Shown here: positions 1-64,000 of the stretch, piece after piece
How positions within the stretch are numbered: position 1 is the stretch's first letter
How the letters are laid out: each line of letters opens with the position of its first letter
NCBI GenBank assembly: GCA_977018835.1
Contig: OZ361258.1
Location: 3,906,001 to 3,970,000 of the forward strand
DNA: 64,000 nucleotides
From: Minutocellus sp. GHC0000111
Taxonomy: Eukaryota
Reading direction: 5' to 3'
Program-made: the position numbers and the translations under genes
The notes under the pieces: model-generated
What the model was told of the DNA's origin: nothing
Database searches by the model: none
What the model saw: the letters and a program-made list of their open reading frames with translations, nothing else

Positions 1-1364
1 TTGGTCAAAATGGGCGGACAGAACAACGCTCCGCCCTTGGATATGGCCTTGAAGTTGTCGAGGTCGGCATCGTTGTCATGCCACGTCCACGGATACAACG
101 ACCCAGGAACAGCTCCTTCGCCCAGCGGTTTCATGCTCTTGTCAATCTTGGATGCCTGGGAAATAGCCTTGCCAAAAGATACGACATCAATCTGCGATGG
201 GAAAAACACCAGGCCGAACTGCACCATCCGCCTCCAACCCTTCTTCCTGGTTTCCTCGGTATCTTGCACAATTTCCTCGATGGAATCGCGGGCATGGAAA
301 AGCATTGCGCGGGGATCTTCCTGAATAATTTTCGGTAGTTCTTCTGTCACGCTCACCACAGTGTCGGTAACCAGCAACGCTTTGGATGGTTTGTGAAACA
401 TGGCCGTTTCTGAGAACGCACCGACGCTCTTGAACTTGAACGGTCCGAGCGTCTCGAAGTCAAAGTCGACGGCCCATTCCGGTACCGGGTCCCGGTCGGC
501 CCAGTACTTGTACCCGGTGTAGATGTGGTCAGTGGGAATTTCTCTCAACTTTTTGCCCCGCTGCGTCACGCCCAGAAATTCAATGGGCAGACCGATGGGG
601 AAGGCCCACTGACCCGGCTGCAGCCATACCGTGGCATTGGGAAATCGCTGCGCGAACGGACCAAACGTCGCCTTGTGCTCGAGTGCGACGGTTCCCAGAA
701 CGATGTGACGGACGGGACCGTGCTCCTTTTCCAGGGCCTTCACCATTTTGATCAGCTGAGGCGTCGGAGCCACGGGATTGTACACCAACAGACCCCCGCC
801 GGCCTCGGGAGAGAGCTTCACCACGGTCTGCCGAACGGGCACGTTGACGTTGACGACGCCCTGAATTTGATCGTGCGTCCATATTTGATTGGGGACGATG
901 GTCTCTTCGACGGTGGCCCGTCGAGTGGACGTGCCAGCGAGAGGGAGGAGGGAGAATGCCACCTTGCCCAGAGGCCACGATACGTCCGTGGCATATTTGG
1001 GCGTGGCAATAGCAGCAGCCGAAGCAGGAGCTGCCGATGCGATGGAGGGACCCAAAACGGACTGCGCGGCGGTAGCGGCCGCGAGGCTGCCAATCTGATT
1101 GATAAAGTTCCGTCGGCCACTTTTGGGTTCCTCGTCGTCACCCGTGCTGCCATCGCCTTCGCTCCTTGGATTTGACATGAAAACACGCGCATGCCGAGAA
1201 TGGCTGGTCTTGCATGCATCGCCGATGCTGCTGCACGGGGCAAAGCCATGCGCCGGTTGAGGAACACCAACCATCATCAACATGAGCAGCACTGGTAGCA
1301 GCACATGGAGGCGAGTGAGCACGTATTGTGATCGCGATTTTGGGCTGCTGCTATTTCGGAGCAT
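1..1364 (-). CDS. DUF4336-family protein, plastid/thylakoid-lumen targeted (3' end runs off the window)
   Basis: Hand translation of a minus frame missing from the ORF track (no stop in window): MLRNSSSPK...VPQPAHG-FAP signal/transit peptide, GRRNF...SIASA twin-Arg-like peptide, then IWTHDQIQGVVNVNVPVRQTVVKL, LLVYNPVAPT, HGPVRHIVLGTVALEHK, FSETAMFHKPSKALLVTD, typical of DUF4336. Confidence 0.8.
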   Translation of the reverse strand, partial: MLRNSSSPKSRSQYVLTRLHVLLPVLLMLMMVGVPQPAHGFAPCSSIGDACKTSHSRHARVFMSNPRSEGDGSTGDDEEPKSGRRNFINQIGSLAAATAAQSVLGPSIASAAPASAAAIATPKYATDVSWPLGKVAFSLLPLAGTSTRRATVEETIVPNQIWTHDQIQGVVNVNVPVRQTVVKLSPEAGGGLLVYNPVAPTPQLIKMVKALEKEHGPVRHIVLGTVALEHKATFGPFAQRFPNATVWLQPGQWAFPIGLPIEFLGVTQRGKKLREIPTDHIYTGYKYWADRDPVPEWAVDFDFETLGPFKFKSVGAFSETAMFHKPSKALLVTDTVVSVTEELPKIIQEDPRAMLFHARDSIEEIVQDTEETRKKGWRRMVQFGLVFFPSQIDVVSFGKAISQASKIDKSMKPLGEGAVPGSLYPWTWHDNDADLDNFKAISKGGALFCPPILT

Positions 1365-1719
1365 CTTCCTCCTTATTCTTTCGTTGGGGGGGCTGATACG
1401 TGTCATCTCTTTGGATATGGTTGCATGATAGTACCTGCCTGCCTGGCTTGATTTGATTTGAAAACTACCTGTCATCGCGAGGCGATGCGTTCGTTCATGC
1501 ATGCGTTCCTTGCGCTGAGTCAGTGCTCTGTGCGTCGCCCGCCCTCATTGCCACGCCATCGATCGCGCCACAAGTTTGATTTGCTTGCTCGCAACTCGCG
1601 CCCGCCGCGTGATGAGATGATCACGCCCTTGTAGCAGTGGCGGATACGCCAGCATTCAGCATGACGACGAGATATTTTCTTCTTTAATCCATTGTGTTTA
1701 GTAGGAGATACATGCATAA

Positions 1720-2091
1720 ATGGGCGGCCACTCGGCCTGGCGCAAACGGCTGGCGGCGGGGGAGCTGGCCAAGCAGTCGGGCGGTGCCATCTGCCGCCAT
1801 CGGCCCCACCTCGGTCGCAAGGGGAAGGACCGCGAGATCGAGCGAAAGGGCAACATCAACGGTGGGCCGAGGAAGAAGAAGCGCAACAAGGCCAAAATTG
1901 ATGCAGAAAATCATAAGCGCCGGAATGATCTGACGTCGCCGTCTTCGCTTGCTTCAGACCCCAATGAGAAGGCAGAAGGTACATTCGTCACCCTAGCGCT
2001 TCAAGCATTTGCCGTCGTTTTGGTTCTCAGCTTCCTCATCTCCTCATTAGTGACCGGTCGTAGCAGCAACAGCAAATCTACTGCAACATGA
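1720..2091 (+). CDS. small basic hypothetical protein with C-terminal hydrophobic (TM) segment
   Basis: 123 aa ATG-started ORF with K/R-rich N-half and a hydrophobic FVTLALQAFAVVLVLSFLISSLV stretch; no family recognised. Confidence 0.35.
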   Translation: MGGHSAWRKRLAAGELAKQSGGAICRHRPHLGRKGKDREIERKGNINGGPRKKKRNKAKIDAENHKRRNDLTSPSSLASDPNEKAEGTFVTLALQAFAVVLVLSFLISSLVTGRSSNSKSTAT

Positions 2092-3894
2092 AGACAGTTT
2101 TGAATTTCCCAAGGATTGCTACGCTCAACCCCCTTATTTTTGGCACGAAGCATAGGTACGTTTTCCAGCAATATGAACTTTTGCTCTTCCGAGTATCTGC
2201 GAACGAACTGCCATGAAACAAACAAACACGAGAGGATGATAGTAAAAACACGTAAACATATGGATCGATAGGACCTAAGTTCATTGAGGAGAAGTTTACT
2301 TTAAGATATATTGACTCTCTTTGTTTGTTCCGTTTCGGTTCGGTTCGTCTCCCGAGATTATGTGGATGACATGTGGCCGGCCCCGCAATGCCTATTTTCT
2401 GCCGATCTAACGAATTTATTTCACACTATACATGTTCCTCATTTGTATTTGCAGGTACCTTGAATGATAAGTAAGTCCGTCCAACATTGGTGTGATTTAT
2501 TCATCGCCCCACAGTACCGGTAGGTTGAGAGGTATGCAGTCGCTGTACACCTGTACGCAGGGCCACCAATATATAATGCTACAAGCGCCCAAGAGAGTGA
2601 AAGCACCGGTGCCAAAGTTTGCACTGGAAACAGTGACGGTATACAAGTGCGATATTGTAGCAAGCGCAAAACGATACGATGGAACCGGCAAGCAAGAAGC
2701 ACTTCTCGTCCATGGATTTGATCGTGCGAGGAATAATGTTTTTTGAAGCTAATCTTTACATCGCACGGGAGCTCGCGGGGACCTGATTAGATAGAAAATG
2801 ACATTATAGACCATCACAGAAAGATTTTCTCGTCGATCACCGATACCATAGTTTCGATGGGTACACATTGCAACTGACCGTGGATCGGGTGGCTTTTATA
2901 TGTAGATCTATTGATTGCCTGTCTTCTTCTTCTTCCAACCAAAGCGGTAGTTGCAGTACGAATATAATAATCAGTGAAGACAGCAGATACGTAAAGTCGC
3001 CAACGAACTTAGGCAATAAATCGCTTCCGGCATTGCTTCGTAGCGGGCAGGTTTTGCTAGTGGAATTCAAAGAAATGTGCCTCGGCAATGAGAATCATGT
3101 GTGACCCATCCGTCGTTCTCTCAATGCCCAAAGGAGATTCCAAGCATCTGAAGCAATACTCTCGACAGATTCATTTATTTGGAGCCAATTTCGTCGAGCA
3201 CGTAGCAATCATGTGCAGTCATTTGCAAATCTCTCTCCATCCATCCAAAGCACCATGCAACCAACAGCACGCTGTCGCAATTCGCAATCGCAAAAACGTG
3301 CAAACCAATGTCATCAAAATTGGTACCTTGCACTTCCATTTCCGACCCTCATTTTTCATTGCCTTGCGGGCCTCCGTTACCAAGGGCTCATACTTGACGA
3401 CCGCTCCGCCGTTGCGTCGGCCACCGGCCCTGATCGCTCGAGCAAGGCAAACGCCAACCTACGGTGAGCTTGGTCGGGCGTCATTGCCTCGGGATGGGTT
3501 GTTCTCCGCCGGCGAACATCGAGGGGGTTTCTCCCCTCTTTCATGAAACGGGGGCAAATTTGACAAAAACGGGGAACTTCCCAGAAATGCGTTTTTTTTT
3601 TTTCAAAAAAGGATTCGATTCTTCGATTGATTCATTCTTCCTTTGTTCCATTTACTCGATTGGCCTATCAAGATGCTGTCTAACGTCTGTCGTAATTGAT
3701 ACGATCTGCTCAATTCATTTCTTCTATTCCCCTTTGCCTTTGGCCACAGTCAAATCGCTGCCCAGTTCCTCTCTTTCTCTCAGCTGCTCGGTGGAGGTGT
3801 CCTCGGCTGGCCTTGCCCCAATCGTCCATTGTTGACAGAAAAATCACGTTGGTAACGACGGTGCATCGGCCGCGCTTTACACACAGAGGCAAAG

Positions 3895-6813
3895 ATGTCA
3901 GTTTCCTCCTCTTCGTCGTCTGACTTTAGCGCTCCTCCTGGCCGACTTTCCAGTGGAGCCAGCGGAGCTACTTCCGGAGCAGCGGCGGCAGCAGCAGATC
4001 AGCCACAGCCTGCCATCGATAGTAGCGATGACGATGCCAGTCGAGAGATGAACGTGACCAACGCCCAACTCGACCAAAGCCCATCGTCTTTGAAATCGAA
4101 TGATGCGGCGGGCAATGCCGCCAAGCGCGATATTTCTGCTATCGATACCTCGTCGAAGGAACCACCACCGAAGAAAGTTGCTGCCGATCCTTCCGAGACG
4201 ACATCAGGTAGCGACGAAAAAGCAGCAACGTCGGCGGGTGGATCTGCGGTGCCATCGCTGGCGCTGACTGCCACTGGCGGGTCTTTGAACGATATGCCCA
4301 AGTGCGACCCAGCCTTTGCTGCCCGAGTCAACCTTGACCCAGTCCCTCCGGCCAAGCCTCTGCCGAAGTTGTCCCATCGTGATATTGCCGAGCTTGAGCT
4401 TGTAAGTATTGTGGCAGCTTTGCATGTGCCGCTTCATATCGTATATTTGTATTCTTTCAATCACTCACATAAACCTTTTCTACCCTTCCTACGCGCATCG
4501 TTGTCACTGATTGCGCACAGGCTCTGCAAATTGGTGATCAATGGGATCATTCCGACGAGAGCACTTGGAGAGAGGATTGGAGTGGGAATCTTCAGCTCAT
4601 TGACAAGGAATTGATTATGAATAAGGACCAGCTCGCCCAAGATCCCTCCACCAAGACGATCGAGGTGTCCTTCTGCGACTGGGCAACCAAGAATGCAAAA
4701 AACGAAAACGATTTCCGACCGATCCGTCTACTCTTCTCCTACATCTACCATATGGAAGGCACTCCGCCGATGGCTCAGAGGTTGTTGGCACATTCGCTAT
4801 CCCAGCCTGCCGAATCGGTCCAGCAGCGTCGAGAGCATATCCTCGAGGCCGTCCGACGCATTTCGTACGATTCAACCGTTTTGAACGAGGATGGCTGGAC
4901 CACAGAAAAGGCCGAGACACCGGAGGGAGCCTCGGGTGGTGCCTTCATGATCGGTCGCCGTGTCATTTGGGAACGGTACGAGGCAATTATCATTGCCTAC
5001 GTCCATGATGAGGACCTGGGCGATCTATGGAAGGCAATGTGGCTCGAGGATCTCGATACCTTTGACCTCGAGGCCGACGAGCTGCAGGGAGCCATCAAAA
5101 AGGGGCCTTCTCCTTAGCGTATCAGCTTCAATCGATGCATCTGCGAGCGTTTCCCAGCGCAAGGAGAAATTGAGATTATGCCTGAGCAACTGCCTCATTC
5201 TCAAGGTAAGTCATTGCGTTGGCATTGTTTTCATTGCATCTTTTTTTCTAGAGCTGTTCTCTTCCGTATGGTATGTGTGTAGTTGCCTAATTTACTTTTT
5301 GTATCTCCAAACAATATATTGTCGTCTTCACTAGGGCCACGGCGAGGATTTCATCGTTGATGCGGAATTGCCAAATGGAATCGACCGCAAAATAGCCCTC
5401 AAGGAATGGAGCAAAACCTGTGAGCGCGTCTACAAGCGTGCTTCCGTCGAATATTCTACCGAAGGGCTCGGCAACGGCGTTACTGTAGTCATCACCGATT
5501 CCAGGTGCAACCAGCACATTACCGCCAATGGAAGCTTTGAGAGGGCAGTCCGTCTTCCGGCCGCTATCAGCGGCGCAAAGAAGGCAGGGGCCGGTACGAC
5601 CAAGAACTTCCCTCTCATCAACACCGTTGAGGATCAGTATGTTGAAGTAGCTGAGAAGTCGATTCTGCCCAAGGCTCACAAACACTCCTACTTGAAAAGA
5701 CTCAAAAACAAGATTGCGGCACTGCCCTCAGATGCCAAGGGTGTGCCGCTGACGGATGATTCCGACGGCGATGGCGGTGAGGATACCATGGGCTCTCGGG
5801 GCTCCTTCACAGCGGCCGTCGTCGGGGTTGCCGCTGCGCTCAAGGCCACCGATATGGTAGTAGGGGGGCAGTGTGTCAATGCATTTTGTGCCATACGCCC
5901 TCCTGGACATCATGCCGGGAGGGAGCTGAGGCCGATGAAGGCCATATCCAATGGCTTCTGTCTTCTGAACGCCGCAGCTTCGGCGGCAATCTATGCCACG
6001 ACGCCACGATCGGAGGGAGGTCTAGGCCTCAAAAGAGCGTGCGTTATTGACTTTGACGTCCACCATGGCAACGGCACTCAAGACATTCTGGCTTCAACTC
6101 ACGACCCTCGTTTCCTGTACGTGTCGCTGCACGCCGGAGGAGCTCACATCAATGGGTATGAAGAGCTTGGAGAGTCCGACGATGGATTGTACCGCCACAG
6201 TCTAGGAACCAGTAAGAACGAAGGGATTTTCCCAGGTCGCTGTGGTGATACTTCTCCCCATCCCGGGGTTCTCAATATTCCGCTGGGACAAAAGGTGACC
6301 CCAGCGGCAGTGGGCCAGGCCTTGGTATCGCAGGTTTCGCCTGCCGTTGAGAAGTTCAACCCTGATATTATCATATTATCGGCGGGGTTCGATGCGCATG
6401 TAAATGATCCCCTGGGAATGGGCGGTCTTTCCGCTTCCGACTTTGGCAGCGTCACTGACATTGCGTGCCAAATCGCGTTCAAATCTTGCAGTGGTCGCCT
6501 TCTTTCCGTGCTAGAAGGAGGCTATGGCGTCCCGTGCTGTACTCCTCAGAAAGACCTTTTTCTTCCCGAGGGCGTGCCACCCCTCCCACAACCACGCTTG
6601 ATTGATCTTGGTGACGACCTGCCACCAGACATGGATGATCAGACACCTGAGGCCCTGAGACAAAGATTAGATCGGTGCCACCTGGAAGGATTCCGTGAGG
6701 CTGTGCAAGCGCATACTGCGTCGCTCGCTAAAAGCAACCAAAGGGCGTCTCAGCCCACAGCAAAGCAAACCGTAGCATCTGCCGGTACCCCAACCGGGGG
6801 CGTCGTGTTATGA
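3895..6813 (+). CDS. histone deacetylase (class II-like) with long N-terminal extension; introns 4402..4520 and 5206..5334; apparent frameshift near 5100
   Basis: Intact HDAC motifs RPPGHHA, NGFC, IDFDVHHGNGTQ, SLH, FPG, SAGFDAH, VLEGGY in the 5368..6813 frame. GTAAGT...AG introns join the upstream ORFs in frame. The frame switches at the AAAAAGGGG run near 5097-5105. Confidence 0.85.
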
Positions 6814-7188
6814 TTTCGGTAATCAAATTAGTTGTGAATCGATTGATGTTATTGGTAATTGTAGGGTCATTACTACTATCTCTTAGATCTACATGCCAGC
6901 ATTAAAACAAATGCAGTGAGATTCTTCATTGCTGACTTGGACCCCGTGGCCTTCTTGGCTGCCGAGGCCGCATCTCGCTTCCAAGCCTCAGAAACCTTCA
7001 AGGTGCCAAGAATCAGTTTCCAGTACGCATACAACTCCGATTGCGCTGCCACTGAACAACTTCTTGGTGCCACCAAGTCCTGAGCTCACTTTTGTGGTGT
7101 CCGAGTCAAGTGTATTTGTATCAATTATTTTAACACCGCGCAAGTAGAGTAGTACTCGCTAGATCTAGACTCTTTCTATATGTTTAGT

Positions 7189-8529
7189 CTATTGATCAAA
7201 GACATTCAATCCCTTCTGGAAGCGGTAGGTGTCAGTCTCGGCCTCCTTGGCGGCGGCACGCCACTGCTCTCTCCAATTGGACCCGGCGGGGGGGAGAGGG
7301 CGATCGTTCAGCAGCGCCTCGATGTCGTCCTGTATGTCCTTGGGCTCGTACTTGCGGGGATATCTCCTCACGGGCCGACCGTTGACGACCAGAAACTTCT
7401 CAAAGTTGCCCCGAATGCGGCCCAGCCCATCCGGCGCCCGTCCGGTGCCCTGAATCCACCTCCAGAAGGGATGCGCCCCGGTACCCAGCAGGTTGACCTT
7501 GTCGGTAACGATGGTGGCCGGGTTGATCCCGTATCCATACTCCTGAGCCAGCTTCAAGCCGATGAGCTGAGAAGTGTCAGGCTGTGTGTGTTTTGTGTGT
7601 GGAGCGGACAAGTTAGACAAAGTGCATGGGTTGGCTCACAAGGAATTGTAAATGTAGTCAAGTGACACAAACATGAATCTTGAAGGCTTTTGAACTGTCT
7701 CTCGAACAAGCCATCTACGCAGCCCAACGAGAAATTGCTAACACTACACTAGCTAGCTACGTTCAACTCAACTCACCTCGTAGTATCCCTGATCAGTGGG
7801 GGAGCAAACCACGGCAAAGTCCCCCTCCCGACCAAACTTGCTGGCCAGTGCAATGAGCTCGGGGATGTTCTTCCGTGCCACGACGTCGTCCTGCTTGATG
7901 TTGACGAACAGCACGACCTTGGGCTGCTTCTTGCCCCCGTCCTCACCGCCACCCTTGTCGGCCCGAGCCAGCAGATCCGTCATGGGAGTATCAAATCCCT
8001 TCATGGGCAGGTCAAAGTCGTACATGATCCTGGTGTCGGCGTTGCCACTGCTGGCAGTAGTGGCTCCAGATCCAGAGGGAGAACCGACCGTCGTCGGGGA
8101 GGCAATCTCGGCCTCCTCCAAGGCCTTCTTCTGTTCGTCCGCGACCGTCTTGGAAAGGCGAGCCGCTCGGCTGGCGATGGATTCGACCGCCGAATCGTCC
8201 GCCAGGGCAGCATTGTTAGCAGTGGGGATCATCGACAACAGCCCGGCCGACCATGCGGCAGAGGCAGATTGGGAGAGAAAGCTGCGCCGGCTGCCTTCTT
8301 CGACTTCTCCGTGGCAAATGTTCTCAAAATGATTGCGCTCAATTTCGTCCCGTCCGCTACTTCTGGCCAAAAGGTTGGTCACGCAAGCACTACTAGCAGC
8401 CGTTCTCCACTGGGTCGAAGAAGTGGAGGACGCTGGTGCAAATGCCGCGGCCGCCGGAATCGATGCGGCGAAAAGAGCGGCAGCAGCGCAAGCCGCCAGA
8501 ATGCAGGGAATGATCCGTCTGGTGATCAT
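7189..8529 (-). CDS. glutathione-peroxidase-fold protein, plastid/lumen targeted, lacking the canonical peroxidatic Cys/Sec; intron 7582..7776
   Basis: AAA-FAP bipartite peptide and SRRSFL twin-Arg-like segment. GPX-like motifs MYDFDL, KVVLFVN, FAVVCSPTDQGYYE|PD, KVNLLGTGAHPFWRWI, IRGNFEKFLV. The GTGAGT...CAG intron joins the two ORFs in frame. Confidence 0.75.
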
Positions 8530-9005
8530 GGCCTAATCAGAGTGATTCAATGATATAATGCCGGAATATTTAAGGCTATGCAGTCAAGTCTCAAGGCAGG
8601 TATCGGCATGTATCTCTATCTCTCCAGCCTCAAAATGAAAGGTTCAATGACGTGCTCACTTGGGATTGGTGCGTCGCACAATTACTCAATAATTTATGCG
8701 GTTTTGATCAAAACCAACCAGTTCCCAACCTCTCTATTAACCCCCAGCCCAAATGAGTAAATTTGAGCTCGGGCTTCTAACAGCTGTGCGATGCACATAT
8801 CAATTCCGGCGACCAGCTCACTGAAGCATGCAGCTTTAGTATATGTGCGACGTAGCTAGACTCTAATTTATATGCAATGTTTAGCAATTCCTTTCCACAT
8901 TATTATCCATGATGTGGGGAACCCAAAAAATTTATCAATCGATCGATACCGTTATCGGTAGATCTTACTCGTGAGAGTGAATGCTTGCATTCAAAACTCT
9001 CTCGC

Positions 9006-11878
9006 TTATTCCTCCGACGCCGTCAGTGCCGCCATGTAGGCCTTGTACAGCATGTTCTTGGCGATCTCGGCCTTTTGGTGGGGGTCCAGCTCGGCAACGA
9101 CGGGGGGAGGCCGATGGGCACGGCCATGGTGCTCACGGGTGCTCCCGCGGCGGGAGTTACTGCCGTGGGGAGAGTGGTGTGTTGCATCGGCAACAGGCCG
9201 GTGGGAGCAACGACGGTACTGGCCGGCTGTTGCTCCGCCATGCTTCCTGTGGTGGTAGTCGTCGAAACGGAGGCCGCTGCCGATAGAGATACGAGGTCCA
9301 GGCCCATGGCGGTGCGAATGGCCGAAGGAGGTTGTGGTCCGCCCGGGGGAGGGACCGTATCTCCCTTCCTGCGCTTGTTGGGCTGGACGATGGTACCGTC
9401 GGGCCCGGGAGCGGGCATGCCGAGGGGGACGAGCTGCGGATTGCCAGCCGGAGAGCGCCTCTTCTGCTGGGCCGCGGCAATGTTCGCCAGGAGGGCATCG
9501 TACACTCCCGGTGCCGGATACTGCGGCTGCTGCGATGGAGCGATGGGCAACGAGGCACCACCCCCGAGAGCTCCGAGTATACTCTGTGTTACACTCTGAG
9601 CCTGGGCCTGGACTTGAGCCTGTGGTGGTCAGACTGTTCTTGCGCGACACGGACGACGCCGACGTGATGGCCGACACGTCGTCGTTGGCCGTGGTGTGGT
9701 AGCTGGGAATGCCGAGGTAGGATCCGGTGTTGGGCACCTGCTGCTGCTGCAGAGCCTGCTGCGTCGCATGCGCCCCCACCGTGATGGCGGCGGCGGTAGC
9801 CGCGGCGGCGGCCGCAGCGGCCGCAACCGCAAAGGCCTCGGGGGTATCGCTCACCATGGGGACCTTCGCGCCCTTCGATTTCTTGCTGCCCCTGGACGAC
9901 GATGAAGATGACGACGACGACGAGGATCGTTTGCTGCTGCTGCTGCTGGTGCTGCTACCCTTCTTCCTCTTCTTGCTGCCCTTGTCGCGTTTCTTACCGT
10001 CTCTACTGCTGCTGCTACTACCAGTACCACCTCTGCCACTGCCGCTGCCGCCGCTCCTGCTGGTGGTTGGCTTGGGAGAGTCCGGAGGAGACACGCTCAC
10101 GTCGCGGGCGGGGTCGACTCCCGAGGTCCCGGTGCCGGGACCGCCGGTGGCCACGACGGGCACCGGCACCTTCATGGGGGCGGCGGCGGCAGCTGGAGTA
10201 CGAGCGGTGGTGACGACCGAGGACGGGGCCGTGACCGTCATGGCAGAGGGTGGCGGCAACCCCAGGGCCCCTGCGACCAACCCCAGCGGCGGCGGCGGCG
10301 GTGGGGGTCCTGCCAGCATACCGCCGAGCAAATGACCTGGGTGGTGTCCGGGAGCCCGACCTTGGCTTGCAAGACCGCCCTGAAGCTGAGCCTGGGCACG
10401 AGGCTGCACCTGTGCCTGCACCTGAGCCTGCTGCAGGGGTCGGGGCAGGGTCAGTCCCTTGGCGGCCGCGGCGACGGCCATTTGCTCCTGGTACGGCTGG
10501 TCGTAGATCGACGGGGGGACGACGATGCCCCTCGCGTGGAGCATGTCGATGCCCGACAGTTGGTTGGAGGAGTTCTTCTTGGCAGTGTTGGTAGCGGTGG
10601 GATGCTTCGTAGACGACTGGGTACCGTTGGTATTGTTGTTACCGGCAGCAGCACTGGCAGCAGCACTGGCACCGGCCGCAACCGCCGCTCGGACATTCGC
10701 CGCCGCCACGGCCTTGGCCGCCCCCCGCGCCTGCTTGGCGCATTCCATCCCCATGCACAGCTCGGGCAGATCCCTGCGAAACAGATGATGGTGGAAGGCC
10801 CCGGCGTCGGGACCTCGGGAGATCTGCCGGAACCCCCACCGGTTGAGCTTGCGGGTGAAGGAGGGGTACTTGGCGGCCGTGGCGGCCCGTTCGATCCGGG
10901 CTCGGCGGCGGGGCTTGCCCTGGGTGGGGGCGGGGTTGTTGTTGCTGTTGTTGCTGGGGTTGTTGTTGCCAGCATCGTTGTTAGATCTAGTAGCAGCAGC
11001 AGCCGTAGTATTGCCGCTCCCAGAACCAGAATTGCCGCTGCTGCCGTTGCCGCCACAGGCACTCTCGGGAAAGTACAGCGGCAGGACGTTGTCGGCAAAC
11101 ACCTCGGGCTGCAAGATGACAAAGGACTGGCCGTGGGGCAGCCACGTGATGACGGACTTGATGGTGGCGTCGGCCAGCATCCGCATCAGGCGGCGGGGGA
11201 AGGTTTCGCGGGGTGTTGACGTCGAAGTGGTGGAATTCGACGACGGAGGACGGGAGTTGCTGCCTGACGAGGCCGAGGCCGAGGTCGAGGCGGAGGTCGA
11301 GACTAAGGTCGGCGAAGCGGAGGCCGACGAAGCCTTCTTGGCGTTCTTATTATTCTTCTTCGACGCGCGCAGGGACGACTGGGTGGGCAGCTTCGGGTGG
11401 GCCCTGCGCTGCCGGCGGCGTCGCTTTCTTCTTCTTCTTGCCGTGGGTATTGGCATTGCTGTTGGCATTGGCATTGCCGGCGGCGCCCGAGGAAGGCACT
11501 AGTAGAGGGCCGGCGGCAGTATCGGCAGGCCCACCACTGCCGGTAGCGCAGGCGCTGGCAGCGGTAGCGATACCGGCGATGCGACCGTTGTTGGCATCGG
11601 CATCGGCATCGGCGGCAACGGACGGCATCGCCACCTGCTTGTGCGCTTGCGGACCGCCTTCGCCGTTGCCATTGCCGTTGTCGCTGCATGTACCGGGATG
11701 GCGCGCGACGGCGGCGGCGGCCTCCGCCAGCGACGAGAGGGCGGTCGCCGCCTCCATCAGATGGAACAGGTCATCGTTGCTGTTGTTGGCGTTGTTGCTA
11801 CCGGTAGTGCTGGGATTGCTGCCATTGCCACTTTCGGCGGCCGTCGAAGAAGCAGGGACGGAAGAGTCCGCCATGATG
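9006..11878 (-). CDS. heat-shock-factor (HSF) DNA-binding domain transcription factor, low-complexity; several apparent frameshifts (~11400, ~9580, ~9105)
   Basis: HSF DBD motifs TFPRRLMRML, ITWLPHGQSFVILQPEVFADNVLPLYF, KYPSFTRKLNRWGFRQI, AFHHHLFRRDLPELC. The N-terminal segment (DLFHLMEAATALSSL) and a protein-like stretch near the C-terminus are in other frames. Confidence 0.85.
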
Positions 11879-12366
11879 TAGGATGCCAAGGGTACGGATG
11901 CAATGGGAAATGGGAGGATGTGGGAGGAATTTTCGGGCAACAAGGCAGCGAAGCGAAGGTCTGATTCATTCACTTGACTTTGCCTACGTGTACTGCGAAT
12001 GTTGTTGTTATGGTGTCTTCTGTGTCGGATGGGATTTATTTATGGATATGTAGCTATGTGTGCCTTCTGGCAATAAAACAATCAATGCTGCCTTTGCCAG
12101 ATACTACTAGTAGTACATACACAACTGCGTGGAACAACCTTGTCTCTGACGAACGTCAATAGAGTGGCTGCCTCTGCCCGCCTTCGCTGATGATGAGGAA
12201 GGTCTGCCAGCTGGCTTTTTCTCTTCGCTTCAAGCGCCTTGCTTCTTCTTCGTCGCGTCTTCGTCTGGTGTCTGCCGGGTCTGCTGCCGTGGCGTGTTTC
12301 TTGGCTTTCTTTCTTGCAGTCTGTCACACGTCCCGATCTTTTCGGAAAGCCAATTCCAAATAATGG

Positions 12367-12403
12367 TGACGTCAAGTAATGGTCCGTCGAAAGAGTGACG
12401 TCA
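12367..12403. promoter_or_regulatory. two palindromic TGACGTCA (CRE/aureo-box-like bZIP) sites
   Basis: TGACGTCA at 12367-12374 and 12396-12403, in the divergent intergenic region between the HSF gene and the selenoprotein gene. Confidence 0.4.
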
Positions 12404-12963
12404 TGATCCGCATGGTGCATGTGCACGAGCAAATGGAGAATTTGACAGGCAGAAGCTACTAGCTAGTACTACGTAGGCCTAGTAAGTGGACCCATTGTGT
12501 GAGCCCCTTGACGCGCTTGAGCACACTTGACGCCCAACAGCTGCAGGGATATTTTTGCTATTTTTGTTGCCTTGACTTTCGATTTCGCGACGAAAATGAA
12601 TTTCGCGTGCGTCACCCCCCATTTTCACGTCCCCGAACATTTCCATTCAGCCAGCCAACGAGGGTACTTCTATCATTGGCTGCAACGCGAGCGCGCGCAA
12701 AAGGCTCTTTGGCCACACTCAGCATCTCCCAACTCGGCTCTTTTTGGCCCATCGAACAACCCTCCTGGCCCTTGGAAAGACGCACGCATGCCTGATTATT
12801 TGGCAGACGAATTAATTTTATCAGTTCTGCTTCAGCCACACATACAGCAAGCGCCGAGAGGATCCACGGCCTAGCTAGAGCCTGGATTCGTTTTCGAGAT
12901 CCCAGCTTGGGTTCGACTCATCACAGCTCCGCAAGCACGAAGTAGCCAGCCACCGAACAAAAC

Positions 12964-14013
12964 ATGGCTCCCGTCGGCGACTTTTACGTCCATGTTCTCA
13001 ATCGAAACGAGGAACAAATTGCCAATGGTGCCGCTACTGCCAAGTTGATCTCATCGAAGTGGCTCATCACCCAAGTCGGCGGAGGCAAACCGGCGGTCAT
13101 CCACTTCTACGACGGCGGGTGAGGCGGGTGCCGCCCCTGCGCGGCGCAGATGGAGCGGTGGGCGAGGCAGTATCCCGGTGCCACGTTCCTGTGCGTCTGC
13201 GTCGACACGTTGGGGGTAGCACAGCAATTCGGTCGGATGTTCGGCCTGCGGGCGGCCGTCAACTGCCACATTCCCAGCCAGGAGTATCTGCCCCGTGGAT
13301 ACGGCCAGCTGGGATGCTCGGGATTTGTCGTCGCCGATGGAGAAGGCAACTTCCTCAGCCGCAAGACGAGGGCCTACCTCGACTACGGCGATGCGGCCTT
13401 TGCCCATGTCGAAGAGCTGCTTGCTGGCCAAGGCGTGAGCAAGGGATCCGGTATTCAGTCTTCTAATTCGACGACCAGCAACAAGGACGACCGTGTGGAA
13501 GCGGTGGCTGGTGCATCGGACCACGATGAAAAGAAAGAAGATTTACCTGCAGAAAAGGTGCCATCGGTTGGTGTGGATAGTATGGACGACGAGCACGAAC
13601 GCTGCGAGGCAGCCCTTGCCCTGCTACGCCAAACGAATTCGGTCAAGGCGCTGGAAGCTCTAATGGGTGAACTGATCCAGCATTTTGAGCACGAGGAGAA
13701 TCTAATGAAGGAACACAATTTTGGTATTGCTGACGACAAAAACACCTCCTTCTCTCCTTATACCTCTCATTGCAAGGACCACGAACGCATTCTCGATATA
13801 GGATTCCGTGCCTTGGCCAGGGCTCATGGCTACTCCAAAGGCACGCCGAGTCTTGGTGATTGCGAAACTGGTTCCTGACACAAATCTCCAAGCGATGCCC
13901 CCAGCAAGACAGTGGACTCGTCTGTCTACAAGGAAATCGCCGAAGCGTTTGCCACGCACGCCAACTTCTTTGACGTATTGTATAGCGGTGCCATCCCTTC
14001 ACAGGCGAACTAA
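12964..14013 (+). CDS. thioredoxin-fold/hemerythrin fusion selenoprotein candidate (349 aa) with two in-frame UGA codons (13120-13122, 13876-13878)
   Basis: One frame runs from ATG 12964 to TAA 14011-14013, interrupted only by two TGA. The first sits in PAVIHFYDGG-*-GGCRPCAAQMERWARQYPGATFLCVCVD (Trx-like). Hemerythrin ligands H211, H240/E244, H269/H273 precede the second TGA; H332/D337 (AFATHANFFDVLY) follow it. Two SECIS-like hairpins lie downstream. Confidence 0.85.
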
Positions 14014-14059
14014 GGTGTGATACCTTGCTATACCTTCTTTGTATTCGATCCTTCACGTG

Positions 14060-14140
14060 CCGCTTCCTTCTCACTGAATGAATTTCCATTATATAGCAAC
14101 AGTTGTTAGTGTGGAGATGAAGATGTGTCGAAGAAGACGG
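14060..14140 (+). other. SECIS-like element 1 (cis-regulatory RNA hairpin in 3' UTR)
   Basis: ATGAA (14078-82) ... TGAA (14118-21) GA-quartet core. Upper helix TTTCCAT/GTGGAGA; lower helix CCGCTTCCTTC/GAAGAAGACGG. Folded by eye. Confidence 0.7.
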
Positions 14141-14183
14141 CTAGCATTTCAATAAGTCTACAATCATTGTATATACTTGGCTC

Positions 14184-14272
14184 GGGTATTCCCACGATGA
14201 ATGAAATTCCACCGACTGAAGTTGATATATCTTGTCAGTTCTGGAAATGAATATCGCCAGGGAAACCTGCCC
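14184..14272 (+). other. SECIS-like element 2 (cis-regulatory RNA hairpin in 3' UTR)
   Basis: ATGAA (14201-05) ... TGAA (14248-51) core. Upper helix TTCCA/TGGAA plus GACTGA/TCAGTT, with AA at the loop entry; lower helix CGAT/ATCG and TTCCC/GGGAA. Folded by eye. Confidence 0.75.
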
Positions 14273-14380
14273 TAGATTCGTAAATATGCGATTTAATCAA
14301 CAGTTTTGGATTGTGCATAATAAATTAGGGAGGAAAGGAACTAGCTTATTGGTCTAATGTTAGTCCAAGCGAGGTCAACT

Positions 14381-15589
14381 TCATAAGCAGTCAATGTGTA
14401 TCAAACTGCATACAAACTCAATTGTTTTCTTCAATAATATGGCAGGTACCTGCCGTAGCTCGGCCATTTGTCCATCTGAATACATTGTAGAACTTGAACT
14501 TGTCGGTGTTGCACCTCTACTTGCTTCAATCGGATCATATGCATAGACTTGTTCGTAGACCCAATTTGGCCCCGTGTAAAGGATCGGCGCAGAATAAATT
14601 AGTTGGCTTTGTTCTTCTTCTGGGAAAACATGGCTTGACTTTCGAGCTTCTTGAACGAAAAATAGAGCTGTTTCTATCGAAGCCCGAACCGCATTCGGCG
14701 AATGCGGAGTGTTGGTATAGGACCCTTCCTTTAGAGACCATTCAAAACTTGCCTTTTCAGGGTGCCACTGCACTCCGTAAAAGGGGTAATTGTATGCCTC
14801 CATGGTCGACACTTCCCCTCCGCTGGCTGTGGCGACATTCGTCGATAGGACTCGAAAGATTGAGTTCAGAGCTGTATTCCTGTCATACTCGTCTAGGAGG
14901 AATCCATGGCTGTGCGAATTGAACGTAATGTTCTCTTTGGAGAGAGCAGTTACCAAATCAGGGTCCATGGAACCAAAGAGTCGGCTGGATGGTGCTTCGG
15001 GAGTGAAGTTGAGAGGAAGGGCAATGTTCGTTGCCTCAACGTCCAAGCTAATGACGCTACCACTTCCAGTCTCCAATACCGACAATTCTTCAAAGCCAAG
15101 GCACGTGCCCCAAATTGGATAATAGTCTCCATTGTCGTTTGCCTCCTTCGCCATATCCCACAACAACTTTCCCTCCTCGGTGTATATGTCATCCGGCAGG
15201 ATTCCTTGGCTCCCTCCGGGTAGCAGCAAACCACTCGTACGGTTGAATATTTCTCGGTAGTAGTCCTTGGATCTGCCAAGCAATACCGGGATGGCGCGAG
15301 CACCTGCCTGCCCGACCCAGTTCACGTAACTTGACGGCACCATCAGATCATACGCAGCGAGAGGACCAGTAGTTGTGATTGTGCTCGTTTGTTGAGCAAA
15401 GATGCCAATGACTGGGCGAAGGTTGGGGTTTTCACTGGTCTGCGTCTGCTGCCTTTGCTGTTGCCGCCGTTGCCGCAGTTGAGATTGTTGATCAGTCACC
15501 ATCTGAGCGGAGCCGGAAGAGGGGACCAACCAGCAAACAGCAAAAAGAAAAGTCGCGGCAATTCGCCGAGAGAACGGGATCTGTGGCAT
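14381..15589 (-). CDS. GGH: gamma-glutamyl hydrolase (peptidase C26), secreted/vacuolar
   Basis: Signal peptide, then RPVIGIFAQ, SYVNWVGQAGAR, GLLLPGG, PIWGTCLGFE (nucleophile Cys) and YPFYGVQWHPEK. Confidence 0.9.
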   Translation of the reverse strand: MPQIPFSRRIAATFLFAVCWLVPSSGSAQMVTDQQSQLRQRRQQQRQQTQTSENPNLRPVIGIFAQQTSTITTTGPLAAYDLMVPSSYVNWVGQAGARAIPVLLGRSKDYYREIFNRTSGLLLPGGSQGILPDDIYTEEGKLLWDMAKEANDNGDYYPIWGTCLGFEELSVLETGSGSVISLDVEATNIALPLNFTPEAPSSRLFGSMDPDLVTALSKENITFNSHSHGFLLDEYDRNTALNSIFRVLSTNVATASGGEVSTMEAYNYPFYGVQWHPEKASFEWSLKEGSYTNTPHSPNAVRASIETALFFVQEARKSSHVFPEEEQSQLIYSAPILYTGPNWVYEQVYAYDPIEASRGATPTSSSSTMYSDGQMAELRQVPAILLKKTIEFVCSLIHIDCL

Positions 15590-15900
15590 CGTCAAATCTG
15601 TGTGCATTCTGGTCAATGTGCGTTCCGTAATCTTTGAAAGTCCATGCGCGGTCTTTTCAGGTCAGATGCAGCGAATGAAGCCTGGCAATCTTTGTGGCAT
15701 GGCATGGCATGGCATGGCCATCAGGTCAGAAGAAGAGGCCAGAAGCAAAGCCCGCGATACGGCGCGGCGGACTGAAGGACAGACCAAAAAGATATGCTGT
15801 CGATTTCGGGTCAATTTTTGACATCGCCGCGAGATGGCCAACCAAACCAACCAACCCGAAGCGGCATGTCAACTAACGGTACATTACTTGCGACTACTTC

Positions 15901-17661
15901 ATGTTGCAGACGACAATGTCTGATCCTCAAGCACCCGCTGCTGCTGACGATGATGCTTCTCACGGCACCCTCGAATCGACGTTGTCGGCGGCGCTTGACA
16001 CCACCAGCACCGTCGCCCTAAGCAGCATCATTCGCGATGCTCTCCTTCGAGGGGAGGATATCACCAACACCTTCCGACGGTCACATGATGATATAAATAA
16101 TAACGCCAACGGACAAACTCAAGAAGAATCATCGGTGCAATCTACTCTTGCCTCCCAGCACTCCTTCATTTACGACGACGTTCAAAGTAGAATCTTAACC
16201 GCCGACCTTTTGGGGGGCGACATCAACCTCGACCCCCACGAGAAGAGGGCCATCTACCGCGAAATTCACGGCCGCAATGCCTCGGACGACGAAGATTCCG
16301 CCATGCACAGCAGGATTGAGCAACTCGAGCGCGAAATATGGAAACTTCCGAAAGAGGACAAGGCTGCCCTCATGAGAGTGCTGCGCAAGAACCCCCTCCT
16401 CTTTGTGGTATCGTCGCAGACGAAACTGTTCCTCTTATCGGAAGATTTTGACGCTGCTCGGGCTGCTCGGCGAATAGCTCGGTACTGGCAAAGACGGGAG
16501 GATTTATTCGGTGAAGAACATGTGCTGAAAGATGGCGATGTACCCACACCCAATCTTGAAGATTACAACCGGTTCTACTCGAGATGCGAAGACATTCTGG
16601 AGGTTGACGTTGCCGACGAGGAGGAACGCGCCATCGCACACGATTATATTCGTGCCGTTGATGACCAAAAGGTCAAGGCAATGGAGCAGGTCGTTGCACA
16701 AGCGCTCGAGAAGCGCAAAGATATTCTAAAATGGCTGATAGAGTGCAAACTAATCCAAATTCGGCAGGAAAAGCAAAACTCGTCGAATGATTCATCATCG
16801 ATGGTGATCGCAGGAAGCAGCGAAGAGAAAATGAGATTTATCAGATCCGAGTCCTTCGTTGAGAAGAAGGCTGCCTCCCGGCTAGTAAAGTGTTGGTCTT
16901 ATAAGTATGAGCTATTTGGACCAGCTGCTGCTAAAGGCATGACAAGAACAAATGAAGATTCACCTGGACAATTGAGTTGTGATCTTTCCAAGAAAATTTT
17001 GCTTGATGATGACCGCATGGCAGGCTGCCGGGAGCTCCTCGACCGTGAATTCTTACGGGTAATGCCAGATACAGATTCATTTGGTCGCGTCGTTGTTGTA
17101 TTTAATATGAAGAAGCTTACTGACGTTCTCGACGAGCTTAGTGATGGAGCAGAGGAAGCAACGATTGTAAGTGTGTGGCTGTTGCTCCATTTTGTGGTCG
17201 AACGAGAGATAGATTTTGTCTTGGAATCTTGTACATTTATATTTCACCTAACGCAATTCCTTTTCAACATCTCTCCTCAACTGGTTCAGATTAAAGCAAT
17301 TTGGTTTGTTCTTCAGGCTGCATCTGAGCGAAAGGAATGTCAGCGAAGCGGAATGGTGTTTCTTGCATATCTGCGAGGTGGTAACTCGGATCTTCTTTAT
17401 CGCTTTAAGCTCCGGGCTGCATGCCGAGACATTTTGCTCAGATGCATGCCCCTTCGTGTCAAAGCATTCCACTTCTTTTTCCCTTCCTCAACTTCCTGGT
17501 GGCAAGAGATGATATACGCATTGTTTAGGCATGCAGAGTCTCTTTATAGGAAACACGCCATTATACACACCGGATCATCTGCAGAACGAGAACTGGCGGT
17601 TCTCGAAAAATGTGGTCTATCTAAACGCATGCTGCCCACCGAGATCGGAGGGTTGGCCTAG
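15901..17661 (+). CDS. CRAL-TRIO-like lipid-binding-domain protein (diatom-expanded type); probable in-frame intron 17167..17289
   Basis: Two CRAL-TRIO N-type motifs (FLLSEDFDAARAARRIARYW..DLFG; FIRSESFVEKKAASRLVKCW..ELFG), DSFGRVVVVF, CQRSGMVFL, CMPLRVKAFH, LPTEIGG. A GTAAGT..CAG segment with a T-rich interior looks like an intron. Confidence 0.6.
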   Translation: MLQTTMSDPQAPAAADDDASHGTLESTLSAALDTTSTVALSSIIRDALLRGEDITNTFRRSHDDINNNANGQTQEESSVQSTLASQHSFIYDDVQSRILTADLLGGDINLDPHEKRAIYREIHGRNASDDEDSAMHSRIEQLEREIWKLPKEDKAALMRVLRKNPLLFVVSSQTKLFLLSEDFDAARAARRIARYWQRREDLFGEEHVLKDGDVPTPNLEDYNRFYSRCEDILEVDVADEEERAIAHDYIRAVDDQKVKAMEQVVAQALEKRKDILKWLIECKLIQIRQEKQNSSNDSSSMVIAGSSEEKMRFIRSESFVEKKAASRLVKCWSYKYELFGPAAAKGMTRTNEDSPGQLSCDLSKKILLDDDRMAGCRELLDREFLRVMPDTDSFGRVVVVFNMKKLTDVLDELSDGAEEATIVSVWLLLHFVVEREIDFVLESCTFIFHLTQFLFNISPQLVQIKAIWFVLQAASERKECQRSGMVFLAYLRGGNSDLLYRFKLRAACRDILLRCMPLRVKAFHFFFPSSTSWWQEMIYALFRHAESLYRKHAIIHTGSSAERELAVLEKCGLSKRMLPTEIGGLA

Positions 17662-17741
17662 CTATAACAGCTCGATGACAAATTGGATTGAGTAGCCAAA
17701 GAAATATGCTACTACTAAATTTAGTCAGCTAGTCCCTGCAC

Positions 17742-20700
17742 TTACAAGTGGTGGCCATCATCTCGAGAGCCACTTCGAGTATGCCCGATCCTAGCGATTG
17801 GTCTCTCGCGTCTACTCGATCCAAGCGCTGAAGTCGGCGGAGCAGATTGGCGCAATGCCGCGGCAGATACTCTATTTGCACTGCTACTGGGGTGCCGGTT
17901 GGTACTGCTGCGTTCCTTGCGTGGTTCAATGCGGTCGGAAGGATTGATTTGGGGCTTCTGGTGCTGCAAATTGCTTTGTGATTGGGGAGGCATCGAACGG
18001 CTATAGTCGGCTTGTTGCCTTTGCTGACTGCTTCGCACTCTTTGCAACCTTCGTCGCGATGATTCTCGGTCAACACTTACGCCACGTCCGCTGCTACTGA
18101 CTTGCTGCCGTGGTCTCCTCTCGGAAGAAGTGGTCGATGCTCTTTCGGCGTTTCTTGATCGTGAAGACGTTGAGCGTCTTTCGGATGGTATCTGACCATC
18201 ACGCCCATCCCGCGGCGATGCGCCAAGAATGGCCGGAGAAGCACCGTTTTCATTACCGCTACTACTCGCGGTCAATCTTGCTAGTTGCTCTTTAAGCATT
18301 TGGTTCTCGTGCCGCGTTGCCTTCAATGCTTGTGCCATCTTCTTGTTGAAACCTGCATAGTCAGCTGCCGGTGCGAGGCCCAATTTCTCAGACATTCGCA
18401 GGGTCTCTTGTTCGACGCTGATGTGAGATGCTTGCTCCGATTTATACATATCCTTGAGGGACCACATCATTTGCTGCATCTTCGATGGAGGGCCCTCAAA
18501 GACCAAAGGGGCTTCGTCGATGCTACCACTGTTTCGGACATTATGGGGCCGTGATACCTCTTGATGGGATTTCTCGAGGAGGGCAATTTCATCATCAAGG
18601 GCCTCCGACAAGTTGCGAAATTTCTCTTCGCGTTCCTTCCGATCTTCTGCATGCTTGTTGATCTGCTCCTTCAGAGTTGATATTTCTTTTGCATTCTTCT
18701 CCGCTGCCTCAATTTCAGCCTTCTCTCGTGCTTCCTTGACAATCTTCGCTTCTCTGACCTGGGCTTCATTCTGCAGACGAAGCTGTTTGAGCTCTTCTTG
18801 GAGCGCTGTGACTTCAGTATCTTTCTCTTTACGAAGGATTTCAAGATCACTGGTGAGCTTTGCTGTCTCCTCCTCACGAGTTGCATGCGTTGTTTCCAGA
18901 ACTTTCGAGTGGAACAGGTTTCAAAGAAATAATTTGATATTAGATTCAGAAGCGAGGCCAAAGAACAAGCAAACACAAAATTATGAAATACTGCAATCGA
19001 TTTGATTCGGCAAAGTGCCACTTACCGTCCATAAGCTTTGCAAGGTAGTCATGATGGCTGTCTCGGGTCTTTTTCAGCTCGTTCTTGAGGCGCATAATCT
19101 CAGATAGGTGCTCCTCTTGAACCCTCTCGACTTCATCTGTTAGCATTTCTCTTTCCATCCGAAGTGCCCGTTTCGATGCCTTGAGATCACCCTTGAGCTT
19201 TCGTATTTCAGCATCGCGGTCTGCGATAGCCTTTTCGTAATCGTTGCGCATGCCATCGACATCTTGCGCCTGAACCTCCTCTTGCGATTTAAGCTCTTTC
19301 TTCAGCTCTGCGACCTTTGCCTTACTTGCTTTGACTTCCAAATGTAGCTCTTCGTTCGATTTTTCCATTTCTGACAGCTTGGTTTTGGCCAGTTGCGATG
19401 CCGCCTGGGCAGCCTGCAAATTGCTTGTCAGTTCTCTATTCTCTTCATCGAATGCATTCGCATCAGTCTGCAGCTCTTCATTCTCGGCACGCAATTCTGA
19501 TATCTCCTTACGGAGGTAGTCAAACATGCTCTCCACTTCTTGCATCATATCCTCGTCCACTGGTTTCTTCAAATCTCGTCCCATGTCAACGTCGGCGTCA
19601 GCCTCTGGCGACAGAACGTGTACTTGTTCTTGCAACTGTGAGAGTCTATTCTCCATCCTCGCATTTTCAAGAAGTTCGGCGAGCTTCTCCCGAATGACAA
19701 TTTGGTTTCGTTTGTTTCGATAGTAGCGCTGGATGATGTAGGCTGCACATTTGACCTCGACGAAGTACCGTCTGTGCTTGATCATTCTCCATCTATAATA
19801 GTAAAAGTAAAATAATCGGGAAAAGAAGACACCGACAAAAGGAAAGGGAAAGGTTGAGTAAATATAATGTAGGGAGAGCCTGGCGGAGACAGAAAAACTC
19901 TGCATAAACGTGCACTCACCGGGCCTGAATGGCAGTAACTGCTCGGTTTTCTCGTCTCCACTCCAGTTCCCAAACGGCGAATAGACAACGGACGGCGCAC
20001 TGCAACGTAATGGCGGCTCTCTGTTTCTGTCGGAATGATCTGGTCGCGAGGTATGCTCGTCCTCTTGCTTGGATAACAATGGCCGCAAATCTCATTTCTT
20101 CATACCGTTTCCAAGCCATGATCAATCTCGCCCAAGTTTGTATGACAATCGCCCGGGAAGAAAAGTATTCCAATCGAATGCTCTCCAGACGCTCAAGAGC
20201 ACCGGCACGAAAGTAGACGTTGGTCTTTCCAAGAGCATACGGCATATCGTACCGGGAAGTGATGCCACAAAGCTTCATGAGGAGAAAATCGACTCGTTCC
20301 CTGATTGTACCGGAAAGTTTCATCTCATCCGGTGGAATGAGAATCTTGAAGCGTTCCATGACAGTGTCATAAGCCAAACGATTGGGGAAACTCTCCCGCG
20401 TAATAGCAATTGCTGTGACGAGGCCCGCACTTTGCAGTTGTGTCATCGTCATGGTGTGATTTGTTACTCCCGGGTCCATGTGATGATTCGGCTTGATGCA
20501 TCGGATATATCTGGTCTTTGTCTTCTCAATACACGCCATCAAGTCTGTTAGCTGTTTCTTGAAGGTCGTGATTACAGTGTGCTTTGTGGTGGCTCCACCT
20601 CTTCTCGGTGCACTCGCCATGGCATCCTGCACGGACGATGCCAACTGCTGAAACTCGCGCTGGATGGTTTTGTTGGTACTCTTGCATGCGCATTCCAGCA

Positions 20701-23096
20701 AACCTTGAGGTAATTTGTCGGTGTTACGTTCCACGAAATTGGAGGCATCATATGTTACGGCGCCAGCAAAATGCTGGATGCCAAATTCTGTAGCCAAATC
20801 TAATGGCTTCTGAATCAAGTGCTTGGAGTCGGCGTGCATAGTTTTGATGCGATAGACAAAGGCCGCGTCATTTCCCTTTGGTCGCTTGCACTCTTCGTTC
20901 AAAGATGTGATGAGGCCCATCCTTCCCTCGAGCAAGTCCAATACGCCCGAGTTATCGACCTTGGAGAAATCAAATTGTTCGATGCCTTCGGCCTCGTATT
21001 CCTCCTTTGTCTCCGCAAATATATCGACTGCATAGCGGTGCTGTAGCTTCTCGTTCGCATAATTGATGCACATTTGCTCAAACCGATTGGTCTCGAATCG
21101 CTCAAAGCAAAATATATCCAGCAAACAAATCTCCTGAAATTTGGTCCGTTTGGAAGCAGCGCCGCCGCCTCGACCTTCCGACGAGGGGACGTAGTTTGCC
21201 TCAGCTCGGGTATAGTCATTCATTTTGCCTACAAGTAGATCAAACAACCGAGCGTACAAATCCTTGGCCAAAGCATCACGTCCTTCCTTGGCATCGGCCG
21301 GGGTCAGCCCCGATTTGATCTCCTCGCCTCTCATCTTCATTGTGCGAACGGTTAGGGCCTGCGCAATGTCTTCCGCTGGTACGCCCATCACATCTGCGAG
21401 AAGATCCAGATCGTCTTCCGCGGTGATCACAGCCTGGTCCTGATGCTCTTCGTTCGGGTCCAGATCAAACGTTAGATTTCCCAGCTGCATTACCACGCAA
21501 AGGGCTCTCATCATGTCTCGCAGTTCTTCTTCTGCAATTCCAAACACCCCCAAAGCGGCTGCGGTACGGTCCCACCACTCGGCATCCGAGCGTCCCTCGA
21601 TCCCATCTATCTCACTTTCACCAATGCAAGCAAATGTGTCTGGGCTGGTCCCACCCAAGCCGTCCCAAATCCATGTCTTGACATCTTCCGGTGCAGCCAG
21701 GAGCTGGTAGAAGATGTGGTAGTTTCTCTCCCTGGCGCATGACCGACGACGCGACTCTTCTCCAATAAATAAGTGGTGCAGATGCTCCCAGCCAGAAGAC
21801 AGGCAGGAACCTCCCGCCGATGTGCCCGGGCCGACGACGACCCTTCCACGTCGAACTGCAGCCTCGTGAACTTGCCGAACCGGCTGGAATTGTCGTTCCG
21901 CACGGTCTTGGCATTGCCAAACGCCTCAAAGACGGGGTTGCTCTCCAGTACTCTCCGCACCGTTGAGCTGGCCGATTCGGCATTCTCGTGCTCCCTGGCC
22001 GTGGCGTGATAGTGCGGTCTGGTCCGTTCGACGGTGGCCAGGTGGGACATGACGATTTTGACAGTCTCCGTCTTGCCCGCTCCGGACTCGCCGCTCACCA
22101 GGATGCATTGGTTGCGCTTGTCGATGGCCAGACCTCGGTAGGCCAGGCAGGAGGTCTCGTACACGTGCGGGTCGTATCCCAATCGATCGTATTCCGACTT
22201 GTACGCTTTGGGATCTACCGAGGTGGAGGCTGTCCTGCTCTGCTGCTGCCCATCTACCGTGTCAGCCTGATCCTGATCCTGATTCTGATCCTGAGCAGAG
22301 TTCCATATCAAATGCTCGGAGTAGAAGTTGCGCTTGTCGGACGAGTACAGCCCATCGATCCATCGGAATGGATTCATCGCCACAACAATATCACCCACTC
22401 TTGTATAGGGCACGCCCCGCCCATGCCGTTCCTTGAGGTTGTACAGGATGGCCGCCTCGTGCAGGTTGGGCAGATCGGCCATGTCGCTCTTGCCAATGAG
22501 CCGACCTCTCCGATCGACGTTCTGCAATGGGAGCTGTCCGTTGGGATAGTCCGCCAGACGGACCGTCCGCTCGACGCGCGGCAGGGAGGAGTCCTGCTCG
22601 GCCGGCATCCGCGATCGGCGGCTGGCGCTGGTCATGCCCGTCATTACCGAGGACGAATCATCGCCGTCGCCCAAGCGCGAAAAGGAACCGTGTAATGACT
22701 CTCCGACAGCAGCTCCAGATCTTCCAGGTCGTCCGACCCCTCCTGCAGGACGGTCTGGTCGCGCCAGTCGCGGGGCAGGACGATGGCCACCGTCGCCGTG
22801 GCGCCGGCCTTGGCGGCCGCCTCGTTCTGTCCGCCGTTCATTTTGAGGCTTTGCAATTCGACGTTGTTGGCATCCTTGTGCTCGTTGTCGTGCTCCTCGT
22901 ATGCGCTCTCGGGCAGGTCGATGGAGATGACCTTGGCGGGCAGCCACGAGTACGATTCGTCCTGGACGTAGACGTACTGCTTTTGCTTGGCCGAATCGGC
23001 CCCGTGGGCCGACGAGTGGCCCATGCCGGTCGCGGCGTTGGCCGCCATGATCTGCCGGATCCGGTCCGTCGGCCGGCGGTGCGACGTCGACGGCAT
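17742..23096 (-). CDS. myosin heavy chain (motor, IQ motifs, coiled coil, S/R-rich tail); introns 19793..19919 and 18902..19025; apparent frameshifts ~22700 and ~21735
   Basis: DMADLPNLHEAAILYNLKERH, ILVSGESGAGKTET (P-loop), NPVFEAFGNAKTVRNDNSSRFGKF, YLLEKSRVV, LLDIF.FE.FETNRFEQMCINYANEKLQ, YIRCIKPN, and IQ repeats (IQTWAR, IQARGR, LQCAVR). Confidence 0.92.
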
Positions 23097-23767
23097 GATA
23101 GGAATCTTCCTATGAGAGGTACGCGTATCGTATGTTATGGTACGCTATGTTTCGGTGCTGTGTTTGGTTTGTCGACAATGTACCTGGTATGTGCAAGGGA
23201 GGGATGGGTACGTGCTCGTTTTTCTTCCTTCGTGTTCTCTCTGAGATTAAAACCAGCATGTAAAACCCAGCACGATAAATGCAAAAAGTTGTCGCAGGCT
23301 GGACTATCGATGCATGCACTGTCTCCGTGGTAGTACCAACTTGCTTTATGGGATGGCGCAGCTCTCTCTCATCAGCATCAACTCATCAACTCAGTCATCA
23401 ACTCCCTCTGCTCAATGGCTCGGCTCGCGGTCGCGGTCATCTTCGCGGGAAATCGGCGAGGTTAAAATTCCGCCGATCAGATGAAACATTCATGCCCCTC
23501 CCGCAACCGCGAAAAAGGCGGCGACATGGCGCGACATGGCGGAAGCGTCACTTCAGGTGTCAACACACGGTGCAATGGCCTTGAATGCCGATGATGCCGT
23601 ATCGAATCTTCAACCCTACTGGCATTCTACGTAGCGATTCGGGAGCCAGGGATCTGCTGATAAGTTTTCTCACGTAGGAGAGATCTGCATAATATCTTCC
23701 AGAGCAGTCTCAAGAAAAAGGAAAGATTCGCACATCACAACCAGGATTGCAACCGGAACCGCATGAC

Positions 23768-24736
23768 ATGATGGCATCCTCCGGATCCGAATCGCAATTG
23801 CCGCCCGAGCATCGCAGAACTGGCAGCAGCGGCACTGGCAGCAGCGGCAACGATGCGACGCCACCGGCTTCTGGACGTATTGCCGACAGCAAGAAAAGCA
23901 GCACAACATCACGCTCAGCAGGTCCAGGCCCAGGCCACGCCCGCCGCAGATCGACAGTGTCCAACCCGTACGACGCCTTCTTCCAGGCCGACGCCAAGTT
24001 CGTTGGATCGTCCTCCCTCATCTCGTCGCCCAACACCATCGAACCCACCGACAAGATATTTGTGAGACCGCCGCCGATGCCCTCGGTTCACACCGACGGC
24101 CGCGGTGAAGTGTGGAACCTCCGCGTCGGGTCGTACCACCCCGACGCCGAAACGTTCTCCCGTCGGATCAACCTGTCGCATACCAAGAAGGACGTCATGC
24201 GCCACGGAGACTTTCATCCCAACGTCCAGTGCGGCTTCATCTTTTCCGGCAAGCTCGAGGTATGGACGCCGGGACCGGATGGAAAGACGCAAAAGAAGCT
24301 GTATGGGCCCAACGATTATGTGGAGGTAGCACCGTACGTTCCGCATGTGTACAACTATGTTGAGGATACCATCATGGCCGAGTGGTGGGAGAGCACCGGC
24401 AGCGGGGAAGGGTCGCACTTCAAGCATTGGTTCTACGCCCCGTATAGACGAATCGTTGATGTAAGTTTCGTGAAAACGACGGCGGGGGAGAAGGGACGGT
24501 TGCGGATATTTCGGGAGCAGGTTGGGGCGTACTTTGGCGTGAGCGTCGGCGACGGTGGAGAGGACGATGGCACTGGCCCGGTTTGCATACCTGGCAAGAC
24601 CAATTGGGCTGGATTGTTCGGCGTCGCGGCGGTGATTGGAGCTGCTGGGTTTGCCCTTGGCGTTTCCATGGCGTCGGCAGCCGCCGCTGGGGGAGGAGCT
24701 GGTGGTGGTGGTGGTGGTGGTGAATCCAAGAGATAG
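23768..24736 (+). CDS. cupin (RmlC-like) domain protein with C-terminal TM helix
   Basis: HTDGRGEV, MRHGDFHPNVQCGFIFSGKLEV and VAPYVPHVY resemble cupin motifs 1 and 2; hydrophobic WAGLFGVAAVIGAAGFALGV tail. Confidence 0.6.
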   Translation: MMASSGSESQLPPEHRRTGSSGTGSSGNDATPPASGRIADSKKSSTTSRSAGPGPGHARRRSTVSNPYDAFFQADAKFVGSSSLISSPNTIEPTDKIFVRPPPMPSVHTDGRGEVWNLRVGSYHPDAETFSRRINLSHTKKDVMRHGDFHPNVQCGFIFSGKLEVWTPGPDGKTQKKLYGPNDYVEVAPYVPHVYNYVEDTIMAEWWESTGSGEGSHFKHWFYAPYRRIVDVSFVKTTAGEKGRLRIFREQVGAYFGVSVGDGGEDDGTGPVCIPGKTNWAGLFGVAAVIGAAGFALGVSMASAAAAGGGAGGGGGGGESKR

Positions 24737-24861
24737 CTACGTACGACATACATGGCATAATACGACGCCGGCTTTTGATATTTAGATTACAAATTGTACA
24801 AAATCTACGAACACCGTTAAGCAAGCCACCATACAGCATGTTTGCATTTTTTGGTTCGTAT

Positions 24862-25545
24862 CTAAGACATGATCAAATCATCGTCCTCGTTCTCATCATC
24901 ATCTCCATCCGTCTTACCCAACAAGGAGGGAACGTTACTCCCCCTCGGCGGTCTCGGTGCTGGCATGGCAAAACCATCGGCATCAGTTGCAGTGGGTGGA
25001 GCAGCGACAAAGGCAGCGGCGGCAGCACTCCTACCAGTACCACCATTCTCCTGCTGCTGCTCCTTGGCCTTCTTGGCCTTGGCGGATGCCGATTCATCCA
25101 AATATCCCAACTGCAACACCCCAATCAGACCCTGGGTGTTGACCCACCGATGGTACTTGTCGAACAGGGCACTGGCATCCCCTCCCAAACAGGGTTTGAA
25201 TATGTCCACGCCGCCCGGATGATAGTGCAAATACGGCGTAATGTTGTACACCTTGCCATGAAGCGAAATCCACGCATCGTGGACCGAGGCATGCTGCGCA
25301 ATTTCTTCCGGCGATATGGGCCGCAGTGGTTGTCCCTGACGCTGGGCCAAATCCCGCGCCGACCGGCACAGCAGCGACCAATCGTGCAGACCAAAGCCGC
25401 GGCGGAGGGCCACCTTGTTGCGTGCGGTGTTGCGCGCCACTACCGGTCCTCGTGCGGGTGCCGTGCCGACTTGCCGGCGTTGCTGCTTTTGGGTGATGTT
25501 CTTGCCCGACTCGGCCGCCGTTGGGGGCAATGTGGAGTCGTTCAT
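24862..25545 (-). CDS. cytochrome b5-like heme-binding domain protein (CYB5R4 N-terminal type)
   Basis: RNKVALRRGFGLHDW, EEIAQH...DAWISLHGKVYNITPYLHYHPGG, DASALFDKYHRWVN. Confidence 0.85.
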   Translation of the reverse strand: MNDSTLPPTAAESGKNITQKQQRRQVGTAPARGPVVARNTARNKVALRRGFGLHDWSLLCRSARDLAQRQGQPLRPISPEEIAQHASVHDAWISLHGKVYNITPYLHYHPGGVDIFKPCLGGDASALFDKYHRWVNTQGLIGVLQLGYLDESASAKAKKAKEQQQENGGTGRSAAAAAFVAAPPTATDADGFAMPAPRPPRGSNVPSLLGKTDGDDDENEDDDLIMS

Positions 25546-25815
25546 ACTGGGCAATATCGTCGGTCTGGGTAGAGTACTAGGTCGAGTAGCTGTGTAATAT
25601 GAGGTCGAGCAGTAGGCAAATGGATTGACTGACTGGATGACTGGACGACTGCTGGACGGCCGGGCGATGCGGGGCGTCTTTCGCGGCACAAAAAATCGCC
25701 GACATCGCCGACCATGAGGCGGACCATCGCCTGCATTGACCTGCATGCATTCCATATTCCGAAGGCGATAAGTCTTCCGAGGATACCAATTACTACAACA
25801 GATAGACGGCCGATC

Positions 25816-27562
25816 ATGTCCTCTGAAGATATCAGCGCCAACGGTGGCGATGGCGCTGCTGCTCCAGACACCGAGCACACCAACGAAACCGAAGTCGACA
25901 CCGACGAGCGACCCGAAGCCGAAGCCGATCCATCGACCCTCGACCCGCAACCCCTCTCGACGGCCTCCTCCTCCCTCCGCTCCCTGGTCCAGAAGGCCCA
26001 GCAGCTGTTCGACGAGACGTACTTCTGCCCGTCGTCTCCGATCTGCGCCGTGGCTCCCGGCCGGGTCAACTTGATGTGAGTGCAGTTTGTTGAGTTGTTT
26101 TTTTATCGTGTGGCATGACACATGTTAGGTTGGTCGGCCCTTTTTCTTACTTTGTATCATTCATTCATCCCAAATAAACACACACCACTTTAGCGGAGAA
26201 CACACAGACTACACCGAAGGCTTTGTGTTGCCGATGTGCATTGGATATCAGACCGTCGCCTACGGCAAAGGCAGGATCGAAGATTTGCCCCCTTCGGAAG
26301 ATGATGATGGTGGTGGGGAGGAAGAGGAGACAAAGCGTGAGATAGGCGGTGACGACGATGATGGAGAAAAAGAGATCACCACTCGACCACGCAGTGCGTC
26401 CATGGCATCCGACGTTGGCAAATGCTGCGTGGTGTCCACGTCGCAGGGTTCCGGATCGGTTGTCAAGTTCTTCGCCCGACGCAAGAACGGACCGAATGGA
26501 TCCTCCCTCATGACGCCCGTGGAGGAAGCCGAAAAGAGGTGGGCGAATTACGTATCCGGCGTCGTTTCGCAGCATCTGCCTGACTTGCCGCCGGGTAAGA
26601 CCATCAGCTTCGACCTTGCCATTTCTGGAGACGTCCCTCTGGGCAGTGGTCTCTCTTCCAGTGCCAGCTTGGAGGTGGCCGTGGCGACATTTCTGGAACG
26701 GTTGATCGATCGGGAGTGCGGTGCTGGCACCGCCTACTCCTCCTCGGAACGTGTCCAGGAAATGATTGAAAAGGCAGTTGTCGGACCGGAGGAGGCCATT
26801 GCAACAGTCAAGAAGATTGAACGGGCTCTGCGCTGCCAGTTGGCAGAGCATAAATTCGCCAACAGCCCTTGTGGTATCATGGATCAGTTCATTTCGTCGG
26901 CTGGGCAGGTCGGTTGTGCCATGTTGATTGATTGTCGGTCCAAAACGTACGAGCTGGCGTCCATAGGTGACGGTCCGGATGTCCCGGCGATTGTGGTGGC
27001 CAATTCCGGAGTAACCCATTCCATTGGAGGTGGTGAATATCCCAAGCGCGTCCAGCAGTGCAAGGAGGCGACGGAGGCGCTGCAGAATCATCGCTGGGCA
27101 ATCACCAAGCTCTTGGTGGGGGACATCAAAATGTTGCGAGATGTCACCCCGGCTCATGTTGAGGCAGCCAAGGAGGATATGAGCGAGGTATCGTACAAGC
27201 GGGCCATACACGTGACGGCCGAGAACAAGCGCACCACCGATGCCAAGAAGGCACTGGATTCCAGTGACTGGGAACAAATGGGAAAACTCATGAACGACAG
27301 TCATGACAGCTTGCGTGATGATTACGAAGTGAGCTGCGAAGAATTGGACAAGCTTGTGGAACTGGCAAGGGAGTTCGATGGTGTGTATGGAAGCCGAATG
27401 ACTGGCGGAGGCTTTGGTGGCTGCACAGTAACATTGGTGAAACGATCCCAGGCAGAGAATCTCATGGACTATCTTCAGGATAAATACAAGGAGGCGGTCG
27501 ACATCGACTGTGCCTGCTTTGAAACAAATGCATGTGCGGGTGCTCGAGAGATTGCACTCTGA
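25816..27562 (+). CDS. GALK: galactokinase (GHMP kinase); intron 26076..26193
   Basis: APGRVNL|IGEHTDY across the intron, VPLGSGLSSSA, CGIMDQF, LRDDYEVSC, GSRMTGGGFGGC. Confidence 0.93.
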
Positions 27563-28012
27563 AAATGAATGAATAAAATGAATGAGCAAAGTGCAGTGCC
27601 CTTTTCGTGAGCCCAGGTACATGTGTACCGGTACGGTGGCAGTAAGAAAATTGGAGATGTTCCTATCATTTCGTTACTGTAGAAACGCCACGTAGATCTC
27701 TAGAGATGCTTTAAGTAAATATCTAGTCTACCGGTACGGGCAGATAGCTACCGGAACCAGTACGGTACTTCAAAGAAAGGCAGTCCCCCATCACACAGCT
27801 CACGGCCATCCGCCCGGCTGCCATCGGTCGGCTGAGTCCAGTCATATGATGCGAGGATGACGCAATAGAAATATTCAACACCAACTCACTGTACGTACGT
27901 AGGTACGTACTCTTACGTACGAGTACACAAGAGCAGTCGACTACACTCTCTGCATTGTTGCTGCTGCTGTGCCATAATCCAGCCACAATACAGTCAAACT
28001 ACGTAACAAGAT

Positions 28013-28519
28013 ATGAAGTTCGCAACTCTTCTGGTACTCGCCTCCACCTTGCTCCTCATCGATGGGATCGAAGCTTCCAAGCGACGCGCATTGAGGCCCC
28101 GTCAGAGGCGCGCGAAGGGAAGCGCTCCACAGGAGCCTCCCACATTGGGACTGCCTGAACAGGATTATCTTCCAACTGCATCTTTCTCGCCAACTGCCCT
28201 TGGTCTTGAAGATCCTAAAACGCCGCGATATCTCATTGCCGAGTGCTTTGGTAGCGGCGGATTCCCCTGTAGTTACTACCAGTCTGCGGCCGCCTGCTTG
28301 TCTCTGAATCATCCTACCGACTTTACTGTTGTTTGGGCACAGAATGCCAATGAAGGGATGAGAGTTGGAACAGGAACTTGCCAAGCTGGAACCAATGACA
28401 GCAACAAGATTGTTGACGTAACGGACATCAATATCAACCAAAATAGCAAGATATACGCAATGTTCTGCTGCAGTGGTTCGCAATTCGTTGATCCTGGTGT
28501 TGTCACGCCGCCTGAGTAA
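28013..28519 (+). CDS. small secreted Cys-containing protein
   Basis: Clear signal peptide MKFATLLVLASTLLLIDGIEA, basic KRRALR pro-segment, six Cys in the mature part; no family recognised. Confidence 0.6.
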   Translation: MKFATLLVLASTLLLIDGIEASKRRALRPRQRRAKGSAPQEPPTLGLPEQDYLPTASFSPTALGLEDPKTPRYLIAECFGSGGFPCSYYQSAAACLSLNHPTDFTVVWAQNANEGMRVGTGTCQAGTNDSNKIVDVTDININQNSKIYAMFCCSGSQFVDPGVVTPPE

Positions 28520-29089
28520 ACGAACTAAATGTGTGAATCGACAGTTCTGCGCGCTTGCGCTTGTGGTAACTCTACTGCTGATGTTGGTGCATATCGATTC
28601 TGCAGAGGACTAATTTACTTTATGTGTAGATATAGACAATACATATTACAAATCAGCAAAGAATGTCGCTAGTAGGCGAGTTAGGTGATCGTTGTGACGA
28701 ACCCCAACGGTCAAATCCCAGCGAACTACCAACGACAATACTTCCATGTTTTGATTTCATAATACACCCCACCACATTGTTTCCCTCAGCTAGCTACGTT
28801 GTATTCAATGCCGGCAATGCCACCAAAAACTTCCAAGATACATCTCGATTCATTCCCGCTCATTAAAAAGGAACTGAATTTACCAATGGACTCTCCCGGT
28901 GCAGCATACATGTATTCGACCCAGATATTTTTTTAAAAGTACAAGGTTCTGCCAGGAGCATCTGTTTTTTTTTTTAGGATTACAATTGAATTGACCAAAT
29001 AAAAAATCAATTCACGAACTTTCATTGCTGTGAAAAGACACAAAGAGCTTGCTTTGCTTGAAGCGAACCACCTCACTCGACCAATTTGT

Positions 29090-29617
29090 TCAAGTCAAAT
29101 ACGAGAGATAGACGAAGCAGCCGTTTGTGAAGGTCCATACAGCGGCACGTACTTCGTGCCGAAGTCCTGCCCAATACACAGCGTGGTGCACCAATTTGGA
29201 AGCTGTGTAGGCGTAAAGAACTGATGGATCACCAGCATCTAGCTGAGCGTAGATCAGGCCGACGGCAAGGAATGGGACGTTATTTTCCAGATCATGGCCC
29301 ATGATTCGTCGCTGCTTCTCGGCTGGTTCGTAGGGCTTCAATTGGTCTGGACTTGGGTTAGGATTGCACGGCCCTTGGAGCAAGTCTTCTGGGTTTCTCA
29401 CACCCTTCCCGCCAGTAGTCACCATGTGATAAACTGTCGTCCACGCCGTGAAGCTCATTTTTAAGCCAAGAACTGCGAGCAAATGTATGAGAGGTATGAG
29501 AGAATGATGAAAGTAGAGAAAAGACTTTCGATGCGCGCGCAGAATTTGACAATCGAACTACTTACCGATGGCGCATTTCGAGTAAGAAACAAACAAGGGC
29601 GACTTGAACGTATCCAT
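29090..29617 (-). CDS. MAPEG-family microsomal glutathione S-transferase / PGES-like; intron 29473..29565
   Basis: VLGLKM, VRNPED, RRIMGHDLENNVPFL, SKLVHHAVY. The GTAAGT...CAG intron joins to ATG 29617. Confidence 0.8.
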
Positions 29618-29991
29618 CTTATATCGCTGCCGAGGATTTGAGTTGTACGCTTTGCAATTCTGTGGAGAGAAGCTGCTCTGGGTTGCAGTGGACCAAGCGG
29701 TGGCGTATCTTCCGTATCTTTCTCATCGATCAAAAAACAGTCAAATTACTGTAAGGGAAAGACGTCCCAGAAGGGAGTGCAATGGAACAATTATTTATGC
29801 CTCGCTTCGCGTCGCGAGGCACACGCGTGCCAGATGGCGTCAAGACCGTGAAAAGATGCGCCAATAATCATGACCGTGGACAATAATTAAGGCAACACAG
29901 CAATTGATTGGGTTGATTGATCCCTTCAGATCATATTTTGCCTTTGCGATCATTGATAAGCAATTCTATTGTTCCTCTCGATCAACCAGCA

Positions 29992-32879
<2,888 letters not shown>

Positions 32880-33107
32880 GCGGTAAGCGGAAAGCATTCC
32901 TTATGTTAGACAGGCTATCTCAATGGTAGACAGATGGGCAAAAGCCTTCAGTGAGTCTATGCGAAATATATAAAATAAATTGTTTTGTTGAGTTGATTGT
33001 GAGAAATTAAATTTAATTCGATCCTATAGGTGCACATGAAGGTCTTGTCACAAATATGTTTTAAGCACAATTCATCTTGGCTCCCCTTTTCACATATATA
33101 AATATAA

Positions 33108-34676
33108 TTAAGCCATAGGGTTGGCAGTGCCCCAAAAGTTGACGTCTTCGTCGTCGATCTTGCCTAGCACATCCAACAGCCGGTCGGCATCGCCAATGTC
33201 TTCCCACCTGGGATCGCAAGTTTTGTGGACGTCTACGACACTACCGGTGGTGGAAGATGGTGCAGTCTTGATGGGATGCCCAATCTCGTGTGACTGGTGC
33301 GAAGGATAGCCCCCCGTGGTTGTATTCCAATTGGAAGGTACAATCTTGCTGGACTGGGCGTCAGAGGAGGTTGAGGAGATGGAATCATTACGGCCGTCGC
33401 TGTAGCTGATCTCGCGCCGGCGTTGCATCGACGAGGAGGCAACGTCTCCGGGAGCAACTTGCTGATACGAATAATGGGGTGGTTGGCTAGACTGATGCTG
33501 CCAATGGCCATGGTGGGTCACGTAGGAAGAGTGCTGCTGACCATGGTAATACGTAGGTGCCAAATACATTGTCGTCTCGGAAAGGAAATCGCCACCATCG
33601 TTCCCCTCAGAGACCCTCCTAGCGGTGGTAGCGGGAGGAGGTTGAAAGTCGCCGGGAAAATTGTACGTATACGGCTGCGTCTGCTGCTGACGACTGGGGT
33701 GGTGATGCGTGTAGGGATCCATCATGCCAGTTTGGTATTTGTTGGTCAAGGAAGTGCCATCGTTGGTGTAATCATGTAGACTTTCGGCGCTGCTGCTGTT
33801 GACGGAGCTGCGAGCGCTGACGGTGCGAAGGTTATTGGTCAATCCAGCAGTATTCTCACATGCCTGGTCCAGGGTAGTCTTGAGATTATCGACGGTGGGG
33901 GCCTGCGAGGGCTGCTGCGCGAATGAGGAGACACCATTGTGATAAGTGAGATAGTCCCCGTGAGAGTAAACCTCGTGCTGTTCTGGCTCCTTGGCAACGC
34001 TAGTATCGGCAGCGCTCTTGTCAACATTCGAAGCATCGACCTTGGCCTTCTTTCGAGATTTCTTGCTCTTGGGTGAGCTGGATGGACTCTTTCGGGCACT
34101 ACTCGTCGTTTTCGAAGTAGCAGTCTTATCCTGCTTGTCCTTCTGCGGAAGCTCTTTGTCACCCCCGGCAGCCTTCCAGGCCTCCATCTCCTTGAGATAT
34201 CGTTGCTTGTCGACCCGGGCCAGCGACTCGAAGTGCTCCCGCCGATCGTCCTCGAGCGCCTTCCACTGGGCGCCGATATTTCGTGCCATCTCGGCGAAGC
34301 CAATCTTTCGATGGGGAGGAGGACGGCCTCTCTTAGACAGGTCCCGCCGGGCGCTGGGCGATTGCAGCGTCGTGGCGTGCTTGGAATGGTCGTACGTGGT
34401 GCTGCCCGACGAGGCCGTGCTGGCCAGCATCTCGTCGCGGGCGTGTTTGAAGAAGAGATTGTACGCGCTGAGGGGACGCTTGGGCTTGCTGATTGCAGCA
34501 CCAGAGGCGCTGGTCGCCGACGACGAAGATGGAGAAGAAGACATTGAGCGGGGAGGCGACTTGGACTTGGTTTTGGACTTGCTGCTCCCGGGCGTCGGTG
34601 GTGAGTGCTTGCTGGCGACGATGCTACGACTGGCGCTGGTGGCCTTGTTCTTGTGTCTCGTGTTGTGAGGGGACAT
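33108..34676 (-). CDS. HMG-box transcription factor
   Basis: KPKRPLSAYNLFFKHAR...PPHRKIGFAEMARNIGAQWKAL...LARVDKQRYLKEMEAW, a split HMG box followed by a low-complexity tail. Confidence 0.88.
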   Translation of the reverse strand: MSPHNTRHKNKATSASRSIVASKHSPPTPGSSKSKTKSKSPPRSMSSSPSSSSATSASGAAISKPKRPLSAYNLFFKHARDEMLASTASSGSTTYDHSKHATTLQSPSARRDLSKRGRPPPHRKIGFAEMARNIGAQWKALEDDRREHFESLARVDKQRYLKEMEAWKAAGGDKELPQKDKQDKTATSKTTSSARKSPSSSPKSKKSRKKAKVDASNVDKSAADTSVAKEPEQHEVYSHGDYLTYHNGVSSFAQQPSQAPTVDNLKTTLDQACENTAGLTNNLRTVSARSSVNSSSAESLHDYTNDGTSLTNKYQTGMMDPYTHHHPSRQQQTQPYTYNFPGDFQPPPATTARRVSEGNDGGDFLSETTMYLAPTYYHGQQHSSYVTHHGHWQHQSSQPPHYSYQQVAPGDVASSSMQRRREISYSDGRNDSISSTSSDAQSSKIVPSNWNTTTGGYPSHQSHEIGHPIKTAPSSTTGSVVDVHKTCDPRWEDIGDADRLLDVLGKIDDEDVNFWGTANPMA

Positions 34677-36943
34677 GATGGGCGAGAAGGCAAGAAAGAT
34701 TTCGAGAAAGATATCAAATGAAAATTGATAGGCAAGGCAGATTGGCGTGTGTGATGCTCCTGTGCTGCCGACACCGGGCTACTGTGCGCTTCTGCAGGGC
34801 TGCGAAATGAAAGAAGATTGTTGTGTGGGACAGATTAGGTCAGATGCTGATGATAAACACAGAAGCAATTCGAGCAACAGGTTGGCGGGAAGGGAAAAGG
34901 TGTCTTCGTGCTCAAAATGCCTTGTGGCAGGAAAGGACATTGAGAAAGGAACGCTTTTTCATCCATCAGGCAAAAAGACATGCTGGACCTCGGCCTGAAG
35001 CTCGAGTCCGAAGGCATGCCAATGCGGGTTGCGCGTTTTCTGCGCGCCATCGTAGCACAGTGATCGACCTCTCTCTCTCTCTCTCTTCTTCGATTGCCTC
35101 TTACCTTGCTTGGTGTTCCACACTTTGTTGTGATTGATCAATGGCTCTGCTCTGGCGAGATGCGCGGCAATGAGCTGTTGTGCGGCTTGTGCGGCGTGAG
35201 GGGAAACAAGTTGTGTGTGACTGCGTGACCTTAGCGTGGGAATTCGAATGTCTGATGTGTGTGCGGGCGTGCTACAAGGAGTAGAAGGCGCCCAGATGGC
35301 AAAGAATTTCTGTGTGCGGGGACAATGAGCCTTGTTCCAAGTTGTTCCCGGTCTTGGGCATCTCGTGGTGAGAATTGATGTGTGGGAGGGGCTGGGCCTT
35401 GTAAGGCCTTGTTCCAGGTTGATCCTTGTTCCCACGGGTCTTGGGTGATTCGACGTCCAATTGTTTTTTTTCCTTGCCAGAAACGTTCCCCCGATGTCTC
35501 GATATTTACAATGGCCCTCCTCAAAAAACCATTTTAACGCCGCACACACGAAACCAAAATATCTCGCTTAAACGTTCCTCAGGCTGTCTGGAACACACTA
35601 GCCTGTTGCAGTTGGCTGATGATGTCGTCTCAGCGAGGACAGAGAGAAAGATACCACGCTCATTCCGGCCACTTCAACTCCCCCGGCCGTGACTGCCAAA
35701 CAACGCAAGCAAGCAACTTAGCAAACTCAGCATCGCGGCGAAGCACGGGAAAAGTCGCAATTTCCTGCCGGACCAACTTTTCCCCCTGAAACATGGCAAA
35801 AAGACTTGATCGAGCCGGCCTGCCTCGCTTACGTCCCCACTCTAGACACATTCAAGGTTGGGGACATCGAAGGTCCGGCTCGAAAATTCCGCACACAGGC
35901 TGAGCTATCGAGGGGGAAAAATCACGCACAAAAAACGATGACGACGCACGAAAATTTGCTCTCATTGGCGGCCGATTCGGGGGCGGATACGAACAAAAAC
36001 CACAACAATCAACCATACAAACATTTTCATACATATCTTGGGCGTGTGTCTCTGCATTTCTGGGTGGATTGGGAGGCTGTGGCTCTCACGGTATCACTTC
36101 TCATCCGCGGCCCTTTTTCGCGCACTCGAACACAGAGGTTGATTGTTTTGATTTATATTTTCTCATACAATAGCATGCCAATCAAGCTGAAACTTTCGCA
36201 TGCGTAGCGCAATGGTATCGGCCAGCCTCGGGAATGCCCATATCTTACCTTGCAAATGTGTAGCGGCCAGGAGCGGGGGTCACCATGATGAGCTTCGTTC
36301 GGGAGAAAAAATGGACGGACGTCGGTCTTTCCGTCGTCCGACAACACGAGCGAAGTTAGCAAAAAGATAGATCTACCAGGTGGCCATCACTTGAAGATAC
36401 GGCTACAGTAGAATATCACAGGATGCTGTCATTTTATGATAACGGACAGGCCAGCACGAGTCAATGCGAAGGTTGGAAAAATGGAATGCAAAGGTTGCCA
36501 GGCATGCAGCCCGAATCTCAAGCGGGTGAATCGCATCATAAAAAGCCGAAATTAAAGTGAAAGATGACGATCCAACGAGTACAATACATCATACAAACAG
36601 ACGAGCAGAGGTAGAACCAAAAACTGAAAAAAATTGATTAGCATTTCCATTACAATGCCAGCCACGGTGAATCCCGATCCCGATCCTGATCCTGAAGATC
36701 CTTTCCAGATGCAGAGCAAAGATGAGTCGACCAAGACGCCTCCCCCTCGGGCTGATTCCCAGATCCTGCGTTCGCTCAAAGAGACACCTATGACTTTGTA
36801 CACGAGGTTCTGCCGTAATCACAAGTGGTGCTTCGGCATCGTGGTTCTCATCGCTGTGGTCGCAGCCATCATCGGCGTGCACTTTTGCGGCTGGAGTGGT
36901 TGACAAGCAAACAAAAGAAATACCGGTACATACATAAAATAAC

Positions 36944-37869
36944 TCAGGCTTCATCCTCCATTCCCCACATTCTGTAATCAAAGTCCTCCATGCTTCTGAT
37001 AACCTCGTCGGCCTTGGCCTCCACAAAGGCATCTGGTTTCATTCTTGGGTCGGGAACTGCCACAGATTTGCATCCAGCCGCCACTGCACTCTGAACGCCT
37101 GCAACTGCATCCTCAAATACCAAACATTCCGTCGGATCCACACCGAGTTGTCGAGCTGCCTCGAGGAACCCATCTGGAGCTGGCTTCCCATTCTTGACCT
37201 CTGGATCGTCTCCACATACAATGACGGGTATGTGCTGGAATATTCGCTCGTGCTTTATCCGTTTCTTCTCCACGGCAACCCGACGGCTGGAGGTGGATTT
37301 CGTGCCGCTAGTCCCTCGACAAGTTCCACGGCACCGGGAAGGGCGTCGACATTGCGGCACATGTCGCTTAGCTGTGTTTCCCATCGTTCCCAAAATTCCG
37401 ACACTGATGGTGCTGGCGGTAGCAAATTATCACCAGTGGATGATTCCCCGTCTTGTACCACGCGAACACCCCAATGCTTCCGACCGTATTCCAGCACCAA
37501 CGGAATCCACGCGTGTCCCTGGAGACCGAGGGTTTGCTTCTTGAGTTCCCATGGCAATTTGTAGTTTTCTGTCTCCCGGAGCATAGCCCGCATTTCTTCG
37601 GACAACGATGGCCCAAAGGCATCCAATACCGCCGAGCACGAGAGCGTCTCGGTGTCGAGCAAGGTTCCATCGAGATCGAAAATGACGGCAGAAATTTTTG
37701 GAGGTGGCGAAGGGTTCGCAGGATGGGCTCCATCCAACGATGCCCCTACCGTTAACTTGCTTCCACTGGGAGGCATGCTTCTTTTTGAGATATATCCTTG
37801 TTGAGTGGATTTGCTTGAAATGAAGGAGAGGCCGATCACAAGAGGCGTCCAAGGCAGCATTAGTACCAT
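36944..37869 (-). CDS. HAD-superfamily phosphatase (subfamily IA; HDHD1/FMN-phosphatase-like); apparent frameshift ~37290-37310
   Basis: Motif I VIFDLDGTLLDTE and LPGAVELV are in one frame; GDDPEVKNGKPAPDGF and CLVFEDAVAGV are in another. Confidence 0.85.
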
Positions 37870-38098
37870 GGTGCTTTGGATGCGCTTTGAGTTTTGTGTC
37901 TGACGATGCGATGACGATGACGTTGCTGTTTGCAAGTTCGCCGATGAACTTCGCCGAGAGTTAAAAAGCGCCCTCGGCGGCCGAGATGACCGACCACAAG
38001 CCAATTGCCACGTACCTAGGTAGCATTTTGGCGCCATAATAATGGGCACATCGGCAATCATAACAAGCTTCTTGCTGTGTCAACTCTAGCAAGCGATA

Positions 38099-39803
38099 AT
38101 GGCGCCGACCATCAAAGAAATTTACAACGCCAGGGCTCCTCCCTTGTGGAATGCATTGTGAGTTTTCGACGTCGATCTGCCGGTCTCTGCCTGTGCCTAC
38201 TTTTGTGTTGTGCCTACTTTTGTTGTTGCCTTCTTATTGGTGGTATTGTTCCTTCTCGCAATCACTGGAACTCACTCACTCACTCATCTTGCTCATCGTG
38301 CCCTCCCATTCTCAATCTTCAGATGCTGCCCAATCGTCATAACAATTGGCAATCTCGTCCGCTCTATCAACATCTACCTCGTACCATGCCTAAGGGTTCT
38401 TGCATTCCGTTTCGTCCACGCAGTGTGGAGATATATGTTCTGCTGCTTCAGCTGGCCCTACGAGGACGAGACGTTCATCGGGGCGGCAGCACTGGGCGAC
38501 CACTCCAAGAACGATCCTCGAAAGCCGACGGCGGCGCAAATGGAGGCCGATACTGTTTGGATCCGAGCTCATGAGTTGAAGGCATTCAAGGGCAAGCGTC
38601 CGCAACTCTTCGAGGGGGAGATCGAGCCGAGCGATCTATGCCAGGGCGCCGTTGGCGATTGCTGGCTAGTTGCTGCCTTTGCTTGCGCTTCGGAATTCCC
38701 CGATGCCATTCGACGGATGTTTGTAACGCAAGAATACAACCCCCGTGGGCTCTACAAGGTGAAAATTTTCGACCCCATCAAGAAGAAATTCGTGGTGGTG
38801 ACGGTCGACGACAGGATCCCCTGCAAGAAGAAGACCAAGAAGCCTCGCTTCATGTCTCCCAATGGCAATGAGCTTTGGGCCATCATCCTGGAAAAGACCT
38901 ATGCCAAGTGGTGTGGAAGCTATGCAGCACTTGATGGCGGAGTGAGTATTTTTGAGTCGATAGTTTTTCATCTAGGTATGTATGAACGTGCGCAACTTTG
39001 GGCCTCGTCAGCTAACTAATTGCGCATTCGTAATACGGTACCTTTCTTGTTTTCATCTTTTTCAGTTCGTCTTGTGGGGCTGGCATAGTATGACGGGCGA
39101 CAATGTCTTTCAAATGAGTTTGGATCCTAAAGGTTGGATACGCGAAGACATGGTTGCAATCAAGGACAAGAAAGATAAGCGCGCCTGTGGGTTCCGAAGG
39201 ACCAAGGAGGTCTACAGTGAAGACCAGCTGTGGACGCTCCTGAAAAAGTATGACAAGCAAAAGGCACTAATGTCTGCCTCTATCGGAAAAATGGACTATC
39301 GCAAGAGTGATGGGCCGGCCGGCGAACAAATGCTTGAACGTGAGGGTCTCGTAGCCGGCCACGCGTATAGCATTATTCAGGCCCGTGATGTATCGGACGG
39401 GCCTCTTGGTTCGGGCCCTACCTACAAGCTCCTACAAGTGCGAAACCCTTGGGGGACTTACGAATGGAAGGGCGCTTGGGGCGACAGATCTTCGAAATGG
39501 AAGAAACACCCTGGCATTGCCAAGAAGCTCAATTTTGTAGCTGCTGACGATGGGGCCTTTTGGATGGAGGCTAAAGATTTCCTTCGTATTTACACTCGCG
39601 TTAACGTCTGTGACCGTACTACCACCAAGGACCATTCGCTTGACGTTAACGAGAACGACGGCAGCTGTGGCATTATCAAGGGATTTTTATGCGGTTGTGG
39701 TGAGTTCTGGTTGTGTTGCAAGGGTTTCCGCAACCTGTACTGTGCTCACCACACCACCGACGAGACACTCGATGCACAGGACAAGGCATGTTGCTTAGTT
39801 TGA
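38099..39803 (+). CDS. calpain-like cysteine protease (CysPc only); introns 38158..38322 and 38942..39065
   Basis: Catalytic triad motifs QGAVGDCW, GHAYS and RNPWG; VTVDDRIPC, ELWAIILEKTYAK; Cys-rich C-terminus. Confidence 0.92.
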
Positions 39804-39959
39804 ATATTTATTTTTGCGGTGATCGTCAACCTCCACGAAGGGTCACGTTTTGTGGTGCAACGACGAATCATCAACTCCATAACACTCGTGTAGGATTTCG
39901 TTAGTAGAGATAGGTAGAATTCGCGTGGTTATTACCTGTAGTATGTTAGAATTGCCTGC

Positions 39960-41770
39960 ACCGGTGCTTGTAAACACCATCGTCCATGGTCTCCCCGAAG
40001 GATTGACAGTGCCAAATCTGGGATTATGCCAAATTATATGTTATATAAAATCTAAACCTTCTGGGTACAAAGTCATTGCCGGAACCACAACTTCACCTCA
40101 AGTATGATCCATAGAAGGTGCACAAAGCTTCGGCAGAGGCTTCTTTCACTGAAAGGCCTCCAAGGATGACTTTACCTGTGGCATGGCTCCCGGGTGTCAA
40201 CTATGCCAAAATCTTGGTTTCCGGCCGTAGTAGAGATGTGGAATCTACACCTTCTGGGTACAAAGTCAAACATATAAGTGTATCTCTCCCTTAGATATCA
40301 CCCAGACAAGGTATCTAAGGCTCGGACGAAGGTTTCCTTCACTACTTGGGCCCCAACAACGACTATTATGGTCCCCGGGGGGTGACGATGGCAAAATCTG
40401 GGATACTGTGTGGAACAGAGGTACCAAAATCAAGGGAAGCGAGCCAGAATGCTCGCATAGATGCATCGCGCTACCTTGAGTGTCACTCAGAGAAGATATA
40501 CAAGCATGGACGAAGATTTCCTACACTACAGGGGTCGTAAAGGCAACAATTGTGGCTCCCGGGGGCCCAAGTTGCCAAAATCTGGGATTCTGGGTGGACT
40601 GGCGATATTGAAAATCAACCTTATGATCTCAATCTCGATAACAGAAGCATATCTTTACCTTGAGTATGATCCATAGAAACTTTTCAAAGCTTGGGCTGAC
40701 GTTTTCTTTCCTGCTTGTCTCTCATTGGTTGCCTATTACCACTGCCAGGGGCCAAAGACAGTAAAATAATAGGATTCTGGGCGAACATAAACTTGACCTT
40801 GTGTTTTCACTTTCAAGAACAGACCCATAGCGCTACCTTAGAAGCCATCCAGAGAAGGTATCTAAGGCTCGGGCGAAGGTTTCCTTCACTACTTGGGCCC
40901 CAACAACGACTATTATGGTCCCCGGGGGGTGACGATGGCAAAATCTGGGATTTTGGACAGATTAGAGATGTCACATCTAGCTTTTCTGTGTACAAAGTCA
41001 AACACAGAAGCATATCGTTCCTTTAGGTATCACCCAGAGAAGATATACAAAGCTTTGGCGTAGGTTTCATCATCTATTTGGGTCCCAAAGGCAACAATTG
41101 TGGCTCCCGGGGGTTGATGACGGCGAAATCTGGGGTTCTGGGCGGATTAAAGATGTCATGTCTAGCCTTCCCGTGTACAAAGTCAAACACAGAAAAACAG
41201 TTCTACCTTTGGTATCACCCAGATAAGGTGTACAAAGCTTGGACAAAGGTTTCAGTCTGTTTTTGACCTTCAAGGGTGACTAACATAGCTCCTGGGGGGT
41301 TAACGGCGACGATTTTTGAGAATCTGGGGGGACCGGCGACATAAAAAAATTAGCATCTTGATCTCAAACTCGATAACAGAAGCATAGCATTACCTTTGAC
41401 ATGGCCCACGGAAGCTTTTCAAAGCTTGGACTGAAGTTCTCTCTCCTACTTGCCTCTCGCGGTTGCCTATTACCTAGCTTGGTATCACTCCCGGGGGTCC
41501 GCGAGAGTTAAACCTGGGATTCTTGGCAGGATAGTAACTAATTAAACTTGACCTTTTGTGTTCAATTTCAACAACAGATCCATAGCGCTACCTTAGATAT
41601 ATATCCAAAGCTCATGGGAAGCCTCTCTCTCCATCTTGGCTCGTAAGGGTGCTTCTTATGTTTCTCTTTGGTCAATTTCTGGAAATGGAGAAAAATCTGG
41701 GATTCTGGTTGAGAGATGTCGGCGTGTCAAAACGTAATCAAGTGAGTCTAAACTCTAAGGCAGAAGCACA
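39960..41770. repeat. diverged tandem array of ~10 monomers of ~185 bp (satellite-like)
   Basis: An AAAATCTGGGAT-like motif recurs at ~40014, 40208, 40393, 40577, 40763, 40940, 41126, 41320, 41510 and 41691, usually preceded by C(T)CCCGGGGG. A ~95 bp block at ~40311 is nearly identical to one at ~40858. Confidence 0.85.
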
Positions 41771-42026
41771 GTATTGCGCGGCTATAACCCAATGAATGTG
41801 TTTAGAGGTTGGGCGATAACAAAAACTGCATAAACGTGCTCGTTCACGTAAACTTGGCAAAAAACAATGTCAGGGGGGCGAAAATGTGTCGGTCGTTCTG
41901 CCAGCGGACGGCGGGCAACTACCTGTTTGTACATGATACGCTTAGCCTTTTCCAAACTTCATTTAGATGCAATACGTAGCTAGGTACAACATGTAACTCT
42001 AGTTTGCATTTAGTTCTACAATGGAC

Positions 42027-44129
42027 TTATCGGATCGGCATCGAGATGGACCTTGTCGGTGTCATCCGCCCAAGCCCAACGGCCTTGGCTCCGGCATCCT
42101 TGGCGTGATAACTCACGCTGCTGATCCAGCTCCGTTTCACCACCATGCGAGCACAGAAGGCCAACGATACGAGGGCACCGACCAAGATGGCCACGTCGCT
42201 GTAGAGCATGCCCGAGTCCAAACTGGCGGCCCTGCCACCGGTGACGAGGTTGGTGGGGTAGACGTACCAGCTGCCCCCGTCGGGGGCCTTGTCGGCGCCG
42301 GCATTCTTGCCGTCGTGATTGAGCAGGTGCAGATAAGCCCCGAGGGTCCATTCGGCCGACGCGCCGCCAATCTCATCGGTAAAGTGGACGTTGTGGCCGT
42401 CCTCGGGGAAGCCAAACTTGGCCAGGAGGGTGGTGGCCAAACCGAGCTCCATGCACCGGAAGGCGACGCGATCTTCCCCGGGCAAGGCCTCGACGAGGTA
42501 GGGATACTCCCACGAACAGGCCGCGGTGGTCACGTCGCGCAACGTCCTGATGTCGGGGTTGTCCTCCTGCAGCTGCTTGTCGATCCGGTGCAGGTCCTTG
42601 TATTCCTTGCCCTTGGGAATTTTGCCGTCGTGATCGTCCTTGATCCTTTGGAGGACGTCGCGTGCAAAGTTGAGGGGATAGGAGAACAGCGTGAAGGCGA
42701 AGAAGGTTTCCTGGACGGGCGTTTCGATGCCCGGAGCGAGCAGGTCGACGCAGAACTGTCCGGGATCGCAGCTGCCCTCCGCGTTGCGTTCCATGACGGC
42801 ATCGAGATGTTCCATGCAGACTTGGCCCTGGCCGGTACCGACGTGAGTATATCCCGAGGGGAGGGTGACGGTGTATCCCGGTGGGTAGCAGGGATTGTCG
42901 ATGCTGCTATTGTCGGCTTGCGGATCGGCCTGCTTGTCCTCTTTGTCCTCGTCCTTTTTCTTCTTGTTGTTCTTCTTGAGCAGTCTCTGGGCCATGGCCG
43001 CTCGCCTTTGCATCGGTCGGAGGTTGGCCGCCTGCAACCTCCTCCTCCTCGTTCTCTGTCTGTTGTTTTGCGGCCGGTGCAGCTCCTCCAGATACGCATC
43101 GATCTTGTCCCTCATCTGGCTTCCGCCATATCCGAGCAGAGAGAGGGAGAAGAAGTCGTTGCGCGAGATGGATCTGCCACTGGTGGCACTGCCCATGCTG
43201 ATGGTGCCGTCGGCTTCTGGGGAGGCTCCGCGCAGCCCTCCCTCGAAGGGGGCGGGATCTGACGACGCCGCTAAGATACGAGGACGATTCCGGTTGTCCA
43301 TCCCGGCGGGAAGTTGCTGCTGGTATTGCAGATGGTTCTGATACTCCACGGCCTCCTGCAACCTCCGCCGATGGGAGGGACTTAGGGTCGACGAATCGAA
43401 CACAATCTGCGCCGAGGCCCCGCCGAGGTCCAAGGCGCCCAGCAGCGTCCGGTGATGGCTGTCGGCGTTGCCCTGGGCCGACCCCCTCTTGCTCCCGAAC
43501 CACGACAATCGGCGCTCCCGATCCCGATCGAGGTCGTTGCGATCCGGCAATCCGTCGCTGCCTTGTTCGGGCGCGGCGGGCAGAGTGACCAAATCGCTGC
43601 CAAGGACCCCACCCAGATAATTCACGGCGAGGGCGGCAAAGTACCCCTCGTCGGTCCCATCGATCGTGCCGAGATTCTCCCGCTCCACCTTGAAGGGCAC
43701 GACGTCCGGATGGGACCGCAACCCCGCGGCCAGCGCATCATAGATATCTTCTTGGAGCTGCGCGTCCAACAGCCGCATCCCCGCCGTCGCGTAAATGTAC
43801 ACGGGAGTGGCGGCGTGATGTTCCTCCGGAATCATTTGCAGAGCCGCCTCGAACGCCGGCAGGAGGTAGGTGGGGGCCGTTTCGGGGGTTTGCGCGGACA
43901 GTCCCGGTTTGATTTTGGGACCCTCTTGGATCTGGACCGCGTGCAGGTCGGTGGGGTTGGAACTGGTGTGCTGTCCGAAGGGGGGGAGGGAGTACACGTA
44001 GAGACGGGTTCCGGTGGAACCGGCGTCGCAGAGAATCACGTACGGTGAGGGATTGGCGGGAGGAGGAATAGCAGGAAGAGCAGCAGATGAACCATCGGGA
44101 GGAGGAGGCGGCGGCATTTCGGAGCCCAT
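42027..44129 (-). CDS. GDA1/CD39-family nucleoside diphosphatase (apyrase) with C-terminal TM
   Basis: Apyrase conserved regions DAGSTGTR, ATAGMRLL, IDGTDEG, GALDLGGASAQI and WTLG. Confidence 0.92.
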   Translation of the reverse strand: MGSEMPPPPPPDGSSAALPAIPPPANPSPYVILCDAGSTGTRLYVYSLPPFGQHTSSNPTDLHAVQIQEGPKIKPGLSAQTPETAPTYLLPAFEAALQMIPEEHHAATPVYIYATAGMRLLDAQLQEDIYDALAAGLRSHPDVVPFKVERENLGTIDGTDEGYFAALAVNYLGGVLGSDLVTLPAAPEQGSDGLPDRNDLDRDRERRLSWFGSKRGSAQGNADSHHRTLLGALDLGGASAQIVFDSSTLSPSHRRRLQEAVEYQNHLQYQQQLPAGMDNRNRPRILAASSDPAPFEGGLRGASPEADGTISMGSATSGRSISRNDFFSLSLLGYGGSQMRDKIDAYLEELHRPQNNRQRTRRRRLQAANLRPMQRRAAMAQRLLKKNNKKKKDEDKEDKQADPQADNSSIDNPCYPPGYTVTLPSGYTHVGTGQGQVCMEHLDAVMERNAEGSCDPGQFCVDLLAPGIETPVQETFFAFTLFSYPLNFARDVLQRIKDDHDGKIPKGKEYKDLHRIDKQLQEDNPDIRTLRDVTTAACSWEYPYLVEALPGEDRVAFRCMELGLATTLLAKFGFPEDGHNVHFTDEIGGASAEWTLGAYLHLLNHDGKNAGADKAPDGGSWYVYPTNLVTGGRAASLDSGMLYSDVAILVGALVSLAFCARMVVKRSWISSVSYHAKDAGAKAVGLGRMTPTRSISMPIR

Positions 44130-44756
44130 GTTTCTATTGAGCGTTTTGCGGCTGGTCCGGCTCTCTCTTTTATTATGAGAGAAGGGAAAGGTGCTGGAGC
44201 AAAGCCGACGAGGCAATACCAAGGTAACAACCTCCGAGTGGCGCAAAATTGCACAACACATGCTTTGGAGCAAGTCGCTTTCAAAAATTTCGGGGGTCAT
44301 TCGGAATTACGGGGGAAAGCAACACAAAAGACCGGGGAACAACTAAACATTCCCCTACTAAATTGGTGCAGCGCAAAACCCATCTTCGGAAGAAAGCGGT
44401 TTGCGGGAAAAGGTTTTGAGAAGTTGTGCAAATAATCCAAGAAAATTGCGTGGAAAGCCTCTCCCCAAAACTCCAAAAGACAACACGTCATCCTAAATTT
44501 CTTCCAAATGACATAATACCGAAAACTTCCGACGAAGTTTTGCGCAGAACCCGGAGACAATGCAAAAAGCGCCGGAACTTTGGTCAGCACGTCACCTCCA
44601 ACCTCTTCTTCCGACGCAGAAGTTTGGCTTCCGTCCTGCCGCGATCCTCACTTTTGCACGCCACAGACGCACTCATTTTTCAAAGAACCGAGACGGAAGC
44701 AAACCTCCTCTTCCCCAACTTCTCTTCTTCTTTTTATAGAACAACAATACCCAACC

Positions 44757-46624
44757 ATGGCCGACGTTGATACCGGAGCGGCCGTGAGTTTCATCTTGTC
44801 TTGTCTTCTATTGTATTGTACAGCTGGTATTGTATCGTCCTCGCGCGTGCAAGTTGCATTGACCGTCGAACGTTGCGAGAATGCGAATTGGATGGAACGA
44901 ATTGAATTGAATTGAGTTGAACAGAATGAGGGAACAACAATGTTCCTTTCTTTCTTCATTCAACACCATGCATTTCTCTCCTTCAATGCCTTCTGCAATG
45001 CAATGGCCGCGTCCCTCTTCTCGATCGCCGCTGCACTTCGTGGCACATGACGTGCCGCTCGGCAACTTGCATTTTTTTCTTTCTCAATTGCACGTTCTCA
45101 ATTGACGAATTGCAACGTGTCAATTCACTGAACTGAATTTGCACCTCTCAACATGATATACTCACATCAATACACCTCGCACCCCTCCCTCAAACAACTC
45201 TTCCTCCTCGCCTACTAATACAGCCCGAGCCCAAGAAGTACCAGACCTACGCCCTCGAGGTCGACCCCGACCAGGATGACAAGGCCAAGGAGATCAAGCT
45301 TTGCAACTTCTCCCGCCCTCACATGCGCGCCTTCCACTGCTCGTGGTGGTGCTTCTTCATCGCCTTCTTCATCTGGTTCGCCATCGCCCCTCTCCTTTCC
45401 GAGATCGGCCCCGACCTGGGCATCTCCAAGAAGGAGATCTGGACCTCCTCCGTCATCTCCGTCGCCGGAACCATCTGCATGCGTTTCGTCCTCGGCCCTC
45501 TTTGCGACAAGTACGGTGCCCGTATCCTTTTCACCATGGTCCTTTGCTGCTGCGCCATCCCCACCGCCTGCACCGGCCTCGTCAACTCCTCCACCGGACT
45601 CATCATCCTCCGTCTCTTCATCGGCCTCGTCGGTGGTACCTTCGTCATGTGCCAGTACTGGACCTCCCGCATGTTCACCAAGGAGGTCGTTGGTACCGCC
45701 AACGCCCTCGTCGGTGGCTGGGGTAACCTCGGTGGAGGTGTCACCCAGCTCATCATGGGCTCCGTCCTCTTCCCCCTCTTCAAGACCGGCATGTCCTCCG
45801 AGATGGCCTGGCGTACCGTTTCCATCGTCCCCGCCTTCATCGGCTTCATGTCCGGCGTCGCCGTCTACTTCATCTCCGATGACGCACCCAAGGGCAACTA
45901 CAAGGATCTCAAGAAGAACGGCCTCATGCCCGAGGTTTCCGCCGCCGCCTCCTTCCGCTCTGGCGCCCTCAACCTCAACACCTGGGTCCTCTTCCTCCAG
46001 TACGGATGCTGCTTCGGCGTCGAGCTCACCATGAACAACGCCGCCGCCCTCTACTTCAAGGATGCCTTCGGCCAGACCACCGAGTCCGCCGCCGCCATCG
46101 CCTCCCTCTTCGGCTGGATGAACCTCTTCGCCCGCGGTCTCGGCGGATACCTCTCCGACAAGGCCAACGCCCGCAACGGCATGCGCGGACGTCTTTGGAT
46201 CCACACCCTCCTCCTTCTCTTCGAGGGTGTCATGGTCCTCATCTTCGCCAACACCAACAAGCTCGGCGTCTCCATCTTCGTCATGGTCCTCTTCTCCCTC
46301 TTCGTCCAGGGTGCCGAGGGATCCAGCTACGGCATCGTCCCCTACGTCAACCCCCCCGTCACCGGTTCCATCGCCGGTATCGTCGGTGCCGGCGGCAACA
46401 CCGGAGCCGTCGGCTTCGGCATGACCTTCCGTCAGTTCGCACCCTCCTACCGTGAGCCCTTCATGATCATGGGCTTCACCATCATCGGTTCCTCCGTCCT
46501 CTCCCTCTTCATCCGCATCAAGGGTCATGCCGGCCTCATCTGCGGCGAGGACTCCGAGGAGGTCAAGAAGGCCAACGAGACCACCATCGCCGTCCCCGCC
46601 CCCGAGGAGGAGGCCGCCGAGTAA
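44757..46624 (+). CDS. NRT2: high-affinity nitrate transporter (NRT2/NNP, MFS); intron 44784..45223
   Basis: FSRPHMRAFHCSW, GPLCDKYGAR, CQYWTSRMF, ANALVGGWGNLGGG, YGCCFGVELT, FARGLGG, GIVGAGGN. Short exon 1 MADVDTGAA|PEPKKY. Confidence 0.96.
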
Positions 46625-47232
46625 ACATCCCATACCGGCGTTTATACAAACGGTCAAAAATTTTTGCACGCTACCCCTTCCACCCCCACGTATGTTTTGA
46701 CTCTCACTGACGGTGCTCAGTCCGCTCGATTGGGAAAGTTCGATTTTGATATTTTTAGAGAACGGTTCAAGAATAATTGCCGACGGTGGTCTGTTACAAT
46801 CGAAGCATACAATACCCGTTCTCTGTTTTTGTACAAAATAAAAGTGTAGATACATTTTTGAATGAAAGAGCATTGTGTATACTAATGTATTTGCATTTAA
46901 CCGTATGATCTATCTTTCGCGTACATAGGGCGAAGAAGCACATGGAATTAGACTATCGGTAGCTACGTCTGTCAGGTAGCCAGTCTTTGGCGAGAGATGG
47001 TACCGTATGACAAAACGCAGCCAACGCAGCCTTCATTCTTTCAAATAATAAGAGAGAAGGATCTATAGCAGTCACATTTTCATTACTTGCGCATACGATC
47101 GTATGTCGATGATCCACCTCTTTACAACATATCGATGTTTATTTTTACAAGAATGCACGACCCTAGATCTACGTGGTTTGTGGCAAGTACAGTCAGTACA
47201 GCTGTACATGTAACAGCAATCATGATGAGAAA

Positions 47233-47940
47233 CTATTGTTGAACAGTAATAGTCCATCTCTCGTTGCCGAGGCAGTGAGGGGCCTGGCTGACCGTACGGT
47301 TCCAGTGCTGAGATCTCCAGTATGTGTTGAATAAACTCTTGATCCCATATCTGCCTCCCACTGCCCTCTCGAGAGAGAACACTTGCAACAAACCAGGAGG
47401 ACCGGCTTCCGCTGTGTGAGGCGAATAGTTGTACCCCGCGCCTTCAAAGTTCTCCGTGCCAGTCGATCGATCGACAACGTACTTGACGACATCGGGAATC
47501 AGAGCCGGAAGAATTGGCGTGTGGGACAAGGCTTCGGCCGTTGCGTTACGAACATCGTCTCCGTACAACGTCACGCTCAGGTATCGATTCGAACCAACGA
47601 CGCGGAATGCTACGAGGAGGGAGTCGTCGTCCTCGCCGTTCACGTTACCACCACCAAAATTTTTCTTCTGCCTCGTTTCGATCCGAAGAGGAGTCCCTTT
47701 GCGCCAAGATGTACTGACGGTCGTCCGATCTTCAGGACTTACGCAGATTGTGCCTCCAACTCCTCCCACAATTACCGTACATCCGTCGAGGGCCCGGGCA
47801 AGATCAGTGCTACTTGGCGACGACTCTTCGGAGGAGTCTGAAGACTCGCCGTCAGAGTCAGAGGACGACGATTGTTCCGACATTTCAGAATCTTCTCTAT
47901 CGATGCGTCTTCTTGTTCTGTGGACATCATAGGGGGACAA
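47233..47940 (-). CDS. hypothetical protein
   Basis: 235 aa ORF with an acidic/Ser N-terminus and a globular beta-rich C-terminus (GRYGIKSLFNTYWRSQHW...APHCLGNERW); no family recognised with confidence. Confidence 0.5.
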   Translation of the reverse strand: MSPYDVHRTRRRIDREDSEMSEQSSSSDSDGESSDSSEESSPSSTDLARALDGCTVIVGGVGGTICVSPEDRTTVSTSWRKGTPLRIETRQKKNFGGGNVNGEDDDSLLVAFRVVGSNRYLSVTLYGDDVRNATAEALSHTPILPALIPDVVKYVVDRSTGTENFEGAGYNYSPHTAEAGPPGLLQVFSLERAVGGRYGIKSLFNTYWRSQHWNRTVSQAPHCLGNERWTITVQQ

Positions 47941-48137
47941 TGCTAACTACGTACAAAGAGCCGAGTGGTGCAATGAGCAATGAGACATTTGGCCCTGCTG
48001 GCAGGAAAAATGAGGCAGTTTGCAGGGCGCTTCGGAATGACGGTAAATTGACGGATTCTATTTTATCAGAAATCGAAAGCCGACCGATCGCCGGGTTTTC
48101 GCCCAGGGCGCAACCCACCCATCTCTCGCCCTCTCAT

Positions 48138-49136
48138 CTATGGACTCGTATCTGTCTCTGATGGTAATCTCGCATCTTGTGTACTATTCTCCTGCTGCAA
48201 CTGTTTGATTACCTCTTTGGCTTCCTCCCGGTCCTCTGGCTTCATATGCAAAACCGTGCAAGACCCATCCGTGGCTCTCTTGAGAAAGTGCCGTGCCTTT
48301 GTCTTATTCTCAGGAATGCCATACATTCCATATAAATGATATATCCCTACCTCATAGCATGCCAAATCTGATCCTGCTGCCGCCGCATAGAACATTTGGC
48401 ACGTGCCATAGGTCACATCGATTTCGGCACCACCCATTCCATGGATAAGAAAGTTCGCCGTCATTGCAATGCCGGCCGTGTTCATGGCATCGGCAGCCTT
48501 ACGATACCACTCGTAGGCCTTCTCTGCATTCTCTGCCAGACCCGACAGCCCATTTTCATACGCATTCCCCAAATCGTACATGGCGTCACCATCCCCGTCC
48601 TTTGCTGCTTCCTTGAGCTTTGTAATGTGTTCGTCATCTCCGGCCTTGTCGGCCCTCTCCCGCCATTCATCTGCCAGTTCTTGATTCTTCGGGAGGCCGT
48701 TTCGGCCATCCTTGTACCAGTGTGACAGTAACCCCATGGACTTGGCATCGCCACCCTCGGCCCTTTGTTGCGTTTCCAGCACATACTTGCTTTGTTTGTA
48801 GTGTTCCGCGAGCTCGCCAGAAATGGTGCCCGTCTCGACCAGCTTTTCGATGGCGCTCTTTACAGCATACGACGGTGCCAGGGACGGCCCCATCTTCTCT
48901 CCCGTTTTGGGAGATTTCAAGTTCTTGCCCTGGTGCTGGATGATGCGTTCAATTTCACTTCGTTCATAGTCGAACCCATCCTCGGCGCGGACGGGATTCA
49001 CGAGCAGTTCCAGCGTTATTGGGCACGTGAATTCCTCAGATACCGCGGCGCTGGTCGTCTTGGCCTTCTTCCGATGGCCCTCCAGCTCTTGCTCAAGCTC
49101 TCGAATACGCTTGGTTGGCGCCTTCTTGCTCGTCAT
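48138..49136 (-). CDS. U-box domain + Sel1-like repeat protein (putative E3 ligase)
   Basis: EFTCPITLELLVNPVRAEDGFDYERSEI...SPKTGEKM (U-box); AMYDLGNAYENG...AYEWYRKAAD (Sel1). Confidence 0.88.
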   Translation of the reverse strand: MTSKKAPTKRIRELEQELEGHRKKAKTTSAAVSEEFTCPITLELLVNPVRAEDGFDYERSEIERIIQHQGKNLKSPKTGEKMGPSLAPSYAVKSAIEKLVETGTISGELAEHYKQSKYVLETQQRAEGGDAKSMGLLSHWYKDGRNGLPKNQELADEWRERADKAGDDEHITKLKEAAKDGDGDAMYDLGNAYENGLSGLAENAEKAYEWYRKAADAMNTAGIAMTANFLIHGMGGAEIDVTYGTCQMFYAAAAGSDLACYEVGIYHLYGMYGIPENKTKARHFLKRATDGSCTVLHMKPEDREEAKEVIKQLQQENSTQDARLPSETDTSP

Positions 49137-49497
49137 CGTGCGTTTCCGCTGATTAGTTCCAATCAATATAATACTACCGGTAGTACAGGGTACACGATGG
49201 AATGGCACATATCATATCATGCACCGCGTGGCCGCACTGCGCCGCCGCCGCCCTAACCCTAACGCGAAAAATATCTGGGTCATCAGACTAACGTTTAAGA
49301 TGTCACGATGTCCCTCCCCCCCCCCCAAGCCAAGTGCTTCCAGTATCTCTAATGTTGCTTCAAAATGATTCTATATGAATGTTACTTGTAAAGATCTGTA
49401 ATATTTCCCCAACGAGAACGAACGGAGAAATGAATTCCCATCACCGGCACTTTCGAAAGGAAGGATGATGCTGTGAAACAAAATCTTCGAAGAAGTA

Positions 49498-51608
49498 TTA
49501 CGAGTGATCCTTCTGCCAAACACCGATTGCTTTTTCCAGTTGCTTGACAATCACCTGTTCTGAAAGTTCCTTCACAACAGTTCTATCGTCCATATTGCAC
49601 CTACGGGCTCGGACCCGAAGGTCATTGTCCAATGTTTCTTCCACGAGGACTTCCACGCCGCCCTCCTTGCTCCCCTTTCGCTTCGTCTGGACAGCGCTGG
49701 CAGGTTTGGCCGTGGCGGCAGGAGATCCCTGCCGCTCCAGAGCACGCTCTTCATCCTTGGACTTGTAAGCCGCGCCAGTGTTGGTCTGCTTGAACAAAAT
49801 GCGGATTCCCGATCGATGGATAGTACCCTCAGCCTCCGATGCATCTCTGTGTGACTGCCGCAACATCACAGGCGTTGTCAGGCCAGTGCCCTTAGCCCCG
49901 CCCTCAAACATCTCCGACCACTCTCGAATGTATTCCACGAGCCTATCGTGTCGCTTATCGAGTTCGGCCTGGGACGAAGCCGCAGATCCAGCAAGGCCGT
50001 CAATACGGAATAGCTCGGGTCCATTAAGGCGAAGGAAGGAGTCGTCCCACGCTCGATCCGATGGCTCTTCGCCCGATGCCAAACCACCCGCAAGCGACAT
50101 TGTTGCATTTCTCGCGGATGGCTGGAAGGCAACCGCTTGAACTAGCGTCCTGGCGGCCGCTTCTATACCTAACGCCTCATCCAGAGAATCACCTGGCATG
50201 ATCTCCAAAGATCCCTTGGCCTTGGCATCGTCCACCACATCGCCGTACTTGGCAATGGTACAGTCCAAGGGAACCTGCGTGCCTGGCAGCCTGCGCTTCA
50301 CGGTATTGATGATGGCCTCCTCCACCTCCCTTCGTTTGGTAAGCTTCCCACCCATCATGTTGGCCATGGAATACGGAAACTTTTCCGTCCGCTCGGTGCC
50401 CAGCGAGCTGAGGCAGACCAAATGAGTCGGCGGCGTGCCAATCTTCCCACCTGCCCCGCTGGTACGGCGCAGGATGCGGTCGAGGAGGGTGTCGGCCCCC
50501 GACTTGCCATTGACGCAGGACGCCACGACGATGGCCGTTTGGGCATCCAACCCTCCCAGCGGCGCCGGTTTGGACGTGGAGATGCGCTCGACCGTTATGG
50601 AATCGTCAAACGCCTCGGCGAGAAGCTGGACGAATCGATCGAGAATCTTTTTGGCATCCTTGTCCTGTCCATCATCCGACAGGATCAATACCTTGTTTTC
50701 TGCTGCTGGAGGGGTGGACGTACCGTCCTCGTCACTGGATTTGGCCGCATCTCTCGCCGCCTTCTCCAAACCGGCGGCGAAACCACCAATCAGACCACTC
50801 CCCCCGGCAGCGCTCGAGCTGGACGTCACTACTACGCGCCCGAACGAATCGACTCCCCAGGACCCGACCTCCAACCCCTCCCCCTTCCGGCCCATTCGGG
50901 CGTCGGCATCGGCCGCCGCCTTGGTCCCCATCCGCAGCTCTTCGTTGCTGGCCAAAAAGTCATTGCTCAGCCTGTCAATCTTCCCCATGAGCTTCTCGGT
51001 CTCCTCCCTCGCGCGCAGGTCGGACGCGGCACTGAGTGCCTCGCGGCTCCGTTCAAAGTCTTTTCGTACGGTGGCCTTGAGGTCCTCGATCTCGTCGAGA
51101 CGGGACGCAAACGCATCCTCGATGGCCTTGGCGCCCTCGGCGCGGAGCTCGGCGGCCTCCTCGTCGGTGAGGGGGTGAGCTGTCCACCGATATCGATTCC
51201 GAGGCTGGGCTGGCCTCCGAGGCCGGTGCTCTTCTTGTTGTTGTTGCTGGTATCCTTGCCAAAGTCGGCGTAGTCCTCAGGCGAATCCCAGGCATCTGGA
51301 TCTTCACTGTCATCACCGTCCTCCTTGGATGCGGCAAGGCGGAATGCGGATACGGGCAGGTATCGGGAGCCATGGGATCGGAGGGTATCGCATAAGAGTG
51401 AATATCGGGAGGAGGCATGGTGGTGCGATTGCGAGTGAGAGCGGGCATAACTATTCAAGCTGTTGCTTTGGCGGTTCGACGCATGCAGCGGTGACGATGA
51501 AACCTGGAATGCGCTGCATGTGGCAACAAGGCAGAGGGAACATGCCAGGATGAGCATGGTAAAAGCGGCTCCTGGCCGACGGCAGCGAGGGGAGAAGCTC
51601 GCCCGCAT
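49498..51608 (-). CDS. plastid-targeted protein with coiled coil and degenerate NAD(P)-binding Rossmann-like domain (Tic62/pTAC16-like); apparent frameshift ~51175
   Basis: Signal peptide ending CSA-FQV; HLVCLSSLGTERTEKFPYSMAN...KRREVEEAI, as in atypical SDRs; C-terminal GGVEVLVE..LRVRARRCNM..VVKELSE. Confidence 0.6.
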
Positions 51609-51843
51609 GGCCGACGCGGCGTATCTTGAACCAAGTGTGAGAAAAAATGAGCACATCATCTGCTGCAAAAGCGCGACGCGACTTGGGGTTTGCATTTTTG
51701 CTTCACAACTTCTCAGCTCATCAGCAGAAGAGCCGAACGAGGAGCAAAGCAGGTGGCGGAGCGTCCACGGTCAGTAGTGTCTCTCGTTCCAAGGTGAGAT
51801 ACTAGTCTAGTCTAGTATTTTGCAATGGCAGTACCATCAGCTC

Positions 51844-52731
51844 ATGGAAGACGATAGCCATAGCAAGCGACCGGCCAGGAAGCGCCCACGTACTAGATCT
51901 AGTAGCCCAAAAGCCGGTGACGAGCCGCCGCCTGCATCAACGGCAGGCACATGTGCGAGTGGGAGCACTACTACTACCGCCGATGCCAATGCCAATGCCG
52001 ACACAGACGATGTCATACTCGAGCGGGAGAATACGGCGTGGGATGTGCTGGAGGCCAGGTTCAAACAGAATGCACAGGATGGAAACTACTTTGATCTGAC
52101 CGACGAGACCGCCGGAGACGGAGGCAGGACGCTGTCGGTTGCCGATGCCGAGCAGGCGGTCGAAGCCATGCGGCGGTCAGAACACGCAGACGGGGCTGCT
52201 GCACTTGCATTTAATGACGGGAGCTCGAACAGTGGTGCACCGTTAGCAGCTGTGGCGGCAGCTACCGATCCTCCTGCTGCTACTACTTCTGCCAGTGAAA
52301 CCAGACAAAGTCCCATCATCCGTTCACTGAACAACATGATACACGATACCATAACCGAGCTGCAGGAAGCTCGACAACATCTCCTTGCGGTGATGCAGGG
52401 GCGGCGCCGGCCGCGGTCCCTCCAAGGTATCGTATTGTCGATCCAGCGGCGCACCAACCGTATGCAGACATACGTGAATCGTCATGCCGACGAAGTGATG
52501 GGGTCTACATTGACTGTTGAACGGTTACAAAAGATGAATCTTCTGGTGATCAAAGCCAATGCCCTCATCGATGCAGTAAATGACAGGTGCTTTCGGAACA
52601 CTGCCAACAACAACTGGTGGAGTACCAGCGATAGAGACGGAGGAGGTGGAAACAGAGGAAGTCGCGGTGGCAGTAGTGGCGGCGGAAACGATGAAGTTAT
52701 TGTAATAGACAAAAAATTAGGGATGATCTGA
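51844..52731 (+). CDS. hypothetical protein
   Basis: ~295 aa ORF with NLS-like KRPARKRPR and a helical C-half; no family recognised. Confidence 0.45.
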   Translation: MEDDSHSKRPARKRPRTRSSSPKAGDEPPPASTAGTCASGSTTTTADANANADTDDVILERENTAWDVLEARFKQNAQDGNYFDLTDETAGDGGRTLSVADAEQAVEAMRRSEHADGAAALAFNDGSSNSGAPLAAVAAATDPPAATTSASETRQSPIIRSLNNMIHDTITELQEARQHLLAVMQGRRRPRSLQGIVLSIQRRTNRMQTYVNRHADEVMGSTLTVERLQKMNLLVIKANALIDAVNDRCFRNTANNNWWSTSDRDGGGGNRGSRGGSSGGGNDEVIVIDKKLGMI

Positions 52732-52917
52732 ATTGGAAAACACTTGTAGCTAGCTAAACTAAAAGGGAAGCAGAGCCCATCCAATTCTAATGTTACCAGG
52801 AAGGACAAGGATTCTGACATGTGTCTAAGCATGACGCCTTCGCTTCCTTCCTCTCAGCTCATAACAGAAAATGGATAAATTCAACAGCTTCCCAATACAT
52901 ACTCCTACGCGCTGCTC

Positions 52918-53832
52918 CTACTGACCGCTGTTCTTCCTGCGATTCTTCATCTGCTCCAGCTTCTGCTTGTACTTCGGCCCGCACTGGGCGCCCTTCTTTG
53001 CGATCTCCTCCTTCCGCCGGGCCTCCATCGCCTCGTTCTGCATCAGATGGACGGGCAGCATCTCGTCGTCGGCCGTTTCGATCATCTCTTTCTCCTTTTG
53101 GACGTACGGGTTGTCGATGACGGTGTGGCGGATGCGCTCGATCTCCGGATCGGCAAAGACCTGATTGGAGGCGTCGATGTTGCCGTAGTGCCGGGCCATG
53201 GTCCGGGTGGTGCTGTCCTGCTTGAGCATGGCGAGGTAGACGTCGGCCTTGTTGACGATCCGATCGGCGTCGGGGTTGCGCTTCGTCTTGCCCTGGCCCA
53301 GCCGCTCGGCCTGCTGGGCCTGAGCCTGCGCCTGCGACTGACCCTGTGCCTGCATCGGCTGACCAGCTGGGGGCGGCGGGGGCATCGCCGCCGGAGGAGG
53401 CGGCGTCCAGCTCGTCTCGCCCGTGTACATGTTGTACCAGTACGTGTTTCCGCTGGCCGGATCGACCGCCGTATTCCATGCCTGTTGCTGGACCGGTGCT
53501 GCCGGCTGCTGATATTGTGCCGGCTGCTGCTGATACTGGACCGGTTGCTGCTGAAACTGCTGCTGCTGATATTCTGCAGGCTGTTGCTGGTATTGAACGG
53601 GCTGCTGGGGCTGCTGATATTGGACCGGCTGTTGCTGCTGGTATTGCTGAGGGTCAAGGGGCTGCTGGTACTGCTGAGGCTGGTCCGACATTTGCAACCG
53701 CGAGGCAACACGGCGAGAAGAAGCAATATCACCGCATGACGGAGCAAACGCACTCGCGCCCAAATTTTGAGGATTGCATGCCGCCCCGGCGAGTAGGAGG
53801 CACAGAGCCGTCTTCCTCATCGTCGTCGTCAT
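52918..53832 (-). CDS. plastid-targeted Gln-rich WW-domain protein
   Basis: Signal peptide with a literal ASAFAP cleavage motif; QQP(V/A)QY repeats; WW domain WNTAVDPASGNTYWYNMYTGETSWTPP. Confidence 0.8.
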   Translation of the reverse strand: MTTTMRKTALCLLLAGAACNPQNLGASAFAPSCGDIASSRRVASRLQMSDQPQQYQQPLDPQQYQQQQPVQYQQPQQPVQYQQQPAEYQQQQFQQQPVQYQQQPAQYQQPAAPVQQQAWNTAVDPASGNTYWYNMYTGETSWTPPPPAAMPPPPPAGQPMQAQGQSQAQAQAQQAERLGQGKTKRNPDADRIVNKADVYLAMLKQDSTTRTMARHYGNIDASNQVFADPEIERIRHTVIDNPYVQKEKEMIETADDEMLPVHLMQNEAMEARRKEEIAKKGAQCGPKYKQKLEQMKNRRKNSGQ

Positions 53833-54432
53833 GGTCTCCGTCTTCTTCGTGCGTATGCGTTCTTTGATGAAGTTGTGTCCTCGCTCTTTCGATTTCTTGC
53901 TGCAAGAAATCGGCTGGTGACCTGACGAAGGACGGACGAAATCAATTTCATCTAAATTTTTTTCGAAGCGAGCACAACTTCGCGACATCGCAGCTACTTT
54001 CATCAATAATTATGCCGCCGACCAATCAACAGCCCCACTCTCCTGAGCAGCGAGAACAAACGCGAAGCTCAAGAATACGATCACAAAACGGCCAGCGCAG
54101 GATCTTGTGTGGCTTTCTTATCGACACGAGGCATCTGACTTGAATTGTCAATTTATTTTTATGCCACACGTGATAGGCTATAGTGCCTTCTTGAATGCGC
54201 GATAGTGCAGGGAGGGACGCCTTGTCTGCGTGATCTTTCGATTGATCTAAAGCTGACAGAACCTTCTCGCTTCTTCGAGTATTGCACCGTCGAGTATCAC
54301 ACGAATTGACCAACGGTCGTGGATCTTGTTGTGCACAGGCGGCAACCCCATCGTGCCATCAATCGACCGACAAAGCAAAAACGAGGCAACAGAGTGCAAT
54401 AGCTGCAAAAAGTTCAAAAGAAAGATCATCAG

Positions 54433-56202
54433 ATGAGAGAGAACGTGAGGATGCGAATCCAGAATCTGGGCTCCATGGTCCAAACGATTCTGCAGAACGA
54501 CCCCGCCGGTCTTGGGTCCGAGCAGCTCATGCAAAAGTGCGACCATTTGTCATCGGCGACCAGCGCTACCAGTGAGGTTGAGAGCTTCGAAACTGACGAC
54601 GATGGATCCCCCATCTCGGTGAGGGAGGTCTTGTCGGTATCAGTCGCGAGTTACAGCAGCAGCGATGGCAGTGGCCAGTATAGTGGTACTGGCGGTGGCA
54701 GACAGAGTGGACTGCCCTCCGTTCCGATCACGAGTGCACCAATCGCTGGTACAGGTAGTAGCCGGGGCACCGCCTCCAAGTCACCACCGGCCAGTCCTCC
54801 TCGTCGAAAGGCCCGGAATCATCTCAGATCCTACCAGACTACACACAAGGGCAGAGGAAGTGCCAGTGCAAGCGGTACGAATGCGAGTCGCCACGATGAC
54901 CTTCGTTCGTCACTCCAACAGCAAAAGGTGCATGCGCAGAAGGATCTTGCTCTATCGCATCCGCCCACGCTGGTAACTCCTGCGACGGCTGCTCCTATGC
55001 CCAAGACCAAGCTCTCTCGAGGTGCAACCGCACCCGAACCCAAGATTCCATCCTATTTGGTTCCCACCACGAAGCTTGCCCGGTCCTCTTCCAACCCGGA
55101 CAATCAGGCTGCATCAAACCAAGTAGATCTAGTCGAAGCAGCGAGGAGATCCGTCAGATGGTCGAGCACGGCATCTGTTCGAACCATCGATCCTGTAGAC
55201 GCAGCTTCGCGGACTACGTGTAGTACCGACGACTTGAGTACCCCGTCAACTTCCAACAGCTCCACCCTGGGCTCCACCCAGAGCATCGCATCTACAAGCA
55301 ATTGCCCATCGTCTCTTCATGTCAAGCAAAGACGAACGCTGCAAGAGATTCGAGATGAGGTTGAGCGAATCCAAAAGGTCAGGGCAGCTCAGGCAGCATC
55401 GACCAAACCTTCAAGGCGATCTACCAAAAACAGAACTATCATATCCAACCTTCCCGAAGAGTATTCCGTTCCCATCACCGATGAATCTCGAGATGGCAAG
55501 TTGGCCCCTCGCATTTCTGGCGATAACGCCTCGAATTCGACTTCCAATGAGCCTCTAACGACGGCGTGCGAATCGTTTAAATCGTGCTCGTCAGACATAT
55601 CTCAGCTTTCAACTGTCCCCTTCGCTGCTATGGATACCGTCGTGGTATCTGGACTGCGTATCAGTACTACCAAGGGAATCGGAAACGATGCGACCAGCAA
55701 CCAGACCGCCGAAAGGGCCAAGAAATTCCTACAAGAAGAGCGCGAGAAGGAACGCAAGTATCAACGGCAGAAGGAGAAGCGCAACCAAAAGAAGAAGCCA
55801 TCGTCGTCGCCACCTACCGTAGGAGAGGGTACAAACAGCGCAAAGCAAGTCCGCGAAGGCTCCAAGAGGCAGCCCCATGATCGAAATACCAAGAAGGGCA
55901 AAAAGAAGGTTGCTCCCATCATTTGGGGGGATGACATCGTCAAAGTCCTCCAAGAAGAGCTTCATCACGAGCACGAGGAAGAGGATGATGCCACAGCGGC
56001 TACATCCACTACGACCGATACGGCGGGAGCCAGGACCAAGCTCCGACCAGTCGAGGAGGACGCTGCCGGCGCCTTAAAAAGAAAAGACGACATGGCCGCA
56101 GCGACGGCATGCAAGTCGGTCTGGTCGATTCAGAGCGATGCCACTCGGGTGGTGGACAATCGCACAACGTTTGCCCAAACCCATTTCACGAGGACGGTCT
56201 AA
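54433..56202 (+). CDS. hypothetical Ser/Thr-rich disordered protein
   Basis: 589 aa open frame with low-complexity and coiled-coil segments; start uncertain. Confidence 0.55.
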   Translation: MRENVRMRIQNLGSMVQTILQNDPAGLGSEQLMQKCDHLSSATSATSEVESFETDDDGSPISVREVLSVSVASYSSSDGSGQYSGTGGGRQSGLPSVPITSAPIAGTGSSRGTASKSPPASPPRRKARNHLRSYQTTHKGRGSASASGTNASRHDDLRSSLQQQKVHAQKDLALSHPPTLVTPATAAPMPKTKLSRGATAPEPKIPSYLVPTTKLARSSSNPDNQAASNQVDLVEAARRSVRWSSTASVRTIDPVDAASRTTCSTDDLSTPSTSNSSTLGSTQSIASTSNCPSSLHVKQRRTLQEIRDEVERIQKVRAAQAASTKPSRRSTKNRTIISNLPEEYSVPITDESRDGKLAPRISGDNASNSTSNEPLTTACESFKSCSSDISQLSTVPFAAMDTVVVSGLRISTTKGIGNDATSNQTAERAKKFLQEEREKERKYQRQKEKRNQKKKPSSSPPTVGEGTNSAKQVREGSKRQPHDRNTKKGKKKVAPIIWGDDIVKVLQEELHHEHEEEDDATAATSTTTDTAGARTKLRPVEEDAAGALKRKDDMAAATACKSVWSIQSDATRVVDNRTTFAQTHFTRTV

Positions 56203-56673
56203 AAGGTAGATCTACCATGGTATGCTGGCAGAGCGTTGTTATCGGTACCGGTGGTTACATTGCATAGATAATTAGAATTTACATTAACACGAGTTCCGTT
56301 CTTCGACATAGGCCTAGATTGGATATTGGATATTCTTGGGTCCCGGTCGGTAGACTGGACTCGACTCGAATCGAGTCTAGGGTATTTAGATCTACATGAG
56401 ATATTTTGGGCAGAAGGCCGAGCTTCTTTCCATTGGGAGCTCTCTCTCTCTCTCTCTCTCCCTAGTAGAGACCTAGCTAGACTCTACCATGGTACGTACC
56501 CTAGCTAGAAAATACTTTTCTAATTTGCAGCTGCCTCCGCCTTTTTACTAATTTGCTTTCTTCACCTTTCATCGCCTGAACACGTCAATCTGAAAATAAA
56601 CGTTTTACATAAAAAAACTGGCATGTGCCGTAGATCGACATACATCTAGTCTCTGGCTATGTAGTAGTCTGGT

Positions 56674-59130
56674 CTAACCAACCCATGAGTTGGAGGTAAT
56701 GCCAGGAAGAGAATAAAGTTGAGGTCCACCGGCATCGTTCAGCTGATTTAAACCAGCACGAGGGACGAGCCTTTCGATGTTGCGATCATATAATTCGCCT
56801 GTATTGCCAACAGCCTGAACGGCATTCTGCAACATTCTAGTAAAGAGATCGCCGAAAAGGTTGGTTAGAGGCATCGCATCGACAGCTGCCATTTGTGTGA
56901 TACCCTCCTCTTCGGCAAAGATTGTCGCCTGAAGGATCCAAAAACAGAAGTCAGAGAATGATGGATCATCCTCTCGAGTCATTATGGCCAAGGGATCTTT
57001 GGAGAAAGTGTTAACGCCAATCTCATATGGACCAGTATAGCCAACCGACCGTACACTTCCAGTGGCAACGTCGTGAGTTCCTCCAGCGACAACATTGCAT
57101 TTCCCGTTACGAGACCCATTAATGAAATTTCGCCTCCGGGCTGAACCCAGATGAACTCTTCTGCAAACAGGGATCTTACACCGTCTTCAGTGGTAGTACC
57201 TTCGTTGACGCATATGCGCAGGCTCTCGCATCCTTCCGAGGATGTGTCGAGATTATCAGCGCATTGAGCATAAGGAGGTATGCCCCCGAATCTCAAGCCT
57301 ATGTTGTAACATGGAATAGAAGTTGGCAAGAAGAAAGGGAATATCAGGGGGGAGGGAGAGAAGAGAGGACAATAGAAAGACAAGCACAGAAATAATTGTC
57401 AACAAACTCACCATCGTAGTAATTGGGAACAGTGAAAGAAAAGCCCTTGCCGGTCGTTGGTTCTTTTACATCTCTCTCGAGTGTGTGGGTAGTAATCCTA
57501 GAAAGCACGTCGACAACTCCGTCGTTTAGATATTCAAAACGGGTGGAGGCAGGTAAATCAACGTAAACGATATTGTTGGCAGGCCCATCAAATAGAGCAG
57601 CAGAGATAGCCTTGCAATAGTCCACATCATAACCCTCAAACTCCAGACTTTCGGGGCTAAGTTCGGCAAAACTAGCTCGGCGAGTGATTCCACAACGCAA
57701 GTGCCCGCGTTGATGAATCTTCGAGATGGTGCTCTGTGGAATATTTAGAGGATTTTCGCCCTCGACAGATAAGTTGCCGAATGGCAAAGAGTAGAGACGT
57801 CCGGTCTCGCCGTTATTGATGGTATCAAGGCCACCCCTTGGAACAATTGGCTCTACGTTGCGGGCGTATACCTCTCCATAATTTCCGACAGCACGAACGG
57901 TCTCAATGAAAATATCATCGAACTCTGGGCCAAATACAGAAGTCAGGGAGAGATCATTAGCTGTCGACTGAGTGACTCCCTGCTCTTCGGCAGCAACAAG
58001 CGCCTGTTGGGTCCAAAAGATGACATCACACCAGCGGCGGTCGTCGTCTCGAGCTACCATCGACAGTGGATCTCTTAGCAAAAGATTAGCACCGACCGTA
58101 TACAAGCCAGAATATCCGTTCTTTTCGGCAGAAGGCAGTGCGACCTCGGCCCTGCCACCAGCAATGGTGTTGCATACACCATCAATGAGGCCTTGGTACG
58201 CAGCTGAGAGATCCTCGAACTCAATTACAGCTTCTTCCGGCACGATCGTGCGGACGGCATCGATAGTTGTTGTTCCAGCCTCGACGGATACACTGACGGT
58301 TGAGCAATCAGCTTCGCCGCCGGCTTCTTCATTTCCATGAGAGACATCACTTGCTATGCTGTCCAGACAAGCGACAGCTTCAGGAAGACCGGCATCTAAA
58401 GATTAGGATATTGATTGAAGCAGATATTTTGAGGTGGTTAGATTCGTATTGGAAAGCCGTCTCACGAGATCTTACTGTAGAAAGTAGAAGCTGCTTTCAA
58501 AGTTGCACACTTACATGTGGCACCATCGTAAAAATACGGTTCGCTGAAGCAAAAGCCCTTGCCCACACTCCCCTGAGAAACATCCCTCTCCATAGGGTGG
58601 GTAGTGTAGGCGCTGAGGAGATCGAACCGACCACTTTGGAGATCGATCCATCGATCGGGGAAGGTAGTCCTGACGAATTCTACTTCGGCCCCCACACCAG
58701 CGGCGACAGCTCGGCAAAGGTCGGCGTCCATGCCCACCCAGGTACCCGTGGAGTTGTCGGCAAATCCGACGACAGGAACCACGCCGCATTTGAGGATGGC
58801 AGCACTGGACACAGCATCAAGAGTTCCGGTGGTGGTGGCCGTGTCTCCCTTGCTCTCCACCTCGTCGCCTGATTTTTTGGTTTTTTTCGTAGTGGTGGTT
58901 CCTTCGCCTCCATGGTGTGCAGTACTCATGTCAAGGTTCAGCTGCGACTGGGACGTCGACGCGGCCGCGGCGTTGGCCCTTGAAAGTGCAATCGATCCTA
59001 CAATCAGGGCGGGAACTGCAACAAGAAGGGCGGAGATGGCGGCAGCCTTCCCTACATGTGCTGCTCCACTCGTTTTGGCAGCAGGCGAAGTGTCGTCAGC
59101 CGTCTGAGCTTCTACGTCTTGGTTTGGCAT
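56674..59130 (-). CDS. membrane-anchored protein with two tandem bacterial-type amino-acid-binding (AapJ/BztA-like, SBP family 3) domains; introns 58396..58514 and 57299..57411; apparent frameshift ~57110
   Basis: Two copies of L(K/R)CG..GF...G(M/Y)D(A/V)D(L/Y)C(R/K)A..A, RW/RF..L..G..D(L/V)LS..TTH..ERDV, YYDG, AVGN(Y/T)GE(V/L)Y.RN(V/I)E..VPR.GL; N-terminal TM helix. Confidence 0.82.
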
Positions 59131-59230
59131 GCTAGCTAGTAACGCGATCCGATTGCTATTTCAATCAACGAGAGATGCTCGTTATGAGAAAGAGTGCGTA
59201 CCAGTACAGGGGTGCAGAGAGCGGGTGGCA

Positions 59231-59321
59231 GGCGGTTTCATCCCAGGTGGCGGGCGGTTTCATCCCAGGTGGCGGGCGGTTTCATCCCAGCGTGACATGA
59301 TATGACGGGCGTTTTCATCCC
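59231..59321. repeat. short tandem repeat GGCGGTTTCATCCCAGGTGGCG (22 bp, ~2.7 copies plus one degenerate copy)
   Basis: Directly visible in the divergent promoter between the AapJ-like gene and the 59618 ORF. Confidence 0.85.
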
Positions 59322-59617
59322 TGCTCGAGACGGGAGCTCTCCCAAACATACATGTCTTTCCGTCGCTCTTACAAACTAAAAAACTCGACACGTGCTCGCT
59401 TCCTCGCTCGCTCGCTCTCTGGCGGTTTCCGCCAAGGCCATGCACTCGCCGGTCAGCCAGTCCAGTTGCATCAATCCATAACCTAACCTTTGGTTGGGCA
59501 TATCGCTTGCAGGAGGAATATACATCTGATCTGTAGAGAGTTTCGCCTGATTTTCATTTCACATTTTGTTCTGCAAAATTTCTGGGCAGAATTGAGCTCG
59601 CGATATCTGTTTGACCC

Positions 59618-60898
59618 ATGGCGAAGAAGAGCAAGAGCATGACCAGCGGCGGCGGCACCCGCCAAGCCGCCGTGGCTCGCTCATCGGCCAAGGACCGGGA
59701 CGATGACGCCGGCAGCACTGCTACTGACACCACTGAAACCAGCTCACGCACCAGCTCTCCTGCCGGCTCTGCCGTGAGCGGCGGCAGGAGGTCCAAGGAG
59801 TCGCGCGAGCGTTCTTCGCCTTCCGCCGCTGACAATACCACCACCACCACCGCAACCACAACCAAGACCGCCAAGCAGGTGACGCCCTCCCCGGCTGGCC
59901 GGAAGCGGACCTCCACCGGTAGAGGCAGCAAGGAGAAGTCCGCCGCTGCCGCTGGAACAGACGAAACCGAGCTGCTGGTGGCAACCATCGCGGGCCGTTC
60001 TCCTCCGTCTCCGCAGGCCAAGGCCAATGCGAAGGGCAATGCCAATGGCAAGGGCAATGCCGATGCGAGCGGCACTGCTGCCGCCCCAGCTGCGCCAGCA
60101 GTGGCAGCTTCCCAGAAGAAGAATCCCGCCAAGGTCCCCCACAGGCGCAGCCGGGGCGGGGCCAAGGCCAAGTCCCAAACCAGCGCTCCAACCAAAGCCA
60201 GCACCAAAGCCAGCCTCGCCGAAACCCGCCGGACGTACCGCCGCCCGGCCCTCCTCGGCGCGTTGGCCGCGACGGCCGTCACCGGATTGTACTGCCGGGC
60301 GGCCGTCGAGTGGACCAAGCTCGGCGCCGATGGTGGTGACATGAGCACTGTTGCTGCCGCTGCTGGTGGTGATAGGGGTAGTGGTAGCGGGAATAGTGGT
60401 GCATCCTCGTTGTTGCTGCGGCTGCCGATGCCCCTCACGTCAAAGTCGAAGGCAGAGGGCGATGCCTCCAGCAAGGCCGTTGCCGTCAACACGCGCAATC
60501 AGCTCCTCAACATCTTTAAGGATACTACCGCCAGTAAGGAATCGGCATCTTCATCAGCGGCAGATGCTGCCAGGGCCACTGCTGATCACGCCAAGGAGGC
60601 CAAGAGAGTTGAAAAGGCCGACAAGGCCGCCCGGCGAGCCAAGGACAAGGCGCACAAGAAGGACCTCAAGCGCAAGCATGCCCTCGAAAGGAAGGAGGAA
60701 AGAGAGGAACGGAGAAGGGTGCGGGCGGAGCAGAAGCGTCGGCAGAAGGCCCAGCGGGAGGAGGCCGTGGACAAGACGAAACGGGCCATCCAGGACGGCG
60801 TCAGGAGTGTTCGACGGGGGGTCGGGAGCAAGCTCCGCGACGTTGGTGCGATGTTGAAGAGGACGGTCCAAAAGGACAATGACGCCCTGTTCCTTTGA
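59618..60898 (+). CDS. hypothetical low-complexity protein with central hydrophobic segment and basic coiled-coil C-terminus
   Basis: 426 aa ATG-started ORF; ALLGALAATAVTGLY hydrophobic patch; K/R/E-rich helix. Confidence 0.55.
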   Translation: MAKKSKSMTSGGGTRQAAVARSSAKDRDDDAGSTATDTTETSSRTSSPAGSAVSGGRRSKESRERSSPSAADNTTTTTATTTKTAKQVTPSPAGRKRTSTGRGSKEKSAAAAGTDETELLVATIAGRSPPSPQAKANAKGNANGKGNADASGTAAAPAAPAVAASQKKNPAKVPHRRSRGGAKAKSQTSAPTKASTKASLAETRRTYRRPALLGALAATAVTGLYCRAAVEWTKLGADGGDMSTVAAAAGGDRGSGSGNSGASSLLLRLPMPLTSKSKAEGDASSKAVAVNTRNQLLNIFKDTTASKESASSSAADAARATADHAKEAKRVEKADKAARRAKDKAHKKDLKRKHALERKEEREERRRVRAEQKRRQKAQREEAVDKTKRAIQDGVRSVRRGVGSKLRDVGAMLKRTVQKDNDALFL

Positions 60899-61582
60899 GT
60901 GGGTGGGGAGTGAGGAGGCGAGGCGCTTGCCTTGAATGTACAACCCACGCTACTTACGCACACGCACACACAGGCATCTCCGCTACTACGATGACAAAAA
61001 CTGCTCGAGGCTCGTTGCGAGATTACGAGAGAAGAGCATAGAGATAGAAAAGCTGCTGCTTCCGGACCGAGGCCGAGCCAGCTGGAGCAGCATGACCCGA
61101 CCCGGCGCAATACGGCAATGATTAGACTGAACTTAACAACTAACTTTAACCTTCAAATCATTTAGATGGTTTCCTATTGGAGGCAGCGCTACTAAAGTAA
61201 CGAAATGCAGTGTCGAAAATACATGCTCGGCCATCACTTAGATTACCGATGAGGCAAAATAAATAGGCGCCGCGGCTTTCGCCTCTGTCTCAATTAGTGC
61301 GGGCCATACGGTACAACCTCGATGTAAAAGTAGTCCAAAAGTACCAGTAAACGCATGTGCCGACGCTTTTTCATTCTGTAGTAGTAATAATATATTGTGA
61401 GTAGCAAGCCAATTTTTAAGATTTAGCGTTAGCTCGATGCTCTACTTATGCATGCCTACAAGTGTGCCGACATCGAGCGTACACACTCTTCTAAACTTCC
61501 CACGAAACATGAAGAATACATTTTTTATGAATATTCGCAGGCTGCAAGAAGAAAGGCTCAGCTCGTTATATCAGTGAGCTCT

Positions 61583-64000
61583 TCATTCTTCAACAAGGCG
61601 GGCGGACTCCGCGGAGGCCTTGGCTGCCGCCTCGCCAGCGCAGCCGTTCTCCGGCGGAGTATCTCCCCGCGCTGGGGGCGGTGTCGACGCCTTTGCTGCA
61701 TCCCCTCCTGTGGCATTAACCAATGGGGAGGCACCTGCAACCTTTTTCTCGGTGGCGCAATTAGTGATACTTGCGCCCGCTGCCTTGGGCTTGGGAGGCT
61801 CGAGTGGATTGGATACAGGCAACGGAGTGGGAGATTTGGTCGCCGGTCGGTTGGGAGGCACAACGCTGATTTTTGCCACTATCCCGGAATCTTCCATGCT
61901 ATCAGTCGGTAGGATGGGATTCGGAGTAGAGCCCCGAAGAGGGACGGGGACCTCCTTCTTTAGAGAATTGGTAGGAGCGCCGGGATTCTTGAGTGGCACC
62001 GGCTTCGAAACTTGTCCCTTGGGCAGTGACATAGTTGGAGACTTTGGCATCAATGGCAGATTTGGCCACAGTTGGCGCAGGGCGGGAGGAGCCGGGGTGC
62101 CTTGGCTGCACCGCCGTGGCTTTCCCAGCGACTTTCGTTACCACCTTCGCGCTAGATTTGCTCGAGAGAGTGGGGTTGGGTACTGGAGCGCCAGGGTGCC
62201 TTGCAATGCCGGGCTTCGTAGATGCGACTGGGTGCTTCGATACCGGCAGTTTCGACACGACGGGTGCCCCCTTCTTCACATTTACATACGGTGCTGACGC
62301 TGGTGCTCTTGCCTTGGTGGCTGTAGCCCTTGCTGAAGCAGCAGCGGCGGCGGCAGCTCTCAGCTTTTCCCGGTGCTTCTTGTGCCGATGAGCATTCAAG
62401 CCACGGAGAGCCTTGAGGGTTGGCGGGATGTCCGTTGGAGTACATATGGAGCACTCTTCGGGTTTCTCGCACGATACCAGATGATAAAGCAAATGCTTCA
62501 CCTTGCGGCACCATGGGAAGGGGCAAACATCAAATGTTGACGTCGTCCCCGGACAGTCGCGCACGTGCATCATCATGAACTTGGTGTTTTGGCATACGTC
62601 TCGCATCTTTCCGACCTTGTGCCTGAGAAATTAAAAGATATTAAGAGAGAGAGAGAGAGAGGTGAGAAATTTGGTGCCGATGGCATGTACATACATATAG
62701 TAATCAAAACGTGCGCCTGAATAGTCGTACCTTCCAGGGCAGCATTGTGCATGACCCATAAGTATCAATAACCTCGACGCTTCATTGTCCTTGAGCTTTG
62801 GACCGGCGTAATCTGTCCCAAAGTCTTCCGCCTCGGCTCGCTCCGCCGGCGACAGGTTGCCATTGTACGTTTTGAGACCCTCGTCGTCATCAGATTCGTC
62901 GGACGAATCTCCCTTGAGACTGACGGCCTCGTCATCACCACTTGCTTCTGATTCCGACTCATACAGCTCGCTGAGATCAGGAAACTTCGGCGGGGGCGCA
63001 AGATGTGCGCTTGCTATGCAAGCGCTTGGAGCCGGTCCTTTTGCCCGAAGAGCCACAGAGGCACCGCCTCCAGAACCACCGCTGGATGAGTCCTCGGCAT
63101 GCGCCAAAAGAGCAGGATGATATTGAATGGAATTGGCAGGTGCAGAGATGTCGATGCGAGGCACCTGTCTCTTCCCACACTTTGGGCAATCTTGCTGACG
63201 AAGGCACCACCAAGGATTGGCGTCACATGTAGAAACATACACCTCGTTGCACAAACCGCAAATGAATTCAACAGTACGTGGGCCGGCCATTTTGTCGGAG
63301 GAGGGTGAGCTTGGGGACTTGCTGCTGCCGGACTTGACAGCTGCACCGCCTTGCTTGGAAGTTTCGGCCTTGTTCTGCTCGGCAGCAGCCGCGGCCGACT
63401 GCTGTGCCTGGGCCTGTCGAGCTTGGGCAGCAAATGCGGCATGACGGATGCGCTCCCGCTCCAGTCTCTTGGCTTTTTTCCTTCGTCGCTGCCTACGATC
63501 TCGACGCCGAATCAGCCGTTCCTTCTCCTCGTCTGTTAGATTCTTCTCTGATAGCCGACGCTTCTTCCCTCGGTTGGCGGTGGACTTCTTCCCCGTCCGT
63601 CGCAGCTCCGCGGCGGCAGAAGAAGTCACCGGCGTATCAAGGGGTGGGAGCCCTGCCGCCGCACGAGCCTTGGCCCGGGCCGCCAACTGAGCGGCGGTTG
63701 CCACCTGCTGAGCCTGGACCTTGGCAACAGCTGCCGATGCCGGGCCTGCGGGGACGATGGTAGATCTCGACGCGGGAGTGGTCGACGACCGGGTGGAGGC
63801 TCCCCTCGCGGTCACAGCATCGTTGGACGAGTCTGAACCCGAAGAGGCCACAAGAGCTGGCTTGGGTGCACCGGGATGGGAAGGTCGGACGACGCCGGCC
63901 TTGGCCTTGGTCCCCCTTGGTGCTGGCGGAGGGGGTGGGATCTTCGAGGAGGACAGCGATGCCAAGGCACCGGCTCCCTCTTCGATGGCTTCGGCCACCA
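61583..64000 (-). CDS. TAZ-type zinc finger protein (5' end beyond window); intron 62623..62730; apparent frameshift ~62020
   Basis: LLILMGHAQCCPG|RH..MRDVCQNTKFMMMHVRDC...CPFPWCRKVKHLLYHLVSC..PEECSIC (TAZ), plus an upstream CxxC..CxxC ribbon (FICGLC...CPKCG). Confidence 0.8.

Follow-up and report, generated by a model that had tools for sequence, protein, structure and literature searches.

Selenoproteins that combine a thioredoxin-like domain with a hemerythrin domain have been recorded in algae. Jiang et al. 2020 (PMC7539508), in the excerpts available, list an algal selenoprotein named 'TlpA' that has a hemerythrin metal-binding domain, and the available excerpts of Lobanov et al. 2007 (PMC2375036) report a 'thioredoxin-like protein' selenoprotein of Thalassiosira pseudonana. 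As described in those excerpts, the 'TlpA' entries have a thioredoxin-like domain with selenocysteine (Sec) in a UxxC motif plus a hemerythrin domain, occur in diatoms and other algae, and mostly carry Sec; the gene analysed here shares this description, on the strength of which we infer that it belongs with them. The Thalassiosira protein is probably a member of the same family. The original prediction had suspected that the family might not be wholly new, and the excerpted 'TlpA' listing bears this out. Two predicted SECIS elements in one mRNA also have precedents: excerpts of PMC2874816 describe Ciona SelW1 and human Sep15 as carrying two predicted SECIS with a single Sec, the upstream SECIS of Sep15 being reported as non-functional.

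The locus lies on the plus strand of the window, a stretch of 64,000 nucleotides. We reproduced the single predicted reading frame: it runs from the ATG at 12964 to the TAA at 14011–14013 (coding sequence 12964..14013, 349 sense codons plus the stop, intronless), its only interruptions being a TGA at codon 53 (13120..13122) and another at codon 305 (13876..13878), 756 nt apart. An in-frame TAG (12943–12945) precedes the ATG, and relatives align with the product from residue 1–4 to residue 346–349. A mechanical list of open reading frames shows the gene only as two fragments, 12964..13122 (52 aa) and 13150..13878 (242 aa). Elsewhere in the window TGA serves as an ordinary stop codon, ending 8 of 21 long open reading frames, and the neighbouring genes, which encode an HSF-type factor, a histone deacetylase and a peptidase C26, point to a eukaryotic context. 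Downstream, an AATAAA at 14319..14324 is a possible poly(A) signal, read from the sequence alone; it stands 3′ of both hairpins described below. About one tenth of the sampled words were found in each of the RNA runs X17–X20. Taken together, the locus is very probably a nuclear gene, free of introns, from a diatom-type alga, and encodes a 349-residue protein, with Sec predicted at both in-frame UGAs and with one or both of the SECIS-like hairpins behind the stop codon directing its insertion.

Assembly error as the source of the TGAs, a concern of the original prediction, is ruled out by independent contigs. Both codons are unchanged in the contigs of four public runs from three studies (X1, X2, X5 and X6), and these same contigs differ from the window at positions 13123, 13871, 13888 and 13890. 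A variant strain has five substitutions near codon 305 with the TGA itself kept. The homologue comparison that had been proposed gave TGA at the first site in 53 of the 54 non-redundant relative loci that cover codon 53 (environmental contigs, counted after 12 near-duplicate loci were dropped) and at the second site in 32 of the 44 non-redundant loci that cover the surrounding loop. At the second site L006 has Cys, L044 has U and C exchanged, L049 has a Cys in a short loop, and ten relatives have no loop motif. As a possible sign of cDNA origin we looked for poly(A) tails on the relatives' contigs and found none.

Conserved coding continues past each UGA, as expected if both are read through. 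Across 39 aligned sequences the invariant columns are U53, G54, G55, C56, P58, C118, H211, C214, H240, E244, H269, H273, H332, D337 and Y340; G54, G55, C56 and P58 follow the first UGA, and H332, D337 and Y340 lie beyond the second. Most public proteins of the family cover 60–70% of the query, starting at M63, the first Met downstream of the first TGA, and ending at the second TGA, and the seven full-length database entries show 'W' at both Sec sites. Because gene callers split the gene in this way, public annotation conceals the complete hemerythrin domain and both selenium sites.

The N-terminal half of the protein (residues ~1–160; 12964..13443, plus strand) is, according to its AF2 model, a TlpA/DsbE-like thioredoxin fold, of the TlpA/DsbE/ResA type by Foldseek, and the family profile supports a thioredoxin-like domain as well. 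In the model, the first predicted Sec opens the motif U53-G-G-C56-R-P-C59, and U53GGC56 sits between a strand (residues 44–49) and a helix (56–69), the usual place of CxxC. The best Foldseek matches are plasmoredoxin, DsbE, CcmG and ResA (E 5e-4 to 3e-3, target TM 0.5–0.7), and the family profile searched against the PDB finds thioredoxins at E 1.8e-6. Pfam Thioredoxin reaches 14.2 bits, under its cut-off of 23.5; at E≤1 Hemerythrin and Thioredoxin are the only Pfam families on the protein. A long linker follows (residues 167–191) that is modelled as disordered, with pLDDT below 50.

The C-terminal half (residues ~203–343; 13570..13992, plus strand) is a complete hemerythrin four-helix bundle as judged from sequence and model, with predicted iron and O2 binding. 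Pfam PF01814 matches at E 1.8e-6 (28.9 bits, cut-off 25.3), and the AF2 helices span residues 205–224, 227–250, 265–287 and 319–335. Seven di-iron ligands, five His, one Glu and one Asp in the pattern H...HxxxE...HxxxH...HxxxxD (H211, H240, E244, H269, H273, H332 and D337), are all invariant in the 39 sequences. An invariant Cys, C214, stands three residues past ligand H211. With the family profile, myohemerythrin is the best match (E 2.6e-7). The predicted pairing of a thioredoxin-fold UxxC centre with a hemerythrin bundle is therefore corroborated by model, structural search, profile and Pfam. Because ligands H332 and D337 are encoded downstream of the second UGA, the bundle requires that this codon be read through, and the conservation of TGA at both sites, with iron ligands beyond the second, supports the reading as one protein with two UGAs predicted to be recoded.

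Helices 3 and 4 of the hemerythrin domain are separated by an inserted loop (residues 288–318; 13825..13917, plus strand), into which the second UGA falls. The loop contains C299 and U305 and is recognised by low pLDDT (mean 55 over residues 291–310 in AF2), by ligand spacing and by motif. From H273 to H332 there are 59 residues; the corresponding ligands of myohemerythrin are 29 residues apart. In most relatives the loop carries the motif C-x(4-11)-U-[HQR]-[KR].

The two predicted hairpins 3′ of the TAA were recovered by folding, by an AUGA..GA scanner and by a covariance model. Hairpin A (14060..14140, AUGA at 14078–14081, GA at 14119–14120) and hairpin B (14184..14272, AUGA at 14201–14204, GA at 14249–14250), both on the plus strand, have AUGA..GA cores that lie 65 and 188 nt past the stop. 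On free folding, each forms two helices separated by an internal loop in which the AUGA faces the GA, with energies of −23.5 kcal/mol for A and −26.5 kcal/mol for B (z −2.1 and −2.4). The covariance model, R1, was trained on 28 hairpins from the 3′UTRs of relatives, none of them from the window. Run over both strands of the 64 kb, it ranks hairpin B first (14187–14239, 23.3 bits, E 0.0055) and hairpin A second (14064–14134, 20.2 bits, E 0.031); in B its partner for the AUGA is a closer GA (14226–14227) than in the thermodynamic fold. The two top ranks are more than chance would give. A third match (18701–18783, minus strand, 14.2 bits, E 0.86) was discarded as chance, since its sequence is part of an ORF coding for a coiled coil and shuffled versions fold at least as well (z +0.76).

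Across 60 relative loci R1 gives 42 matches at E≤1, every one of them on the coding strand. Over 23.3 kb, the scanner gives 52 matches in sense 3′UTRs versus one in antisense and seven per shuffle set; its background in the window, 42 matches in 128 kb, is not negligible. On either side of the core, pairing in the helices reaches 75.8%, a value that 0 of 500 shuffles attain, compared with 47.6% when shuffled and 35–44% when slid, in an alignment that was itself fitted to the model. As a point against, a conserved apical AA lies by our reading 15–18 nt from the AUGA, a distance that is shorter in vertebrate SECIS. Rfam, searched over 12800–14600 at E≤10, returned no SECIS family and only three unrelated weak matches, which weakens the description 'canonical SECIS' and not the evidence from core and helices. 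Hairpin B may lie outside the mRNA.

A rival account is that the second TGA is a true stop, giving a protein of 304 residues, or that the gene is a pseudogene or carries an assembly error. Gene callers do end at this codon, and model confidence is low for the surrounding loop, but a 304-residue product would have neither hemerythrin helix 4 nor two of the iron ligands. The invariance of H332, D337 and Y340 downstream, the recurrence of an in-frame TGA at the same loop in the majority of relatives (with Cys in one) and its retention in four runs from three studies also speak against this explanation, which is largely refuted and which we consider very improbable. Granted two Sec codons, it can be asked what the second hairpin does. 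Hairpins A and B are mutual nearest relatives among the 41 elements compared and look, from their sequences, like local duplicates. This is what a young duplicate would show, and it is conceivable, if on balance doubtful, that only one of them works as a SECIS and that the other is a recent local copy, redundant or decaying. Among two-Sec relatives whose UTR spans 250 nt or more, 13 of 31 have a single element and three have none; two SECIS are therefore not required for two UGAs, and one could serve both, with human Sep15 and perhaps Ciona SelW1 as precedents (PMC2874816, in excerpt). Against a single working hairpin, A and B both keep an intact AUGA/GA core and both helices and outscore the rest of the window, and the variant strain has one change in A, at an unpaired base, and none in B. 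Tandems of two or three SECIS-like hairpins, moreover, occur in 15 of the 31, so that doubling is common, about half of the two-Sec relatives having it, and not obligatory. At multi-element loci, the element closest in sequence comes from the same locus in 10 of 30 cases, which suggests repeated retention; as a signal of recurrent duplication this pairwise identity is weak because unrelated elements already score ~0.70. A division of labour of the selenoprotein P type, in which each SECIS would favour one UGA and doubling would be selected for the sake of two distant UGAs, has that protein as its known precedent and would fit the distribution of tandems: every locus with at least two elements is a two-Sec locus, and none of the three one-Sec loci whose UTR reaches 250 nt has a tandem. 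However, three one-Sec loci are far too small a sample, and many two-Sec relatives have a single element; we rate this account as improbable.

As to function, a redox relay of one particular mechanism can be put forward tentatively, though we would not bet on it. The U53/C56 selenol–thiol pair and the mobile Sec305 loop would exchange electrons with the di-iron/O2 centre, near which the invariant C214 stands next to ligand H211, and the outcome would be reduction of peroxide or O2, or an O2-driven oxidation of the selenol–thiol pair. The logic would resemble that of the C-terminal Cys-Sec arm of thioredoxin reductase and of the rubredoxin-to-di-iron relay of rubrerythrin. The relay is without geometric support because the Sec loop has a pLDDT of ~55, and a selenenylsulfide formed within the loop is disfavoured by a Cys-to-Sec spacing that ranges from 4 to 11 and by the lack of a loop Cys in L012, L013, L014 and L019. 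Alternatively, the hemerythrin domain could sense O2, iron or NO and thereby switch the oxidoreductase domain on or off, in the manner of FBXL5 or the DcrH-type sensors, with no role as a catalytic partner. Sensing is a frequent role of hemerythrin domains that are fused to other modules, the linker is long and disordered, and the family profile also matches the DcrH sensor hemerythrin, at E 0.04; the best profile match, however, is the O2-carrying myohemerythrin, and a Sec inside the hemerythrin domain together with an invariant Cys near an iron ligand argues for redox chemistry there. We consider the sensor rather unlikely. A joint reading of protein and RNA builds on the relay. In this widespread algal family, a second Sec would have been inserted in the hemerythrin domain (in the helix 3–4 loop in the diatom-type clade and, in another clade, in a U-x4-C motif immediately ahead of the domain), where it would serve as a mobile selenol arm coupling the di-iron/O2 centre to the thioredoxin-like selenol–thiol centre, and the SECIS would have been duplicated repeatedly as two distant UGAs profit from it. 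This combination is speculative and, in our estimate, has a low probability; if true, the protein would be an undescribed kind of selenium/di-iron redox enzyme, and the gene the first case outside selenoprotein P in which SECIS doubling benefits two distant UGAs.

Independently of the joint reading, a family with two distant Sec codons and one to three tandem SECIS offers a natural series for relating copy number to multi-UGA read-through outside selenoprotein P, and Sec within an O2/iron-binding domain is an unexplored combination. The algae in which it occurs need selenium and iron to grow and are ecologically important.

Set against known systems, the family itself is already catalogued, and neither a second Sec nor two SECIS are mentioned for it in the available excerpts of Jiang et al. 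2020 and Lobanov et al. 2007. The resemblance to selenoprotein P is that a single 3′UTR carries two SECIS-like hairpins and that UGA occurs more than once; the proteins are unrelated, selenoprotein P has many UGAs where this gene has two, and about half of the gene's relatives manage with one detected SECIS. Ciona SelW1 and Sep15, as far as the excerpts describe them, are likewise mRNAs other than that of selenoprotein P with two SECIS-like elements, but the present gene has two Sec codons, and its tandem arrangement recurs across relatives. Thioredoxin reductase carries a flexible C-terminal Gly-Cys-Sec-Gly arm beside a buried redox centre. The Sec loop is similar in being a flexible segment with Cys and Sec; it differs in being internal to the protein, in its Cys–Sec spacing of 4–11, in the absence of the pair from four relatives and in having no flavin to work with. 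Finally, the C-terminal half has the seven-ligand H/HxxxE/HxxxH/HxxxxD pattern and the four-helix bundle of myohemerythrin and bacteriohemerythrin (PF01814), from which it is set apart by the ~30-residue Sec loop between helices 3 and 4, by the invariant Cys three residues past the first His ligand and by its fusion to a thioredoxin-like domain.

The reading frame of the original prediction holds. From ATG 12964 to TAA 14011-13 (+), 349 sense codons are broken only by two in-frame TGA codons on the same strand, at 13120-22 (codon 53, U53; site 1) and 13876-78 (codon 305, U305; site 2), and an in-frame TAG lies upstream of the ATG at 12943-45. A mechanical ORF list reports the gene only in fragments, 12964..13122 (52 aa) and 13150..13878 (242 aa). 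Within the window TGA also serves as a regular stop codon: 8 of the 21 ORFs that reach 300 codons end in it, the convergent neighbor at 14381-15607 being one of the eight. The two in-frame codons are unchanged in Logan contigs from four public sequencing runs (X1, X2, X5 and X6) belonging to three studies. X1 and X2 share one organism label and could come from the very sample that was assembled, and so the independent support comes from X5, a sponge metagenome, and X6, a marine metagenome. Both TGAs are intact next to nearby variants: X6 differs from the window at 13871, 13888 and 13890, and position 13123, adjoining the first TGA on its 3' side, is G in the window and T in the X2 and X5 contigs, which turns U-G-G-C into U-C-G-C in a strain or allele while retaining the TGA itself. 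The neighboring genes (an HSF-type DNA-binding protein, a histone deacetylase and a peptidase C26) are eukaryotic. G+C content reaches 63-73% at 10000-11800, overlapping the 5' part of the HSF-type gene (9006-11474, -), vs about 50% around the selenoprotein gene.

Relatives are numerous: of the 5903 candidates in a word-seeded search, 138 proteins passed E ≤ 1e-3, and an exhaustive search gave 451 cluster representatives. Named sources are Odontella, Thalassiosira, Mediolabrus, Stephanocyclus, Amphora, Pseudo-nitzschia, a Bacillariaceae MAG and one Alexandrium-labeled scaffold; several entries are MMETSP transcripts, and the family is thus expressed in cultured algae. Most database matches span only ~60-70% of the query and start at M63, the next Met beyond codon 53, and seven full-length entries have 'W' at both TGA sites, the appearance expected of a TGA=Trp gene call. 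We read environmental contigs in frame with TGA as U, taking the best 80 of 100 confirmed contigs (354 pattern matches) and removing near-duplicates before counting (12 for site 1, 14 for site 2). Among these best 80 of 100, site 1 aligns to TGA in 53 of the 54 covering loci; the sole exception is L034, whose alignment gives out shortly before the site, possibly because of an intron. Site 2, in the same set, reads as an in-frame TGA in 32 of the 44 loci whose sequence extends over the segment joining hemerythrin helices 3 and 4, and as a Cys at the aligned place in L006. One further locus, L049, has a short loop containing a Cys, and the remaining ten have a short loop with neither TGA nor Cys.

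The distribution of the second site follows two clades. In the ..GGU-GGC-RPC clade site 2 is TGA in 27 of 30 loci. Where the site 2 TGA is present, the local motif is usually C-x(4-11)-U-[H/Q/R]-[K/R]; the loop Cys is absent from four loci (L012, L013, L014 and L019), and in L044 (59-1786, +) the order is reversed, S-U-x6-C. The L044 ORF, which runs off the contig end, holds three in-frame TGAs, that is, three Sec codons; it encodes two tandem Trx-like domains, each with U-G-G-C, plus a small inserted domain. The ..TGU-GGC-WPC clade is without the helix 3-4 loop and carries a second TGA in the linker that immediately precedes the hemerythrin domain, as U-x4-C or similar, in six loci (L061, L067, L068, L069, L071 and L079). 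At that linker position the one-Sec relatives L059, L070, L077 and L078 have Cys-rich motifs. Judged from these alignments, the linker TGA suggests a second, independent Sec placement. Many relatives (L046, L055, L060, L066, L069, L071 and L077-L080) have an extra conserved segment of ~60 residues between the Trx-like and hemerythrin domains (..YPYAVGS.V.L.GL...P.LNG..V.V..F....GRF.V.L....), which by eye resembles a small beta-barrel insert and is absent from the window protein.

When the window protein is aligned with 38 full-length relatives, invariant columns appear in both halves: U53, G54, G55, C56, P58, M63, W66, P110, G114-F121 (GQLGCSGF), A145 and F146 in the N-terminal part, and D208, H211, C214, H240, E244, H269, D272, H273, H332, D337 and Y340 in the C-terminal part. 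H211, H240, E244, H269, H273, H332 and D337 match the seven-ligand hemerythrin pattern, and the invariant C214 lies three residues after the first iron ligand, H211. Since H332 and D337 lie behind the second TGA, the complete di-iron ligand set requires read-through. The Pfam Hemerythrin model matches above cut-off (E 1.8e-6) and Thioredoxin weakly; against the PDB, the family profile finds myohemerythrin (E 2.6e-7) and thioredoxins (from 1.8e-6). The AlphaFold2 model (mean pLDDT 82.5, pTM 0.64) has a Trx-type fold in which U53GGC56 joins strand 44-49 to helix 56-69; residues 167-191 form a disordered linker, after which come four helices (205-224, 227-250, 265-287 and 319-335). The Sec-bearing loop 291-310 has a pLDDT of ~55, and this insertion in the hemerythrin domain is, on the model, probably flexible. 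The N-terminal domain has Foldseek matches to plasmoredoxin, DsbE, CcmG, ResA and other oxidoreductases of the TlpA-like kind (E 5e-4 to 3e-3). No signal peptide-like start is apparent by eye at the N-terminus of the window protein.

The two predicted SECIS-like hairpins are borne out by a scanner requiring AUGA, GA, at least 6 of 8 pairs beside the core, a lower helix and, for the constrained fold, ≤ -14 kcal/mol: 14014-14500 contains exactly two candidates, both on the + strand. Hairpin A (14060..14140) has ATGA at 14078-81 and GA at 14119-20 (-23.5 kcal/mol, z -2.1 relative to dinucleotide shuffles), and hairpin B (14184..14272) has ATGA at 14201-04 and GA at 14249-50 (-26.5 kcal/mol, z -2.4). 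In the unconstrained fold of each, AUGA faces GA in an internal loop between the lower and upper helix. The end of hairpin B is only ~110 nt from the TGA stop (14381-83) of the convergent peptidase C26/class-I glutamine amidotransferase gene (14381-15607, -), and the 3'UTRs of the two genes may therefore overlap. The scanner found 52 sense and 1 antisense candidates in 23,329 nt of relatives' 3'UTR (48 loci), vs 21 in three shuffle sets; its background of 24 (+) and 18 (-) sites in the whole 64 kb makes its specificity only moderate.

Because curated Rfam families gave no SECIS match for the hairpins, we turned to comparative tests. The covariance model R1 was built from 28 clear elements of relatives, none from the window, with consensus pairing from the alignment and 10 base pairs flanking the core. 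Searched with filters off over both strands of the whole window, its top match is hairpin B (14187-14239, 23.3 bits, E 0.0055) and its second hairpin A (14064-14134, 20.2 bits, E 0.031). In hairpin B, R1 pairs AUGA with a GA that lies closer than the one in the free fold; we adopt the latter here, and the disagreement is a weakness. A third match (18701-18783, -; 14.2 bits, E 0.86) we reject as chance: it falls in an ORF coding for a coiled coil, and its fold is no more stable than those of shuffled sequences. It carries the core-like GAAUGAAGCC...GGCUGAAA. On 60 relative loci all 42 matches at E ≤ 1 fall on the coding strand, 14 of them outside the training set. Across 38 matches, 75.8% of cells are paired vs 47.6 ± 2.2% when shuffled (0 of 500 reach it) and 35-44% with partners slid, the alignment being model-fitted and the pairing values somewhat inflated by the fit; double changes occur at all 10 pairs. 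The consensus core has two unpaired bases before AUGA, a base after it that is 21% paired and three next positions that are 93-100% paired, a layout in agreement with the non-Watson-Crick quartet of eukaryotic SECIS.

Merging scanner and R1 matches, dropping 11 near-duplicate loci and requiring at least 250 nt of 3'UTR, we counted two or three elements in 15 of 31 two-Sec loci, one in 13 and none in 3; the two-UGA/two-SECIS layout is thus common in the family and not obligatory. All three one-Sec loci have one element, a sample too small to link SECIS number to Sec number. Hairpins A and B share the core stretch UGAAUGAA.UUCCA ... UGGA.AUGAA and are mutual nearest relatives among 41 elements, on a background of high identity. 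Same-locus nearest pairs recur in L002, L019, L039 and L042, bringing the total to 10 of 30 elements from multi-element loci. We infer from these similarities that repeated local duplication or homogenization fits the tandem SECIS better than one ancient pair.

Both UGAs are probably decoded as Sec via the 3'UTR element or elements, and the protein would couple selenol/thiol chemistry to a di-iron/O2 center. What the coupling might serve we can propose only tentatively: our preference is a redox relay in which the Sec loop would be the mobile arm, serving either to reduce peroxide or O2 or to let O2 oxidize the UxxC pair. The main rival, a putative sensor role of the hemerythrin domain, we consider only slightly less likely.

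Among known systems, T. pseudonana has one 'thioredoxin-like protein' among the selenoproteins listed by Lobanov et al. 2007 (PMC2375036), where the portions consulted mention neither hemerythrin nor two SECIS. The multi-Sec examples in the corresponding portions of Jiang et al. 2020 (PMC7539508) are PDI_e, SELENOW and SELENOJ, and its algal TlpA selenoprotein, which has a hemerythrin domain, is not among them. Outside SELENOP, human Sep15 is reported to have two SECIS, and Ciona SelW1 is predicted to have two as well (PMC2874816). The two-UGA/two-SECIS arrangement had not been recognized as described, and a full-text literature search, mostly at index level, likewise found no description of a two-Sec or two-SECIS hemerythrin selenoprotein. 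Within these partly covered sources, the features that we did not find in print are a second Sec within the hemerythrin domain, the different position that it takes in the sister clade and the frequent tandem SECIS. The family itself, as had been suspected, is not wholly new: comparative sequence analysis indicates that the locus is a genuine, mis-annotated gene of a catalogued selenoprotein family, with Sec predicted at both sites.

Follow-up and report, generated by a model that had tools for sequence, protein, structure and literature searches.

Does the second of two in-frame TGA codons in a gene for a thioredoxin-like/hemerythrin protein end translation within the hemerythrin domain, or is it decoded as a second selenocysteine (Sec), and what would such a residue do at that place? 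The question is raised by a plus-strand gene of the window (i.e. the whole 64-kb stretch of DNA that was analysed), in which the second TGA precedes the codons for the last two iron ligands of the domain. Comparison of sequences indicates that this gene is a real, conserved two-Sec form of a catalogued selenoprotein family. Taken as one reading, it is likely that the conserved TGA at 13876–13878 encodes Sec in the loop between helices 3 and 4, that the tail behind it forms helix 4, and that the product is a two-Sec TlpA/hemerythrin protein whose second Sec belongs to a redox arm.

An open frame with two in-frame TGA codons

The frame extends from an ATG at 12964 to a TAA at 14011–14013 and gives 349 residues when TGA is translated as U (Table 1). 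This translation bore out every coordinate and residue number that a preliminary description had assigned to the gene, in the order DDEH211, H240-FEH-E244, H269-CKD-H273 and C300-ETGS-U305; the 44 codons past U305 read HKSPSDAPSKTVDSSVYKEIAEAFATH332-ANFF-D337-VLYSGAIPSQAN. The N-terminus (i.e. MxxPVGDFYVH) was kept in full-length relatives, and the UGGC motif contained a TGA in nearly all of the relatives' loci readable there. O2-binding hemerythrins carry seven iron ligands in the pattern H, HxxxE, HxxxH and HxxxxD, all of which were present in the translated gene product. As had been pointed out in the preliminary description, a product ending at residue 304 would be without two of these ligands, which follows directly from the sequence.

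Table 1. Positions of the parts of the two-TGA gene and of the elements in its 3′UTR
Feature	Position in window	Strand	Details and basis
Whole coding sequence	12964–14013	+	349 codons and TAA; intron not required; two in-frame TGA codons
TlpA/DsbE-like thioredoxin-fold domain, residues 1–159	12964–13440	+	VIA-align, Foldseek
First TGA (U53), redox motif GG-U-GG-C-R-P-C	13120–13122	+	Translation; UGGC motif in relatives
Disordered inter-domain linker, residues 160–204, without Cys	13441–13575	+	pLDDT <50 for residues 166–189
Hemerythrin helices 1–3, residues 205–287, with H211, H240, E244, H269 and H273	13576–13824	+	Pfam PF01814, AF2, ligand conservation
Flexible, lineage-specific loop between helices 3 and 4, residues 288–318, with C300 (13861–13863) and second TGA	13825–13917	+	Low pLDDT
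Second TGA (U305, predicted selenocysteine), with H-K-S-P behind it	13876–13878	+	Column conservation
Hemerythrin helix 4 and C-terminus, residues 319–349, with H332 (13957–13959), D337 (13972–13974) and invariant Y340	13918–14010	+	AF2, structure alignment, dN/dS
SECIS-like element 1, AUGA 14078–14081, GA 14119–14120	14064–14134	+	Best R1 match, fold
SECIS-like element 2 (weaker), AUGA 14201–14204, GA 14249–14250	14187–14263	+	Second R1 match, fold

Models of the post-TGA segment as the fourth hemerythrin helix

Pfam matched residues 203–288 to Hemerythrin (PF01814) with 28.9 bits (cutoff of 25.3 bits), the match ending ahead of the loop, and residues 42–81 to Thioredoxin with a weak 14.2 bits, under the cutoff. 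Comparison of the hemerythrin match with and without the read-through tail, as proposed in the preliminary description, was uninformative about the tail (28.9 versus 28.8 bits, profile positions 2–93 of 127 both ways), because the insertion of ~35 residues breaks the HMM alignment.

Structure prediction was more telling. The AF2 model of the whole protein, based on a 45-row alignment, had a pLDDT of 82.8, with helices 1–3 at residues 205–224, 227–250 and 265–287, a further helix at 319–340 (pLDDT of 90–95) and a loop at 291–310 of low confidence (55–58). For the domain alone, pLDDT was 89.5 and pTM 0.81, again with four helices and with values of 62–68 in the loop. These models agree with the earlier view that the hemerythrin contains an inserted loop, between helices 3 and 4, in which the TGA lies. 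The further claim that the segment past the TGA is helix 4 and bears the last two ligands, H332 and D337, passed the AlphaFold check that had been proposed for it and was reinforced by alignment to known structures. In VIA-align, the full model had a Z of 15.7 with 4xpw (model residues 193–346 on chain residues 1–131), 14.5 with 1hmd (193–344) and 14.3 with DcrH 2avk (193–349), and the post-TGA helix aligned to the last helix of all three. The top 11 Foldseek matches of the domain model were all hemerythrins (E of 0.013–0.93, target-normalised TM of 0.65–0.82), including 1hmd with an rmsd of 1.4 over 139 columns. A profile search of PDB sequences matched myohemerythrin (E of 2e-7) and 4xpw, the latter over profile positions 202–327. 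The full-length model gave only thioredoxin-fold matches in Foldseek (CcmG, DsbE, ResA), and residues 1–159 aligned in VIA-align with DsbE 3gl3 (Z of 15.6, model residues 1–158) and TlpA 1jfu (Z of 12.2). Read through to its end, the gene is thus predicted by these models to specify a complete hemerythrin domain with the ligands of the O2-binding type and a di-iron site.

Conservation of the second TGA and of the tail

A search of 5.8 billion proteins yielded 138 homologues, those with names being from diatoms (i.e. Odontella, Thalassiosira, Mediolabrus, Stephanocyclus, Amphora, Pseudo-nitzschia and Bacillariaceae). A scan of metagenome contigs yielded 80 related loci (designated by L numbers), of which 58 were assessable in that both HxxxH and an in-frame HxxxxDxx[YF] were there; the remaining 22 were cut, interrupted or without the region. 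A TGA in the helix 3–4 loop followed by the in-frame HxxxxDxx[YF] tail occurred in 42 of the 58, and 16 had no Sec at that place. The spacing from HxxxH to H332 was 41–80 residues in the loci with the second Sec versus 31–53 in those without it. Among 45 hemerythrin domains aligned without redundancy, the column of the second Sec contained 34 TGA codons, one TGT (Cys, in L006), eight gaps and two other codons. Genuine Sec sites are usually recognised by exchange of Sec and Cys between homologues. Residues H211, H240, E244, H269, H273, H332, D337, C118, C214 and Y340 were invariant across 45 aligned full-length sequences, and an in-frame stop lay behind the tail at an equivalent position in the 42 loci. 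Two loci (L052 and L053), which end in ...C-SKQGG-TGA-TAA, were not counted as having a C-terminal Sec, as this TGA may just be the stop.

The expectation that the tail would be conserved across orthologues was borne out by pairwise dN/dS values (Nei-Gojobori), which were 0.10–0.27 for the post-TGA tail and similar in the upstream coding part. The values for tail and inter-TGA region, respectively, were 0.18 and 0.175 for the window gene and L001, 0.174 and 0.223 for the window gene and L002, 0.127 and 0.114 for L004 and L008, 0.216 and 0.152 for L012 and L014, and 0.267 and 0.19 for L021 and L038. The tails of L039 and L040 differed by five synonymous and no non-synonymous changes. Two close pairs had no synonymous excess in the tail, i.e. 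L023 and L025 (one synonymous, four non-synonymous changes) and L027 and L033 (0.88), both with few changes and the latter including the degenerate-looking L033. The tail is under purifying selection equal to that on the upstream coding region, and the combination of loop TGA and coding tail is, judged from these alignments, not the outcome of chance.

Individual loci departed from this plan. L044 contains an open frame of 576 residues (positions 59–1786) with three in-frame TGA codons and a second UGGCRPC motif, and looks like two thioredoxin-like domains ahead of the hemerythrin. The frame of L035, L036, L045, L050 and L051 is broken directly past HVKDHERILDIG, a place at which the window gene is uninterrupted; this suggests an intron right after HVKDHERILDIG in some genomic copies.

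SECIS-like elements in the 3′UTR

Elements that could direct Sec insertion were sought with Rfam models, pattern scans and covariance models. The Rfam SECIS models had no match at E ≤ 10 in positions 12000–15500 and none in 14 relatives with clear SECIS elements, and therefore do not reach these algal elements. Pattern scanning detected clear AUGA...GA elements in the 3′UTRs of many relatives. In the 3′UTR of the window gene, a strict pattern had no match and a relaxed pattern passed element 2 only, which is weak evidence alone given 45 matches of that pattern in 128 kb. An energy-based scan was dropped as too permissive. Aligned with MAFFT, the full set of 17 SECIS candidates did not give a structure-consistent result, and two covariance models, one for each subtype (i.e. 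R1 and R2), were therefore made. R1 was derived from the SECIS elements of six relatives, none of them from the window.

An R1 search of both strands of the entire window, with no filters applied, gave 12 matches at E ≤ 10, of which element 1 was the best (20.9 bits, E of 0.0035) and element 2 the second (13.7 bits, E of 0.28). R2, the model of the other subtype, had no match in the 64-kb window. Both elements fold into stem-loops (−28.1 kcal/mol with a z of −3.1 for element 1; −25.8 kcal/mol with a z of −2.45 for element 2) and have AUGA...GA cores with helices I and II; on our own reading, both lack an unpaired AA at the spacing from the AUGA that textbooks give. The SECIS of L001 and the first one in L002 both aligned with element 1. 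By sequence, the elements of the window gene appear homologous to those of its relatives.

Tandem SECIS-like matches of R1 and R2 were present in 12 of the 80 loci, a number that includes several near-duplicates and is set against many loci with too little 3′ sequence to judge SECIS number. Three matches were found in L002 and two each in L003, L037, L039, L040, L041, L043, L045, L050, L013, L017 and L027; L001, L005, L006, L014, L018, L034 and L065 had a single match. The tandem was clearer in relatives than in the window, with scores of 27.7, 62.8 and 49.8 bits in L002 and of 39.2 and 59.6 bits in L017. The tandem elements of five two-Sec relatives (L002:1258–1577, L017:1267–1521, L013:1140–1356, L027:985–1235 and L039:2694–2875) share the core GCAGAATGA...TGATATTGC or GTTGAATGACGTA...CTGAGAAA.

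Possible roles of the second Sec

The surroundings of the loop TGA (i.e. C-x4-8-U-H/R/Q-K/R-P) are kept as protein in dozens of loci. A Cys lies 5–12 residues ahead of the Sec in 37 of 42 loci and is absent or 15 residues off in the other five (L012, L013, L014, L019 and L044). The selenenylsulfide between C300 and U305 that had been suggested in the preliminary description is plausible on the former count; as a general feature of the family it does not hold, given the five loci without a nearby Cys. The residue after the Sec is His in 26 of the 42 loci and Arg, Gln, Ser, Gly, Pro or Trp in the other 16.

A related arrangement was found in a distant clade with T-G-U-G-G-C-W in place of the diatom-type UGGCR motif. 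Members of this clade have no loop; a [C/U]x3-5[C/U] motif occurs in the inter-domain linker of 10 of 13 loci, and a TGA falls within the motif in four of these 10 (L067, L068, L069 and L071), versus one of 40 loci of the UGGCR clade with such a linker motif. The second in-frame TGA of the UGGCW clade lies in the linker as, for example, U-QTGS-C, U-SDGS-C or C-VGNS-U (L067, L068, L069 and L071; also L061, L079 and L076), and L059, L070 and L077 have Cys at both positions of the motif.

The proposal that selenium supply switches the metal centre, with termination at the second UGA giving a three-helix apo-protein and Sec insertion a complete di-iron site, is improbable. It would be consistent with the absence of H332 and D337 from a product ending at residue 304, and the efficiency of UGA decoding is known to depend on selenium status. 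The first UGA, however, lies in the same mRNA with U53 252 codons upstream of U305, and by this reasoning would fail first and stop ribosomes at low selenium, so that any ribosome at the second UGA has already inserted Sec once. The on/off switch is unsupported because the earlier UGA must be decoded first. Conserved and often tandem SECIS-like elements moreover fit efficient read-through better than regulated termination, and the short isoform is undocumented. The same domain is retained in relatives with Cys (L006) or without the loop, and hence can do without a switch of this kind.

There is similarly little to recommend a reading in which Sec305 and the His that mostly follows it ligate or gate the di-iron site, or some other metal, instead of serving as a redox shuttle. 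Sec is a metal ligand in other enzymes, and U-H is the commonest pair (26 of 42 loci). Against this, the domain already has its seven canonical ligands, all of them invariant, 16 of the 42 loci have another residue (R, Q, S, G, P or W) after the U, the loop is predicted to be disordered, and the Cys/Sec pair in the linker of the other clade fits redox chemistry better.

The recurrence of a Cys/Sec pair on disordered segments at differing positions in the family is more readily reconciled with a mobile redox arm than with a role in structure or regulation. Both UGAs would be read through under the direction of one or two SECIS elements in the 3′UTR. Sec305, usually with a Cys 5–12 residues before it and followed by His, Arg or Gln and then by Lys or Arg, would act as a mobile selenol/selenenylsulfide arm and may link the UxxC centre by electron transfer to the di-iron site or to the oxygen species bound there; as the loop is of low confidence in the models, their geometry connects Sec305 with neither the iron site nor U53. 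The redox-arm function is an inference. On this reading only the full-length protein would be functional, and a chain ended at the second UGA would be a failed product, not an isoform made under regulation. A wider proposal is put forward tentatively and may well prove wrong: the Sec arm would wire the di-iron oxygen site to the UxxC centre to form a self-contained Se-dependent O2/peroxide-reducing or O2-gated oxidoreductase, the arm having been placed independently in the helix 3–4 loop of diatoms and in the linker of other algae, and the tandem SECIS elements having evolved to secure both UGAs.

Transcripts and database entries

Four RNA runs (X1–X4) yielded contigs at low depth over 13155–13432 and 13435–13594 only, so that RNA cover stops at 13594, short of the second UGA, which lies outside it together with the tail. 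Four other runs (X5–X8) resemble genomic assemblies in their complete cover and in showing allelic bubbles. No splice joint was present in any of the eight runs. Allelic differences were seen as a G>T at 13123 in contigs of X6 and X7, which converts GGC to TGC (i.e. G54C beside U53), and as several bubbles in 13143–13268 and 13516–13644, with none in the post-TGA tail.

Nine MMETSP ORFs, whose stop is known from the ORF ends and not from nucleotides, and two EukProt entries, from either transcripts or gene models, begin at M63 and stop within the loop, a few residues past a Cys. In those derived from transcripts, the mature mRNA therefore has a stop codon at this place. This evidence bears on the reading in which a short intron takes out the TGA and no Sec is inserted. 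On our own reading, a GT at 13850 and an AG at 13911–13912 enclose an in-frame interval of 63 nt (13850–13912) that could serve as such an intron. Its splice-site context (GTCTTG) is poor, however, and both the conservation as protein of the residues around the TGA in dozens of loci and the stop retained in the mRNA of relatives argue against it; we consider splicing of the TGA highly improbable.

Most of the 138 homologues are 225–250 aa long and correspond to the stretch between both TGA codons (i.e. M63 to residue 304), and public gene callers end the protein at the second TGA; a true stop with the tail as an untranslated relic of a formerly longer gene is nevertheless scarcely credible and, as far as these alignments indicate, already contradicted by the conservation data, i.e. 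a tail dN/dS of 0.10–0.27, invariant H332, D337 and Y340 and a stop at an equivalent place in 42 loci, and by a hemerythrin that would miss two of its seven ligands.

Seven full-length homologues carry W at both TGA positions, presumably from gene callers with a TGA=W code. Public models of this widespread diatom protein are cut down to the inter-TGA piece, and its thioredoxin-like active site and last hemerythrin helix are missing from databases. P0052, P0063, P0067 and NCBI 'hypothetical protein' entries of Thalassiosirales are examples of the inter-TGA fragment.

Relation to known proteins

An algal 'TlpA' (thioredoxin-like) selenoprotein with a hemerythrin metal-binding domain is catalogued in the main text of Jiang et al. 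(2020, BMC Genomics 21:699, PMC7539508), and one thioredoxin-like protein is given as a selenoprotein of Thalassiosira pseudonana in that of Lobanov et al. (2007, PMC2375036); the latter is probably of the same kind. The window gene has the architecture of this family (i.e. a thioredoxin-like fold, Sec in UxxC and a hemerythrin domain), and shares with algal TlpA as described in the main text of PMC7539508 the fusion of a thioredoxin fold with Sec in UxxC to hemerythrin, in marine algae and mostly in the Sec form. It differs from these accounts in the predicted second Sec within the hemerythrin and in the tandem SECIS-like elements, which are absent from the main text of PMC7539508 and PMC2375036. 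In the literature searched, no Sec inside the hemerythrin domain and no tandem SECIS elements of the TlpA family were found, and the supplement or database of the 2020 study may list them.

The domain resembles hemerythrin, myohemerythrin and bacteriohemerythrin (1hmd, 2mhr, 4xpx/4xpw) and DcrH (2avk) in its four-helix bundle with H...HxxxE...HxxxH...HxxxxD (Z of 14.3–15.7, rmsd of 2.1–2.7). Unlike those proteins, it is joined to a thiol/selenol oxidoreductase domain, has a flexible Cys/Sec insertion of ~35 residues between helices 3 and 4 and, across the family of the window gene, contains an invariant C214 three residues past the first His ligand. Residues 1–159 share the fold (Z of 12.2–15.6) and the position of the CxxC-type motif with bacterial TlpA, DsbE, CcmG and ResA, from which the protein differs by Sec in place of the first Cys, by the hemerythrin fusion and by a putatively cytosolic location without a signal peptide.

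The C-terminal GCUG arm of thioredoxin reductase is a flexible Cys/Sec pair that shuttles electrons between redox centres. It serves as a working analogy only, with no homology, as the thioredoxin reductase pair is adjacent and C-terminal whereas that of the window protein (i.e. C-x4-11-U) lies within a loop that belongs to another domain. Selenoprotein P of animals combines several UGA-Sec codons in one mRNA with two SECIS elements in one 3′UTR, as the window gene may do; that protein is unrelated, and the window gene has only two predicted Sec codons and a weak second SECIS-like element that is not in every relative. A 3′UTR with several SECIS-like elements would be a rare non-animal case. 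The two-Sec form would also provide the complete domain architecture of an abundant marine selenoprotein, and leads to the testable idea that a Cys/Sec arm, placed in differing flexible segments in each algal clade, couples an iron-oxygen site to thiol/selenol chemistry.

Other features of the window

A strong SECIS-like pattern (GATGAC..., with nine helix-II and six helix-I pairs) was found by the strict scan on the minus strand at 3237–3314; it was not among the R1 matches at E ≤ 10 in the window, and might serve another selenoprotein gene on that strand. Downstream of the two-TGA gene, a convergent gene at 14381–15616 on the minus strand encodes a Peptidase_C26 (gamma-glutamyl hydrolase type; PF07722, E of 4.7e-14). 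The stop codon of this neighbour lies ~120 nt from SECIS-like element 2, and the 3′UTRs of the two genes may overlap.
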